Source of the DNA: Bacilli bacterium
GTDB lineage: Bacteria > Bacillota_I > Bacilli_A > ML615J-28 > CAG-698
Assembly (NCBI GenBank): GCA_050177775.1
Contig: JBFXGS010000003.1
Location: forward strand, 1 to 38,097
Direction of reading: 5' to 3'
Length of the DNA stretch: 38,097 nucleotides
Program-made: the position numbers and the translations under genes
In this document: positions 1-38,097 of the stretch, in pieces
How the letters are laid out: each line of letters opens with the position of its first letter
Numbering within the stretch: position 1 is the stretch's first letter
The notes under the pieces: generated by a model
Told to the model about the DNA's origin: nothing
The model's input: the letters and a program-made list of their open reading frames with translations, nothing else
The model's database searches: none

Positions 1-31
1 GTCGCCAGTTCGATTCTGGCCTGGGCCACCA
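1..31 (+). tRNA. 3' part of a tRNA (T-arm, acceptor 3' strand, CCA); possibly tRNA-Phe, anticodon outside window
   Basis: GCCAG-TTCGATT-CTGGC T-arm followed by CTGGGCC-A-CCA. The end resembles Firmicute tRNA-Phe (...GCCACCA), but identity is uncertain. Confidence 0.9.
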
Positions 32-43
32 TCTTAAAGAAAT

Positions 44-78
44 GCTTTAATACTTTAGTGTTAAAGCTTTTTATTTTT
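44..78 (+). terminator. Intrinsic terminator after the tRNA
   Basis: GCTTTAATAC-TTTA-GTGTTAAAGC stem (one G-U pair) followed by TTTTTATTTTT. Confidence 0.75.
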
Positions 79-100
79 ATAGTTTAGCATGGTTTTTCCT

Positions 101-128
101 TTGGAAAGCCAACAATATATGATATAAT
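101..128 (+). promoter_or_regulatory. Sigma-A promoter for HAD/amidase operon
   Basis: Extended -10 TGaTATAAT at 120-128; TTGGAA at 101-106. Confidence 0.55.
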
Positions 129-151
129 ACTAACTAGTATGGAGAAAAAAG

Positions 152-931
152 ATGAATATTAAAGACATTTCCTTGTTTTTATTAGATATGGATGGAACGA
201 TTTATTTTGAAAACACGTTAATTGACGGAGCAAAGGATTTCATTGAAAAACTTGTTTCTAAACAAATTCCTTATGTTTTTCTAACTAATAATTCGTCGGT
301 TAATAAAAATAATTATCTTGATAAATTAAAACGCTTAGGAATTCCTTGTGGCGAAGAAAACATCTTTTCTTCAGGAATGGCTTCTTGTCTTTATTTAAAA
401 GAAAACAGAAAGAACCAAACCGTTTATGTTGTGGGAACAAACGCTTTGAAAGACGAATTAAAAAACGCCGGAATAAAAATTGTCAATGAACAACCAAACA
501 TTGTTTTAGTTGGTTTTGATCGTGAATTGAGTTATGAAAAATTGGAAAAAGCTTGTGAGTTTATTGATGATGGGGCCGAGTTTATCGCCACTAATGCCGA
601 TGTGTTATTCCCTATCAAAAACCATCGTTACATTCCTGATTGCGCAAGCATCTGCGCAATGATAACAAATGCCACCAAAAAGGAACCTTTGTTTATCGGA
701 AAACCGAATCGTTATATGGTGGATATGGTTTCAAGGAAATACCAAATCCCAACATCAACCATGGCCGTGGTTGGGGATCGCTTATATACCGATATTGCGG
801 CTGGCATTAACGCCCAAGCCGTTACGGTTTTAGTGCTGACGGGAGAAACAACCAAAGAAATGCTTGAACAATCAGCCCTTAAACCCGATTATGTTTTTTC
901 ATCGATAAAAGATTTAGGAAAGGTTTTATAA
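152..931 (+). CDS. HAD-IIA family phosphatase (NagD/AraL-like)
   Basis: DMDGT motif I, LTNNS, FIATNAD, IGKP and VVGDRLYTDI motifs. Confidence 0.92.
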   Translation: MNIKDISLFLLDMDGTIYFENTLIDGAKDFIEKLVSKQIPYVFLTNNSSVNKNNYLDKLKRLGIPCGEENIFSSGMASCLYLKENRKNQTVYVVGTNALKDELKNAGIKIVNEQPNIVLVGFDRELSYEKLEKACEFIDDGAEFIATNADVLFPIKNHRYIPDCASICAMITNATKKEPLFIGKPNRYMVDMVSRKYQIPTSTMAVVGDRLYTDIAAGINAQAVTVLVLTGETTKEMLEQSALKPDYVFSSIKDLGKVL

Positions 932-934
932 ATT

Positions 935-2842
935 ATGAAATATTTTACACTTCTGACAATTCTTTTTTTTGGTGTTTTTTTGATTTCTTGTGATGAAAAA
1001 CGACAACCTTCCGCCGATTTAGATGTCCCCAATTTACAACTGGAATTAAGAGTCGGGGAAAGCAAAACGATCGAAACCGTTGTAAACAATGAAACAGAAG
1101 CGACAAAAGTTATTTTCTTTTCCGGAAATACCGATATCGCGACCGTTGATGAGCAAGGTAGCGTAAAGGGCATTAGTCTTGGCCAAGTTACCATCATTGT
1201 TTATTTAGAAGGCGAAGACGAAGTGTTCGATGTTAGTGTCAAAGTCATCAAAGACGTTAATCAAGAACTTACCATCATTAAAAATAAACTAGTTGAAGAA
1301 ATAGGGATTGGCTCTAGGATGAATATAATCCTGCCAACAACCGAGGGAACTTATGGTTCAACCATTAGTTGGGAATCTTCCAACCCTGAAGTTATGACAA
1401 ATGAAGGTATCATTTTTCAAAAAGAATATAACACTTACACGGATCTTACTTTTACGATTAATCTTGAAGGTCAAACGCTTGCGCATACGATTTTGTTTAC
1501 GGTCATCGGTTATGCTTACGAGATTGTTGCTGACGACTTTTTAAAGCAGTTTAGCAATTTAATCACAAGAAATTACGATAATATCAAAACGACGAATTAT
1601 GGATATCCGAATGCGGAAATAACTTGGACTTCATCCAATGAAGCTGTTTTCACAAATCTTGGTGTTTACAAAAAGCCAGCCCAAGACACGCCTTTCTTTA
1701 TTGAAGTGCAGGTTTCGTTTATTGACCAAAGTGCCAGCTATTCTTTTAAAAAAGATTTAATTGCTCAAGGCGTTACAATTTATGAAAAAACGGATGCCCT
1801 TGAAGATAAAATATTGGCGTCTTTAAATTTTGGAACCATAGTCAGCGAATCTTTGGAACTTCCGATTTTTGATGATGAATATCAAGCCACCTTAAACTGG
1901 TTTTCCAATCATGACGACATAATTACCAATACCGGAATTTTTATACCACCGATTGCTAACCAAATGGTAACCCTTAGGTGCGAGGTAACAATCGGTAAAG
2001 ACTATGATTCCTTTTCTTTGGAAATGGAAGTGGCAGGTAAAAACTATGATGAGAAATGGGAAGCAATAACGGATTTTTTAAGTTTAATTTTTCAAGATCA
2101 AATAAAAACCCAGCGTTATACGATGTACGGAGCCACCTCCTATACCGCTTATAATTATGGATATTTGCCGTTTTATTCAGAACACAGATCGATTATCCTA
2201 GACGGAATGGTTCCACTCGTTGATCGACCCGGAACAATCAAGACCCAGACCAAATGGATTGTCATTCATGATACCGCCAACACCAATGAGGGTGCGGATG
2301 CCGAAATGCACACGCGCTATATTCGCAGCAAACCGGGAGTGTCTTGGCATTATTCCATTGATGACGAAGAAACTTATCAACATATCCCCAATGAAGAGGT
2401 CGCTTATCATGCGGGAGCAAAAGAAGGTAATAACTATGGAATCGGGATTGAAACTTGTTTAAACTACGGCATCGATTACAACGTGGTCATGCGTAAAACC
2501 GCCAAACTGACAGCGGAATTGTTAGTCGAGTTTGATTTGGGCATTTATAATGTTCGCCAACATAATTATTATTCGGGAAAAGATTGTCCGCATGTCATGC
2601 GTTCAGCCAATCGCTGGGATGAATTTTTAATGCTTGTCGCCATGGAATACTTTGCCTTAACCAATCTTCAAGACGTTTCATTTGTGTGGGAGTCCCTTTC
2701 ACCGGAAACTTTAGATAATACCGGGAAAATAATTTCTCAAAACGGCAGTGAAACCGAAGTTAGTTATCAAGTCTTGGTAACCTATAATAACGAAACCAGA
2801 ACTTTTAACCACACTTCCACATTGTTAGCAAAATCATGGTAA
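935..2842 (+). CDS. Lipoprotein N-acetylmuramoyl-L-alanine amidase (Amidase_2) with Big_2-like domain and Ig-like repeats
   Basis: Lipobox LISC; Big_2-like FSGNTDIATVDEQG; three W-x-S-x-N/H repeats; amidase motifs IVIHDTAN, SWHYSIDD, EVAYHAG, IGIETC, QH..SGKDCP; C-terminal Ig half-repeat. Confidence 0.88.
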   Translation: MKYFTLLTILFFGVFLISCDEKRQPSADLDVPNLQLELRVGESKTIETVVNNETEATKVIFFSGNTDIATVDEQGSVKGISLGQVTIIVYLEGEDEVFDVSVKVIKDVNQELTIIKNKLVEEIGIGSRMNIILPTTEGTYGSTISWESSNPEVMTNEGIIFQKEYNTYTDLTFTINLEGQTLAHTILFTVIGYAYEIVADDFLKQFSNLITRNYDNIKTTNYGYPNAEITWTSSNEAVFTNLGVYKKPAQDTPFFIEVQVSFIDQSASYSFKKDLIAQGVTIYEKTDALEDKILASLNFGTIVSESLELPIFDDEYQATLNWFSNHDDIITNTGIFIPPIANQMVTLRCEVTIGKDYDSFSLEMEVAGKNYDEKWEAITDFLSLIFQDQIKTQRYTMYGATSYTAYNYGYLPFYSEHRSIILDGMVPLVDRPGTIKTQTKWIVIHDTANTNEGADAEMHTRYIRSKPGVSWHYSIDDEETYQHIPNEEVAYHAGAKEGNNYGIGIETCLNYGIDYNVVMRKTAKLTAELLVEFDLGIYNVRQHNYYSGKDCPHVMRSANRWDEFLMLVAMEYFALTNLQDVSFVWESLSPETLDNTGKIISQNGSETEVSYQVLVTYNNETRTFNHTSTLLAKSW

Positions 2843-2850
2843 GGAAAAAA

Positions 2851-4812
2851 ATGAATAAAATAAAAACAATCATGAAACTCTTGTTTCTTATATTGATTGC
2901 CAATGTTTTAATTGGTTGTCAAGAAGAAAACGAACCATCAAAACTTGATCATTTAGAAACTTGGGTATTAGAATTATACGAAAACAAATTAATCGACAGT
3001 GATGTAACGTTCCCTTTGACAGCGGATTTATCGGGGTCAACCTTAACATGGGAAACCAGCCATCCCGACGTTTTAACCGCGGAAGGAGTTTATCTAGCTC
3101 CCAGCGAAGATACCGAAGTGGTCTTAACTTGCACCATCGCCATCGACGGAAAGCAGAAAGTTATTAATATACCGGTCCTTGTGAAAGAAAAAGATGAACC
3201 GATTGTTGAACCAACGAAACTGGAGCAATTAGAAGCTTGGGTTTGGTCTTTATACAACAACAAGCTTATTGATGAAAATCAGAATTTTCCGATTACTTCC
3301 GATGCGCTTGGCGGAACCATCAAATGGCAATCATTTGATCAAGAAATACTAACATCAAAGGGGATTTACACGGCCCCCGTCGTTGATACGAACATTGAAC
3401 TTGTTTGTACAATTAGTGTTGACGAAGATCAAAAAATGCTTTTCATCCCCGTTGTCGTTAAAGGCTCTGGCACTCCGCTTGATGCAATAAGTATTTATCT
3501 CAATCATTTGATTGATGTCGAGGTCGTCAACAACGTTTATCTTCCCCAAACCCACCCCGATTATCCGTGTTCCATTGTTTGGGAATCATCCCGTCTGGAT
3601 ATTCTAGACAATCAAGGTAATTTCATAAAACCGCAAACCGATATTTCTTTTTCTTTAAAATATACCATTTACTATCAAGAACAAACCAAAACCGAAACAT
3701 TGGCCATGGTTGCGAAAGGATTGACCGATTTACAAAGAGCCCATGAAGTATTAACGGCCTTTGATCGCCAATACGAAGGCATTAAAGAAGTAACTTCCGA
3801 TCTTAACTTAGATCAAGCCACCGACCAACACCAGGCCACTCTTTTGTGGGAATCATCCAACCCCAGCGTGATATCTTCACTTGGAGAGTATCACGCGCCT
3901 TTGTATGACCAAAATGTTCGTTTAACTTTAACTGTAAAAGTAGGAAATGCTCAAGTGTCTTCAACCTATCAATGGGTTGTAAAAGGGGGATTGGCTTTGA
4001 ATAAGTGGGACCAAATAACACAATTTTTACATGCCATTTCCAAACCGGAAATCAACACCATTAACCAATTTTATTTGTTTGGTTCCGAGGCGGGTTATGA
4101 ACGAGTTAATTCCCAAAACATTGGTTACTTGCCTTTCTATGATGAAGAACCGATGACCATCATTCAAGAAATCGTCCCGATGACGAATTTAAATATTCGT
4201 CCCGGTCGTAATCGTACAGAAACAAAATTCATTGTCATTCACAATACGGGAATGGCGGCACCAACAGCGACCGCCAAACAACTAAGTAAAGCCATTCAAA
4301 ACTCAACCAGACAAGCCTCTTGGCATTTCTCGATTGATGATAAAGAAACTTATCAACAATTAGGAATTAATGAAGTTGGTTGGCATGCGGGCGAATCCAA
4401 TGGCAATAATTATGGAATCGGAATTGAATCTTGTGTTTATCAAGGTGTTGATTTCAACCAAGTCTTGAGGAGACTGGCGAAGTTAACAGCCAAGCTTTTA
4501 ATTGATTTTGATTTAGGGTTTGAAGCCATCAAACAACATTTTGACTTTAGCGGGAAAAATTGTCCGCAAGTGATCAGGGAAGCCAACCGCTGGGATGAAT
4601 TCCTTGATTTGGTGCAAATTGAATATTTTGCGCAAACGCAATTAAAAGATGTCAACTTTGTGTGGGAATCATTAACGCCCGTTGTGTTGGATAATGAAGG
4701 AAAGGTCATACATCATCCCGGAACCAAAACAAAAGTATCTTATCGAGTCAGCGTTACTTACAATAACGAAACACGAACATTTGACTTTGAATCAATGCTT
4801 AATAACTTATAG
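2851..4812 (+). CDS. Lipoprotein N-acetylmuramoyl-L-alanine amidase with four Ig-like repeats; paralog of upstream gene
   Basis: Lipobox LIGC; four ~90-aa repeats; IVIHNTG, SWHFSIDD, EVGWHAG, QH..SGKNCP. Start placed at ATG 2851 after AAGGA. Confidence 0.88.
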   Translation: MNKIKTIMKLLFLILIANVLIGCQEENEPSKLDHLETWVLELYENKLIDSDVTFPLTADLSGSTLTWETSHPDVLTAEGVYLAPSEDTEVVLTCTIAIDGKQKVINIPVLVKEKDEPIVEPTKLEQLEAWVWSLYNNKLIDENQNFPITSDALGGTIKWQSFDQEILTSKGIYTAPVVDTNIELVCTISVDEDQKMLFIPVVVKGSGTPLDAISIYLNHLIDVEVVNNVYLPQTHPDYPCSIVWESSRLDILDNQGNFIKPQTDISFSLKYTIYYQEQTKTETLAMVAKGLTDLQRAHEVLTAFDRQYEGIKEVTSDLNLDQATDQHQATLLWESSNPSVISSLGEYHAPLYDQNVRLTLTVKVGNAQVSSTYQWVVKGGLALNKWDQITQFLHAISKPEINTINQFYLFGSEAGYERVNSQNIGYLPFYDEEPMTIIQEIVPMTNLNIRPGRNRTETKFIVIHNTGMAAPTATAKQLSKAIQNSTRQASWHFSIDDKETYQQLGINEVGWHAGESNGNNYGIGIESCVYQGVDFNQVLRRLAKLTAKLLIDFDLGFEAIKQHFDFSGKNCPQVIREANRWDEFLDLVQIEYFAQTQLKDVNFVWESLTPVVLDNEGKVIHHPGTKTKVSYRVSVTYNNETRTFDFESMLNNL

Positions 4813-4813
4813 A

Positions 4814-4841
4814 AAGAGAAAGCCAAAAGCTTTCTTTTTTT
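4814..4841 (+). terminator. Intrinsic terminator after amidase operon
   Basis: AAGAGAAAGC-CAAAA-GCTTTCTTTT stem followed by a T-run. Confidence 0.75.
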
Positions 4842-4842
4842 G

Positions 4843-4907
4843 TGAAATCGTTTTAAAAATGTAATCGTTTTTTAATTATATCTTTTCTTATTGATAAGTG
4901 CTAAAAT
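4843..4907 (+). promoter_or_regulatory. Hydrogenase promoter region: tandem TGWAATCGTTTT boxes and extended -10
   Basis: TGAAATCGTTTT (4843-4854), TGTAATCGTTTT (4860-4871), TGcTAAAAT (4899-4907). Confidence 0.45.
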
Positions 4908-4929
4908 GCCATTGAGAAGAGGTGGTAAT

Positions 4930-5421
4930 ATGCCTATCAAATTCGAAATGAGTCCTTGTCAAATCGAAGAGCTTAAAGCCCAAATGGCCAAGCATAAGCA
5001 AAAACCAGGACCCTTAATGCCAACTCTGCATGATGCCCAACATATCTTTGGGTGTATTCCGCTGGCGGTTCAAAAAATTATTTCGGAAGAATTAAATGAA
5101 CCAATCGCTAAAATAAACGGTGTGGTGAGCTTTTACTCCCATTTTACCGTCGAACCAAAAGGGAAACACATTATTAATGTTTGTTTAGGGACAGCATGCT
5201 ACGTTCGAGGTTCACAAGACATCATCAACACACTTTCCGATTTGTTACAAATTAAACCGGGAGAAACAACCGTTGATGGGAAGTTCACATTAGCAGCAAA
5301 CCGCTGTATTGGGGCATGTGGACTGGCTCCGGTTTTTACGGTTGACGGGAAAGTTTACGGAACGGCGAACACAAAAGTTGCTCAAAATGCCATTGCGAGC
5401 ATTTTGAAAGCGCAAAGTTAA
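4930..5421 (+). CDS. hndA: [FeFe]-hydrogenase NuoE-like 2Fe-2S subunit (HndA/HydC)
   Basis: VCLGTACYVRG and RCIGACGLAP 2Fe-2S motifs; ATG 4930 follows SD GAGGTG. Confidence 0.9.
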   Translation: MPIKFEMSPCQIEELKAQMAKHKQKPGPLMPTLHDAQHIFGCIPLAVQKIISEELNEPIAKINGVVSFYSHFTVEPKGKHIINVCLGTACYVRGSQDIINTLSDLLQIKPGETTVDGKFTLAANRCIGACGLAPVFTVDGKVYGTANTKVAQNAIASILKAQS

Positions 5422-5431
5422 GGAAACAATT

Positions 5432-5818
5432 ATGACCAAAACGCAACTTTTAAAAATCAGGGAACAAGCCTCCCTAAAATTACGGATGGCCAATATTCCC
5501 AACGCCTATCGGATTGCTATTGGGATGGCAACTTGTGGATTAACAGCGGGCTCCCAACCCGTTTATGATGAATTTATAAGCGAAGTAGCAAAACGCAACT
5601 TGAAAAATGTTTTTGTGGTGTCGGTTGGTTGTGTCGGAGAATGTGCCCTTGAACCGCTTGTTGAGGTTTTTGATAACAAAGGTTTTACTACCACATATTG
5701 CAAAGTAAAACCGCTGGATGTTGAAAGAATTATTGACAGCCATATTATCCAAGGCTTTGTTTTAGAAGATTTATTAATCGATAAATACAAGAAAATAGGT
5801 GGCAGCAATGAGTATTAA
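5432..5818 (+). CDS. hndB: Thioredoxin-like 2Fe-2S ferredoxin subunit (HndB/HydD)
   Basis: IGMATCG..AG, VGCVGECALEP, VERIIDSHI; lies between hndA and hndC. Confidence 0.85.
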   Translation: MTKTQLLKIREQASLKLRMANIPNAYRIAIGMATCGLTAGSQPVYDEFISEVAKRNLKNVFVVSVGCVGECALEPLVEVFDNKGFTTTYCKVKPLDVERIIDSHIIQGFVLEDLLIDKYKKIGGSNEY

Positions 5819-7601
5819 ATATCAAGTCATTGTATGTAACGGTAGTCATTGTTCTTCGTCAAATTCGCAAGGACTGTTTGATGAATTTAAAAAAACGCTA
5901 TTTGAATTAGATTTAGATACATCCGTTAACTTGTTTATGGGCGGATGTTTAGGCTTTTGTGATCAGGGCCCCGTTGTTATTGTTTATCCTGATTCAACGC
6001 TTTACACTCATGTTACGGTTGAAGCCGTTGACCAAATTTGCGTTGAGCATTTATTGAATGGCAACATTGTTAATTCTTTAACTTGCCACGAAATAACGCC
6101 GGAAATGCATGCCAAGATTCAAAAGTTTCGGGAAGCTCATTTATATACCCACCAAGAACGAATTGCCTTAAGAAATTGTGGCATCATTAATCCCGAAGAC
6201 ATTGAAGAATATATTGCTCGTGATGGCTATTTAGCCCTTGCGAAAGCATTAACAGAAATGACTCCGGATGACGTCATTGAAGAAATTAAAAAGTCCAAAT
6301 TACGCGGACGTGGTGGGGGCGGATTTCCGACCGGATTAAAATGGAGTTTAGCGGCTCGCAATAAAGGTGGGCAACACTACTTAATTTGCAACGCCGACGA
6401 AGGCGACCCCGGAGCGTTTATGGATCGTGCTGTTTTAGAGGGGGACCCATTCAGCGTCATCGAAGCCATGACCATTGCCGGTTATGCGATTTCTGCATCC
6501 CAAGGTTATATTTATGTTCGTGCCGAATATCCTTTAGCCGTTGACCGCGTTAATAAGGCCATTAAAGCAGCTTATGAAGTGGGTTTGCTAGGGAATAATA
6601 TATTAGAAAGCGGCTTTAGTTTTGACTTGGAAACAAGACTGGGAGCGGGAGCTTTTGTGTGCGGTGAAGAAACCGCTTTGATGGCTTCGATTGAAGGTGA
6701 ACGGGGAATTCCGCGAAACAAGCCACCTTTTCCCGCTGATGCCGGATTATGGAAAAGACCAACAATTATCAACAATGTGGAAACTTTCGCAAACATTGCG
6801 CCGATAATTATGAAAGGCGCGGATTGGTTTAACACCATCGGTACCGAAAAATCCCGCGGAACCAAAGTGTTTGCTTTAGGCGGAAAGATTAACAACACCG
6901 GTTTACTGGAAATTCCGATGGGAACAACTTTGCGCGAAGTCATTTTCAATATCGGAGGAGGAATCCCCAATGATAGAGCTTTTAAAGCCGTGCAAACGGG
7001 AGGACCTTCGGGAGGATGCTTAACGTCCAAACACTTAGACACGCCCATTGAATACGATACGCTGGTTAATCTCGGTTCCATGATGGGAAGTGGTGGCATG
7101 ATTGTCATGGATGAAACCAACTGCATGGTGGATGTTGCTCGCTTCTTTTTAGAGTTTACCGTTGATGAATCATGTGGAAAATGCACCCCTTGTCGTGAAG
7201 GGACCAAACGCATGCTGGAATTATTGCAAAAAATAACGAAGGGAAAAGCCGGTTTAGAAGATTTGCAAATGTTAGAAAATCTGGCTAATTCCATCAAAGA
7301 CTCCGCTCTTTGCGGTTTAGGGCAAACAGCACCCAACCCGGTTTTATCTACTTTAAACAATTTCCGAGACGAATATTTAGCTCATGTTCTCGATAAAAAG
7401 TGTCCAGCCGGCGTTTGTAAAGACTTAATAAAATATTATGTTACCGAAAAATGTATTGGTTGCGGCCGTTGCAAACGCAATTGTCCGGCCGGAGCGATTG
7501 CTGGCGACATTAAAAAAATTCATGTTATTGATCATAATATTTGTATCAAATGTGGTGCATGCAAGATTTCTTGCCCTGTTGGCGCCATTATCACAGCTTA
7601 G
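5808..7601 (+). CDS. hndC: NuoF-like flavin/NAD(P)-binding hydrogenase subunit (HndC/HydB)
   Basis: LRGRGGGGFPTG, NADEGDPGAFMDR, GAGAFVCGEET, GGPSGG, ESCGKCTPCREG, C-terminal 2x[4Fe-4S]. Confidence 0.93.
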   Translation: MSIKYQVIVCNGSHCSSSNSQGLFDEFKKTLFELDLDTSVNLFMGGCLGFCDQGPVVIVYPDSTLYTHVTVEAVDQICVEHLLNGNIVNSLTCHEITPEMHAKIQKFREAHLYTHQERIALRNCGIINPEDIEEYIARDGYLALAKALTEMTPDDVIEEIKKSKLRGRGGGGFPTGLKWSLAARNKGGQHYLICNADEGDPGAFMDRAVLEGDPFSVIEAMTIAGYAISASQGYIYVRAEYPLAVDRVNKAIKAAYEVGLLGNNILESGFSFDLETRLGAGAFVCGEETALMASIEGERGIPRNKPPFPADAGLWKRPTIINNVETFANIAPIIMKGADWFNTIGTEKSRGTKVFALGGKINNTGLLEIPMGTTLREVIFNIGGGIPNDRAFKAVQTGGPSGGCLTSKHLDTPIEYDTLVNLGSMMGSGGMIVMDETNCMVDVARFFLEFTVDESCGKCTPCREGTKRMLELLQKITKGKAGLEDLQMLENLANSIKDSALCGLGQTAPNPVLSTLNNFRDEYLAHVLDKKCPAGVCKDLIKYYVTEKCIGCGRCKRNCPAGAIAGDIKKIHVIDHNICIKCGACKISCPVGAIITA

Positions 7602-7610
7602 GAGTCAACC

Positions 7611-9389
7611 ATGAATTTTGTGAAAATTAAAATAAATAATGAAATATTAGAATGTCCAAGCGATTGGACGATTATGCAAGCCGCCAATTCGGTCAACATT
7701 GATATTCCTCGATTGTGTTTTTTGAAGGATATAAATGAAACTTCGGCTTGTCGAATTTGCGTTGTTGAAATCGACGGAATTAAAGGCTTAAAAAACTCCT
7801 GTACGGTAAAAGTTTTTGATGGTATGAAAGTAAAAACCAACACCCAACGAGTAAAAAAAGCGATACGCAACAATCTTGAATTGTTAGCAGCCAATCATCG
7901 TTTTGAATGTTGGCGTTGTCCAAGAGAACACAATTGTGAGTTTTTACATTTGCTCAGACGTTACAATGTTCCCAATGATATCGGCGAAGATTTGTTTTAT
8001 GAAAAAAAATCGATTGTCAGCAATATAACGGATGCCTTGGTCATTGATAGTTCAAAATGTGTTTTATGCGGGCGTTGTATATCGGCTTGTGAAAAAGTGG
8101 CTGGAACATCCGTTCTCAATTATAACAACCGCGGTTTTGTTACTTTCGTTGGTCCGGCCATGAACCATCAAATGGATGATGCCGGTTGTATTTATTGTGG
8201 AAAATGCATCCAGTACTGCCCGACCGGAGCGATTAGAGAAAAAGAAGACGTGGATTTAGTCCTTGATCTTATCGATGACGAACAGCACTTTGTAGTCGCA
8301 CAAACCGCCCCCGGCGTCAGAGCCGCTTTAGGCGAAGAATTCGGATTTGAGATTGGCACAAATGTTGAAGGAAAAATGTTCCGAGCACTCAACGATTTGG
8401 GATTTAACGATATTACCGATACTAACTTTGCGGCTGATGTTACGATTATTGAAGAAGGCCATGAATTTATTGACCGTTTAAATAAACACTTTGCCAACGA
8501 ACCAACTTATTTACCAATGTTTACATCTTGCTCACCGGGATGGATTCGCTATATTGAAATATATTATCCCGAATTACTTAAACATTTATCTAGTTGTAAA
8601 TCACCTCAACAAATGCAAGGAGCTTTAATAAAACATTATTACGCGAAAAAGCTAGGGATTCCTGTGGAAAAGATTCGCGTTGTGTCCATCATGCCTTGTA
8701 TTGCGAAAAAAGCGGAAGCCAAACTTCCCCAAATGGAAGCCAATGGTATCCGCGATGTTGATTTTGTTTTGACTACCAGAGAATTAGCGCGCATGATAAA
8801 GCGCCGAGGAATAGATTTTAAAAATCTTGAACCACTGACTCCAACCAGCCCGTTAGCTTCTTATACCGGAGCGGGAGTAATATTTGGAGCAACTGGAGGT
8901 GTCATGGAAGCGGCGCTAAGGACCGTTAAAGAAAAGCTTGAAAACAAGCCCGTTGACTTAAATGCTTTTGCTGATTTGCGTGGCGTAAATGACGGAATCA
9001 AAGAAATGGAAGTCGAAGTTGCGGGGTTAAAGCTGACGGTTGCGGTTGTTCATGGTGTTAAAAATGTTCCTACTATGTTAAAGCGAGTTAGTGAAAATCC
9101 TGGTAAGTATGCTTTCATCGAAATAATGGCTTGCACGGGGGGCTGTGTAAACGGTGGCGGGCAACCAATCATCAATGCATACAAACTAGATCAAATTGAT
9201 GTTCGTGAAGAAAGAGCGAAAGCCCTATATAATATTGACTCGCATCTGGCAACCCGAAAATCACATGAAAATAAAGAAGTTCAAATATTATATGATACTT
9301 TCTTGGAAAAACCGGGAAGCCATATTGCTCATCAATTATTACATACAACTTATGATGCTCGTACTTTATATGAAAATAAGTCCCATTAA
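7611..9389 (+). CDS. hndD: [FeFe]-hydrogenase catalytic subunit, group A3 (HndD/HydA)
   Basis: N-terminal 2Fe-2S, His-ligated and 2x[4Fe-4S] domains; H-cluster motifs FTSCSPGW, MPCIAKKAE, EIMACTGGCVNGGGQP; C-terminal SHENK..HQLLHTTY. Confidence 0.95.
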   Translation: MNFVKIKINNEILECPSDWTIMQAANSVNIDIPRLCFLKDINETSACRICVVEIDGIKGLKNSCTVKVFDGMKVKTNTQRVKKAIRNNLELLAANHRFECWRCPREHNCEFLHLLRRYNVPNDIGEDLFYEKKSIVSNITDALVIDSSKCVLCGRCISACEKVAGTSVLNYNNRGFVTFVGPAMNHQMDDAGCIYCGKCIQYCPTGAIREKEDVDLVLDLIDDEQHFVVAQTAPGVRAALGEEFGFEIGTNVEGKMFRALNDLGFNDITDTNFAADVTIIEEGHEFIDRLNKHFANEPTYLPMFTSCSPGWIRYIEIYYPELLKHLSSCKSPQQMQGALIKHYYAKKLGIPVEKIRVVSIMPCIAKKAEAKLPQMEANGIRDVDFVLTTRELARMIKRRGIDFKNLEPLTPTSPLASYTGAGVIFGATGGVMEAALRTVKEKLENKPVDLNAFADLRGVNDGIKEMEVEVAGLKLTVAVVHGVKNVPTMLKRVSENPGKYAFIEIMACTGGCVNGGGQPIINAYKLDQIDVREERAKALYNIDSHLATRKSHENKEVQILYDTFLEKPGSHIAHQLLHTTYDARTLYENKSH

Positions 9390-9982
9390 AAGGGACTTAT
9401 TTCTTTGAGAGTAATCGAGTATAAGTCATAGTCAATTAAACCTGCGGCTTTTAACTTTTGTAATTCTCGGGACAAAGAAGGTCTTGGAATGTTTAAGTAT
9501 TGAGCCAACCGTTCTTTACTCTTTATCAAAACAACCGGATTTTGGTTTTCTTTCACAATTAAATTTAAATAAAACATAATCTTGTTGCGGATGGAAGTTT
9601 GGGAGATTATTTTCAATTTATTTTGTAATAACAAATGATTATTTCCTAATAGTTTTAAAAAATTTTCCAGAAATAAGCTATCTGTTTGGAATAATTCTAA
9701 TAACTTTGATTTGTTAATATAAGCTATTTCCGTATCCGAACAAGCAACAAAAGATCCTAAATAAATGGGATTGTTAGAGAATAATAAATATTCTCCGAAA
9801 CAATCATCTTTTTTTAAATGTGCAATGGTAAAACTTACCTCCGATGAATAGGTAATAATATCAATTTCCCCTTTTAAAATGACACCAAGATTTAAACAAG
9901 GCTCTCCTTCGGAAAATATGACGGTTTTAGCAGAATAAGCTTTTATGGTAAATAAAGACAAGTGTCGATTGAAAACGTTCAT
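9386..9982 (-). CDS. Crp/Fnr family transcriptional regulator, HcpR-like
   Basis: cNMP-like domain (IFSEGE, FGEYLLF); C-terminal HTH LAQYLNIPRPSLSREL. Confidence 0.88.
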   Translation of the reverse strand: MNVFNRHLSLFTIKAYSAKTVIFSEGEPCLNLGVILKGEIDIITYSSEVSFTIAHLKKDDCFGEYLLFSNNPIYLGSFVACSDTEIAYINKSKLLELFQTDSLFLENFLKLLGNNHLLLQNKLKIISQTSIRNKIMFYLNLIVKENQNPVVLIKSKERLAQYLNIPRPSLSRELQKLKAAGLIDYDLYSITLKEISPF

Positions 9983-9994
9983 ACAACCTCTCCT

Positions 9995-10037
9995 TGTAAC
10001 ATTGGTTACGGATATTTCATTATATTTTAGATATAAT
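9995..10037. promoter_or_regulatory. Crp/Fnr-type operator TGTAAC-N4-GTTACG with downstream TATAAT
   Basis: Palindrome at 9995-10010; -10 TATAAT at 10032-10037 puts the centre at about -41.5. Confidence 0.7.
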
Positions 10038-10057
10038 AAAAAGTAAAGGGGGAAAAC

Positions 10058-10999
10058 ATGAAGAAAATATTTATTTTATTGATAGTTGTGCTTTTAATTG
10101 GTTGTGAGTCAAATAAGGACTCCCTTTTAATTATGGTGCCATCAGGGATTCCTTTGATTGCTGTGGGTTCATTCTTGAAAGAAGACAACATAGAAATAAC
10201 CGATGTTAACAATCCCAGTTTACTAACGGCTGCCATGACTTCTAAAAGCCACGATATTGTTGTCGCCCCGTTAAACCTCGGAATTAAAGCTTACAACCTT
10301 GGGGATTCGTCGTATCAATTAGCCGGTATTTTAACTTTTGGAAATTCCTACATCATTACTAGAGAAACGCACCCGTTATCAAATGTTACCGATTTAGAAG
10401 GAACCAATATTTTAGCCTACGGGCAAAATAGCATCCCTGACATCGCGCTTAAAACGGTTTTACAAGATAGCAACATTAATGCGCAAATCGATTATCAAGC
10501 GAACATAAATTTGGTTGTTCCGTTTTTTATAAGTAATACCAACAATCCCAACGATGAATCAAACGCTGAATACTTGTACATTATGGCAGCAGAACCAATT
10601 ATTTCAATGCTAGAAATAAAATATCATTTAAACTTACGCTTATTAGACTTACAAGAAGAATTAAAAACGAGGATTGAACATCTTCCTCAAGCCGCGGTAT
10701 TTGTCAATTCGCGCAGTTCAAAACAAGATGAAATTTCCGAGTTTCTCAATTCATTAATAGTGGCAACAAATATGATTAACGAAGATCCCGAGCAATATGC
10801 AAAATCAATTTTTAACAATCATCCCTATTTTGAAAGTTTGACATTGGAAGTATTGCAAAGAAGTCTTCCCCGAAGTCAAATTGCTTTTGAAATCATAACG
10901 AGTGAATCAACACTTATTCACAACTATTATCAATTTATGATGAATTATGATGCGCAAATGACCGGAAATGCACTTTTGGATCAAGGATTCTATCGGTGA
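10058..10999 (+). CDS. NitT/TauT-family ABC transporter substrate-binding lipoprotein
   Basis: Lipobox LIGC; VPSGIP, DIVVAPLN, GQNSIPD, AEP and PQAAVFV motifs of SsuA/TauA-like binding proteins. Confidence 0.75.
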   Translation: MKKIFILLIVVLLIGCESNKDSLLIMVPSGIPLIAVGSFLKEDNIEITDVNNPSLLTAAMTSKSHDIVVAPLNLGIKAYNLGDSSYQLAGILTFGNSYIITRETHPLSNVTDLEGTNILAYGQNSIPDIALKTVLQDSNINAQIDYQANINLVVPFFISNTNNPNDESNAEYLYIMAAEPIISMLEIKYHLNLRLLDLQEELKTRIEHLPQAAVFVNSRSSKQDEISEFLNSLIVATNMINEDPEQYAKSIFNNHPYFESLTLEVLQRSLPRSQIAFEIITSESTLIHNYYQFMMNYDAQMTGNALLDQGFYR

Positions 11000-11727
11000 T
11001 GAAAACAACCAAAGGTTATTTTTTAAGTGGTTTATTGTTGCTATTTATAATATGGATTGTCAGCTCGATGTTTGTACAAAACGACTTGGTTATTCCAAGT
11101 TTCCAAGCGGTGGTAAAAGCCTTTCAAAAGATGGTGCTTGCTAAAACCACCTGGATGTCGCTAGGAAACACATTATTTAATTTGGTATTGGCCATTTTGA
11201 TTTGTTTTATCATCGCTTTAATATTAAGCCTTTTGGTCATTAACATTAAGCCCCTTGAAGTGTTTCTTAGTCCTCTTTTTGCTGTTCTAAGAACGGTTCC
11301 GATTATTGCCGTAATTGTTGTTCTTTTAATTGTGTTTGGTAACCAAAAGAGTCCGAGTTTAATTACAGGATTTGTGTTATTACCCATTCTATATGAACAA
11401 TATTTAACAACTTTTAAAACGACGCAACCGGCCCTGATTGATGATTTGAGTTTGCTTGGAGCAAGCAAATGGCAAACATTAATGTATGTCTATTTTCCGT
11501 TATCCAAACCGGTAATAACGTCCAGCCTCATCCAAGCTTTAGGTTTAGGTCTAAAAGCAATGGTCATGGCGGAATTTATAGCTCAACCGAAAAACACGGT
11601 TGGTTATCAAATAATGCAAAGTGTTACAACGCTTGACACGGCTTCGGTTTTTGCTTGGACAATCATCTTAATCATCTTCGTATTGTTTGGCGAAGGAACA
11701 ATTAAAAAAATAAGGATTGAGAAATGA
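10996..11727 (+). CDS. NitT/TauT-family ABC transporter permease
   Basis: About 6 TM segments; LRTVPIIA; EAA-like loop LLGASKWQTLMYVYFP; LKAMVMAEF. Confidence 0.85.
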   Translation: MMKTTKGYFLSGLLLLFIIWIVSSMFVQNDLVIPSFQAVVKAFQKMVLAKTTWMSLGNTLFNLVLAILICFIIALILSLLVINIKPLEVFLSPLFAVLRTVPIIAVIVVLLIVFGNQKSPSLITGFVLLPILYEQYLTTFKTTQPALIDDLSLLGASKWQTLMYVYFPLSKPVITSSLIQALGLGLKAMVMAEFIAQPKNTVGYQIMQSVTTLDTASVFAWTIILIIFVLFGEGTIKKIRIEK

Positions 11728-11746
11728 TAATTTTTCGTCCTTTTTT

Positions 11747-11775
11747 TTGACACCCTGCCATTTTTATGGTAAAAT
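11747..11775 (+). promoter_or_regulatory. Sigma-A promoter with overlapping near-palindrome TGACA-CCC-TGCCA (candidate TetR operator)
   Basis: TTGACA-17 bp-TAAAAT with TG extension. Confidence 0.65.
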
Positions 11776-11799
11776 AACTAAAAATAAAAGGGGGATACC

Positions 11800-12420
11800 A
11801 TGGGAATAATGACCTTTAAAAACCTCAAAAAAGATAAAAGACAAAGAATTCTTGCTGCCGCTTTTGAAGAGTTTTCCCCGCCGCCATGGGAACAAATCTT
11901 GGTATCACAAGTGGTTTTAAAAGCCCAAAGTCCACGAGGAAGTTTTTACCAATATTTTGATACTCTTTTTGATTTGTTTTTTGTTTTACTTGTTTCTTTG
12001 TTCGGAAGAAAACTCCCCCTTTTTAATGTTTTCTTAAGCGAAGCTAATTTTGATTTAAAGCAAGCTTTAAAAGGGCGATTTGCACGAATCATAAATCAAC
12101 TTGAGATTTATAGCAGCGGATACTTGCTAAGAAATTTACTTTATTTTAAAACAAATCGCCCTAAAGAAGTTTTAATGCTTGCCATTGATCCCAGCTTTGA
12201 CGATGATGTGATGGAAAGCATTTTGAAAAACATCAAAAAACCATCACCTTTTTTACTAAAAAACCTTGAAAAACATTTTGAACTTTGTTATTTAGGTTAC
12301 TTAGAAAAACCACAAGAAAAAGACAAGATTATTTTATATTTTAATCAAATATTGGATTTGCTATTAGAAAAAGAAGAAATAACAAGGAGAAAAAATGAAG
12401 TCATTATTAAAAATATATAA
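11800..12420 (+). CDS. TetR/AcrR family regulator (divergent HTH)
   Basis: TFKNL...KRQRILAAAFEEF...PRGSFYQYF. Confidence 0.8.
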   Translation: MGIMTFKNLKKDKRQRILAAAFEEFSPPPWEQILVSQVVLKAQSPRGSFYQYFDTLFDLFFVLLVSLFGRKLPLFNVFLSEANFDLKQALKGRFARIINQLEIYSSGYLLRNLLYFKTNRPKEVLMLAIDPSFDDDVMESILKNIKKPSPFLLKNLEKHFELCYLGYLEKPQEKDKIILYFNQILDLLLEKEEITRRKNEVIIKNI

Positions 12421-14161
12421 ACGAAGTTATTCAAAAAAATATCTATTTTATGCGATCTTTGCCATCATTTTTATGATTGGTGATGTTGGAGTTGCCTTAG
12501 CGATTCCGGCCATAACCAAAGGGATTTTTACTGAAATTAACAGTGGCCGCAACAGCCTCGAATTTGTTTATCAAACCGGTATTTTAGTTGTGGCCGTGGC
12601 GTTGGTTGCGGTTGTCACAACGATTTTGAATAACGTGTTTGCTCAACACTTATCCACAAAGATTGCCAGGGATTTGCGAAAAGATTTGTTTTCAAAAGTT
12701 CAAGACTTATCTTTTTCGAATGTTGATAAAATAACCTCAGGAACGTTATTAACCGTTATTGCCAATGACACTAACCAAATTCAACAAATCATCATGATGA
12801 GTTTCCGTGCCATTTTAAGAAGTCCCCTAACCTTGATAGGAGCGCTGGTGATGGCGTTTTTGACCAACAAGGATTTATTATATATTATCCTGATTGCCGT
12901 GGCGATTTTAGGCTTTTCCATTATCAAAATCATTACAAAGGCAGCTAAAATTTTTGCTTCACTTCAAGAAAAAACAGATGATTTAAATGAAAAATTAATT
13001 GAATCTATCAGCGGCGCTAGAGAGATAAAAGTGTTTCAAACCGAGAAAACCGATTTTGAGAAATTTGTGAAAGTCAATGATGAATATACCGATACCATTG
13101 TGAAAGCCAACAAACAAATGGCTTTGATGGATCCGATTATCGTGTTAATTAGTAATTTAGCAATTGGAGCGGTTTTACTTGCGGCCAGTTACTTAGTTTC
13201 TATTTATACAGGAGAAGCAAGAATGGCCATGGTTGGGACCATTTCCGCTTACATTTCTTACTTGCAACAAGTTATTATGTCCTTAATGATGCTTTCGATG
13301 GTCGCGGTTTCTTTGTCGCGAGCAGCAGTTAGTGCGGATCGAATCCAATTAGTGCTTAACACGAAAATTGATATAGTAAATAATGATCAAGCATTAAAAG
13401 GGATGGATATAAAAGGAGAAATTGAGTTTCGCAATGTTGCTTTTGGCTACACTGATGAAGAGGGCGATGATGCAAAAACAATTGATAAAATTAATTTTAA
13501 GATTGAAGCCGGTTCCACAGTCGGAGTAATTGGTTCAACGGGGAGTGGGAAAACAACGCTTGTTCAATTAATTCCTCGACTTTATGATGTGACGAAGGGA
13601 GAAGTTTTAATCGATAATCGCAATGTTCGCGATTATGATTTAAGTTTTCTCCGTGAGCAAATTTCCTATGTTACTCAAGAGCCGTTGATCTTTTCAGGTA
13701 CGATTTCTTCCAACATCAAACAAGGAAAAGAAACAAGCACGGATGAAGAAATGATGAAGGCAACATCCTTGGCGTGTGCTTCAGAATTTATTGAAAGTAT
13801 CCAGAATCAATACGATCACGAAGTAAATCAAGGAGGAACAAATTTATCAGGCGGTCAAAAACAACGACTATCCTTAACAAGGGCGTTGGTAAGAAACCCG
13901 AAGATATTAATATTAGATGATTCCATGAGTGCCGTGGATGCCAAAATCGAAGCCCAAATTAAAAACAACCTTAGTACATTATCTAATCAAACCACGATAA
14001 TTGTTGCGCAGAAGATTGCTTCAATTCGGAATTGTGACAATATTATCGTGCTTGATAATTCTGGGCACTTAGATGGGTATGGAAAGCATGAGCAATTATT
14101 AATGCAAAGCCGAGTTTATCAAGAGATTTATGCTTCCCAATTTGGAGGTCAACATGAATAG
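12395..14161 (+). CDS. Heterodimeric ABC exporter, TM287-like subunit
   Basis: TMD + NBD; GSTGSGKT, LSGGQKQR, degenerate Walker B ILDDS, Q at switch (VAQKI). Confidence 0.92.
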   Translation: MKSLLKIYKRSYSKKYLFYAIFAIIFMIGDVGVALAIPAITKGIFTEINSGRNSLEFVYQTGILVVAVALVAVVTTILNNVFAQHLSTKIARDLRKDLFSKVQDLSFSNVDKITSGTLLTVIANDTNQIQQIIMMSFRAILRSPLTLIGALVMAFLTNKDLLYIILIAVAILGFSIIKIITKAAKIFASLQEKTDDLNEKLIESISGAREIKVFQTEKTDFEKFVKVNDEYTDTIVKANKQMALMDPIIVLISNLAIGAVLLAASYLVSIYTGEARMAMVGTISAYISYLQQVIMSLMMLSMVAVSLSRAAVSADRIQLVLNTKIDIVNNDQALKGMDIKGEIEFRNVAFGYTDEEGDDAKTIDKINFKIEAGSTVGVIGSTGSGKTTLVQLIPRLYDVTKGEVLIDNRNVRDYDLSFLREQISYVTQEPLIFSGTISSNIKQGKETSTDEEMMKATSLACASEFIESIQNQYDHEVNQGGTNLSGGQKQRLSLTRALVRNPKILILDDSMSAVDAKIEAQIKNNLSTLSNQTTIIVAQKIASIRNCDNIIVLDNSGHLDGYGKHEQLLMQSRVYQEIYASQFGGQHE

Positions 14162-15977
14162 AGCACAAGCTTTTTCACGAGGACCTCGGTCTCGTTTTAC
14201 GGTCGTGGATATGCCGAAAGATAAGCATTTGCAAAGAAAAACGATCAAAAGGATTTGGCAATATGTAAAGCAGTATCCTTGGACCCTTGTTATTGTGGGC
14301 TTTGTTATTTTGTTTCAAGCGGCTTTTAATTTAGTGCTTCCTTACATAGTCCAAATTGCCATTGATGATTACATAAATATTGCGACTGTCGATTTTATGG
14401 CAGTGGTTTTCATCTTTGCTTCCGTGGCCGTTTTAACCGCCTTTACAGCTTTTGGCGCATGGGTACAAAGGATTTTAATTGCGAGTGCGGCCGGGAAAAT
14501 CACAAAGAAAATTCGGATTGATGCTTTTGGGAAATTGCAAAAATTATCCATTGAGTACTATGACAAAAACGCTCATGGGGACATTATGAGCGTCATTACC
14601 AACGATGTGGAAACTATTTTTATCGCCTTTTCACAAGTTGTTCCTCAGTTAATAAATGCGGTTATCATGATTATTGGCTCAATAACCATCATGTTTTTCA
14701 CAAGTTGGCACCTAACCTTAATTGTCATTTCCTTATTCCCGTTCATGTTACTGTTGGTTGCCTTTATTACGACAAGAGCTTTTAAACATTTTAAAATGCA
14801 ACATGCCAAACTGGGCGAAGTTAATGGAATTGTGAAAGAAGACATTGACGGTTTAAAAGTTGTCAAGTTATACAACCAAGAGCAAACAATGATTGATAAG
14901 TTTAGCGCCTCAAACGACCAACTGCAAGTTGCCAGCTTTAAAGCCCAAATTTACTCAGGCATGATGATGCCAATAATCAGATTGTTAGACAATATTTTAT
15001 ATGGGTTGGTTGTCGCGGTCGGGGCTGTTTTAAATATAAAATTGGGAGTGATTTCGGTTGGTAAAATTCAATCGATGACCAATTATTCCAAAATGTTTGT
15101 TCGCCCGATCAGCAATATTGCGCAAACTTATAACATGCTTCAATCCGCAGTCGCCGGTGGTTACCGAGTTTTTAGATTAATAGATGAACCGGATGAATAT
15201 GTAAATGATGCAACGACATCTCTTCCTCAAGATTGCTTTAATGTTCGCTTTGAAAACGTCAATTTTGGTTATGATCCCAATCAAAAAGTACTAAATGACA
15301 TCAACTTTGAAATTGCATCTGGGAAAACCATTGCGATAGTCGGGCCAACCGGAGGAGGAAAAACGACCATCATCAACCTGTTAAGTCGTTTTTATGACCC
15401 TGATTCGGGAAACATTTATATTGGAGGAAACAACGTTAAAGATTTCTCAAAACCAAGTGTCAGATCGCAAATGGGGGTTGTATTGCAAACAACATATTTG
15501 TTCAAAGGAACCATATTGGATAACATCAAATACGGGAACAAGGATGCCACTTTTGAAGAAGTTGAAGAAGCGGCGAGAACGGCCCAAGTTCATGACATTA
15601 TCGAACGTTTACCACGAAAATATCAAACCAAAGTAAAAGAAGGCGGGCGTAATTTTTCCCATGGTGAGCGTCAATTGATAGCTATTGCGAGGGCCATTTT
15701 AGGAAATCCATCCATTATTGTTCTCGATGAAGCCACATCGAGTGTTGATACAAGAACGGAGTCCAAAATTCAAAAAAGCATTGGATTCTTGGTTAAGAAG
15801 AGAACCAGTTTTATTATTGCGCATCGCTTGCAAACCATCAAAAATGCTGATTTAATTTTAGTTGTGCAAGAAGGAAAAATAACCGAGCAAGGCTCGCACA
15901 AAGAATTAATTGAAAAACAAGGTTTATACTATGAAATGTATTCTTTACAGTTTGGTGAAGTTGGGAAGGAGTCATAA
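14154..15977 (+). CDS. Heterodimeric ABC exporter, TM288-like subunit
   Basis: GPTGGGKT, degenerate signature FSHGERQ, canonical LDEATS and IAHRL; ATG 14154 follows GGAGG. Confidence 0.92.
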   Translation: MNRAQAFSRGPRSRFTVVDMPKDKHLQRKTIKRIWQYVKQYPWTLVIVGFVILFQAAFNLVLPYIVQIAIDDYINIATVDFMAVVFIFASVAVLTAFTAFGAWVQRILIASAAGKITKKIRIDAFGKLQKLSIEYYDKNAHGDIMSVITNDVETIFIAFSQVVPQLINAVIMIIGSITIMFFTSWHLTLIVISLFPFMLLLVAFITTRAFKHFKMQHAKLGEVNGIVKEDIDGLKVVKLYNQEQTMIDKFSASNDQLQVASFKAQIYSGMMMPIIRLLDNILYGLVVAVGAVLNIKLGVISVGKIQSMTNYSKMFVRPISNIAQTYNMLQSAVAGGYRVFRLIDEPDEYVNDATTSLPQDCFNVRFENVNFGYDPNQKVLNDINFEIASGKTIAIVGPTGGGKTTIINLLSRFYDPDSGNIYIGGNNVKDFSKPSVRSQMGVVLQTTYLFKGTILDNIKYGNKDATFEEVEEAARTAQVHDIIERLPRKYQTKVKEGGRNFSHGERQLIAIARAILGNPSIIVLDEATSSVDTRTESKIQKSIGFLVKKRTSFIIAHRLQTIKNADLILVVQEGKITEQGSHKELIEKQGLYYEMYSLQFGEVGKES

Positions 15978-17818
15978 TGGATATTTCCAAAACCGCTTTT
16001 AAGGAATATACGCGCTGCCCTCGCGTTTTTCCTTTAGAACAAATGTATTTGTTTAGATTGCAATCCGATGTAAATTTGTTTGACGACGAAAAACAAAACA
16101 AAGCTCGCGAAATTCTTTCCAAAATGTTTGATGATGAAACAGGAGAGGATTTATTAGCTATTGTTAATGACCAGATTGAAGTCATGCTGCCTTATTATCA
16201 AGAAGTTGAAAGCACCGCTTTAAAAATTGCTTCTGAGACCTTTGGAGTTTTCTTTCCGTTTTTTGAAAAGACGAAAGATCAAACGATGTTTTCTTTTAAA
16301 ACTCCCAATCATCGTTACTATACTTATTTAGATGGATATTATGAGGATGAAAAGAAAGCTATTGTGATTGAAGTCAAAGCCACAACTTCTCGAAAGTTTT
16401 CCCAATTGGGACCCAAGATTAAAAACCGCGATGAATATGACAGCATTTTTGAGAAGCAAGGAAATGTTTTTCATTTGCGAAAAGACTTAATAAATGAAAA
16501 CACCAATAACCGTTATCAAAAAGAATATGAAAAGCTATTTGATCGTTTTAGCGATGAAGGAAAATATGTTTTTGATATCGCCGTCGAGCGTTATTTTGTT
16601 GAACAAAGTTTAAAGCAAAAAAACAATTTTTCGCAAGAAAAAAAGCGCTTGTATTATTTGGCGGTTTTAAACAGCGAATATGAATATCTAGGTCAAACAA
16701 AAGAAGGGACCAAAGATTACCCGATATTGCCAGACGGAAAAGCTTTAATTGACTTCATTGATGTCACAGACATAACCGAAATGTACTTAACCAAAATTCA
16801 TGACATGTGGAAAGCGCTCGAAATAAACATTAATGAAAAAACCTTGCCGGATGCTTATTGTGGGGCAAAGTGTCAATTAGGCAAAGGTCAATCATGTTTT
16901 TTTGAAAAAACTTGTTGGGAAGATTTGTTTAACCAACCTTCTGTTTTAGACTATATGACGCCCAAATCATTTCGTGATTTTAGCGGAAGAAAACTTGATA
17001 AATTTGATTTAATCAACGAAGGCTATCGAAAATTCCAAGATATTCCTTTTGGGTGGATTACGAATGATAATCACTTAATTCAACGCCAATGTTTTGATAA
17101 TCAAGAAACATATGTTGATAAAAACAAAATCAAAGCCGGACTTTCGGAAATCAAATATCCCATCTATCATTTGGACTTTGAAAGCTTTCCGTGCCCGCTA
17201 CCAAGATTTAAGGGAGAATATCCTTATTCCCAATCGCTCTTTCAATTTTCAATTCACATCGAAAGAAAACCGAATCAAGCATCAGAAATAGACGATCACA
17301 GGTCCTTTTTGGTGAATGACTTACAGGATCATCGGGAAGAGTTAATCCATAGTTTAATTGAGGTAATTGATTTAAGTCATGGAGGGACCGTTCTTGTTTA
17401 TAACAAGAATTTTGAATATCATCAAATTAAGGAATTAGCCCGAATGTTTCCCGAGTATCAACAAGATCTTGATAATATTTGCAATCACATTTTTGATTTA
17501 AAAGACTTAGTTAAAACTTCTTCAAAACTATATATGAGTTTAGGGTTTTCTGAAGAAGAATCCAAAAAAGTCAATTATTACCATGTGAAATTATCGGGAA
17601 AGTATTCGATTAAAAAAGTTTTACCGTTGTTTTCCAATCGGTCATATGCTGATTTAGATGTAAAAAACGGCAATGAAGCGATTGTTGCCTACGCTTCATT
17701 TCAAAAATTATCCACTGAAGAAATTGAAGAAAAACGCCAACAACTAATTGCTTATTGTCGTCAAGATACATGGTCAATGGTTGAAATCCTAAACAAATTA
17801 ATGTTACTAATCAATTAA
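15977..17818 (+). CDS. DUF2779-domain protein; putative PD-(D/E)XK nuclease + RNase H-like exonuclease fold
   Basis: YPIYHLDFESF...PYSQSLFQFSIH, VYNKNFE, IFDL, SIKKVLP, YCRQDT; N-terminal LDG..IEVKATT. Confidence 0.8.
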   Translation: MDISKTAFKEYTRCPRVFPLEQMYLFRLQSDVNLFDDEKQNKAREILSKMFDDETGEDLLAIVNDQIEVMLPYYQEVESTALKIASETFGVFFPFFEKTKDQTMFSFKTPNHRYYTYLDGYYEDEKKAIVIEVKATTSRKFSQLGPKIKNRDEYDSIFEKQGNVFHLRKDLINENTNNRYQKEYEKLFDRFSDEGKYVFDIAVERYFVEQSLKQKNNFSQEKKRLYYLAVLNSEYEYLGQTKEGTKDYPILPDGKALIDFIDVTDITEMYLTKIHDMWKALEININEKTLPDAYCGAKCQLGKGQSCFFEKTCWEDLFNQPSVLDYMTPKSFRDFSGRKLDKFDLINEGYRKFQDIPFGWITNDNHLIQRQCFDNQETYVDKNKIKAGLSEIKYPIYHLDFESFPCPLPRFKGEYPYSQSLFQFSIHIERKPNQASEIDDHRSFLVNDLQDHREELIHSLIEVIDLSHGGTVLVYNKNFEYHQIKELARMFPEYQQDLDNICNHIFDLKDLVKTSSKLYMSLGFSEEESKKVNYYHVKLSGKYSIKKVLPLFSNRSYADLDVKNGNEAIVAYASFQKLSTEEIEEKRQQLIAYCRQDTWSMVEILNKLMLLIN

Positions 17819-17842
17819 AAAAAGGCTTTTCAGCCTTTTTTT
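17817..17842. terminator. Bidirectional intrinsic terminator between convergent genes
   Basis: AAAAAAAGGCT-TTTC-AGCCTTTTTTT. Confidence 0.85.
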
Positions 17843-19925
17843 ATTCAATCACATATAAGACATTTCTTGTAAAACCCAAGAACGTCGCAAGAGGATATTT
17901 GTAATAAACCGCTTTTAAATTTGGATCGTTGGTGATGACAAACGTTTCTTGGCCGATGATTTCATATCCGCGAACAACAATTAAGTGTCCGTTGGTTGTA
18001 TAAAGACCGGTGTTCCCCTTGATGCTAACGGCAACAGGACCAACATTTACTAAATGATATCTTAATTCATCCCAGGAATATATCTTCTTCACATAACTTG
18101 TTTCGCCATAGGAACTTATACCGACGGTGTTAAAAACCCAATTTCCGTAAATGTTATTTCCATAATCTTTAAAAAGAGGTGAGGTTTCTTGATGGGGAAG
18201 CGGGTTGGAAAACTGATGTCCATAATACATTAGCAGCATTGTGGAAGAAGTAACACTGCAAATCGAACCGCCGATGGTCGGGACATCGTGTTGGTATAGT
18301 TTCGGAACATCATAATCAACGAAATTAGGTAAGTTGGTCGTATCAACGGAATAAACATAATCAGGGATAGTTAAGGTCGCACCCACCAACCAAAGTTTTG
18401 GAGATGTTGAAGTTAAACTATTACGTCTTAACGTTATTTGAAATTGGAAAGCATTAGCTTGATTAGAATTGTTGATGATAATTTCATCATCATTCATGGA
18501 AGCAACGCCGCCATTTTGGTCAAACATGGCGTTTTGGCGACCAAAACCCCACGCACTATAAGATAGATAATTGCTCCAAACATCATTAACACGAACTCTA
18601 ATTTTTAATTCAACGGTCGCTTCTTGGCTACTTAGGGCCGACCAAGAGCCAACCAACCTTGTGAAAGGACTGGTTGAAATGATATTCGATTGATATGTTC
18701 CGGCGATACTTGTGTTTTTTAACACTACTTTATCGTTTTCAATTGTTAAATCCGGATGATTACTAATCAAAAAGTCACTTAAGCGGTGGGTATACATATG
18801 GGAACTAAAGTGTGTTTCACTCGGGTTTATGGCTTTTGTGGTAACAGTAAATTGTTTTTCCATTTTGTTTTCTCCTATCATTAAAGTAGCCGTTAAAGTA
18901 ACAACATGGGCTGTTTCACTTAATGAAACAACTCCGGAAGAATTGATAATTTGGGGGTGACTTGATGACCAAGAAGCGGTTACTTCATAAGCAAAGGTCA
19001 CTTGCAATTCTAAATTTTGTTCAACTGTTGCCGGCAAAGACAGGGTAGAAGCAGCCATTTGTAATCGCTCTTCCGAAGTGTAAGTTAATACTTTGATATG
19101 GTAGTAATCTTCAACGAATAGATTTTGATAACTAAAGACCGCCGTTAGAATCACATCCGTATCCTTGGGACGATATTTCCATTCGCCTTTGTTTGTGAAA
19201 ACATCGGGTTGATCCGAAAACCAAGCAATGGTAACACCATCAATGTTTTTAGGAAGATTGATATCGGTGTTGGTTGTTGAAGGCAGGGAAATCTGAGATT
19301 GAGCTCGCTCGATGGCATCTTCGGGACTGATTGCAAGAACCATAATTTCCTTAAAAGGGAAAGAAAGAGGGCTAGAATTAATAACCGTCGATATTGACAA
19401 AAAAACAGCAGTATCCGTGCTCGGAAGGTTTACGACACCCTGGCTTGATAAGATATCGGGTAAAGAACTAGTCCAAGTAAGAGGAATGTTAATTTGATCT
19501 ATTTCTATTGAATTAGGTAATGATACATCAATATTAGTAGTATTTGGAATTGTTAGCTGTTGTTTTATTAGTTCAATTAAATCTTCTTCTTCCCAAGCCG
19601 AAACTTTAATTATTCCAAAATCAATGATTGTGTTTTCATCTTGATAAGTAATAACCGCCTGAATGTGGGCTTGTTTTTCAGATAAACCCGGATAAACCCT
19701 CCCGGAAGTATCAATTGCCTGTTCATTATCAGATTGCCAAGATAAGGCCACAGTCGCTTTCGATAATGTTAATTGGGTTGGGAACGTTAAATCTTGAGTA
19801 GTTGAACCAGGAAAAGCAATAGTTGTTTGGATTTCTTCAACTAAACTTTCCATTGAAGGTTGATTTGTGCAACCACTGAAATAAAATATTCCTAAAAAAA
19901 AGACAAGATAGATATGTTTTTTCAT
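17841..19925 (-). CDS. Lipoprotein with Ig-like repeats and C-terminal C39-like cysteine peptidase
   Basis: Lipobox FSGC; four W-x-S-x-x-P/E...G repeats; VPKLYQ..ICSVTSSTMLL, GHLIVVRGY, TNDP (Cys-His-Asp triad). Confidence 0.82.
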   Translation of the reverse strand: MKKHIYLVFFLGIFYFSGCTNQPSMESLVEEIQTTIAFPGSTTQDLTFPTQLTLSKATVALSWQSDNEQAIDTSGRVYPGLSEKQAHIQAVITYQDENTIIDFGIIKVSAWEEEDLIELIKQQLTIPNTTNIDVSLPNSIEIDQINIPLTWTSSLPDILSSQGVVNLPSTDTAVFLSISTVINSSPLSFPFKEIMVLAISPEDAIERAQSQISLPSTTNTDINLPKNIDGVTIAWFSDQPDVFTNKGEWKYRPKDTDVILTAVFSYQNLFVEDYYHIKVLTYTSEERLQMAASTLSLPATVEQNLELQVTFAYEVTASWSSSHPQIINSSGVVSLSETAHVVTLTATLMIGENKMEKQFTVTTKAINPSETHFSSHMYTHRLSDFLISNHPDLTIENDKVVLKNTSIAGTYQSNIISTSPFTRLVGSWSALSSQEATVELKIRVRVNDVWSNYLSYSAWGFGRQNAMFDQNGGVASMNDDEIIINNSNQANAFQFQITLRRNSLTSTSPKLWLVGATLTIPDYVYSVDTTNLPNFVDYDVPKLYQHDVPTIGGSICSVTSSTMLLMYYGHQFSNPLPHQETSPLFKDYGNNIYGNWVFNTVGISSYGETSYVKKIYSWDELRYHLVNVGPVAVSIKGNTGLYTTNGHLIVVRGYEIIGQETFVITNDPNLKAVYYKYPLATFLGFTRNVLYVIE

Positions 19926-19977
19926 TAAAATCACCTTATAAAAATTATAGCATAGATTTATCTATTAACTTTTTATT

Positions 19978-20988
19978 TTACTTTAACAATTTGTTTATTT
20001 TTGTTTTTAACCCTTTTGTTAAAAAGTAAAATCCAAGATCAGTTAAATGAACGCCGTCAACGGTTTCTTCATAGTTCAATTTTTTTAAAAGCGCATTACC
20101 ATCCACAAACTCCCAATTATTGTTTTGACATAATTGTTTTTGGAAATGATAATGATCCAAAAAACGGGCACGGAAGGATGGCTTATAATTGGCTAGAGCA
20201 TATGGATAATGAGAAATAATCATAACTTTCATCACGGGATGGGCCTTTGTAATTATCTTAATAAAAGTTTCTAGGCGATCTTTTAACACTAATGCTTCTC
20301 CGGCATTGGCTTCAACCTCCAAAACCAACAACTTTATGTTTGAAAAAGAGGAAATAACACGGGCCATTTCGGCTTCTAAATGAGCACTGCCGGAAAAACC
20401 CATGTTGATTATTTCATAATTTAAAGTTCGTCCTAAAATAGAAGTGCTATTCATCCCCGGTCGTGAGGCGCAACCCCCTTGAGTAATGGAAGTTCCATAA
20501 AAAACAATTTTTTCTTGGTTAATTGGTTCCGTTGCTTGGATGGTACTATTGTTTTCAACTCCAACCGCTAATTGTTTTAAATGAATATAAAGGGGAAAAT
20601 ACAATCGATATTCGTTAAGTTTATTGGGAAGCCCTTCCACAATATTTATTTCGTAATTTTCCGAATCAACTTTGGTTGTTCCTAAAAAAAGCCATTTATT
20701 GCCTTTATGAATATAAAGGTCACAACCAATTGTTCCGGTTGCCGTCATGTGGGCCATATAGGCCTTAGAAGACACACTGGCCCTTACACGAATAAACGAA
20801 GAATTAGTTGCGAAAGACAAATAAGCACCGCTCGGATGAAACTTTAAGAAATCGACCGTTTTGGAGATGCTTATGCCATTTGGCAAGCGACTAAGAGAGT
20901 GTTCAAGCGTATAAAAAGGTAAACCGTGAACATTGAAACAAGGAGCATCGTAATTGTAAAAAACGGGTTGTTTTAAGTTATTTTCCAT
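19978..20988 (-). CDS. SGNH/GDSL hydrolase with N-terminal beta domain
   Basis: FYGTSITQGGCASRPG, INMGFSGSA, DGVHLTDLGF; ATG 20988 follows AAGGTGG. Confidence 0.88.
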   Translation of the reverse strand: MENNLKQPVFYNYDAPCFNVHGLPFYTLEHSLSRLPNGISISKTVDFLKFHPSGAYLSFATNSSFIRVRASVSSKAYMAHMTATGTIGCDLYIHKGNKWLFLGTTKVDSENYEINIVEGLPNKLNEYRLYFPLYIHLKQLAVGVENNSTIQATEPINQEKIVFYGTSITQGGCASRPGMNSTSILGRTLNYEIINMGFSGSAHLEAEMARVISSFSNIKLLVLEVEANAGEALVLKDRLETFIKIITKAHPVMKVMIISHYPYALANYKPSFRARFLDHYHFQKQLCQNNNWEFVDGNALLKKLNYEETVDGVHLTDLGFYFLTKGLKTKINKLLK

Positions 20989-21074
20989 TTTAACCACCTT
21001 GAGTATTATATTACATTTAACTGTCAAAAGAAAAGAATAATCGATAATTTTTAAAATTAGATATATTTTCGAGT

Positions 21075-21100
21075 AAAAAAAACGCTTTTTTAAAAAAGCG
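21075..21100 (-). terminator. Terminator for the minus-strand channel pseudogene
   Basis: 18-bp perfect palindrome CGCTTTTTTAAAAAAGCG (21083-21100) followed by T8 on the minus strand. Confidence 0.6.
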
Positions 21101-21132
21101 ATAATTTATTATTAAAAAACAATAACGGTTTT

Positions 21133-22322
21133 TTATTTGCAAATCATAAAGATTGAATCAGTTTCGTTTAATATTATTTCGTCTTTTTGATTTAAATTTC
21201 CTTTAAAAATTTGGGTTATTCCATCTTTTACAATGCCGATAACTTTAAATTGGTTGTTACTTGATTTGTAAATAGAAAGGATTAAATCAGATTTTGCATG
21301 AAAGGAAAGAGGGAATTTACAGTTAAAAACAGCTTTAGTTTGATAAGCATATATTTCATATGATTTTTCGGCACCTTCCCCATCATAAGTTAATAAGTCT
21401 TGATATAGAGGAAATAAGAAACGGTTTTTACGAAGTTGAGTCATCATTTTACTGATATACTCATTACTGATAATGGTGTTTGTGACATGGTAACTTTTGG
21501 CGATGGCATAGTGTTTCGGATCAAGAAGGTCAATGACAATTTTAGCTTGATGCTTTTTGACGATTTCTTGAGCCATAAGGAGCGTTAATAAAACATCAAC
21601 ATCATAATCTTTTTGTTCCAGAGCGTCATTTAATAGAATTAAAACAGTATCAATTTTTTCAAGTTCTTGAATTTATTTTACAAAAACATTGAGTTGTTCG
21701 TTTTCTTCAGATAAAATTATGACGGCTTTAGCTTGCTCAATATGAGCTAAAACGAGGTCGCTTTTTGATAAGACTTCACCTTCTCTCACAATTATTTTTA
21801 TTTTGCCGCGGTGAACTTTTTTATCAAGCAGTTTGCGCTCAATTTCCGTTTCGATTGCTTCTTTTTTGTGTGAAGATAAAACAACAATATGCGTATTTCC
21901 TTCATTAAATCCGAAATTAACTCAACGGCCTTCGCATTCCAATTCAAAATTAAAATGTGGTCATAAATAAACAATTTGTTTTTTCCGACTTCTGATTGTT
22001 CAATAATTGAAGAAAACCAGCTGGCGACATAACCAATTATTCCGCCCGAAAAAGTAATCATGGAAGTAAGAATAACAAATATCGAAAATATTCTAATTGA
22101 ATAATCAACATCCGGATCATAAAATTCCGGTTCAAGCATCCACGTAATCCCCGATTTCCAAAGCGATGAAACGAGATTGCCATGGGTATCGAAAGACAAT
22201 AAAGATGCTAAAAGAGAAGACCCTCACCGCAAAACAATGTTAAAAATGACGATTATTAATAAAACAAGACCCCGAGTGCTTTTGGCACGAACAATACTGA
22301 AAAACCTTTTTATCGCTTCCAT
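21133..22322 (-). pseudogene. Disrupted CASTOR/POLLUX-like (TM + RCK) ion channel gene
   Basis: Manual translation: MEAIKRFF...NIVLR*(TGA 22224-22226)GSS..WMLEP..HILILNWN..ELISD; frameshift ~21910 to NTHIVVLS..IIVREGEVLSKSDL..EQAKAVIILS; TAA at 21673-21675; then in frame into the 21133-21576 ORF. Confidence 0.82.
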
Positions 22323-22467
22323 TTCAAAAACCATCAGACTTAAATTTTGTCCATTTTAACCCAATTCTATCACAATTATGAAAACGATCAACAAAAATTC
22401 CTGGGAGCAAAATCATCCCAAAATAATTAATTTTTAAATAACCTTTGCATTACAAATAATAAAACAC

Positions 22468-22496
22468 TTGCATTTTTATAGAATTTATAATATACT
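22468..22496 (+). promoter_or_regulatory. Sigma-A promoter of candidate sRNA
   Basis: TTGCAT-17 bp-TATACT; predicted +1 at G22503. Confidence 0.7.
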
Positions 22497-22502
22497 ATTA
22501 TT

Positions 22503-22601
22503 GCGCCGAGAGGCGTACTTATCCCCTACATATAGCAGTGAATAAGAAATTATTCACAACATCCCCTTCCTAAAACTGAGCCTTACCCCGGCTCAGTTTT
22601 T
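22503..22601 (+). ncRNA. Candidate ~100-nt small regulatory RNA with three unpaired CCCC motifs
   Basis: GCGCC-GAGA-GGCGT and GTGAATAA-GAAA-TTATTCAC GNRA hairpins; terminator AAAACTGAGCC-TTACCCC-GGCTCAGTTTT; own promoter; no ORF in the track. Confidence 0.72.
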
Positions 22602-22625
22602 CCTTATAAAAACAATGTTCCTACA

Positions 22626-22654
22626 TAGACAAACACGGCTTCATTTGTTATAAT
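22626..22654 (+). promoter_or_regulatory. Sigma-A promoter for exonuclease operon
   Basis: TAGACA-17 bp-TATAAT with TG extension, immediately downstream of the sRNA terminator. Confidence 0.7.
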
Positions 22655-22673
22655 ATTTGTGAGAAGGATTATT

Positions 22674-23555
22674 ATGGATTACATAGCTTTTGATTTTGAG
22701 ACGGCCAACCAACACCCCACCAGCGCCTGCAGTATTGGTTTGGTTGGTGTTACAAATAATAAAATGGAATTTTGCCAACAATACCTAATTAATCCTGAAG
22801 AAGAATTTAGTGATTTCAATATCAATATTCATCATATAACTCCCGAGATGGTTTTAAATGCCAGCACCTTTCCCGGTGTTTGGGAACAAATAAAGCCTTA
22901 TTTTCAAAACACGATTGTTTTTGCTCACAATGTGGCCTTTGACATTGGTGTTTTGAAAGCTTTAATAGAAAAATATGATTTAGAACCACCGCAAGTTAAG
23001 TTTGGCTGTACTTGGAAGATCGCTTCAAAATTATGGAAAGATGAACTTAAGAACCACCGTTTGAATACATTATCGGCTTATTTAGAGGTTGACCATCAAC
23101 ATCATGATGCCCTTAGTGACGCCAAGGTTTGCGTTGAAATAATTACGCGTGGGCAAAGAATGACCAGTACGAGTGATGTCTACGAACTCTACGATGCGCT
23201 GGGAATTCAATTTGGGAAATACGACCAAGAGCGCTTTTTACCAACCGTTAATAAATACATAAGAAAAGCGCCCGTGAAAGTGATAGAAAATGAGCTTCTT
23301 AATAATAAAGTCGTTTGTGTTCTTGGAAAACCCAAAACTTTGACGAAAGCAAAGTTAACAAATTTGCTCATTAATAATGGTGTTTTTCTTGAAAAAAACA
23401 TAAACCGAAGTTTGGATTATGTGTTGGTTTTAGGAAATTGTCCTAAAGCAAAACTTATGGTGGCGGTGATGCTTTCACAACACGGAGCGCCATTAAAGTT
23501 CATTAATGAACAAGAAGTGTTGGCGATGATAAAAGAGGAACCATGCCAGAATTAA
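22674..23555 (+). CDS. DEDDh 3'-5' exonuclease (DNA pol III epsilon-like) with C-terminal BRCT-like domain
   Basis: AFDFETAN, AHNVAFD, HHDALSDA; C-terminal NKVVCVLG..SLDYVLVLG..FINEQE. Confidence 0.88.
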   Translation: MDYIAFDFETANQHPTSACSIGLVGVTNNKMEFCQQYLINPEEEFSDFNINIHHITPEMVLNASTFPGVWEQIKPYFQNTIVFAHNVAFDIGVLKALIEKYDLEPPQVKFGCTWKIASKLWKDELKNHRLNTLSAYLEVDHQHHDALSDAKVCVEIITRGQRMTSTSDVYELYDALGIQFGKYDQERFLPTVNKYIRKAPVKVIENELLNNKVVCVLGKPKTLTKAKLTNLLINNGVFLEKNINRSLDYVLVLGNCPKAKLMVAVMLSQHGAPLKFINEQEVLAMIKEEPCQN

Positions 23556-24397
23556 GTTTTATTGCATCAGAAGCAAACGATCTTTTAACTTTTTTACAAT
23601 CTTTTCATTTGTCTAAAAAAAACATTCAAGAATTGTTTACCAATAAAAGCTTGGCCATTAACGGAATGGAAGTTATCAAAAATGTTCGTTATGAAAAAGG
23701 GGATTTAATTCTCATCGACTATTATGAAGACACGAAAATAACCCCTTTTTACCAAAAATTAGATATTGTTTATGAAGACGAGGACATCCTTGCTATTAAC
23801 AAACCCATCAACTTGTTGGTTCACCCCGACGGTAATAGCGAACAAACGCTTGATAATATGGTGTTTGCATATTATTTGCAAAAGAACAATTCTTTAAATC
23901 CTCGGCACTTGCATCGATTAGATAAAGACACAAGCGGGTTAGTATTATATGCAAAGCACTTGTTGGCTCACGCCTTTTTAAACTACCAAATTGAAAAAGA
24001 ATTAATTGAAAAACATTATTATGCAATTGTGCAAGGGGAAATGGAAAAGCCGAAAGGTATTATTGAACTTCCCATCGGCCGAAACCGTCACGAATCCAAC
24101 AAATACTTAGTAAATTTGCAGGGAAAATCAGCGGTTACCATCTATCATACCATCAAATCATCCCACCATTTCTCTTTGCTTGATGTGGTTATCAAGACGG
24201 GAAGAACCCACCAAATTCGGGTTCACTTTGCCCATTTTAACCACCCCGTTGTGGGTGATAAACTATATGGAAAACCAGCCCATCGATTAATGCTTCACGC
24301 TTACGGGTTAGACTTTATTCATCCAAGAACAAGGAATAGGGTAAGCATCAGAACAAGAATTCCCGATGATTTTTTATTTAAAAGCGAAAAGAGTTAA
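23543..24397 (+). CDS. RluA-family pseudouridine synthase
   Basis: IVYEDEDILAINKP, HRLDKDTSG, TGRTHQIRVH, VVGDKLYG, LMLHA. Confidence 0.93.
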   Translation: MPELSFIASEANDLLTFLQSFHLSKKNIQELFTNKSLAINGMEVIKNVRYEKGDLILIDYYEDTKITPFYQKLDIVYEDEDILAINKPINLLVHPDGNSEQTLDNMVFAYYLQKNNSLNPRHLHRLDKDTSGLVLYAKHLLAHAFLNYQIEKELIEKHYYAIVQGEMEKPKGIIELPIGRNRHESNKYLVNLQGKSAVTIYHTIKSSHHFSLLDVVIKTGRTHQIRVHFAHFNHPVVGDKLYGKPAHRLMLHAYGLDFIHPRTRNRVSIRTRIPDDFLFKSEKS

Positions 24398-24398
24398 T

Positions 24399-24893
24399 AT
24401 GCGAACTTTTATTGGAATTAAGCCCCTGGATTGTTTATATGATTTGGTAGTTGTTCAAAACAATTTAAGAACGCAAACCCAAGCCCATTTTACAAAACCC
24501 GAAAACATTCATTTAACTTTGTTTTTTCTGGGTGAAATTGATGATTCACAAATTGAGAAAGTAAAGAAGGTTTTTGATAAAATGGTTTTTAAAAGTTTTA
24601 GTTTGGAAATAAACGAAATAACCAATTTCAAAGACATGATTATTGCAAAAACAAAAAAGAATTTTCAATTAGACGGACTCTATAAAAAGTTAAAAGATCT
24701 TTTAATGGACCAAGGCTTTTTATTTGAAAATCGCCCTTATTTTTCCCACATAACTCTTGCAAGAGAAACTAGTTATCAAGTAAAAAAAGACGTTTCTTAT
24801 TTGTTTAATGTCAACACGGTTACTTTGTTTTCTTCCGAGCGTGACAACAATGGTTTAAAATATCGACCAATTGGCCGTTTTGACCTTGATTAA
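24399..24893 (+). CDS. thpR: RNA 2',3'-cyclic phosphodiesterase (2H phosphoesterase, ThpR/LigT)
   Basis: MRTFIGI start; two HxT motifs (HLTLFFLGE, HITLAR). Confidence 0.85.
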   Translation: MRTFIGIKPLDCLYDLVVVQNNLRTQTQAHFTKPENIHLTLFFLGEIDDSQIEKVKKVFDKMVFKSFSLEINEITNFKDMIIAKTKKNFQLDGLYKKLKDLLMDQGFLFENRPYFSHITLARETSYQVKKDVSYLFNVNTVTLFSSERDNNGLKYRPIGRFDLD

Positions 24894-24917
24894 TTTAGAG
24901 AGGAAGTACAAACAATC

Positions 24918-25682
24918 ATGAAAACAAATTTTCAAGAAGCCGAACTATTTCCTCCTTTTTTTTCTGACCCGTTTGAATTGCGTTTAGTAAGAACCAAAGA
25001 AGAAATGCAAGAAGTTTTAAAATTACGATATGAAGATTTACTATTGTACTACAATGCCGAGAACACGAACGAAGCCGGGATCTTTACCGATCAATATGAT
25101 GATTATTGCGAGCATTTAATAGTTATTGATCACACCGAAGAAATAATTGTCGGCACTTATCGTTTTGTTCGCAAAGAGCATTTAGTTAATACCAATAAAT
25201 TTATTACGGAAAACGAATACGATTTAACTTGTTTAAAACCTTATCCCATCATGGAATTAGGAAGAGCCGTCGTCAAAAAAGAATATCGTAGTGGGGCCGT
25301 TATCATGTTGCTTTGGCGCGGCATTTTTGAGTATGCGAAGTTAAACAACATTCAATATATGTTTGGAACAGCGTCATTTAACGGAACTAATCTTGAAAAC
25401 TACGAACACGGATTATCTTATTTATATTACCATTATTTAGCAAATTTCCATATTTCCGCTTTAGGGCCAACAAGCCGAAAATTAAACATTATGCCGTTGG
25501 AACATATCGATGAACATCTTGCTAAAAAACAATTGCCACCACTTGTTAAGGGGTATTTGCGAGTGGGAGCACAGTTTGCTTCGGATATTTTTATTGATTA
25601 TCCGTTTAAAAGTATTGATGTTTTTGTATTAGTCGACTTAAACAATCTTGACCCAAAACATGTTCAAAAAATAATAGGTTAA
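24918..25682 (+). CDS. GNAT N-acyltransferase, OlsB/Acetyltransf_5-like
   Basis: DQYDDYCEHL, IVGTYR, ELGRAVV..YRSG..LLWRGI, LPPLVKGYLRVGA, F..IDVFVL. Confidence 0.8.
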   Translation: MKTNFQEAELFPPFFSDPFELRLVRTKEEMQEVLKLRYEDLLLYYNAENTNEAGIFTDQYDDYCEHLIVIDHTEEIIVGTYRFVRKEHLVNTNKFITENEYDLTCLKPYPIMELGRAVVKKEYRSGAVIMLLWRGIFEYAKLNNIQYMFGTASFNGTNLENYEHGLSYLYYHYLANFHISALGPTSRKLNIMPLEHIDEHLAKKQLPPLVKGYLRVGAQFASDIFIDYPFKSIDVFVLVDLNNLDPKHVQKIIG

Positions 25683-25702
25683 TTCATAATAAGGGGGATA
25701 AT

Positions 25703-26230
25703 ATGAAAACCGACAATCAATTAGTTAACGATCTTTACACTCACGACGAACAGGCTTTCCAAGAAATTTACACCAAGTATTACTGGTTGGTTTTTGATGT
25801 CATAAATAAGAAGGTTAAAAATTATGACCTCTCCAAAGAAATCACCCAGGATGCTTTTTTAAAGATGTGGAATAACATTTCGCAATACCAAAAAAATACC
25901 AACTTCAAAGCTTGGTTTCTAACAATCGCCAAAAACTTAGCCATCGATCAAATAAAAGAAATAACCACCCAACGATTACAATTGATTGTCGATGATGATT
26001 TAGTTAAAAACATCAGTAAGTTTGATGAAAAAATTCAAATTGAATTCCAAATCGATTTGAAGAAGATTTTAAACGAATTAGAATATAAAGTAATAGGAAT
26101 GACAACGATTTATCATTTGAAAAGACGCGAGGTCGCCGAAGCCTTAAATAAGCCCTTAGGAACTATCTTACGAGTCCACAATGAAGCTTCGAAAAAGATA
26201 AATCTTTTTTTAAAACAAAAAACCGAATAA
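25703..26230 (+). CDS. ECF-type sigma-70 factor
   Basis: DEQAFQEIY, EITQDAFLKMW, FKAWFLTIAKNLAID; region 4 REVAEALNKPLGTI. Confidence 0.88.
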   Translation: MKTDNQLVNDLYTHDEQAFQEIYTKYYWLVFDVINKKVKNYDLSKEITQDAFLKMWNNISQYQKNTNFKAWFLTIAKNLAIDQIKEITTQRLQLIVDDDLVKNISKFDEKIQIEFQIDLKKILNELEYKVIGMTTIYHLKRREVAEALNKPLGTILRVHNEASKKINLFLKQKTE

Positions 26231-26523
26231 AAAAAATTGACAAAAAACAGGTTTTTCAATGTTTTATAATTTTTTGAATAAAATTGACTAATTAATCGTT
26301 TTATTGATTGTAGGTCAAGTTTTTCAAACAAATGAAGATGTCAATTCCAATAATGAGAACTCTACATTTTTCTTTTCTTTTAACGGGATGCCTATATTAG
26401 AGGAAAGCAAACTTCTCAAAATCTTTTCTTTTTTCCAAAAAAACGCTTGATTTACGGGGGAAATAAATCAAGCCGTAATTGTTTTTTTTCTCCTTTTTGA
26501 CGAAAACTAATGATTACACCACT

Positions 26524-26555
26524 AAAAAACATATTGGCTTCCAATATGTTTTTTT
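26524..26555. terminator. Intrinsic (possibly bidirectional) terminator
   Basis: AAAAAACATATTGG-CTT-CCAATATGTTTTTT perfect stem. Confidence 0.78.
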
Positions 26556-26556
26556 C

Positions 26557-26585
26557 TTGTGAAATAAAACGAATTAAGATATAAT
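26557..26585 (+). promoter_or_regulatory. Sigma-A promoter for DMT operon
   Basis: TTGTGA-17 bp-TATAAT. Confidence 0.55.
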
Positions 26586-26610
26586 ACATATGATATGAAA
26601 TGGAATATGT

Positions 26611-27546
26611 ATGAAAAAGAAAAATAATGCTCTTGCTTTAGCTGCCGTTGCCACCATCATCGGGGCATCAGCTAACGCTTTATCCAAACTTGGTCTTGAA
26701 GGCTTTTCGCCCATTCCCATGGCAGTGCTTCGCCATTTTTTTACTGCTTTGTTCTTTATCGCTTTAGCCATATTTTCAAAAATTAAATTACCAAAGTTAA
26801 AAGATGTCCCGTGGTTTTTCTTAACGGGCTTTTCGGGATTTGCGATGTTTTCTTTGCTATTTAACCTTGGATTAGAGACGACCGATGTTTCCATGGCCAG
26901 TATCATTTTAGGCACGTTTCCCATTATGACAATAATCATTGCCGCGATTGCTTTTAAAGAAAAAATCGCTTTAGGTGGTTATTTAGCGGTCATCATTGAA
27001 TTTGCCGGTATTATTGTCTTGTTTGCAAATAAAGGCGCTTTTTCAGTTTCACTGGGAGCTTTATTAATTTTTCTTTCGGCTTTGATGCTGGCCATTTATA
27101 ATGTCACGCAAAAATATCTTTTAAAAAAGTACCGTCCCATTGAAATCATCACTTATAGCATCATGACGTGTTTGTTAATGATGTCAATGTATATTCCCCA
27201 AGCAGTATCAGAATTAATGGTGGCACCTCCCAAAGCTCTTTGGGCGGTCATCATTCTGGGGGTGGTTGCCAGCGGCGTTACCACTATTTTTTGGTCCATA
27301 GCCGTATCAAAGGCAAAGTCCGTTTCCACAATCACCAACTTTGCTTTCTTAACGCCTTTTTTAGCGATTCTTTATGGGCTATTGCTTGTTCCCGAACCAC
27401 TTTCTATTAAAACAATTATTGGGGGTTTAGTCATTGTCGGGGGTTCAATCATGTTCCAGTACTTTAATAATCGACAAACATTAAAACCATCCAATCAGCC
27501 CAAACAAGATGTAGTGGAGGTCAATGATGGTTCAAAAACTTTATAA
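26611..27546 (+). CDS. DMT/EamA family transporter
   Basis: About 10 TM segments in two EamA repeats; FSPIPMAVLR, FKEKI, LTPFLAI..LVPEPL. Confidence 0.88.
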   Translation: MKKKNNALALAAVATIIGASANALSKLGLEGFSPIPMAVLRHFFTALFFIALAIFSKIKLPKLKDVPWFFLTGFSGFAMFSLLFNLGLETTDVSMASIILGTFPIMTIIIAAIAFKEKIALGGYLAVIIEFAGIIVLFANKGAFSVSLGALLIFLSALMLAIYNVTQKYLLKKYRPIEIITYSIMTCLLMMSMYIPQAVSELMVAPPKALWAVIILGVVASGVTTIFWSIAVSKAKSVSTITNFAFLTPFLAILYGLLLVPEPLSIKTIIGGLVIVGGSIMFQYFNNRQTLKPSNQPKQDVVEVNDGSKTL

Positions 27547-28270
27547 AACACAACTAATTCTTTTTGTTTCTTACTTGTTGCTGACGATTTTCTTTTTAAT
27601 TGGTTTTCACAATTCCATGTATGATACTTTTTTACCAACCTGGCTTGGCGATATAATGATGCTTCTGGCCGCCATTTACTTTGTGGGGTGTGGGATTTTG
27701 ATTCCGATTGGTTGGACCATCATGATGGTATATCAATACCAAATGAAAGACATCATGGAAAAAGAAGCCTTTCCCCATCCGATTAAAGATTTTGTTTTTA
27801 AGCAGTTTTTTCCTTTAATGGTTCTTGGTTATTATTTAATTAATTTAGGGTACTTAGTCATTTTGAAAAAAGAATCATCACTTGATTTGGTTCATTTTTT
27901 AGCGGTGCTCTTGCTGATATTTAGTTTATATGTACAAGACCAAACTCCGAACAAAAGGAAGTGGACGGCCTTATTTGGATTAGGGTGTGGAGGGGTTGTC
28001 GTTTGGATGGTTGAATTAGTTGTCAGTCCTTACTTTAAGCAAGCCATGCTGGAACAGACAGAATTGATTTATGGGATGAGTTACCAAGTGATGTTTTATC
28101 TTATTTGGATTTTCACAATCGCCATCATCGGCTATGCAACAGTGGGATTTTTCTATATTCCCAGTCAAAAAAAATATCGTCATTTGCTGCTTTTGATTGT
28201 TTCGTTAATGATTGTTTTCTTAAACATTGTTCGTCAATTAGACATTTTTAGCCAACAGATGATTGGATAA
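27524..28270 (+). CDS. Hypothetical multi-pass membrane protein
   Basis: SD GGAGG; about 7 hydrophobic segments; overlaps the DMT stop; no recognised motif. Confidence 0.7.
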   Translation: MMVQKLYKTQLILFVSYLLLTIFFLIGFHNSMYDTFLPTWLGDIMMLLAAIYFVGCGILIPIGWTIMMVYQYQMKDIMEKEAFPHPIKDFVFKQFFPLMVLGYYLINLGYLVILKKESSLDLVHFLAVLLLIFSLYVQDQTPNKRKWTALFGLGCGGVVVWMVELVVSPYFKQAMLEQTELIYGMSYQVMFYLIWIFTIAIIGYATVGFFYIPSQKKYRHLLLLIVSLMIVFLNIVRQLDIFSQQMIG

Positions 28271-28278
28271 GGAGGAGT

Positions 28279-29211
28279 ATGAGAAAGTTTTTAGTTACTG
28301 GCGGAGCCGGTTTTATTGGCAACGAAATATGCCGTTTATTAATATCGTTGGGACATGAAGTCATTGCTTTTGATAATCTTTCCAGTGGCCACATCGAAAA
28401 CCTTAGTGATTTATATAACAATCCTAAGTTTAAATTCATAAAAGGCGATGTTACGAACTATCAACAATGTTTAGAAGCAAGTCGCAATGCTGATTATATC
28501 ATTCATCAAGCCGCGCTAGTCTCCGTACCAAGATCCATTGAGGAGCCGCTTTTAAATAATGAGATCAATGTGAAGGGTTTTGTTAATGTTTTAGAAGCAG
28601 CCAGAAGCAACCTTGTGAAAAAAGTTGTTTATGCCTCTTCATCGGCCGTCTACGGCGATAACACGGATGAAATAAAAGTTGAAGAGAGAACCGGATCGCT
28701 TCTTTCACCCTATGCTTTAAGTAAACAAGCCAACGAATGGTATGCGAAGCTATATACCAAATTATATAATCTTCCGACGACGGGACTTCGTTATTTTAAT
28801 GTTTATGGTCCGAAGCAAGACCCAAGCAGCGTTTATTCGGGTGTCATTTCCATCTTTTTTAAAAAAGCAAAAAACCATGAGGACTTCACCATTTTCGGTG
28901 ACGGATCGATTACTCGTGACTTTATCCATGTTGCGGATGTTGCCAAGGCCAATTTGCAAGCATGCCTCTTTGAAAACGCGAAAGGCGAAGTCTATAACAT
29001 CGGCACGGGACGATTTGTTTCCATTAAGGAACTTGCCAACTTAGTGATAAAAGTAACCAAGGCTCGTTCTAAAATTAATTATGAAAAAGCTCGTTTCGGA
29101 GATATCCAATATAGTTGTGCGAATGTGAATAAAGCTTTAAAACAACTGGGTTTCCAGGCGTCGATTACGCTTGAAGAAGGCTTAAAGCAAATGGTAAATC
29201 AAATAAAATAA
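28279..29211 (+). CDS. NAD-dependent UDP-(N-acetyl)hexosamine 4-epimerase (WbpP/TviC-like SDR)
   Basis: VTGGAGFIG, HQAALVSVPRSI, YASSSAVYG, SPYALSK (YxxxK), LRYFNVYGPKQDP. Confidence 0.88.
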   Translation: MRKFLVTGGAGFIGNEICRLLISLGHEVIAFDNLSSGHIENLSDLYNNPKFKFIKGDVTNYQQCLEASRNADYIIHQAALVSVPRSIEEPLLNNEINVKGFVNVLEAARSNLVKKVVYASSSAVYGDNTDEIKVEERTGSLLSPYALSKQANEWYAKLYTKLYNLPTTGLRYFNVYGPKQDPSSVYSGVISIFFKKAKNHEDFTIFGDGSITRDFIHVADVAKANLQACLFENAKGEVYNIGTGRFVSIKELANLVIKVTKARSKINYEKARFGDIQYSCANVNKALKQLGFQASITLEEGLKQMVNQIK

Positions 29212-29219
29212 GGTGATGG

Positions 29220-29248
29220 AAGTCTAGAAAAACTAGACTTTTTTCTTT
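29220..29248 (+). terminator. Intrinsic terminator
   Basis: AAGTCTAG-AAAAA-CTAGACTT followed by a T-run. Confidence 0.75.
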
Positions 29249-29283
29249 GCATTAAAAAGTCAGAGCGAAAAAGTATTTTTTTC

Positions 29284-29312
29284 TTGACATTAATGGTTTG
29301 TTTTGGTAACAT
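29284..29312 (+). promoter_or_regulatory. S10 operon promoter
   Basis: TTGACA-17 bp-TAACAT with TG extension. Confidence 0.7.
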
Positions 29313-29319
29313 ATGTAAG

Positions 29320-29445
29320 GCTTTTAGAGAGGCAAGGATATGCGAGGTTGCTGATACTCACGGTTGCGTTGCCAACACCGTAAAAATCAGGTAATTCGCA
29401 TGGAGCCAAGCTACATTTTAAATGGACGCAAAAGGAGGACCAAAA
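29320..29445 (+). promoter_or_regulatory. Structured S10 operon 5' leader
   Basis: Nested stems ATGCGA/TCGCAT, CTGAT/ATCAG, ACGGT/ACCGT; GAGGTTGCTGA and TTGCCA resemble Firmicute rpsJ leaders. Confidence 0.6.
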
Positions 29446-29751
29446 ATGGCAAAGCAAGCTTTAAGAATCAAATTAATTTCTTATGATCATCGATTGTTAG
29501 ATCAATCAGCAAAAAAAATTGTTGAAGCGGCTAAAAAAACGGGAGCAGTTGTTTCCGGACCGATTCCGCTACCAACAGAAAAAGAGGTATTCACAGTCAT
29601 TCGTTCACCTCACAAGTACAAAGATAGTCGTGAACAATTTGAAAGAAGAACTCACAAACGTTTAATCGACATCGTCGAAACAACTCCAAAAACTATGGAT
29701 GCATTAATTCATTTGGAGATACCGGCCGGTGTTGATATTATCCTAAAATAA
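29446..29751 (+). CDS. rpsJ: 30S ribosomal protein S10
   Basis: [20 protein letters not shown]; ATG after AGGAGG. Confidence 0.98.
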
Positions 29752-29775
29752 TGAGTAAAGTAGGAGGTGAAACTC

Positions 29776-30435
29776 ATGGCCAAAGGAATCTTAGGTAAAA
29801 AAGTCGGAATGACACAAGTTTTCTCCACAGAAGGAACTTTAATCCCCGTAACAGTAGTTGAAGTAACCCCAAATGTGGTCTTACAAAAGAAAACAATTGA
29901 AACAGATGGTTATCAATCTGTGCAATTAGGTTATAGCGACAAGCCCCAAAGACTTGCCACTAAACCTGAAATCGGACATGCCTCAAAAGCAAATGCCAAC
30001 CCTAAGCGCTTCATTAAAGAAATCGCTGGGGAGGAAATGAATTTCTTTGAGGTAGGTCAAGAGGTAAAAGCAAATATATTCAAGGAAGGCGAGATTGTTG
30101 ATGTTACCGGAACCAGCAAAGGTAAAGGCTATTCTGGTGGTATTAAACGTCACAATTTCCAAAGAGGTCCTATGGCTCATGGTTCCGGATACCATCGTGG
30201 TATTGGTTCTATGGGTGAACGGACTGCCCTTCGCGTTAAAAAAGGCAAAAAGATGGCAGGACGTATGGGTGGTGAACAAGTTACTATCCAAAATTTAGAG
30301 ATTGTAAAAATCGATTTAGAAAAAAATGTTATGTTAATTAAAGGTAACGTTCCTGGAGCAAACCGTTCTTATGTTGTTGTCAGCAATGGCGTAAAAGCTC
30401 GTACTCCTGAAGTTAATCCTGAAGCATTAGCGTAA
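29776..30435 (+). CDS. rplC: 50S ribosomal protein L3
   Basis: [23 protein letters not shown]. Confidence 0.98.
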
Positions 30436-30449
30436 GAAGGGAGAAACAT

Positions 30450-31073
30450 ATGCCAAGTATCGTAGTACATAATCAATTAGGTGAAGAAGTTGGAAAAGTA
30501 AACCTAAACAAGAATGTTTTTGCCATTGAACCTAACATGCAAGCGGTATATGACGTTGTCAACGCCGAACGCGCTGCAATGCGACAAGGAACCAGCAAAA
30601 CCAAAGACCGTACCGAGGTTAGAGGTGGTGGACGAAAACCGTGGCGTCAAAAAGGAACTGGCCGTGCCCGTCAAGGAAGCATCCGTGCTCCTCAATGGCG
30701 TGGTGGCGGTGTCGTTTTTGGCCCAACTCCAAGAAAGTACAATGTGAAAGTCAATCGCAAAGTAATGCAATTGGCTGTCAAATCATTACTATCCGATCGT
30801 TTTAAAAACAAGAATATTATTGTTTTAGATAAAATTGAATTAGCAGATTTTCGAACAAAGAGTTTTGTTTCGGTTTTGGAAAGTTTAAAAATAGTTGGAA
30901 AAACGATTTTTATCACAACGGAAGAAGATTATAACCTATTTGTTGCCAGCCGAAACATTCCGAATGTCTATGTTCAAACCAAGCAACATTTAAGCGTATA
31001 CGATTTAATTAATGCCGACACCTATGTTGCGACCGAAGCCGCACTGAAAAAATATGAGGAGGATTTGAAATAA
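30450..31073 (+). CDS. rplD: 50S ribosomal protein L4
   Basis: RKPWRQKGTGRARQGSIR. Confidence 0.98.
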   Translation: MPSIVVHNQLGEEVGKVNLNKNVFAIEPNMQAVYDVVNAERAAMRQGTSKTKDRTEVRGGGRKPWRQKGTGRARQGSIRAPQWRGGGVVFGPTPRKYNVKVNRKVMQLAVKSLLSDRFKNKNIIVLDKIELADFRTKSFVSVLESLKIVGKTIFITTEEDYNLFVASRNIPNVYVQTKQHLSVYDLINADTYVATEAALKKYEEDLK

Positions 31074-31369
31074 TGAACCAATCAGGAAAAAATCCTTTTG
31101 AAGTTATTAAACGCCCACTTATTACGGAAAAAACAACTAAATTAGTTGAACAAGGAAAATACACATTTGAAGTGATGCAAGGGGTCAACAAGATTGAAGT
31201 TGCCAACGCCGTTGAACAAGCTTTTAAAGTTAATGTTGTTCAAGTAAACATCATTTCCGTTCGTAAAAAAGAACGCAAAGTTGGAAAATACAGTGGACTT
31301 CGTCCTGCTGTGCTAAAAGCGATTGTAACTTTGCAGAAAGGTCAGACTTTAGACGTTTTCGAAGTCTAA
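31073..31369 (+). CDS. rplW: 50S ribosomal protein L23
   Basis: IKRPLITEK, KAIVTL. Confidence 0.97.
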   Translation: MNQSGKNPFEVIKRPLITEKTTKLVEQGKYTFEVMQGVNKIEVANAVEQAFKVNVVQVNIISVRKKERKVGKYSGLRPAVLKAIVTLQKGQTLDVFEV

Positions 31370-31387
31370 TAGTTGGAGGAAAACATT

Positions 31388-32221
31388 ATGCCTATTAAAA
31401 AATATAATCCCACAACCAACGGACGTCGCGGCATGACCGTGCTTTCATTCCAAGAAATTACAACAACCACTCCAGAAAACAGTTTGGTTACTTCACTGTC
31501 AAAAAATGGTGGACGTAACAACATGGGACGCATTACCGTTCGTCATCAAGGTGGAGGCCACAAACGAAAATATCGCATTATTGACTTTAGACGCAATAAA
31601 GATGGTATTATCGGCCGTGTAGCAACCATCGAATACGATCCTAATCGTTCCGCAAACATCGCCTTAGTCAATTATGCTGATGGCGAAAAACGTTACATTC
31701 TGGCTCCTAAGGGCTTGAGCGTCGGAACAAAAGTAGTTTCTGGTAATGATGTTGATATTCTTGTTGGCAACAATATGCCACTTGGAAGAATTCCCGTTGG
31801 TACATTCATTCACAATATTGAATTGACCCCAGGACGCGGCGGACAATTAGTTCGCGCCGCCGGAACCAGTGCGCAGATTTTGGGACGTGAAGATAAATAT
31901 GTCATCATTCGTTTGACCAGTGGTGAAGTTCGTAAGATTTTAAGTGTTTGCCGTGCCACCATTGGCGAAGTCGGCAACTCCGATCATGAACTTGTCAACA
32001 TTGGCAAGGCCGGAAGAACTCGTTATTTAGGAGTTCGTCCAACGGTTCGCGGTTCCGCCATGAACCCTAACGATCACCCACATGGTGGTGGTGAAGGTCG
32101 TGCACCAATCGGTCGTAAAGCACCATTAACACCATGGGGCAAAAATGCCATGGGCGTTAAGACTCGTAACACCAAGAAAAAGTCTTCTAATTTAATTATT
32201 AGACGACGAGTAAGCAACTAG
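31388..32221 (+). CDS. rplB: 50S ribosomal protein L2
   Basis: [23 protein letters not shown]. Confidence 0.98.
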
Positions 32222-32234
32222 GAGGAAATAATTT

Positions 32235-32513
32235 ATGGCACGTTCATTAAAAAAAGGCCCATTCTGCGATGATCATTTGATGAAAAAAGTTGTTGCACAA
32301 ACGTCAACAAGCAAAAAAGTCATTCAAACTTGGTCACGCCGTTCCACAATTTTCCCAGAATTCATCGGCTTAACAATTGGTGTATATAATGGGAAATCCC
32401 ATATTCCTGTTTATGTAACAGAAGATATGGTTGGACATAAATTAGGAGAATTCGCTCCGACGAGAACCTTCCGTGGACACGGAAAAGACAAAAAAGCAAC
32501 TGAAAGTAAATAA
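32235..32513 (+). CDS. rpsS: 30S ribosomal protein S19
   Basis: [19 protein letters not shown]. Confidence 0.98.
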
Positions 32514-32524
32514 GGAGGAAGAAA

Positions 32525-32860
32525 ATGGAAGCAAAAGCAATCGCCAAAACCGTTCGAATCGCTCCTCGTAAAGTTCGCTTAGTTGTTGATCTCGTACGAG
32601 GGAAAAAAGTTGCAGAAGCAACAGCGATATTACGCCTGACGCCAAGAGCGGCAAGTGTTGTGATCGAAAAAGTATTAAAATCGGCAACAGCTAACGCTGT
32701 TAATAATTACAAATTGGATCAAGCAAAGTTATTCGTTAAAGAAGCATATGTTAACGAAGGACCAACAATGAAACGATTTTTACCAAGAGCCAAAGGAAGT
32801 GCCGCGGCGATTTTAAAACGCACAAGCCACATTACCTTAGTTCTTGCCGAGAAAGCATAA
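32525..32860 (+). CDS. rplV: 50S ribosomal protein L22
   Basis: [17 protein letters not shown]. Confidence 0.98.
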
Positions 32861-32871
32861 GGAGGAATCTC

Positions 32872-33528
32872 ATGGGACAAAAAGTTAATCCAATTGGCTT
32901 AAGAGTCGGAATCATTCGTGATTGGGATTCTAAATGGTTCGCTAGTAAATTAGAAGTACCAGCCTTATTGCATGAAGATTTAAAAATTCGTAAATACCTG
33001 AGCAATTTTTATAAAAAAGCTTATGTATCTAAAGTCGAAATTGAACGAACCAAAACCAAAATCATGTTAACGCTTTATACCGCTAAACCGGGTGTGGTTA
33101 TTGGACGTGAAGGCGCAACCAAAACTCAAGCTGTTGAAGAATTACAAAAATTAACTGGAAAAACGATTTTCCTAAGTGTTGTGGAAATCAAGAACCCGGA
33201 TTTAGATGCTGTCTTAGTTGCTCGCAATATTGCCGAACAACTTGAAAACCGCGCTTCATTCCGTCGTGTTCAAAAAATGGCTATTCAAAAAACCATGCGC
33301 GCTGGTGCGAAAGGCATTAAAACCAAAATTGCCGGACGCTTAGGCGGAGCCGAGATGGCTCGTGAAGAAGGCTATAGCGAAGGAACTGTTCCTCTGCATA
33401 CCCTTCGTGCGGATATTGACTATGCTGTTGACGAAGCAAAAACAACTTATGGAAAATTAGGTGTTAAGGTTTGGATCTGCTTGGGCGAAGTTTTACCCGA
33501 AAAGAAAAACAAGCAGGGGGATAAATAA
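32872..33528 (+). CDS. rpsC: 30S ribosomal protein S3
   Basis: [22 protein letters not shown]. Confidence 0.98.
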
Positions 33529-33530
33529 TT

Positions 33531-33947
33531 ATGTTAATGCCTAAAAGAACAAAATTCCGTCGTCCTCATCGCGTTAGTTATGAAGGTAAAGCCAAAGGCG
33601 GAAAAGAAATAAGTTTCGGTGAATATGGCCTTCGCGCTGATATCGGAACATGGATTACTTCGCAACAAATCGAAGCGGCCCGTATTGCTATGACCCGTTA
33701 TATGAAACGTGCCGGTAATGTTTGGATCCGCATCTTCCCGCATATGGGTGTATCTCATAAACCACTTGAAGTCCGTATGGGTGGTGGTAAAGGTGCTCCC
33801 GATCACTATGTTGCGGTTGTAAAAAGAGGCACAATTATGTTTGAAGTTGGTGGCGTTGATGAAGCAACCGCACGTGAAGCCCTTCGTTTAGCATCACATA
33901 AACTTCCCATTACAACAAAAATCGTGTCAAAAGAAAGTGGTGAGTAA
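33531..33947 (+). CDS. rplP: 50S ribosomal protein L16
   Basis: [19 protein letters not shown]. Confidence 0.98.
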
Positions 33948-33949
33948 TA

Positions 33950-34198
33950 ATGGCTAAAAAAGAGAAAAAAGCAGTCGTAGTTGAACAAACGGTTCGTGAA
34001 TCCGAAACTGCAAAGATTCGTAAAATGGATGAAGCCACTATTAATAAAAGTATCTTGGAATTAAAACAAGAATTATTCAATTTACGTTTTCAGGCCGCTG
34101 TCGGCAAGCTAGAAAATACAGCACAACTTGGTAAAACCAAAAAGCAAATTGCCCGCATGAAGACCGTTTTAACAGAACGTGCTAAGGCTTTGAGATAG
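33950..34198 (+). CDS. rpmC: 50S ribosomal protein L29 with N-terminal extension
   Basis: [21 protein letters not shown]; operon position. Confidence 0.95.
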
Positions 34199-34208
34199 GA
34201 GACAACAA

Positions 34209-34475
34209 ATGGAAACAGAAAAAAAGATTCACCGAGAATATATCGGAAAAGTTGTATCGGATAAAGAAGATAAAACTATTAAAGTGCTTTACACAACCTT
34301 TCACCGCCATCCTTTATATGGAAAACGCGTTGAAGTTTCGAAAAACTTAACGGCTCATGATGAAAAGAATGAAGCAAAAGTTGGCGACATCGTGCGCATT
34401 GTGGAAACAAGACCGATTTCAAAGACCAAACATTTCCGCTTGCTTGAAATTATCGAGCATGCTGAAAATGTCTAA
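34209..34475 (+). CDS. rpsQ: 30S ribosomal protein S17
   Basis: [22 protein letters not shown]. Confidence 0.97.
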
Positions 34476-34486
34476 GGAGGAAAATC

Positions 34487-34855
34487 ATGATTCAACAGGA
34501 AACAAGATTAAAGGTCGCTGACAATTCCGGCGCCAAAGAAATTCTGACAATCAAGATTTTAGGAGGAACAACCCATCATTATGCTAATATTGGTGATGTG
34601 ATTGTGGCTGCTGTTAAATCCGCCACTCCTGGTAGTGCAGTCAAAAAAGGTGAAGTTGTAAAAGCAGTAATTGTTAGAACAAAATCAGGATTAAGAAGAA
34701 ATGATGGAACTTACATCAAGTTTGATGACAATGCCGCCGTTTTAATTCGTGAAGATAAAACCCCAAGAGGAACACGCATTTTTGGCCCCGTTGCTCGTGA
34801 ACTACGTGAAAGTGAGTTTATGAAAATTATTTCTCTAGCTCCTGAGGTTCTATAA
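34487..34855 (+). CDS. rplN: 50S ribosomal protein L14
   Basis: [27 protein letters not shown]. Confidence 0.98.
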
Positions 34856-34865
34856 GGAGGACCTC

Positions 34866-35177
34866 ATGAATATTAAAAAAGGCGATACCGTAAAAATTAT
34901 TGCAGGAAACAGTAAAGGCAAAACTGGAAAAGTTTTGAATGTATTTCCAAAAGAAAATAAAGTTGTGGTTGAAGGCATTGCAGTCGTTTCTCGCCACACC
35001 AAACCTTCAAATGCGCATCCCGATGGCGGAATTATTAAAAAGGAAGCCGCAATTGACGCTTCAAATGTGCAAATTTTTGATACAAAAGGTAATGTATCTT
35101 CCAAAATTGCTCACAAAGTCATTGATGGCAAAAAAGTAAGAGTCGCCAAAAAAACGGGCAACGCATTGGATAAGTAG
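34866..35177 (+). CDS. rplX: 50S ribosomal protein L24
   Basis: [27 protein letters not shown]. Confidence 0.97.
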
Positions 35178-35187
35178 GAGGATGACG

Positions 35188-35727
35188 ATGAATCGAGTTC
35201 AAAAAGATTATATCGATAATATCAAACCAGCAATGATGAAAAAGTTTGGTTATACTTCGATTATGCAAGTTCCAAAACTTGAAAAAATTGTTGTTAACAT
35301 GGGTGTTGGTGAAGCCATCAACAATTCAAAATTGTTAGATGCTGCTGTCGAAGACTTAACAACTATTTCTGGTCAAAAGCCGATTATTACAAAATCAAAA
35401 AAAGCCATCGCTGCCTTCAAGCTTCGTGAAAATGTGGCAATTGGATGCAAAGTAACGCTTCGTGGCGAAAGAATGTATCATTTCTTTGATAAACTAATTT
35501 CGATTTCCTTGCCACGTGTGCGTGACTTCCGGGGTTTAAGTAAAGACTCCTTTGATGGAAGAGGCAATTATACCATTGGGGTTAAAGAACAACTAATATT
35601 CCCAGAAATCAACTACGATAAAGTGTTGAAAGTACGCGGAATGGACATTGTTATTGTTACCACTGCCAAAACTGATGAAGAAGGCAGAGAACTATTATCC
35701 CAACTTGGGATGCCTTTCAAGAAGTAA
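35188..35727 (+). CDS. rplE: 50S ribosomal protein L5
   Basis: [16 protein letters not shown]. Start is ATG 35182 or 35188. Confidence 0.97.
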
Positions 35728-35736
35728 GGAGGATTT

Positions 35737-35922
35737 ATGGCAAAGAAATCAATCGTTTTTAGAAGTAAACAAAAACAAAAATTTGCGGTACGTGAATACA
35801 CTCGTTGTGAGCGTTGTGGTCGTCCACACTCCGTATATCGTAAATTTCAATTATGCCGCATTTGCTTTAGAGAATTAGCCAATAAGGGACAAATCCCTGG
35901 CGTTACTAAAGCGAGCTGGTAA
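35737..35922 (+). CDS. rpsN: 30S ribosomal protein S14, Zn-binding type Z
   Basis: [15 protein letters not shown]; 61 aa. Confidence 0.97.
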
Positions 35923-35947
35923 CATATGTTGGAAGGAGGCCATCTAA

Positions 35948-36346
35948 ATGGTAATGACTGATCCAATTGCGGATATGCTTACTCGCATTCGTAATGCCAA
36001 TCAAATGAAACACGAGTATGTGGAGATCCCTGCATCAAGAGTAAAGTTAGAGATTTTAAATGTTATAAAACGCGAAGGTTATATTTATGATGTTGAGCTT
36101 ATCCCCAATGATAAGCAAGGTGTTTTAAAAGTAACCATGAAATATAGTGAAAAGAAACAAAGAGTAATCAAAGGTTTAAAGAGAATATCTAAACCGGGAT
36201 TGCGTCTTTATGCAAAAGCCAGCGAAATGCCAAAAGTATTAAATGGTTTAGGTATGGCAATTGTATCAACAGCAAATGGCGTTATGACGGATAAAGAAGC
36301 GCGTCAACAAAACATTGGCGGCGAAGTTATAGCGTTTGTTTGGTAA
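35948..36346 (+). CDS. rpsH: 30S ribosomal protein S8
   Basis: [19 protein letters not shown]. Confidence 0.98.
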
Positions 36347-36361
36347 TTAAGGAGGATTAAA

Positions 36362-36901
36362 ATGTCACGTGTTGGTAATAAAACGATTAAGTTCGCTCAT
36401 GGGACAACGGTCACTTTAGGAGCTAATAATCACGTTGAAGTGAAAGGCCCCAAAGGACATATCGCTTATGATTTCCATCCTGAGATGATTATTGAAGTCA
36501 AAGAAGGAACGGTTCATATCAGTCGTCCAAGTGATTCCATTGAGCATCGCACCCTTCACGGAACAACAAGAGCTCTTTTACACAATATGGTAGAAGGTGT
36601 TTCACACGAGTTTTCTAAATCTTTGGAAATCCAAGGAACAGGATTTAAAGCAGCCTTAAAAGGAAAAGTTTTAGTTCTGAATGCCGGATACTCGCATTTA
36701 GTAGAAATGCCAATTCCGGAAGGAATAACAGTTGTGGTTCCAACGCCAACTGAAATTACAGTTAAAGGTGTTGATAAACAAGTTGTCGGGCAATTCGCAG
36801 CCGAAATTTATCAGGTTCGTAAACCTGAACCATATCTTGGAAAAGGAATTCGTTACAAAGGACAAGTTGTTCGTCGTAAAGAAGGAAAGAAAGCTAAGTA
36901 G
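36362..36901 (+). CDS. rplF: 50S ribosomal protein L6
   Basis: [16 protein letters not shown]. Confidence 0.98.
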
Positions 36902-36918
36902 AGAGGAGACGTAAACAA

Positions 36919-37281
36919 ATGATTAAAAAGACATCACGTAACGATATGCGTTTAGTACGCCACTTACGTATTCGTAAAAACATTTCCGGAACGCCGACTC
37001 TACCTCGATTAAATGTGTTCCGTTCAAACGCTCACATTTATGCACAAATTATTGATGATGTTGCGCAAAAAACATTAGTTTCCGCATCCAGCATCGATAA
37101 AGAATTAAAATTAACCAATGGCTCAAATATTGAAGCAGCCACTCAAGTTGGAACTTTAATTGCGAAACGAGCTTTAGAAAACAACATTGAAACAATTGTC
37201 TTTGACCGCGGAGGATATATTTATCACGGACGAGTTAAAGCATTAGCCGAAGCAGCACGCGCCGCTGGCTTAAAATTTTAG
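36919..37281 (+). CDS. rplR: 50S ribosomal protein L18
   Basis: [21 protein letters not shown]. Confidence 0.98.
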
Positions 37282-37291
37282 GAGGTATTGA

Positions 37292-37819
37292 ATGCGTCAA
37301 GAACCAAGAAAACCCAAAAGAGAAGCGCCAGTAGAAGTTGTAAAAGAATTTGAAGAACGCGTTGTCAGCATCAATCACGTTGCTAAAGTTGTAAAAGGTG
37401 GTCGTCGTTATCGTTTCAGTGCGGTTGTTATTGTTGGAAACAAAAAAGGCCGTGTTGGTTTAGGAACGGGAAAAGCCATTGAAGTTCCCGATGCCATTAA
37501 AAAAGCCGTTGAAGATGCTAAGAAAAACATGATTGATGTTCAAGTTGTTAACATGACCATCCCTCATGAAATCACTGGTGTTCATGGTGCCGGTCGCGTT
37601 TTTCTAAAACCTGCCAAAGATGGAACAGGCATTATTGCCGGAGGTCCCGTTCGTGCGGTTGTGGAATTAGCGGGCATTCAAAACATTTTGTCGAAATCAT
37701 TAGGTTCATCGACTCCGATCAATATCGTCAGAGCAACTATTAATGGTTTGCAAGAATTACGCACTCTTGAACAAGTCAGTGCGATTCGTAACAAAAAACC
37801 TGAGGAGATTTTAGGATAA
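37292..37819 (+). CDS. rpsE: 30S ribosomal protein S5
   Basis: [16 protein letters not shown]. Confidence 0.98.
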
Positions 37820-37820
37820 T

Positions 37821-38000
37821 ATGAATACTAAAGAAATTAAGATTAAGTTAGTTAAAAGTCCTTTTGGCCGAAAGCCACATCAAAGTAAAACCTTGAAAGC
37901 CCTCGGCTTAACTAAGATAAACCAAATCGTCATTAAAGAAGACAACGATGCCATTCGTGGCATGGTTGCGACTGTTGCCCATTTGGTTGAGATTCAATAG
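37821..38000 (+). CDS. rpmD: 50S ribosomal protein L30 (59 aa; absent from ORF track)
   Basis: Manual translation [59 protein letters not shown]. Confidence 0.95.
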
Positions 38001-38009
38001 GAGGATTGC

Positions 38010-38097
38010 ATGAAACTACATGAATTAAAGCCGGTACCCGGTGCACGCCACAGCAAAAACATTGTTGGCCGTGGCACATCAAGTGGTATGGGAAAAA
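38010..38097 (+). CDS. rplO: 50S ribosomal protein L15 (5' part, runs off window)
   Basis: [29 protein letters not shown] after AGGAGG. Confidence 0.95.

Follow-up and report, generated by a model that had tools for sequence, protein, structure and literature searches.

The usual picture of a wall-less bacterium is that of a parasite dependent on its host. The XlyA/CwlA/PlyL-type Amidase_2 enzymes of Bacillus, which are prophage endolysins and autolysins, are soluble, carry a wall-binding domain, have a holin partner and act on the wall of their own producer. In the engulfment hydrolases of sporulating Firmicutes, a SpoIID-type lytic transglycosylase is paired with an amidase, SpoIIP, that is not known as an Amidase_2 member, and SpoIID is known to cut glycan only after the amidase has removed its peptides. 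Peptidoglycan is also consumed: a passage of PMC8054146 describes how, in the murQ-murR-murP-amiE-nagZ-namZ operon of Bacillus subtilis, a secreted amidase, NagZ and NamZ yield monomers that are imported and passed to MurQ. Among wall-less bacteria, Acholeplasma are the first to assimilate dead, 13C-labelled E. coli in PMC4628116, rumen Anaeroplasma are described as bacteriolytic in a passage of PMC8941964, and Spiroplasma carry murP and murQ and are annotated as consuming MurNAc from other bacteria (in an excerpt of PMC3762197). Our literature searches turned up no account of peptidoglycan amidases on the surface of wall-less bacteria; the word 'amidase' occurs 0 times in PMC7301438, PMC8397711, PMC10868615 and PMC4628116, supplementary tables aside (where PMC10868615 may itemise lyt/cwl genes by family).

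The locus that we describe lies in a window of 38,097 nucleotides, the whole stretch of DNA analysed, from the draft genome of a Bacilli bacterium (G000, hereafter the window genome). Its forward strand carries three open frames, encoding a HAD-IIA phosphatase (152-931, 259 aa), the lipoprotein Ami1 (935-2842, 635 aa) and its paralogue Ami2, also a lipoprotein (2836-4812, 658 aa), with a gap of 3 nt between the first two and an overlap of 7 nt between the last two. On the same strand, a terminator-like hairpin at 44-67 (10-pair stem, then a T run) ends the upstream unit and is followed at 101-128 by a sigma-70-type promoter-like site with a TG-extended -10, a call that is a consensus match only (10/12 hexamer matches) and the sole such site on this strand upstream of the HAD gene. 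Another terminator-like hairpin closes the three genes at 4807-4845 (17-pair stem, then a T run), and 152-4812 is, judging from these signals, a single promoter-to-terminator unit made of the phosphatase and the two lipoproteins. A public-data look-up listed no RNA data set as containing 152-4812; a run labelled RNA-Seq, a label that is a guess and may cover DNA, yielded five short contigs matching Ami1/Ami2, of which two are free of differences, and we do not take this as expression. The gene neighbours of the amidase pair are the HAD phosphatase and a hydrogenase, the chromosomal gene order around the amidases is kept in the four congeners examined, and a Pfam scan found no phage-type family in the 21 further ORFs of the window.

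Ami1 consists of a Big_2 unit (aa 28-105; Pfam HMM aa 38-90), three aBig_2 units (aa 108-366), a conserved linker (aa 371-436), the Amidase_2 domain (aa 438-577; HMM aa 438-553, nt 2246-2593) and, in the AF2 model, a C-terminal Ig-like unit (aa 582-630). Pfam places four aBig_2 stretches in Ami2, followed by Amidase_2 (aa 461-577; nt 4216-4566), and its C-terminal unit is homologous to that of Ami1; all these features are encoded on the forward strand. The two proteins are 34% identical and score 71.5 (Ami1) and 63.9 bits (Ami2) against PF01510, for which the Pfam cut-off is 26. Both are predicted bacterial lipoproteins: their signal peptides run up to a lipobox Cys (C19 in Ami1, C28 in Ami2, by pattern match), this Cys is invariant in 20/20 aligned homologues, and the window genome has an Lgt gene (PF01790, 215 bits, contig C12). 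Equally invariant in the 20 homologues are H445, H543 and C551, the Zn ligands, together with E506 and K549, and in the alignment with XlyA all five coincide with its catalytic residues. The catalytic domain of XlyA is also the best sequence match of the Ami1 amidase domain (E 4e-28, 37% identity) and the best fold match of the Ami1 model (3rdr/3hmb; TM-score 0.89-0.90 on XlyA chain length, rmsd 1.5-1.7 A), ahead of PlyL at 0.80-0.81. The model, which has a pLDDT of 87.7 and shows the Big_2 unit, three helix-plus-sheet aBig_2 units, the amidase and the C-terminal Ig-like unit, thus predicts a T7-lysozyme/PGRP-like fold for the amidase. The original prediction of two paralogous lipoproteins, each with four Ig-like units and an Amidase_2 domain with an intact His/His/Cys set and a Glu, agrees with these data and with the HMM scan it had proposed, in which Amidase_2, Big_2 and aBig_2 were all found; what it left out is the fifth, C-terminal Ig-like unit. 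In line with it, too, no phage-type Pfam family turned up nearby, and neither LysM nor SH3 nor any other family of wall-binding domains matches Ami1 or Ami2 (Pfam, E<=0.1).

The host looks wall-less. MraY (PF00953), the PBP transpeptidase (PF00905) and FtsW/RodA (PF01098) have no match in the window genome, which is 84% complete, nor in any of five congeners that are 80-94% complete. Across 41 genomes of the genus and its relatives, the three families share one pattern, being all present in 24 and absent from the same 17, namely 6/6 of the genus and 11 further relatives. MurC-F were not found in the window genome, whose only two Mur_ligase_M matches are FolC and PgsB. On this gene content the host would make no peptidoglycan, and the substrate of the amidases would therefore be the peptidoglycan of other cells, as had been proposed on condition of a wall-less host; the peptidoglycan synthesis by the producer that an autolysin acting on its own wall presupposes appears to be missing. 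Among named records, the nearest carry the labels Tenericutes, Bacilli or Acholeplasmataceae/-ales bacterium, in keeping with the suggested Acholeplasmatales-like placement, and metagenomes of aquatic, groundwater and landfill origin contain near-identical DNA (three studies, a possible source left out).

From the domain architecture, catalytic residues and fold, the genus-wide lack of wall-synthesis genes, the partner genes and the purifying selection described below, we consider it probable that Ami1, Ami2 and their partners harvest the peptidoglycan of other cells, most likely as food. Both proteins would be active, outward-facing N-acetylmuramoyl-L-alanine amidases, tied to the membrane by their lipid anchor and held off it by four Ig-like units, and would act on debris or on exposed Gram-positive walls. 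We infer an order of steps in which they remove the stem peptides from the glycan strands, after which the stripped strands would be cut by lipoproteins of three kinds, a SpoIID-type lytic transglycosylase, a GH3 beta-N-acetylglucosaminidase and a Big_2-NamZ exo-muramidase, and the peptides by CHAP and NlpC/P60 enzymes. Sugars and peptides would then enter through an Opp-type ABC importer and an MFS transporter, the sugars being catabolised by AnmK or a kinase, MurQ and NagA, and the D-lactate of the MurQ step would be oxidised by the neighbouring FAD-lactate dehydrogenase and EtfAB.

Partner genes for this route are present in the window genome. It has five Amidase_2 genes and further lipoproteins with CHAP, NlpC/P60+SH3_6, SpoIID (found in 6/6 genomes of the genus) and C39_2 domains, a Big_2-NamZ lipoprotein (285.9 and 168.9 bits), a GH3 lipoprotein (307.5 bits) with an Opp importer encoded beside it, peptidase M3, MFS_2 and NagA; the exported NagZ and NamZ of a B. 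subtilis-type pathway would both be represented. NagB (PF01182) has no match there, and tblastn with MurQ, AnmK, the BadF-type kinase, LDH/Etf and MupG of congeners gave no hit, a gap in MurQ, AnmK, MupG and LDH/Etf that a single missing contig would explain, as we assume. MurQ is above cut-off in 32/41 relatives and in 4/5 congeners, the copy of the fifth being truncated at a contig end. A congener cluster unites an 805-aa Amidase_2 lipoprotein with FAD-LDH, EtfAB, MurQ, AnmK, a BadF-type kinase and GH3-MupG, and NamZ sits in the equivalent cluster of another congener. Salvage genes, which the original prediction had proposed to look for, are present, with nagA, NamZ, GH3 and Opp in the window genome and murQ, anmK and mupG in congeners; murQ and nagB were not found in the 84%-complete window genome itself.

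The alternative that fares best is that the set is a contact-dependent weapon, whose chief role would be to lyse live Gram-positive neighbours and release their whole contents, peptidoglycan sugar being a mere by-product. A wall-less cell is not harmed by its own wall hydrolases, XlyA/PlyL-type domains, to which that of Ami1 is related, can lyse Gram-positive cells from outside, and the Big_2-stalked lipoproteome of the window genome includes an SNase, a 5'-nucleotidase and HtrA-type proteases that would harvest cytoplasmic contents; the bacteriolytic label given to rumen Anaeroplasma (in a passage of PMC8941964) points the same way. However, the MurNAc/anhMurNAc cluster of congeners adjoins an amidase gene, and across the 41 relatives amidase matches vary in number with NamZ/MurQ, that is catabolism, and not with whether a genome is walled. 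The mean number of Amidase_2 matches per genome is 7.0 in the 17 wall-less and 6.9 in the 24 walled genomes; it is 2.0 in the six genomes that lack NamZ/MurQ and 7.8 in those 35 that have NamZ. These contrasts are descriptive only because related genomes, counted here as they stand, are not independent. Cluster and copy number together argue that the wall itself is consumed, and no wall-targeting domain was found in Ami1 or Ami2. While living and dead prey are not separable from sequence, we hold lysis of neighbours to be unlikely as the chief role. The same low standing applies to a bolder scenario, in which wall loss would have brought immunity to hydrolases and allowed a whole membrane-tethered battery for dismantling peptidoglycan to be shown permanently through a poly-gamma-glutamate capsule, for contact-dependent predation on Gram-positives. 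The fast-evolving amidases, duplicated again and again (5-15 matches per genome), would then determine prey range according to peptidoglycan chemotype, and the battery would explain in molecular terms the 'bacteriolytic mycoplasma' phenotype, which has long been known.

It is also conceivable that the genes came down from walled ancestors as autolysin genes and now serve adhesion, muropeptide binding or the hydrolysis of another amide instead of peptidoglycan cleavage. Orthologous HAD-amidase pairs and stalked amidases do occur in walled relatives, and in one walled genus a stalk-less 316-aa orthologue is the sole amidase of its genome; since such pairs are found in walled genera, the genes are older than the loss of the wall and may have started out as autolysins. 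Single copies are moreover being lost: all that is left of Ami2 in G003 is a remnant of 80 aa, the match to Ami1 in G005 is split in two and the fifth amidase paralogue of the window genome has an in-frame TAA, which shows individual copies to be dispensable, and amidases are missing altogether from one wall-less relative (G020). Against a loss of catalysis stand the invariant catalytic residues, the five to fifteen Amidase_2 matches kept per wall-less genome along with NamZ (in 16/17), and the pattern of substitution. Among wall-less congeners the amidase domain has a pN of 0.087-0.094 for a pS of 0.65-0.85, similar to the pN of NuoF (0.04-0.13, taken for comparison), while the stalk has a pN of 0.22-0.31; no other part of the protein is as constrained as the amidase domain, which is under strong purifying selection across wall-less species. 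We regard a non-catalytic or otherwise altered role as improbable. Least probable of all is that the cell builds a cryptic or transient wall of its own, by genes that the drafts lack or by an unknown route, and that the proteins serve it as ordinary autolysins: the window genome is only 84% complete and transient peptidoglycan can be overlooked, as the case of Chlamydia shows, but three unlinked markers are missing in one identical pattern from 6/6 genomes of the genus and 11 further relatives, all three are present in 24/24 walled relatives, and MurC-F are not found in the window genome.

Harvesting of foreign peptidoglycan, which every one of the proposed checks that we ran favoured, remains our preferred reading, and two elements first attached to it need to be loosened. 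The outward display that had been ascribed to anchor and stalk retains both of these features, but the stalk is tied neither to wall loss nor to amidases. Walled relatives carry stalked amidases just as commonly, and often as arrays, and the stalk is for this reason not an adaptation to wall loss; nor is it specific to amidases, as Big_2/aBig_2 units occur on 22/51 scanned lipoprotein candidates of the window genome, many of them unrelated and some of them solute-binding proteins. The second element is the phosphatase, noted at first as a co-transcribed NagD-like enzyme. The protein (152-931) is a cytoplasmic phosphatase of NagD/YutF-like type, has no signal peptide and combines Hydrolase_6 with Hydrolase_like; it lies within the promoter-to-terminator unit and passes the HAD-IIA subfamily model TIGR01460 (157 bits, cut-off 100.15), but it misses the cut-offs of the NagD (UMP phosphatase) equivalogs (NF007762, 170.6 against 368; TIGR01457, 213.1 against 247.65). 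Its closest solved structures are 1vjr/1pw5, YutF (3pdw) and NagD (2c4n). The gene adjoins an amidase in 10/16 genomes that possess it, yet we do not take it as a firm functional partner of the amidases: unrelated hydrogenase genes share the same kept neighbourhood, and inherited gene order may therefore suffice to explain the adjacency. The co-transcribed phosphatase may perhaps act on an amino-sugar phosphate.

An apparently wall-less, free-living lineage of landfill and groundwater keeps about as many amidase genes as its walled relatives, along with a full wall-sugar route. If our reading is true, these genes are candidates for what underlies the bacteriolysis and necromass recycling that have been reported in anaerobic mollicutes, and a consumer can be named for peptidoglycan, a large and slowly degraded pool of carbon and nitrogen in anoxic habitats. 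It would also offer lysins that are lipid-anchored, lack binding domains and lend themselves to direct expression and assay, and it suggests that the loss of the wall can be an ecological gain, through the freedom to carry wall hydrolases, and not only reductive decay.

Compared with the systems described so far, Ami1 shares with the XlyA/CwlA/PlyL-type enzymes the catalytic fold and the Zn, Glu and Lys residues. Ami1 and Ami2 differ from them in being lipid-anchored, in bearing four N-terminal and one C-terminal Ig-like units and in residing in an apparently wall-less host, and they seem to have neither the phage or holin neighbours nor the wall-binding domain of a phage endolysin. The pairing of an amidase with a SpoIID-type lytic transglycosylase recalls SpoIID/SpoIIP, but here the amidase belongs to another family, the organism is non-sporulating and without a wall, and the pairing is known from genes. 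The logic of the B. subtilis recycling operon and of MurNAc scavenging by Tannerella forsythia is the same, with NamZ, GH3, MurQ and AnmK here or in congeners. Unlike in B. subtilis, the amidase is an Amidase_2 and not AmiE, the enzymes are all lipoproteins, several of them Ig-stalked, and D-lactate dehydrogenase and Etf are attached to the congener cluster; as the host would have no wall to recycle or rebuild, the flux would be purely catabolic. Spiroplasma, as the excerpt of PMC3762197 presents them, are likewise wall-less consumers of MurNAc, but with uptake and etherase only and no surface depolymerases described there. Anaeroplasma and Acholeplasma are wall-less relatives that lyse bacteria or take carbon from dead ones; in the passages cited above these are phenotypes without named enzymes, whereas here an uncultured landfill and groundwater lineage supplies the candidate genes.

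The genus that carries these amidases has no wall-synthesis genes. The contig belongs to a 1.39 Mb genome assembled in 137 contigs (contig C3; 84% complete, 0.5% contaminated), where neither MraY (PF00953), PBP transpeptidase (PF00905) nor FtsW/RodA (PF01098) finds a match. Across 41 genomes (its own, five congeners, 19 others from its family and 16 from a sister family), the three families have an identical distribution, being present in 24 (walled) and absent from the same 17 (wall-less), which include all six of the genus. As these markers are spread over at least three contigs in walled relatives, their joint absence from six assemblies is not plausibly the result of incompleteness. In the window's genome, Mur_ligase_M matches just two proteins, FolC (316.9 bits, adjoining valS) and a truncated PgsB. 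These results support the wall-less host on which the original prediction was conditional. Binning artefacts can be dismissed, since C3 itself bears the ribosomal-protein operon and congeners from separate assemblies share its gene order: phosphatase, Ami1, Ami2, then the NuoE/NuoF-type hydrogenase genes. Among named records, the nearest go under 'Tenericutes bacterium' or 'Bacilli bacterium' (one 'Bacteroidales' label is evidently wrong) and those further off under 'Acholeplasmataceae/Acholeplasmatales bacterium'; two published studies already describe families mixing walled and wall-less members in this part of Bacilli (PMC10868615, PMC7301438).

The feature at 152-4812 is real. It consists of three forward-strand ORFs, a HAD phosphatase of 259 aa (152-931), Ami1 of 635 aa (935-2842) and Ami2 of 658 aa (2836-4812), all tightly packed. 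A promoter-like site (101-128, extended -10) precedes them, and a hairpin resembling a terminator lies on either side (44-67 and 4807-4845); these signals are recognized by consensus match only, but the layout fits a single transcription unit. Pfam finds one Big_2 unit, three aBig_2 stretches and an Amidase_2 domain in Ami1 (71.5 bits versus a cut-off of 26), and four aBig_2 stretches and an Amidase_2 domain in Ami2 (63.9 bits), while LysM, SH3 and other wall-binding families give no match in either at E<=0.1, as expected from the first reading. Pattern search places a signal peptide with a terminal lipobox cysteine in both (C19 in Ami1, C28 in Ami2), and Lgt is encoded in the genome. The two proteins are 34% identical. 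Among solved structures, the catalytic domains of XlyA from B. subtilis (E 4e-28), PlyL and PlyG match best, and the lipobox cysteine, H445, E506, H543, K549 and C551 are invariant in 20 aligned homologues. In the AlphaFold2 model of Ami1 (pLDDT 87.7), a Big_2 unit (aa 28-105) is followed by three helix-plus-sheet aBig_2 units (108-366), a conserved linker, the amidase (441-577) and a C-terminal Ig-like unit (582-630). The modelled amidase superposes on XlyA with a TM-score of 0.89-0.90 (normalised by XlyA chain length) and an rmsd of 1.5-1.7 A; the other structural matches are chains of consecutive Ig-like domains, for instance in cadherins and S-layer proteins. Alignment, Pfam and model together establish architecture and catalytic residues for the pair and the fold for Ami1, and bear out the description of paralogous lipoproteins with Ig-like units and an Amidase_2 domain with intact zinc ligands and glutamate, the C-terminal unit of Ami1 being the one element it had omitted.

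Amidases in a wall-less cell could be relics. Between this genome and three wall-less congeners, the Ami1 amidase domain shows a pN of 0.087-0.094 for a pS of 0.65-0.85 (saturated), the stalk 0.22-0.31 for 0.68-0.76, and NuoF, taken for comparison, 0.04-0.13 for 0.67-0.75. The catalytic domain is thus as constrained as the neighbouring hydrogenase subunit and the stalk changes faster, which argues against relics and demonstrates, at the level of coding sequence, purifying selection on the catalytic domain. Turnover does affect single copies: in one congener (G003:C16, 4142-4381, L091) only about 80 aa from the C-terminus of Ami2 remain, Ami1 matches in two pieces in another (G005:C9, 1038-2911, L090), where a frameshift or an assembly error may be responsible, and the fifth Amidase_2 lipoprotein gene of the genome itself (C42:9634-11598, L068) is split by one in-frame TAA within a Big_2 unit into two same-frame ORFs (9634-10158 and 10162-11598), and may be a pseudogene or contain a sequencing error.

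Of 1386 crude ORFs, 70 fit the lipoprotein search pattern, and we scanned 51 proteins with Pfam (47 candidates of at least 280 aa outside the window, two window lipoproteins and the two C42 pieces). The genome holds five Amidase_2 genes, and the scan adds three stalked Amidase_2 lipoproteins to the window pair, together with lipoproteins combining CHAP with Big_2, NlpC/P60 with SH3_6 and aBig_2, and SpoIID with three Big_2 stretches, and one with GHL10. In the window, a 697-aa lipoprotein (17841-19934, reverse strand) that combines two aBig_2 stretches with Peptidase_C39_2 at its C-terminus is, judging from its domains, another stalked surface hydrolase. Two further lipoproteins escape the search pattern: at C54:6222-7778 a NamZ exo-beta-N-acetylmuramidase with Big_2, and at C16:7588-9309 a GH3 enzyme whose gene neighbours an Opp-type ABC importer, a peptidase M3 and an MFS_2 transporter. 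NagA is also present. Partner genes for peptidoglycan breakdown are thus there, including two of the salvage genes originally proposed as a check, nagA and opp.

The Ig stalk is not specific to the amidases, as 22 of the 51 proteins scanned carry Big_2 or aBig_2, among them unrelated ones such as solute-binding proteins, a 5'-nucleotidase and an HtrA-type protease; it is rather the general surface-protein mount of this organism. ABC solute-binding lipoproteins (SBP_bac_1, SBP_bac_5) bear N-terminal Big_2 or Flg_new units (C2:2634-4427, C21:5359-7776, C113:37-3087), an arrangement unusual for binding proteins that fits a general need for reach beyond the membrane. Capsule genes are present too in this peptidoglycan-free genome: at C117:2-2385 (L008), PgsB, cut short by the contig end, is followed by PgsC and a protein of the poly-gamma-glutamate system. 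A capsule could be the reason for so many Ig-stalked lipoproteins.

MurQ, another of the salvage genes named in the original check, was not found in this 84% complete genome, but passes the curated cut-off in four of five congeners (a contig end cuts it in the fifth) and in 32 of the 41 relatives. In the congener G005 (C51, L078) it clusters with AnmK, a BadF-type kinase, a GH3-MupG fusion, an alpha/beta hydrolase, a FAD-linked lactate-dehydrogenase-like oxidase with EtfAB, a 1303-aa lipoprotein and an 805-aa Amidase_2 lipoprotein; its counterpart in G002 (C26, L080) is headed by NamZ and an 872-aa GH3-MupG fusion. None of the cluster genes has a tblastn match in the window's genome. Since they lie together, a single unassembled contig could account for this, though that is only assumed. 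In both clusters the oxidase and EtfAB directly adjoin MurQ/AnmK (7031-12091 in G005). MurQ releases D-lactate, so their presence fits complete use of MurNAc and may link this lactate to electron-bifurcating metabolism. Of the 41 genomes, 35 have NamZ, among them all but one of the 17 wall-less, and 16 have SpoIID, including all six of the genus.

Amidase number does not follow wall possession. Counted as matches rather than genes and with relatedness ignored, Amidase_2 averages 7.0 per genome in the 17 wall-less (119 matches) and 6.9 in the 24 walled genomes (166), whereas the 35 with NamZ average 7.8 (273) and the six without it, all also without MurQ, 2.0 (12 matches: 1, 6, 3, 0, 1 and 1). 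Multiplicity hence tracks wall-sugar catabolic genes; indeed, the sole wall-less genome with zero amidases (G020) also lacks NamZ and MurQ. From these gene distributions, peptidoglycan harvesting seems to be an order-wide trait, walled members included, from which wall loss seems to have taken away the only self-target; this goes further than the idea we started from. Arrays of 3-4 successive Amidase_2 lipoprotein genes, some encoding proteins of 1100-1200 aa, occur in four relatives (G011:C106, L084; G015:C6, L085; G021:C2, L086; G008:C16, L087); in G011, the hydrogenase genes that adjoin Ami1/Ami2 in the window follow directly after the array.

The phosphatase (152-931) is, on family scores, a cytoplasmic HAD-IIA enzyme (TIGR01460, 157 bits, cut-off 100). 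Described at first as NagD-like, it does have NagD among its closest solved structures, with Thermotoga 1vjr/1pw5 and YutF, but falls below the cut-offs of the NagD equivalog NF007762 (170.6 against 368) and of TIGR01457 (213.1 against 247.65). Orthologues occur in 16 of 41 relatives, all members of the host's own family, and adjoin an Amidase_2 gene in ten, from four genera, two of them walled. In the walled G006 (C2, 1945-3806, L092) the phosphatase precedes a 316-aa lipoprotein orthologous to Ami2, which has the linker, amidase and C-terminal unit without the Ig stalk and is the only Amidase_2 match of that genome. As the hydrogenase genes have stayed in this neighbourhood too, ancestral gene order could be explanation enough for the adjacency; a real functional coupling seems to us rather doubtful, and action on an amino-sugar phosphate would be a guess. 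Immediately downstream of Ami2, NuoE-like, small ferredoxin-like, NuoF-like and [FeFe]-hydrogenase large-subunit genes (4891-9389, forward strand), in an order conserved across the genus, encode a hydrogenase of HydABC type that is probably electron-bifurcating.

Apart from the possible source run, metagenome runs of three studies contain near-identical DNA, from aquatic, groundwater and landfill settings. No RNA dataset with near-identical sequence is on record; a few short contigs from a run labelled RNA-Seq were discounted as expression evidence.

Wall-gene absence, partner genes and purifying selection all support the proposal that the amidases act on foreign peptidoglycan. The lipid anchor and four-unit stalk, perhaps around 15 nm long by a rough estimate, would present them to it; they would remove stem peptides, SpoIID, GH3 and NamZ would break the denuded glycan to GlcNAc, MurNAc or anhMurNAc, and CHAP and NlpC/P60 proteins would cleave peptides alongside. 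Products could be imported by the Opp-type and MFS transporters, the sugars entering glycolysis via AnmK or a kinase, then MurQ and NagA, and the D-lactate being oxidised by the dehydrogenase/Etf. Debris and living Gram-positive cells are indistinguishable by sequence as its source.

Precedents exist as phenotypes or single-gene annotations: earlier reports describe bacteriolytic rumen Anaeroplasma (PMC8941964), assimilation of dead E. coli by Acholeplasma (PMC4628116) and murP/murQ in Spiroplasma (PMC3762197). A search of a partial literature collection turned up no paper naming surface amidases of wall-less bacteria. The closest known logic is the murQ-murR-murP-amiE-nagZ-namZ system of B. 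subtilis, in which NagZ, AmiE and NamZ jointly degrade peptidoglycan in sequence (PMC8054146); scavenging by T. forsythia is a second example. In contrast with these systems, the amidase here is an Amidase_2 rather than AmiE, it is lipid-anchored and mounted on Ig stalks, and its host has no wall of its own to recycle.

Follow-up and report, generated by a model that had tools for sequence, protein, structure and literature searches.

The window analyzed here, a stretch of bacterial DNA 38,097 nucleotides in length, contains at 22503-22601 a compact element which a base-level reading of this copy resolves into three hairpins and two single-stranded linkers. The element raises the question of whether it constitutes a genuine, free-standing small RNA (sRNA) gene, and if so, how widely it is conserved, how it might act, and how it relates to the known C-rich regulatory RNAs of the Gram-positive bacteria.

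Anatomy of the locus and conservation of its fold

The features of the locus and of the start of the adjoining gene are as follows:

22468 to 22473, plus strand: -35 box TTGCAT, recognized by sequence; the TTG is kept in homologues, with TTGACA in some lineages
22491 to 22496, plus strand: -10 box TATACT, separated by a 17-nt spacer from the -35 box; homologues have TATAAT or TATACT at an equal distance to H1
22503 to 22601, plus strand: predicted sRNA transcript of ~99 nt, with both ends being predictions
22503 to 22516, plus strand: hairpin H1, GCGCC-GAGA-GGCGU (RNAfold; covariation)
22517 to 22537, plus strand: single-stranded linker 1 (21 nt), C-rich region 1; holds the conserved motif ACUUAUCCCCUACAUA and stays unpaired in both RNAfold structures, MFE and centroid
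22538 to 22557, plus strand: hairpin H2, GUGAAUAA-GAAA-UUAUUCAC (RNAfold; covariation)
22558 to 22571, plus strand: single-stranded linker 2 (14 nt), C-rich region 2, AACAUCCCCUUCCU; unpaired in RNAfold and anti-Shine-Dalgarno-like
22572 to 22601, plus strand: Rho-independent terminator, 11-bp stem and T run (RNAfold; covariation)
22626 to 22654, plus strand: promoter of the downstream RNase_T-type exonuclease gene, outside the sRNA; TAGACA-17-TATAAT, 11/12 matches, with an upstream TG

The MFE computed by RNAfold for the window copy is -32.2 kcal/mol, whereas dinucleotide shuffles of the same sequence average -12.9 (sd 2.6; z -7.49), and none of 200 shuffles folds as well. Both the MFE and the centroid structures comprise exactly the three hairpins listed above and leave three CCCC runs unpaired. 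The first of these lies at 22523-22526 in linker 1, which contains UUAUCCCCU, the second at 22563-22566 in linker 2, and the third in the terminator loop UUACCCC (22583-22589), which is closed by the pairing of 22572-22582 with 22590-22600 and followed by the T run to 22601. The two linkers read AUCCCCUACAUA and AUCCCCUUCCUA, and the only sequence common to both is AUCCCCU. The initial description of this copy in the first-pass annotation, namely two hairpins, CCCC-bearing linkers and a terminator with the loop TTACCCC, is thus borne out by both the sequence and the fold.

A BLAST search of 61 related genomes recovered homologues with E-values below 1e-15 in all five genomes of the same genus and in eight more genomes of the family; there is just one copy in the genome of the window itself. 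Additionally, a search of 185,579 species genomes with the exact pattern formed by the two linker motifs returned 25 loci, 23 of which are genuine. The other two (L040 and L046) are chance pattern matches in GC-rich DNA without the hairpins and were excluded from every alignment. The genuine loci come from MAGs variously titled Tenericutes, Acholeplasmatales, Acholeplasmataceae, Bacilli, Bacillales, Bacillota, Erysipelotrichaceae or Bacteroidales. The last title is attached to four of the 23, and as two of these copies are identical to copies from the window's own genus, it is probably wrong. Two covariance models were constructed, R1 from 30 distinct copies and R2 from 70, with 65 loci given to the model when building the wider alignment and duplicates of identical copies omitted. 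Both match the window at 22498-22614, with scores of 128.1 and 116.5 bits, respectively.

Structural conservation had been set beforehand as a test of the element, and it is evident in the 70-copy alignment: even allowing for the fact that this alignment was fitted to the model and hence leans toward the structure, 96.3% of its paired cells hold a valid pair, as against 63.5% (sd 0.9) with the partners shuffled, and the observed value is reached in none of 500 shuffles. Sliding the partners by one to three columns leaves only 33-44% of the cells paired. Further, 21 of the 22 base pairs show changes on both sides, a count matched by two of 500 shuffles. An independent analysis of 30 copies with MAFFT and RNAalifold, likewise, finds compensatory changes in 11 of 16 pairs. 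The covariation is apparent even in the raw sequences of H1, which across lineages takes the forms GCGCC/GGCGU, GCGUU/GACGC, AAUUC/GAAUU, GUAAC/GUUAC and GCGAC/GUCGC. In the 70 copies, all five core pairs of H1 vary on both sides with 95.7% of the cells paired, seven of the eight pairs of H2 show compensatory changes, and all eight modeled pairs of the terminator covary with 98.3% of the cells paired. H2 hardly varies at its base (GUGA...UCAC): the basal G-C pair does not vary in any of the 60 copies with letters at that position, and the pair above it is U-A in 56 of 61. The copies from family f16 have an additional 3' hairpin. A check of coding potential found no conserved small ORF among the copies. 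Taken together, these observations establish that the gene is real and conserved rather than a chance arrangement of letters.

While the stems drift between lineages, the linker motifs stay as sequence. Linker 1 contains CCC in all 70 copies and UAUCCC[CU]U in 66, with its columns invariant in alignment A1; as for linker 2, 67 of the 70 copies have CCC in it and 56 have CCCUUCC. A C-run in the terminator loop, on the other hand, is present in 27 of 70 copies (as CCCC in 14), and a GNRA loop caps H1 in 28 of 70 and H2, whose loop is variable, in five. Hence, the two linker C-motifs alone define the family, and both the GNRA loops and the CCCC of the terminator loop are features of particular lineages. 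Of the three exposed CCCC seeds and two GNRA hairpins that were originally emphasized, the seeds in the linkers hold for the family as a whole, whereas the terminator-loop run and both GNRA loops describe the window copy and fail as family traits.

The promoter and the terminator both escaped a simple consensus scan of the window: the -35 box TTGCAT agrees with TTGACA at just three of six positions, and the T run overlaps the terminator stem. Their reality, therefore, rests on conservation. A promoter of the form TTGNNN-N16-18-TANNNT is correctly placed in 62 of the 70 copies, where shuffling of the upstream sequence would lead one to expect 3.9; six of the eight misses are copies from family f13 and genome G188, with the f13 copies having TTTACA at -35. 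Similarly, a T run of at least four residues ends 63 of the 70 copies. Inspection of the upstream sequences by eye revealed no common motif beyond an A-rich tract and the -35 and -10 boxes. G22503, lying 7 nt past the -10 box, is a plausible +1. Thus, with respect to the earlier proposal of a dedicated promoter that places +1 at the first base of the first stem, the promoter stands and the start site is a position predicted from spacing.

Distribution and genomic neighborhood

Searches with the covariance models extend the family well beyond the window's genus. In the window's family, R1 finds the sRNA in 26 of 57 genomes (8 of 18 genera). Of the 106 genomes searched from the order, R1 detects it in 52 and R2 in 62, the latter representing 20 of 31 genera. 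Leaving aside the genome of the window itself, the R2 matches in the order comprise 25 of 56 genomes of its family (f1) and 36 of 49 genomes of f2. There are ten f1 genera without an R2 match, including some genomes that are 97-98% complete. In a sample drawn from the class, R2 matches 31 of 151 genomes: all six from f2, nine of 11 from f13, all nine from f16 (with one to three copies per genome), two of seven from f1 and one genome each from f6 and f19. Single matches in f3 and f22 are weak and doubtful, and no match was obtained in the other 18 families of this sample, e.g., f8, f9, f12, f15 and f21 with 13, 10, 8, 10 and 5 genomes searched, respectively. The sequence, the structure and, in part, the synteny of the sRNA are conserved in no fewer than five families of largely uncultured bacteria with small genomes. 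Several of the carriers in f13 and f16 are closed genomes with 99% completeness.

The neighborhoods of 29 loci were examined by Pfam search of the flanking genes, from which eight short flanking ORFs were excluded; for the window, 21798-22196 on the minus strand took the place of the original left-flank ORF. In f2, topA lies upstream on the same strand at six of nine loci and ftsY downstream at five of nine. A topA flank is also found at two of three f13 loci and one of four f16 loci, and the depth of this synteny across f2, f13 and f16 argues for vertical descent. In the 12 loci from the window's family, the flanking genes instead code for a GDSL-type esterase (6), an aBig_2 protein (7), an RNase_T exonuclease (3) or a pseudouridine synthase (2). 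The sRNA retains its promoter and terminator in every neighborhood. Further, some genomes carry tandem arrays, with three copies in G010, three in G027 and two in G080, in which the whole promoter-to-terminator unit is repeated, and some f16 genomes have two or three dispersed copies. On account of the ftsY neighbor, the bacterial small SRP RNA (RF00169) was also considered and rejected, as the SRP RNA of the window's own genome is found at C114:2836-2931 (50.1 bits, cut-off 40).

The genes that follow the sRNA are equipped with promoters of their own. In the window, the downstream ORF (22629-23552, with an ATG at 22674) codes for a protein with the Pfam RNase_T domain (E 2.3e-22), and since this gene has a strong promoter of its own, the sRNA element is not its leader. 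Likewise, the ftsY genes found downstream in other lineages have their own TATAAT boxes. The separate promoter that the first-pass annotation ascribed to the next gene agrees with the 11/12 promoter at 22626-22654, and its broader claim of a standalone gene finds backing in the conserved promoter and T run, the different neighbors in different lineages and the tandem copies, each with a promoter and a terminator. Its own promoter and terminator, conserved structure, lack of coding potential and neighbor-independent position are those of a free-standing sRNA gene. Additionally, its distribution and synteny suggest that it is old and has come by vertical descent to the Mollicutes-type lineages in which it occurs.

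Of 23 public sequencing runs listed for the window, 21 contain part of the stretch, and these are mostly DNA; four RNA-labeled runs were examined as assembled contigs, in which transcript ends are not visible. Run X17, the only one of the four that is clearly RNA, has a 231-nt contig covering 22567-22797 at a depth of 2.4, which takes in the terminator together with the first part of the next gene, with the body of the sRNA lying outside it. Run X20 has a 164-nt contig over 22488-22602 that continues upstream with 49 unlike bases including a TTGCA box; as it carries the promoter sequence of a relative, it is DNA-like and derives from that relative. Runs X19 and X21 have no contig on the locus.

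Proposed mode of action and alternative readings

The linkers, being open, pyrimidine-rich, near-invariant and framed by hairpins, show the layout typical of C-rich Firmicutes sRNAs, from which blocking of ribosome-binding sites (RBSs) may be inferred as the mode of action. In RoxS, mutating the four C residues of the C-rich region CRR3 abolishes binding to the ppnKB RBS and the block of 30S binding, as described by Durand et al. (PMC4409812). A search for Hfq in five genomes, including the window's own (84% complete), found it in none of them; hence, the action would be Hfq-independent, like that of RsaE. On balance, we consider it probable that the gene specifies a trans-acting sRNA of ~100 nt, which represses translation without Hfq through pairing of its linkers with RBSs.

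In this scheme, a presumed inducing signal would lead to transcription from the sigma-70-type promoter, starting at or near G22503, and the intrinsic terminator would end the transcript at the T run near 22601. The hairpins would keep the two linkers open, thereby offering the near-invariant motifs UAUCCCCU(ACAUA) and (A)CAUCCCCUUCCU, with the terminator loop providing a third CCCC in the window's lineage. The C/U-rich linkers could then pair with the purine-rich Shine-Dalgarno regions of a set of mRNAs; for instance, CCCCUUCCU of linker 2 could form eight pairs, one of them G-U, with AGGAGGGG. Such pairing would block binding of the 30S subunit and probably result in decay of the mRNA, both without Hfq.

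A scan for targets covered 1,213 crudely predicted genes of the window's own genome, for which duplex energies of the three C-rich regions were computed against positions -30 to +15. Initiation regions outscore gene interiors, but across the 1,213 initiation regions the real linkers do no better than shuffled ones, so that the scan gives no specific signal. Its top sites can accordingly be treated as leads only. The best is in an ABC permease gene (AGGAGGGGAUGU, -20.5 kcal/mol), followed by that of a protein of unknown family; for each of these two, the GGGG of the RBS is kept in one of four orthologues. Further leads are a QueG-like 4Fe-4S protein, a GGDEF-PAS-hemerythrin protein, DnaG, a ferric-reductase-like membrane protein, a pyridine-nucleotide disulfide oxidoreductase, CitF and an ABC-3 metal permease. 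Direct searches of the same genome for complements of the linker motifs gave 18 matches with at most three mismatches and 31 with at most two, with the antisense of the gene itself accounting for one match in either set; none of the former and three of the latter fall in initiation regions. No long complement to the sRNA exists in this genome besides the gene's own antisense. The neighboring ftsY was also weighed as a target and set aside: inspected by eye, its RBSs are ordinary and without complementarity.

The most serious alternative concerns the classification of the RNA and would leave the above mechanism unchanged. It holds that the sRNA is a divergent orthologue of RsaE/RoxS, belonging to a family of C-rich riboregulators that would predate the divergence of Bacillales from the Mollicutes-type lineages. 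A local alignment recurs between the RsaE consensus gUGAAauuaa...AaauUUCUCCCAUCCCCUUUGUu and GUGAAUA...UAUUCACACAUCCCCUUCCU of the present family. Both RNAs are ~100 nt long, with several unpaired C-rich regions and a terminator at the end, and the partial repeat AUCCCCU of the two linkers recalls the duplicated CCCCUUUGUU of RoxS. However, the full 10-nt RoxS repeat is absent, and the neighborhood of rsaE/roxS probably differs from the topA-ftsY arrangement. The scores obtained with the RsaE model (RF01820) likewise count against it: in four homologues they are 29.8, 25.1, 19.3 and 14.3 bits, with the first and third being f16 copies and the second an f2 copy, and although RsaE is the top-listed Rfam family at 19.3 bits, all are far under the cut-off of 79 and within the noise. 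Indeed, 26 of the 27 RsaE matches listed in the order at E-values up to 1 are at unrelated loci, the best of which reaches 32.4 bits. The window copy itself has no match to RsaE even at E-values up to 10. With the RsaE of B. subtilis detected as the control in both searches, no match exceeds the cut-off in the 106 genomes of the order, and none has an E-value of 0.001 or better in the 149 scored genomes of a phylum sample. Orthology to RsaE/RoxS is, therefore, a possibility that we regard as doubtful.

A second alternative departs from antisense action altogether and sees in the element a protein-binding or titrating RNA, with the C-rich linkers serving as sites for an RNA-binding protein, such as one with a KH domain or one of the cold-shock type. 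The invariance of linker 1 extends over ~15 nt, which goes beyond the 6-8 nt that a seed needs, and the GUGA...UCAC at the base of H2 is kept as sequence in addition to its pairing. Multi-copy arrays are also typical of titrating RNAs, and the target scan produced nothing specific. Yet no candidate partner protein is consistently encoded beside the sRNA, and it has just two or three motifs per RNA, unlike the CsrB-type sponges. Moreover, the characterized sRNAs of such anatomy all act by base-pairing (PMC4409812). We accordingly view this alternative as improbable.

Finally, the position of the sRNA directly after topA on the same strand in f2, f13 and f16, often just before ftsY, could hint at a cis-acting element, i.e., a 3' UTR or a tail processed from the transcript of the gene upstream (topA in those lineages), or else a terminator-type leader that controls the gene downstream, but this is highly improbable given the promoters possessed both by most copies and by the downstream genes, the retention of promoter and terminator after a move to the unrelated f1 neighborhoods, and the tandem and dispersed copies.

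Relation to the known C-rich sRNAs

Set against these alternatives, the trans-acting, RBS-blocking sRNA remains the preferred interpretation, and the sRNA is best taken as a new, old and as yet unannotated family of Hfq-independent, C-rich anti-Shine-Dalgarno sRNAs, which may be a remote relative of RsaE. At the gathering thresholds of Rfam 15, there is no match anywhere in the window; scoring of both the window and the homologues hence concurs with the original impression that the element belongs to no recognized family. Among the matches listed in literature searches, no paper was found on this RNA or on a conserved C-rich sRNA in Mollicutes-type bacteria. The linker-motif strings retrieved only unrelated papers, mostly on eukaryotic biology. 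RsaE together with Mollicutes gave only a study of S. aureus vesicles, whose title and abstract show no bearing on the question, and queries on sRNAs of Acholeplasma and Erysipelothrix yielded nothing pertinent among the matches listed. In the accessible part of one paper, Acholeplasma is mentioned only for an aroF uORF motif (PMC8632094).

Trans-acting sRNAs are usually limited to one genus or family. In this regard, Durand et al. name RsaE as the only sRNA besides 6S RNA that is common to Staphylococcus and Bacillus (PMC4409812). A more sweeping interpretation would make the present sRNA the first trans-acting riboregulator with wide conservation in the Mollicutes-type phylum: an ancient anti-Shine-Dalgarno mimic adjacent to topA in three families, multiplied in some genomes, lost in the mycoplasma-like families and a deep orthologue of RsaE/RoxS. 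We offer this composite picture tentatively, as it is rather unlikely to hold in all its parts. If true, a single lineage of C-rich sRNAs would have governed translation in Gram-positive bacteria lacking Hfq since before the split between Bacillales and the wall-less lineages. The family further supplies a covariance model ready for annotating the genomes that carry it, provides a case in which to study how reduced genomes are regulated without Hfq, and gives access to the question of whether the RsaE-type design goes back to a common ancestor or arose by convergence. If the closed f13 and f16 genomes are those of cultured isolates, the decisive experiments would be ordinary ones.

None of the Rfam models of RsaE, FsrA and LhrC admits the sRNA to its family. 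The best Rfam match of the window copy is to FsrA (RF02273), with 24.1 bits over 22538-22601 and an E-value of 0.0066 in a 371-nt search, as compared with a cut-off of 80. In this match, H2, the C-rich linker and the terminator with its UACCCC loop align to the model. However, much of it is driven by the terminator-loop C-run, which, as noted above, is found in only 27 of 70 copies, and a permissive Rfam search did not list FsrA for the f16 and f13 copies. Further, inspection of the promoters by eye revealed no Fur box. FsrA itself has three C-rich regions, as described by Durand et al. (PMC4409812).

The resemblance to the sRNAs of Listeria is one of organization, since the window copy has no Rfam match to LhrC at E-values up to 10 and no sequence similarity to it. 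Members of the LhrC family are ~110 nt long, present UCCC in a hairpin loop, a single strand and the terminator loop, and occur as sibling copies, some of them in tandem. The present family is comparable in having tandem arrays of two to three copies in three genomes and dispersed siblings in f16. It differs in that the H1 and H2 loops of the window copy are devoid of a C-run and in that siblings are present in some genomes only.

The likeness to RsaE/RoxS is the more extensive one, comprising a length of ~100 nt, a standalone gene with an intrinsic terminator, several unpaired C-rich regions with a repeated C-motif and an Hfq-independent setting. Locally, it extends to a GUGAA...UUCAC hairpin followed by CAUCCCCUU. 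The 5' hairpin and the sequence of linker 1 are nevertheless unlike those of RsaE/RoxS, and the carriers are fermentative small-genome bacteria. RsaE/RoxS acts on metabolic mRNAs, whose translation it represses through their Shine-Dalgarno regions, and is also under the control of Rex. As given by Durand et al., its transcription is controlled by ResD/SrrA via a conserved box near -65, and the 10-nt duplication CCCCUUUGUU is shared by its CRR1 and CRR3, in contrast to the present family, where only AUCCCCU is common to the linkers (PMC4409812). By its sequence and structure, the sRNA constitutes a separate family, whose mode of action, by analogy, may be like that of RsaE/RoxS, FsrA and LhrC.

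Gene neighbourhood of the sRNA

In three related families (f2, f13 and f16), topA lies directly upstream of the sRNA on the same strand, and ftsY is often found downstream of it. The synteny between topA and the sRNA across the three families is deep.

Loci with topA/ftsY synteny
f2: L092, L095, L097, L100, L104, L107, L109
f16: L123, L126
f13: L131, L136

In the window's own family, the sRNA has been relocated and adjoins a GDSL esterase, an aBig_2 protein or an RNase_T exonuclease. Within the window, three closely packed plus-strand ORFs lie downstream of it and, judged from sequence, look like an RNA-metabolism operon. The divergently oriented ORF upstream, separated from the sRNA promoter by a 270 nt spacer, gave no hit in Pfam at an E-value of 1e-6 or lower.

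Genes flanking the sRNA in the window
21798-22199, minus strand: 133-aa ORF
Within 22674-24893, plus strand, ORF 1: RNase_T-type exonuclease (Pfam match)
Within 22674-24893, plus strand, ORF 2: looks like an RluD-like pseudouridine synthase (read from the ORF translation)
Within 22674-24893, plus strand, ORF 3: looks like a 2'-5' RNA ligase (read from the ORF translation)

Copy number, variant 3' ends and public labels

Tandem arrays of the sRNA occur in three related genomes, with each unit complete from promoter through terminator, and the array copies differ chiefly in the H2 loop and the terminator.

Tandem arrays (genome:contig:positions)
G010:C2:46786-47288: three units (L010)
G027:C5:293976-294481: three units (L011)
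G080:C3:1375-1825: two units

Genomes of f16 contain two to three dispersed copies each. The f16 copies (L123-L127, L137-L145) carry a terminator-like hairpin, UCCGCC-GAGA-GGCGGA, and beyond it another short hairpin, CCCUUUUUAUAGGGA, after which the T run is longer; on account of this additional hairpin and extended T run, the f16 transcript may be ~20-30 nt longer and form four hairpins.

The sRNA is also present in four MAG records titled 'uncultured Bacteroidales bacterium' (L045, L047, L056 and L057). These labels look wrong, since the L047 and L056 copies are identical in sequence to those of G004 and G001, respectively, both genomes placed in the window's own genus.

Weak matches to the RsaE model

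The model of RsaE (RF01820), a C-rich sRNA of Staphylococcus and Bacillus, scores weakly at two loci distinct from the sRNA.

Weak RsaE-model matches
G004:C28:2017-2129, minus strand: L115, 29.9 bits
G012:C4:32673-32787, minus strand: L114, 32.4 bits

Both comprise a C-rich stretch followed by a strong terminator, as in one such match from a genome of the window's genus, ...GCCCAUCCCAAAAA...UUUUCCCCUUUUUUGG.... The two loci could represent a second C-rich sRNA, or be no more than gene 3' ends.
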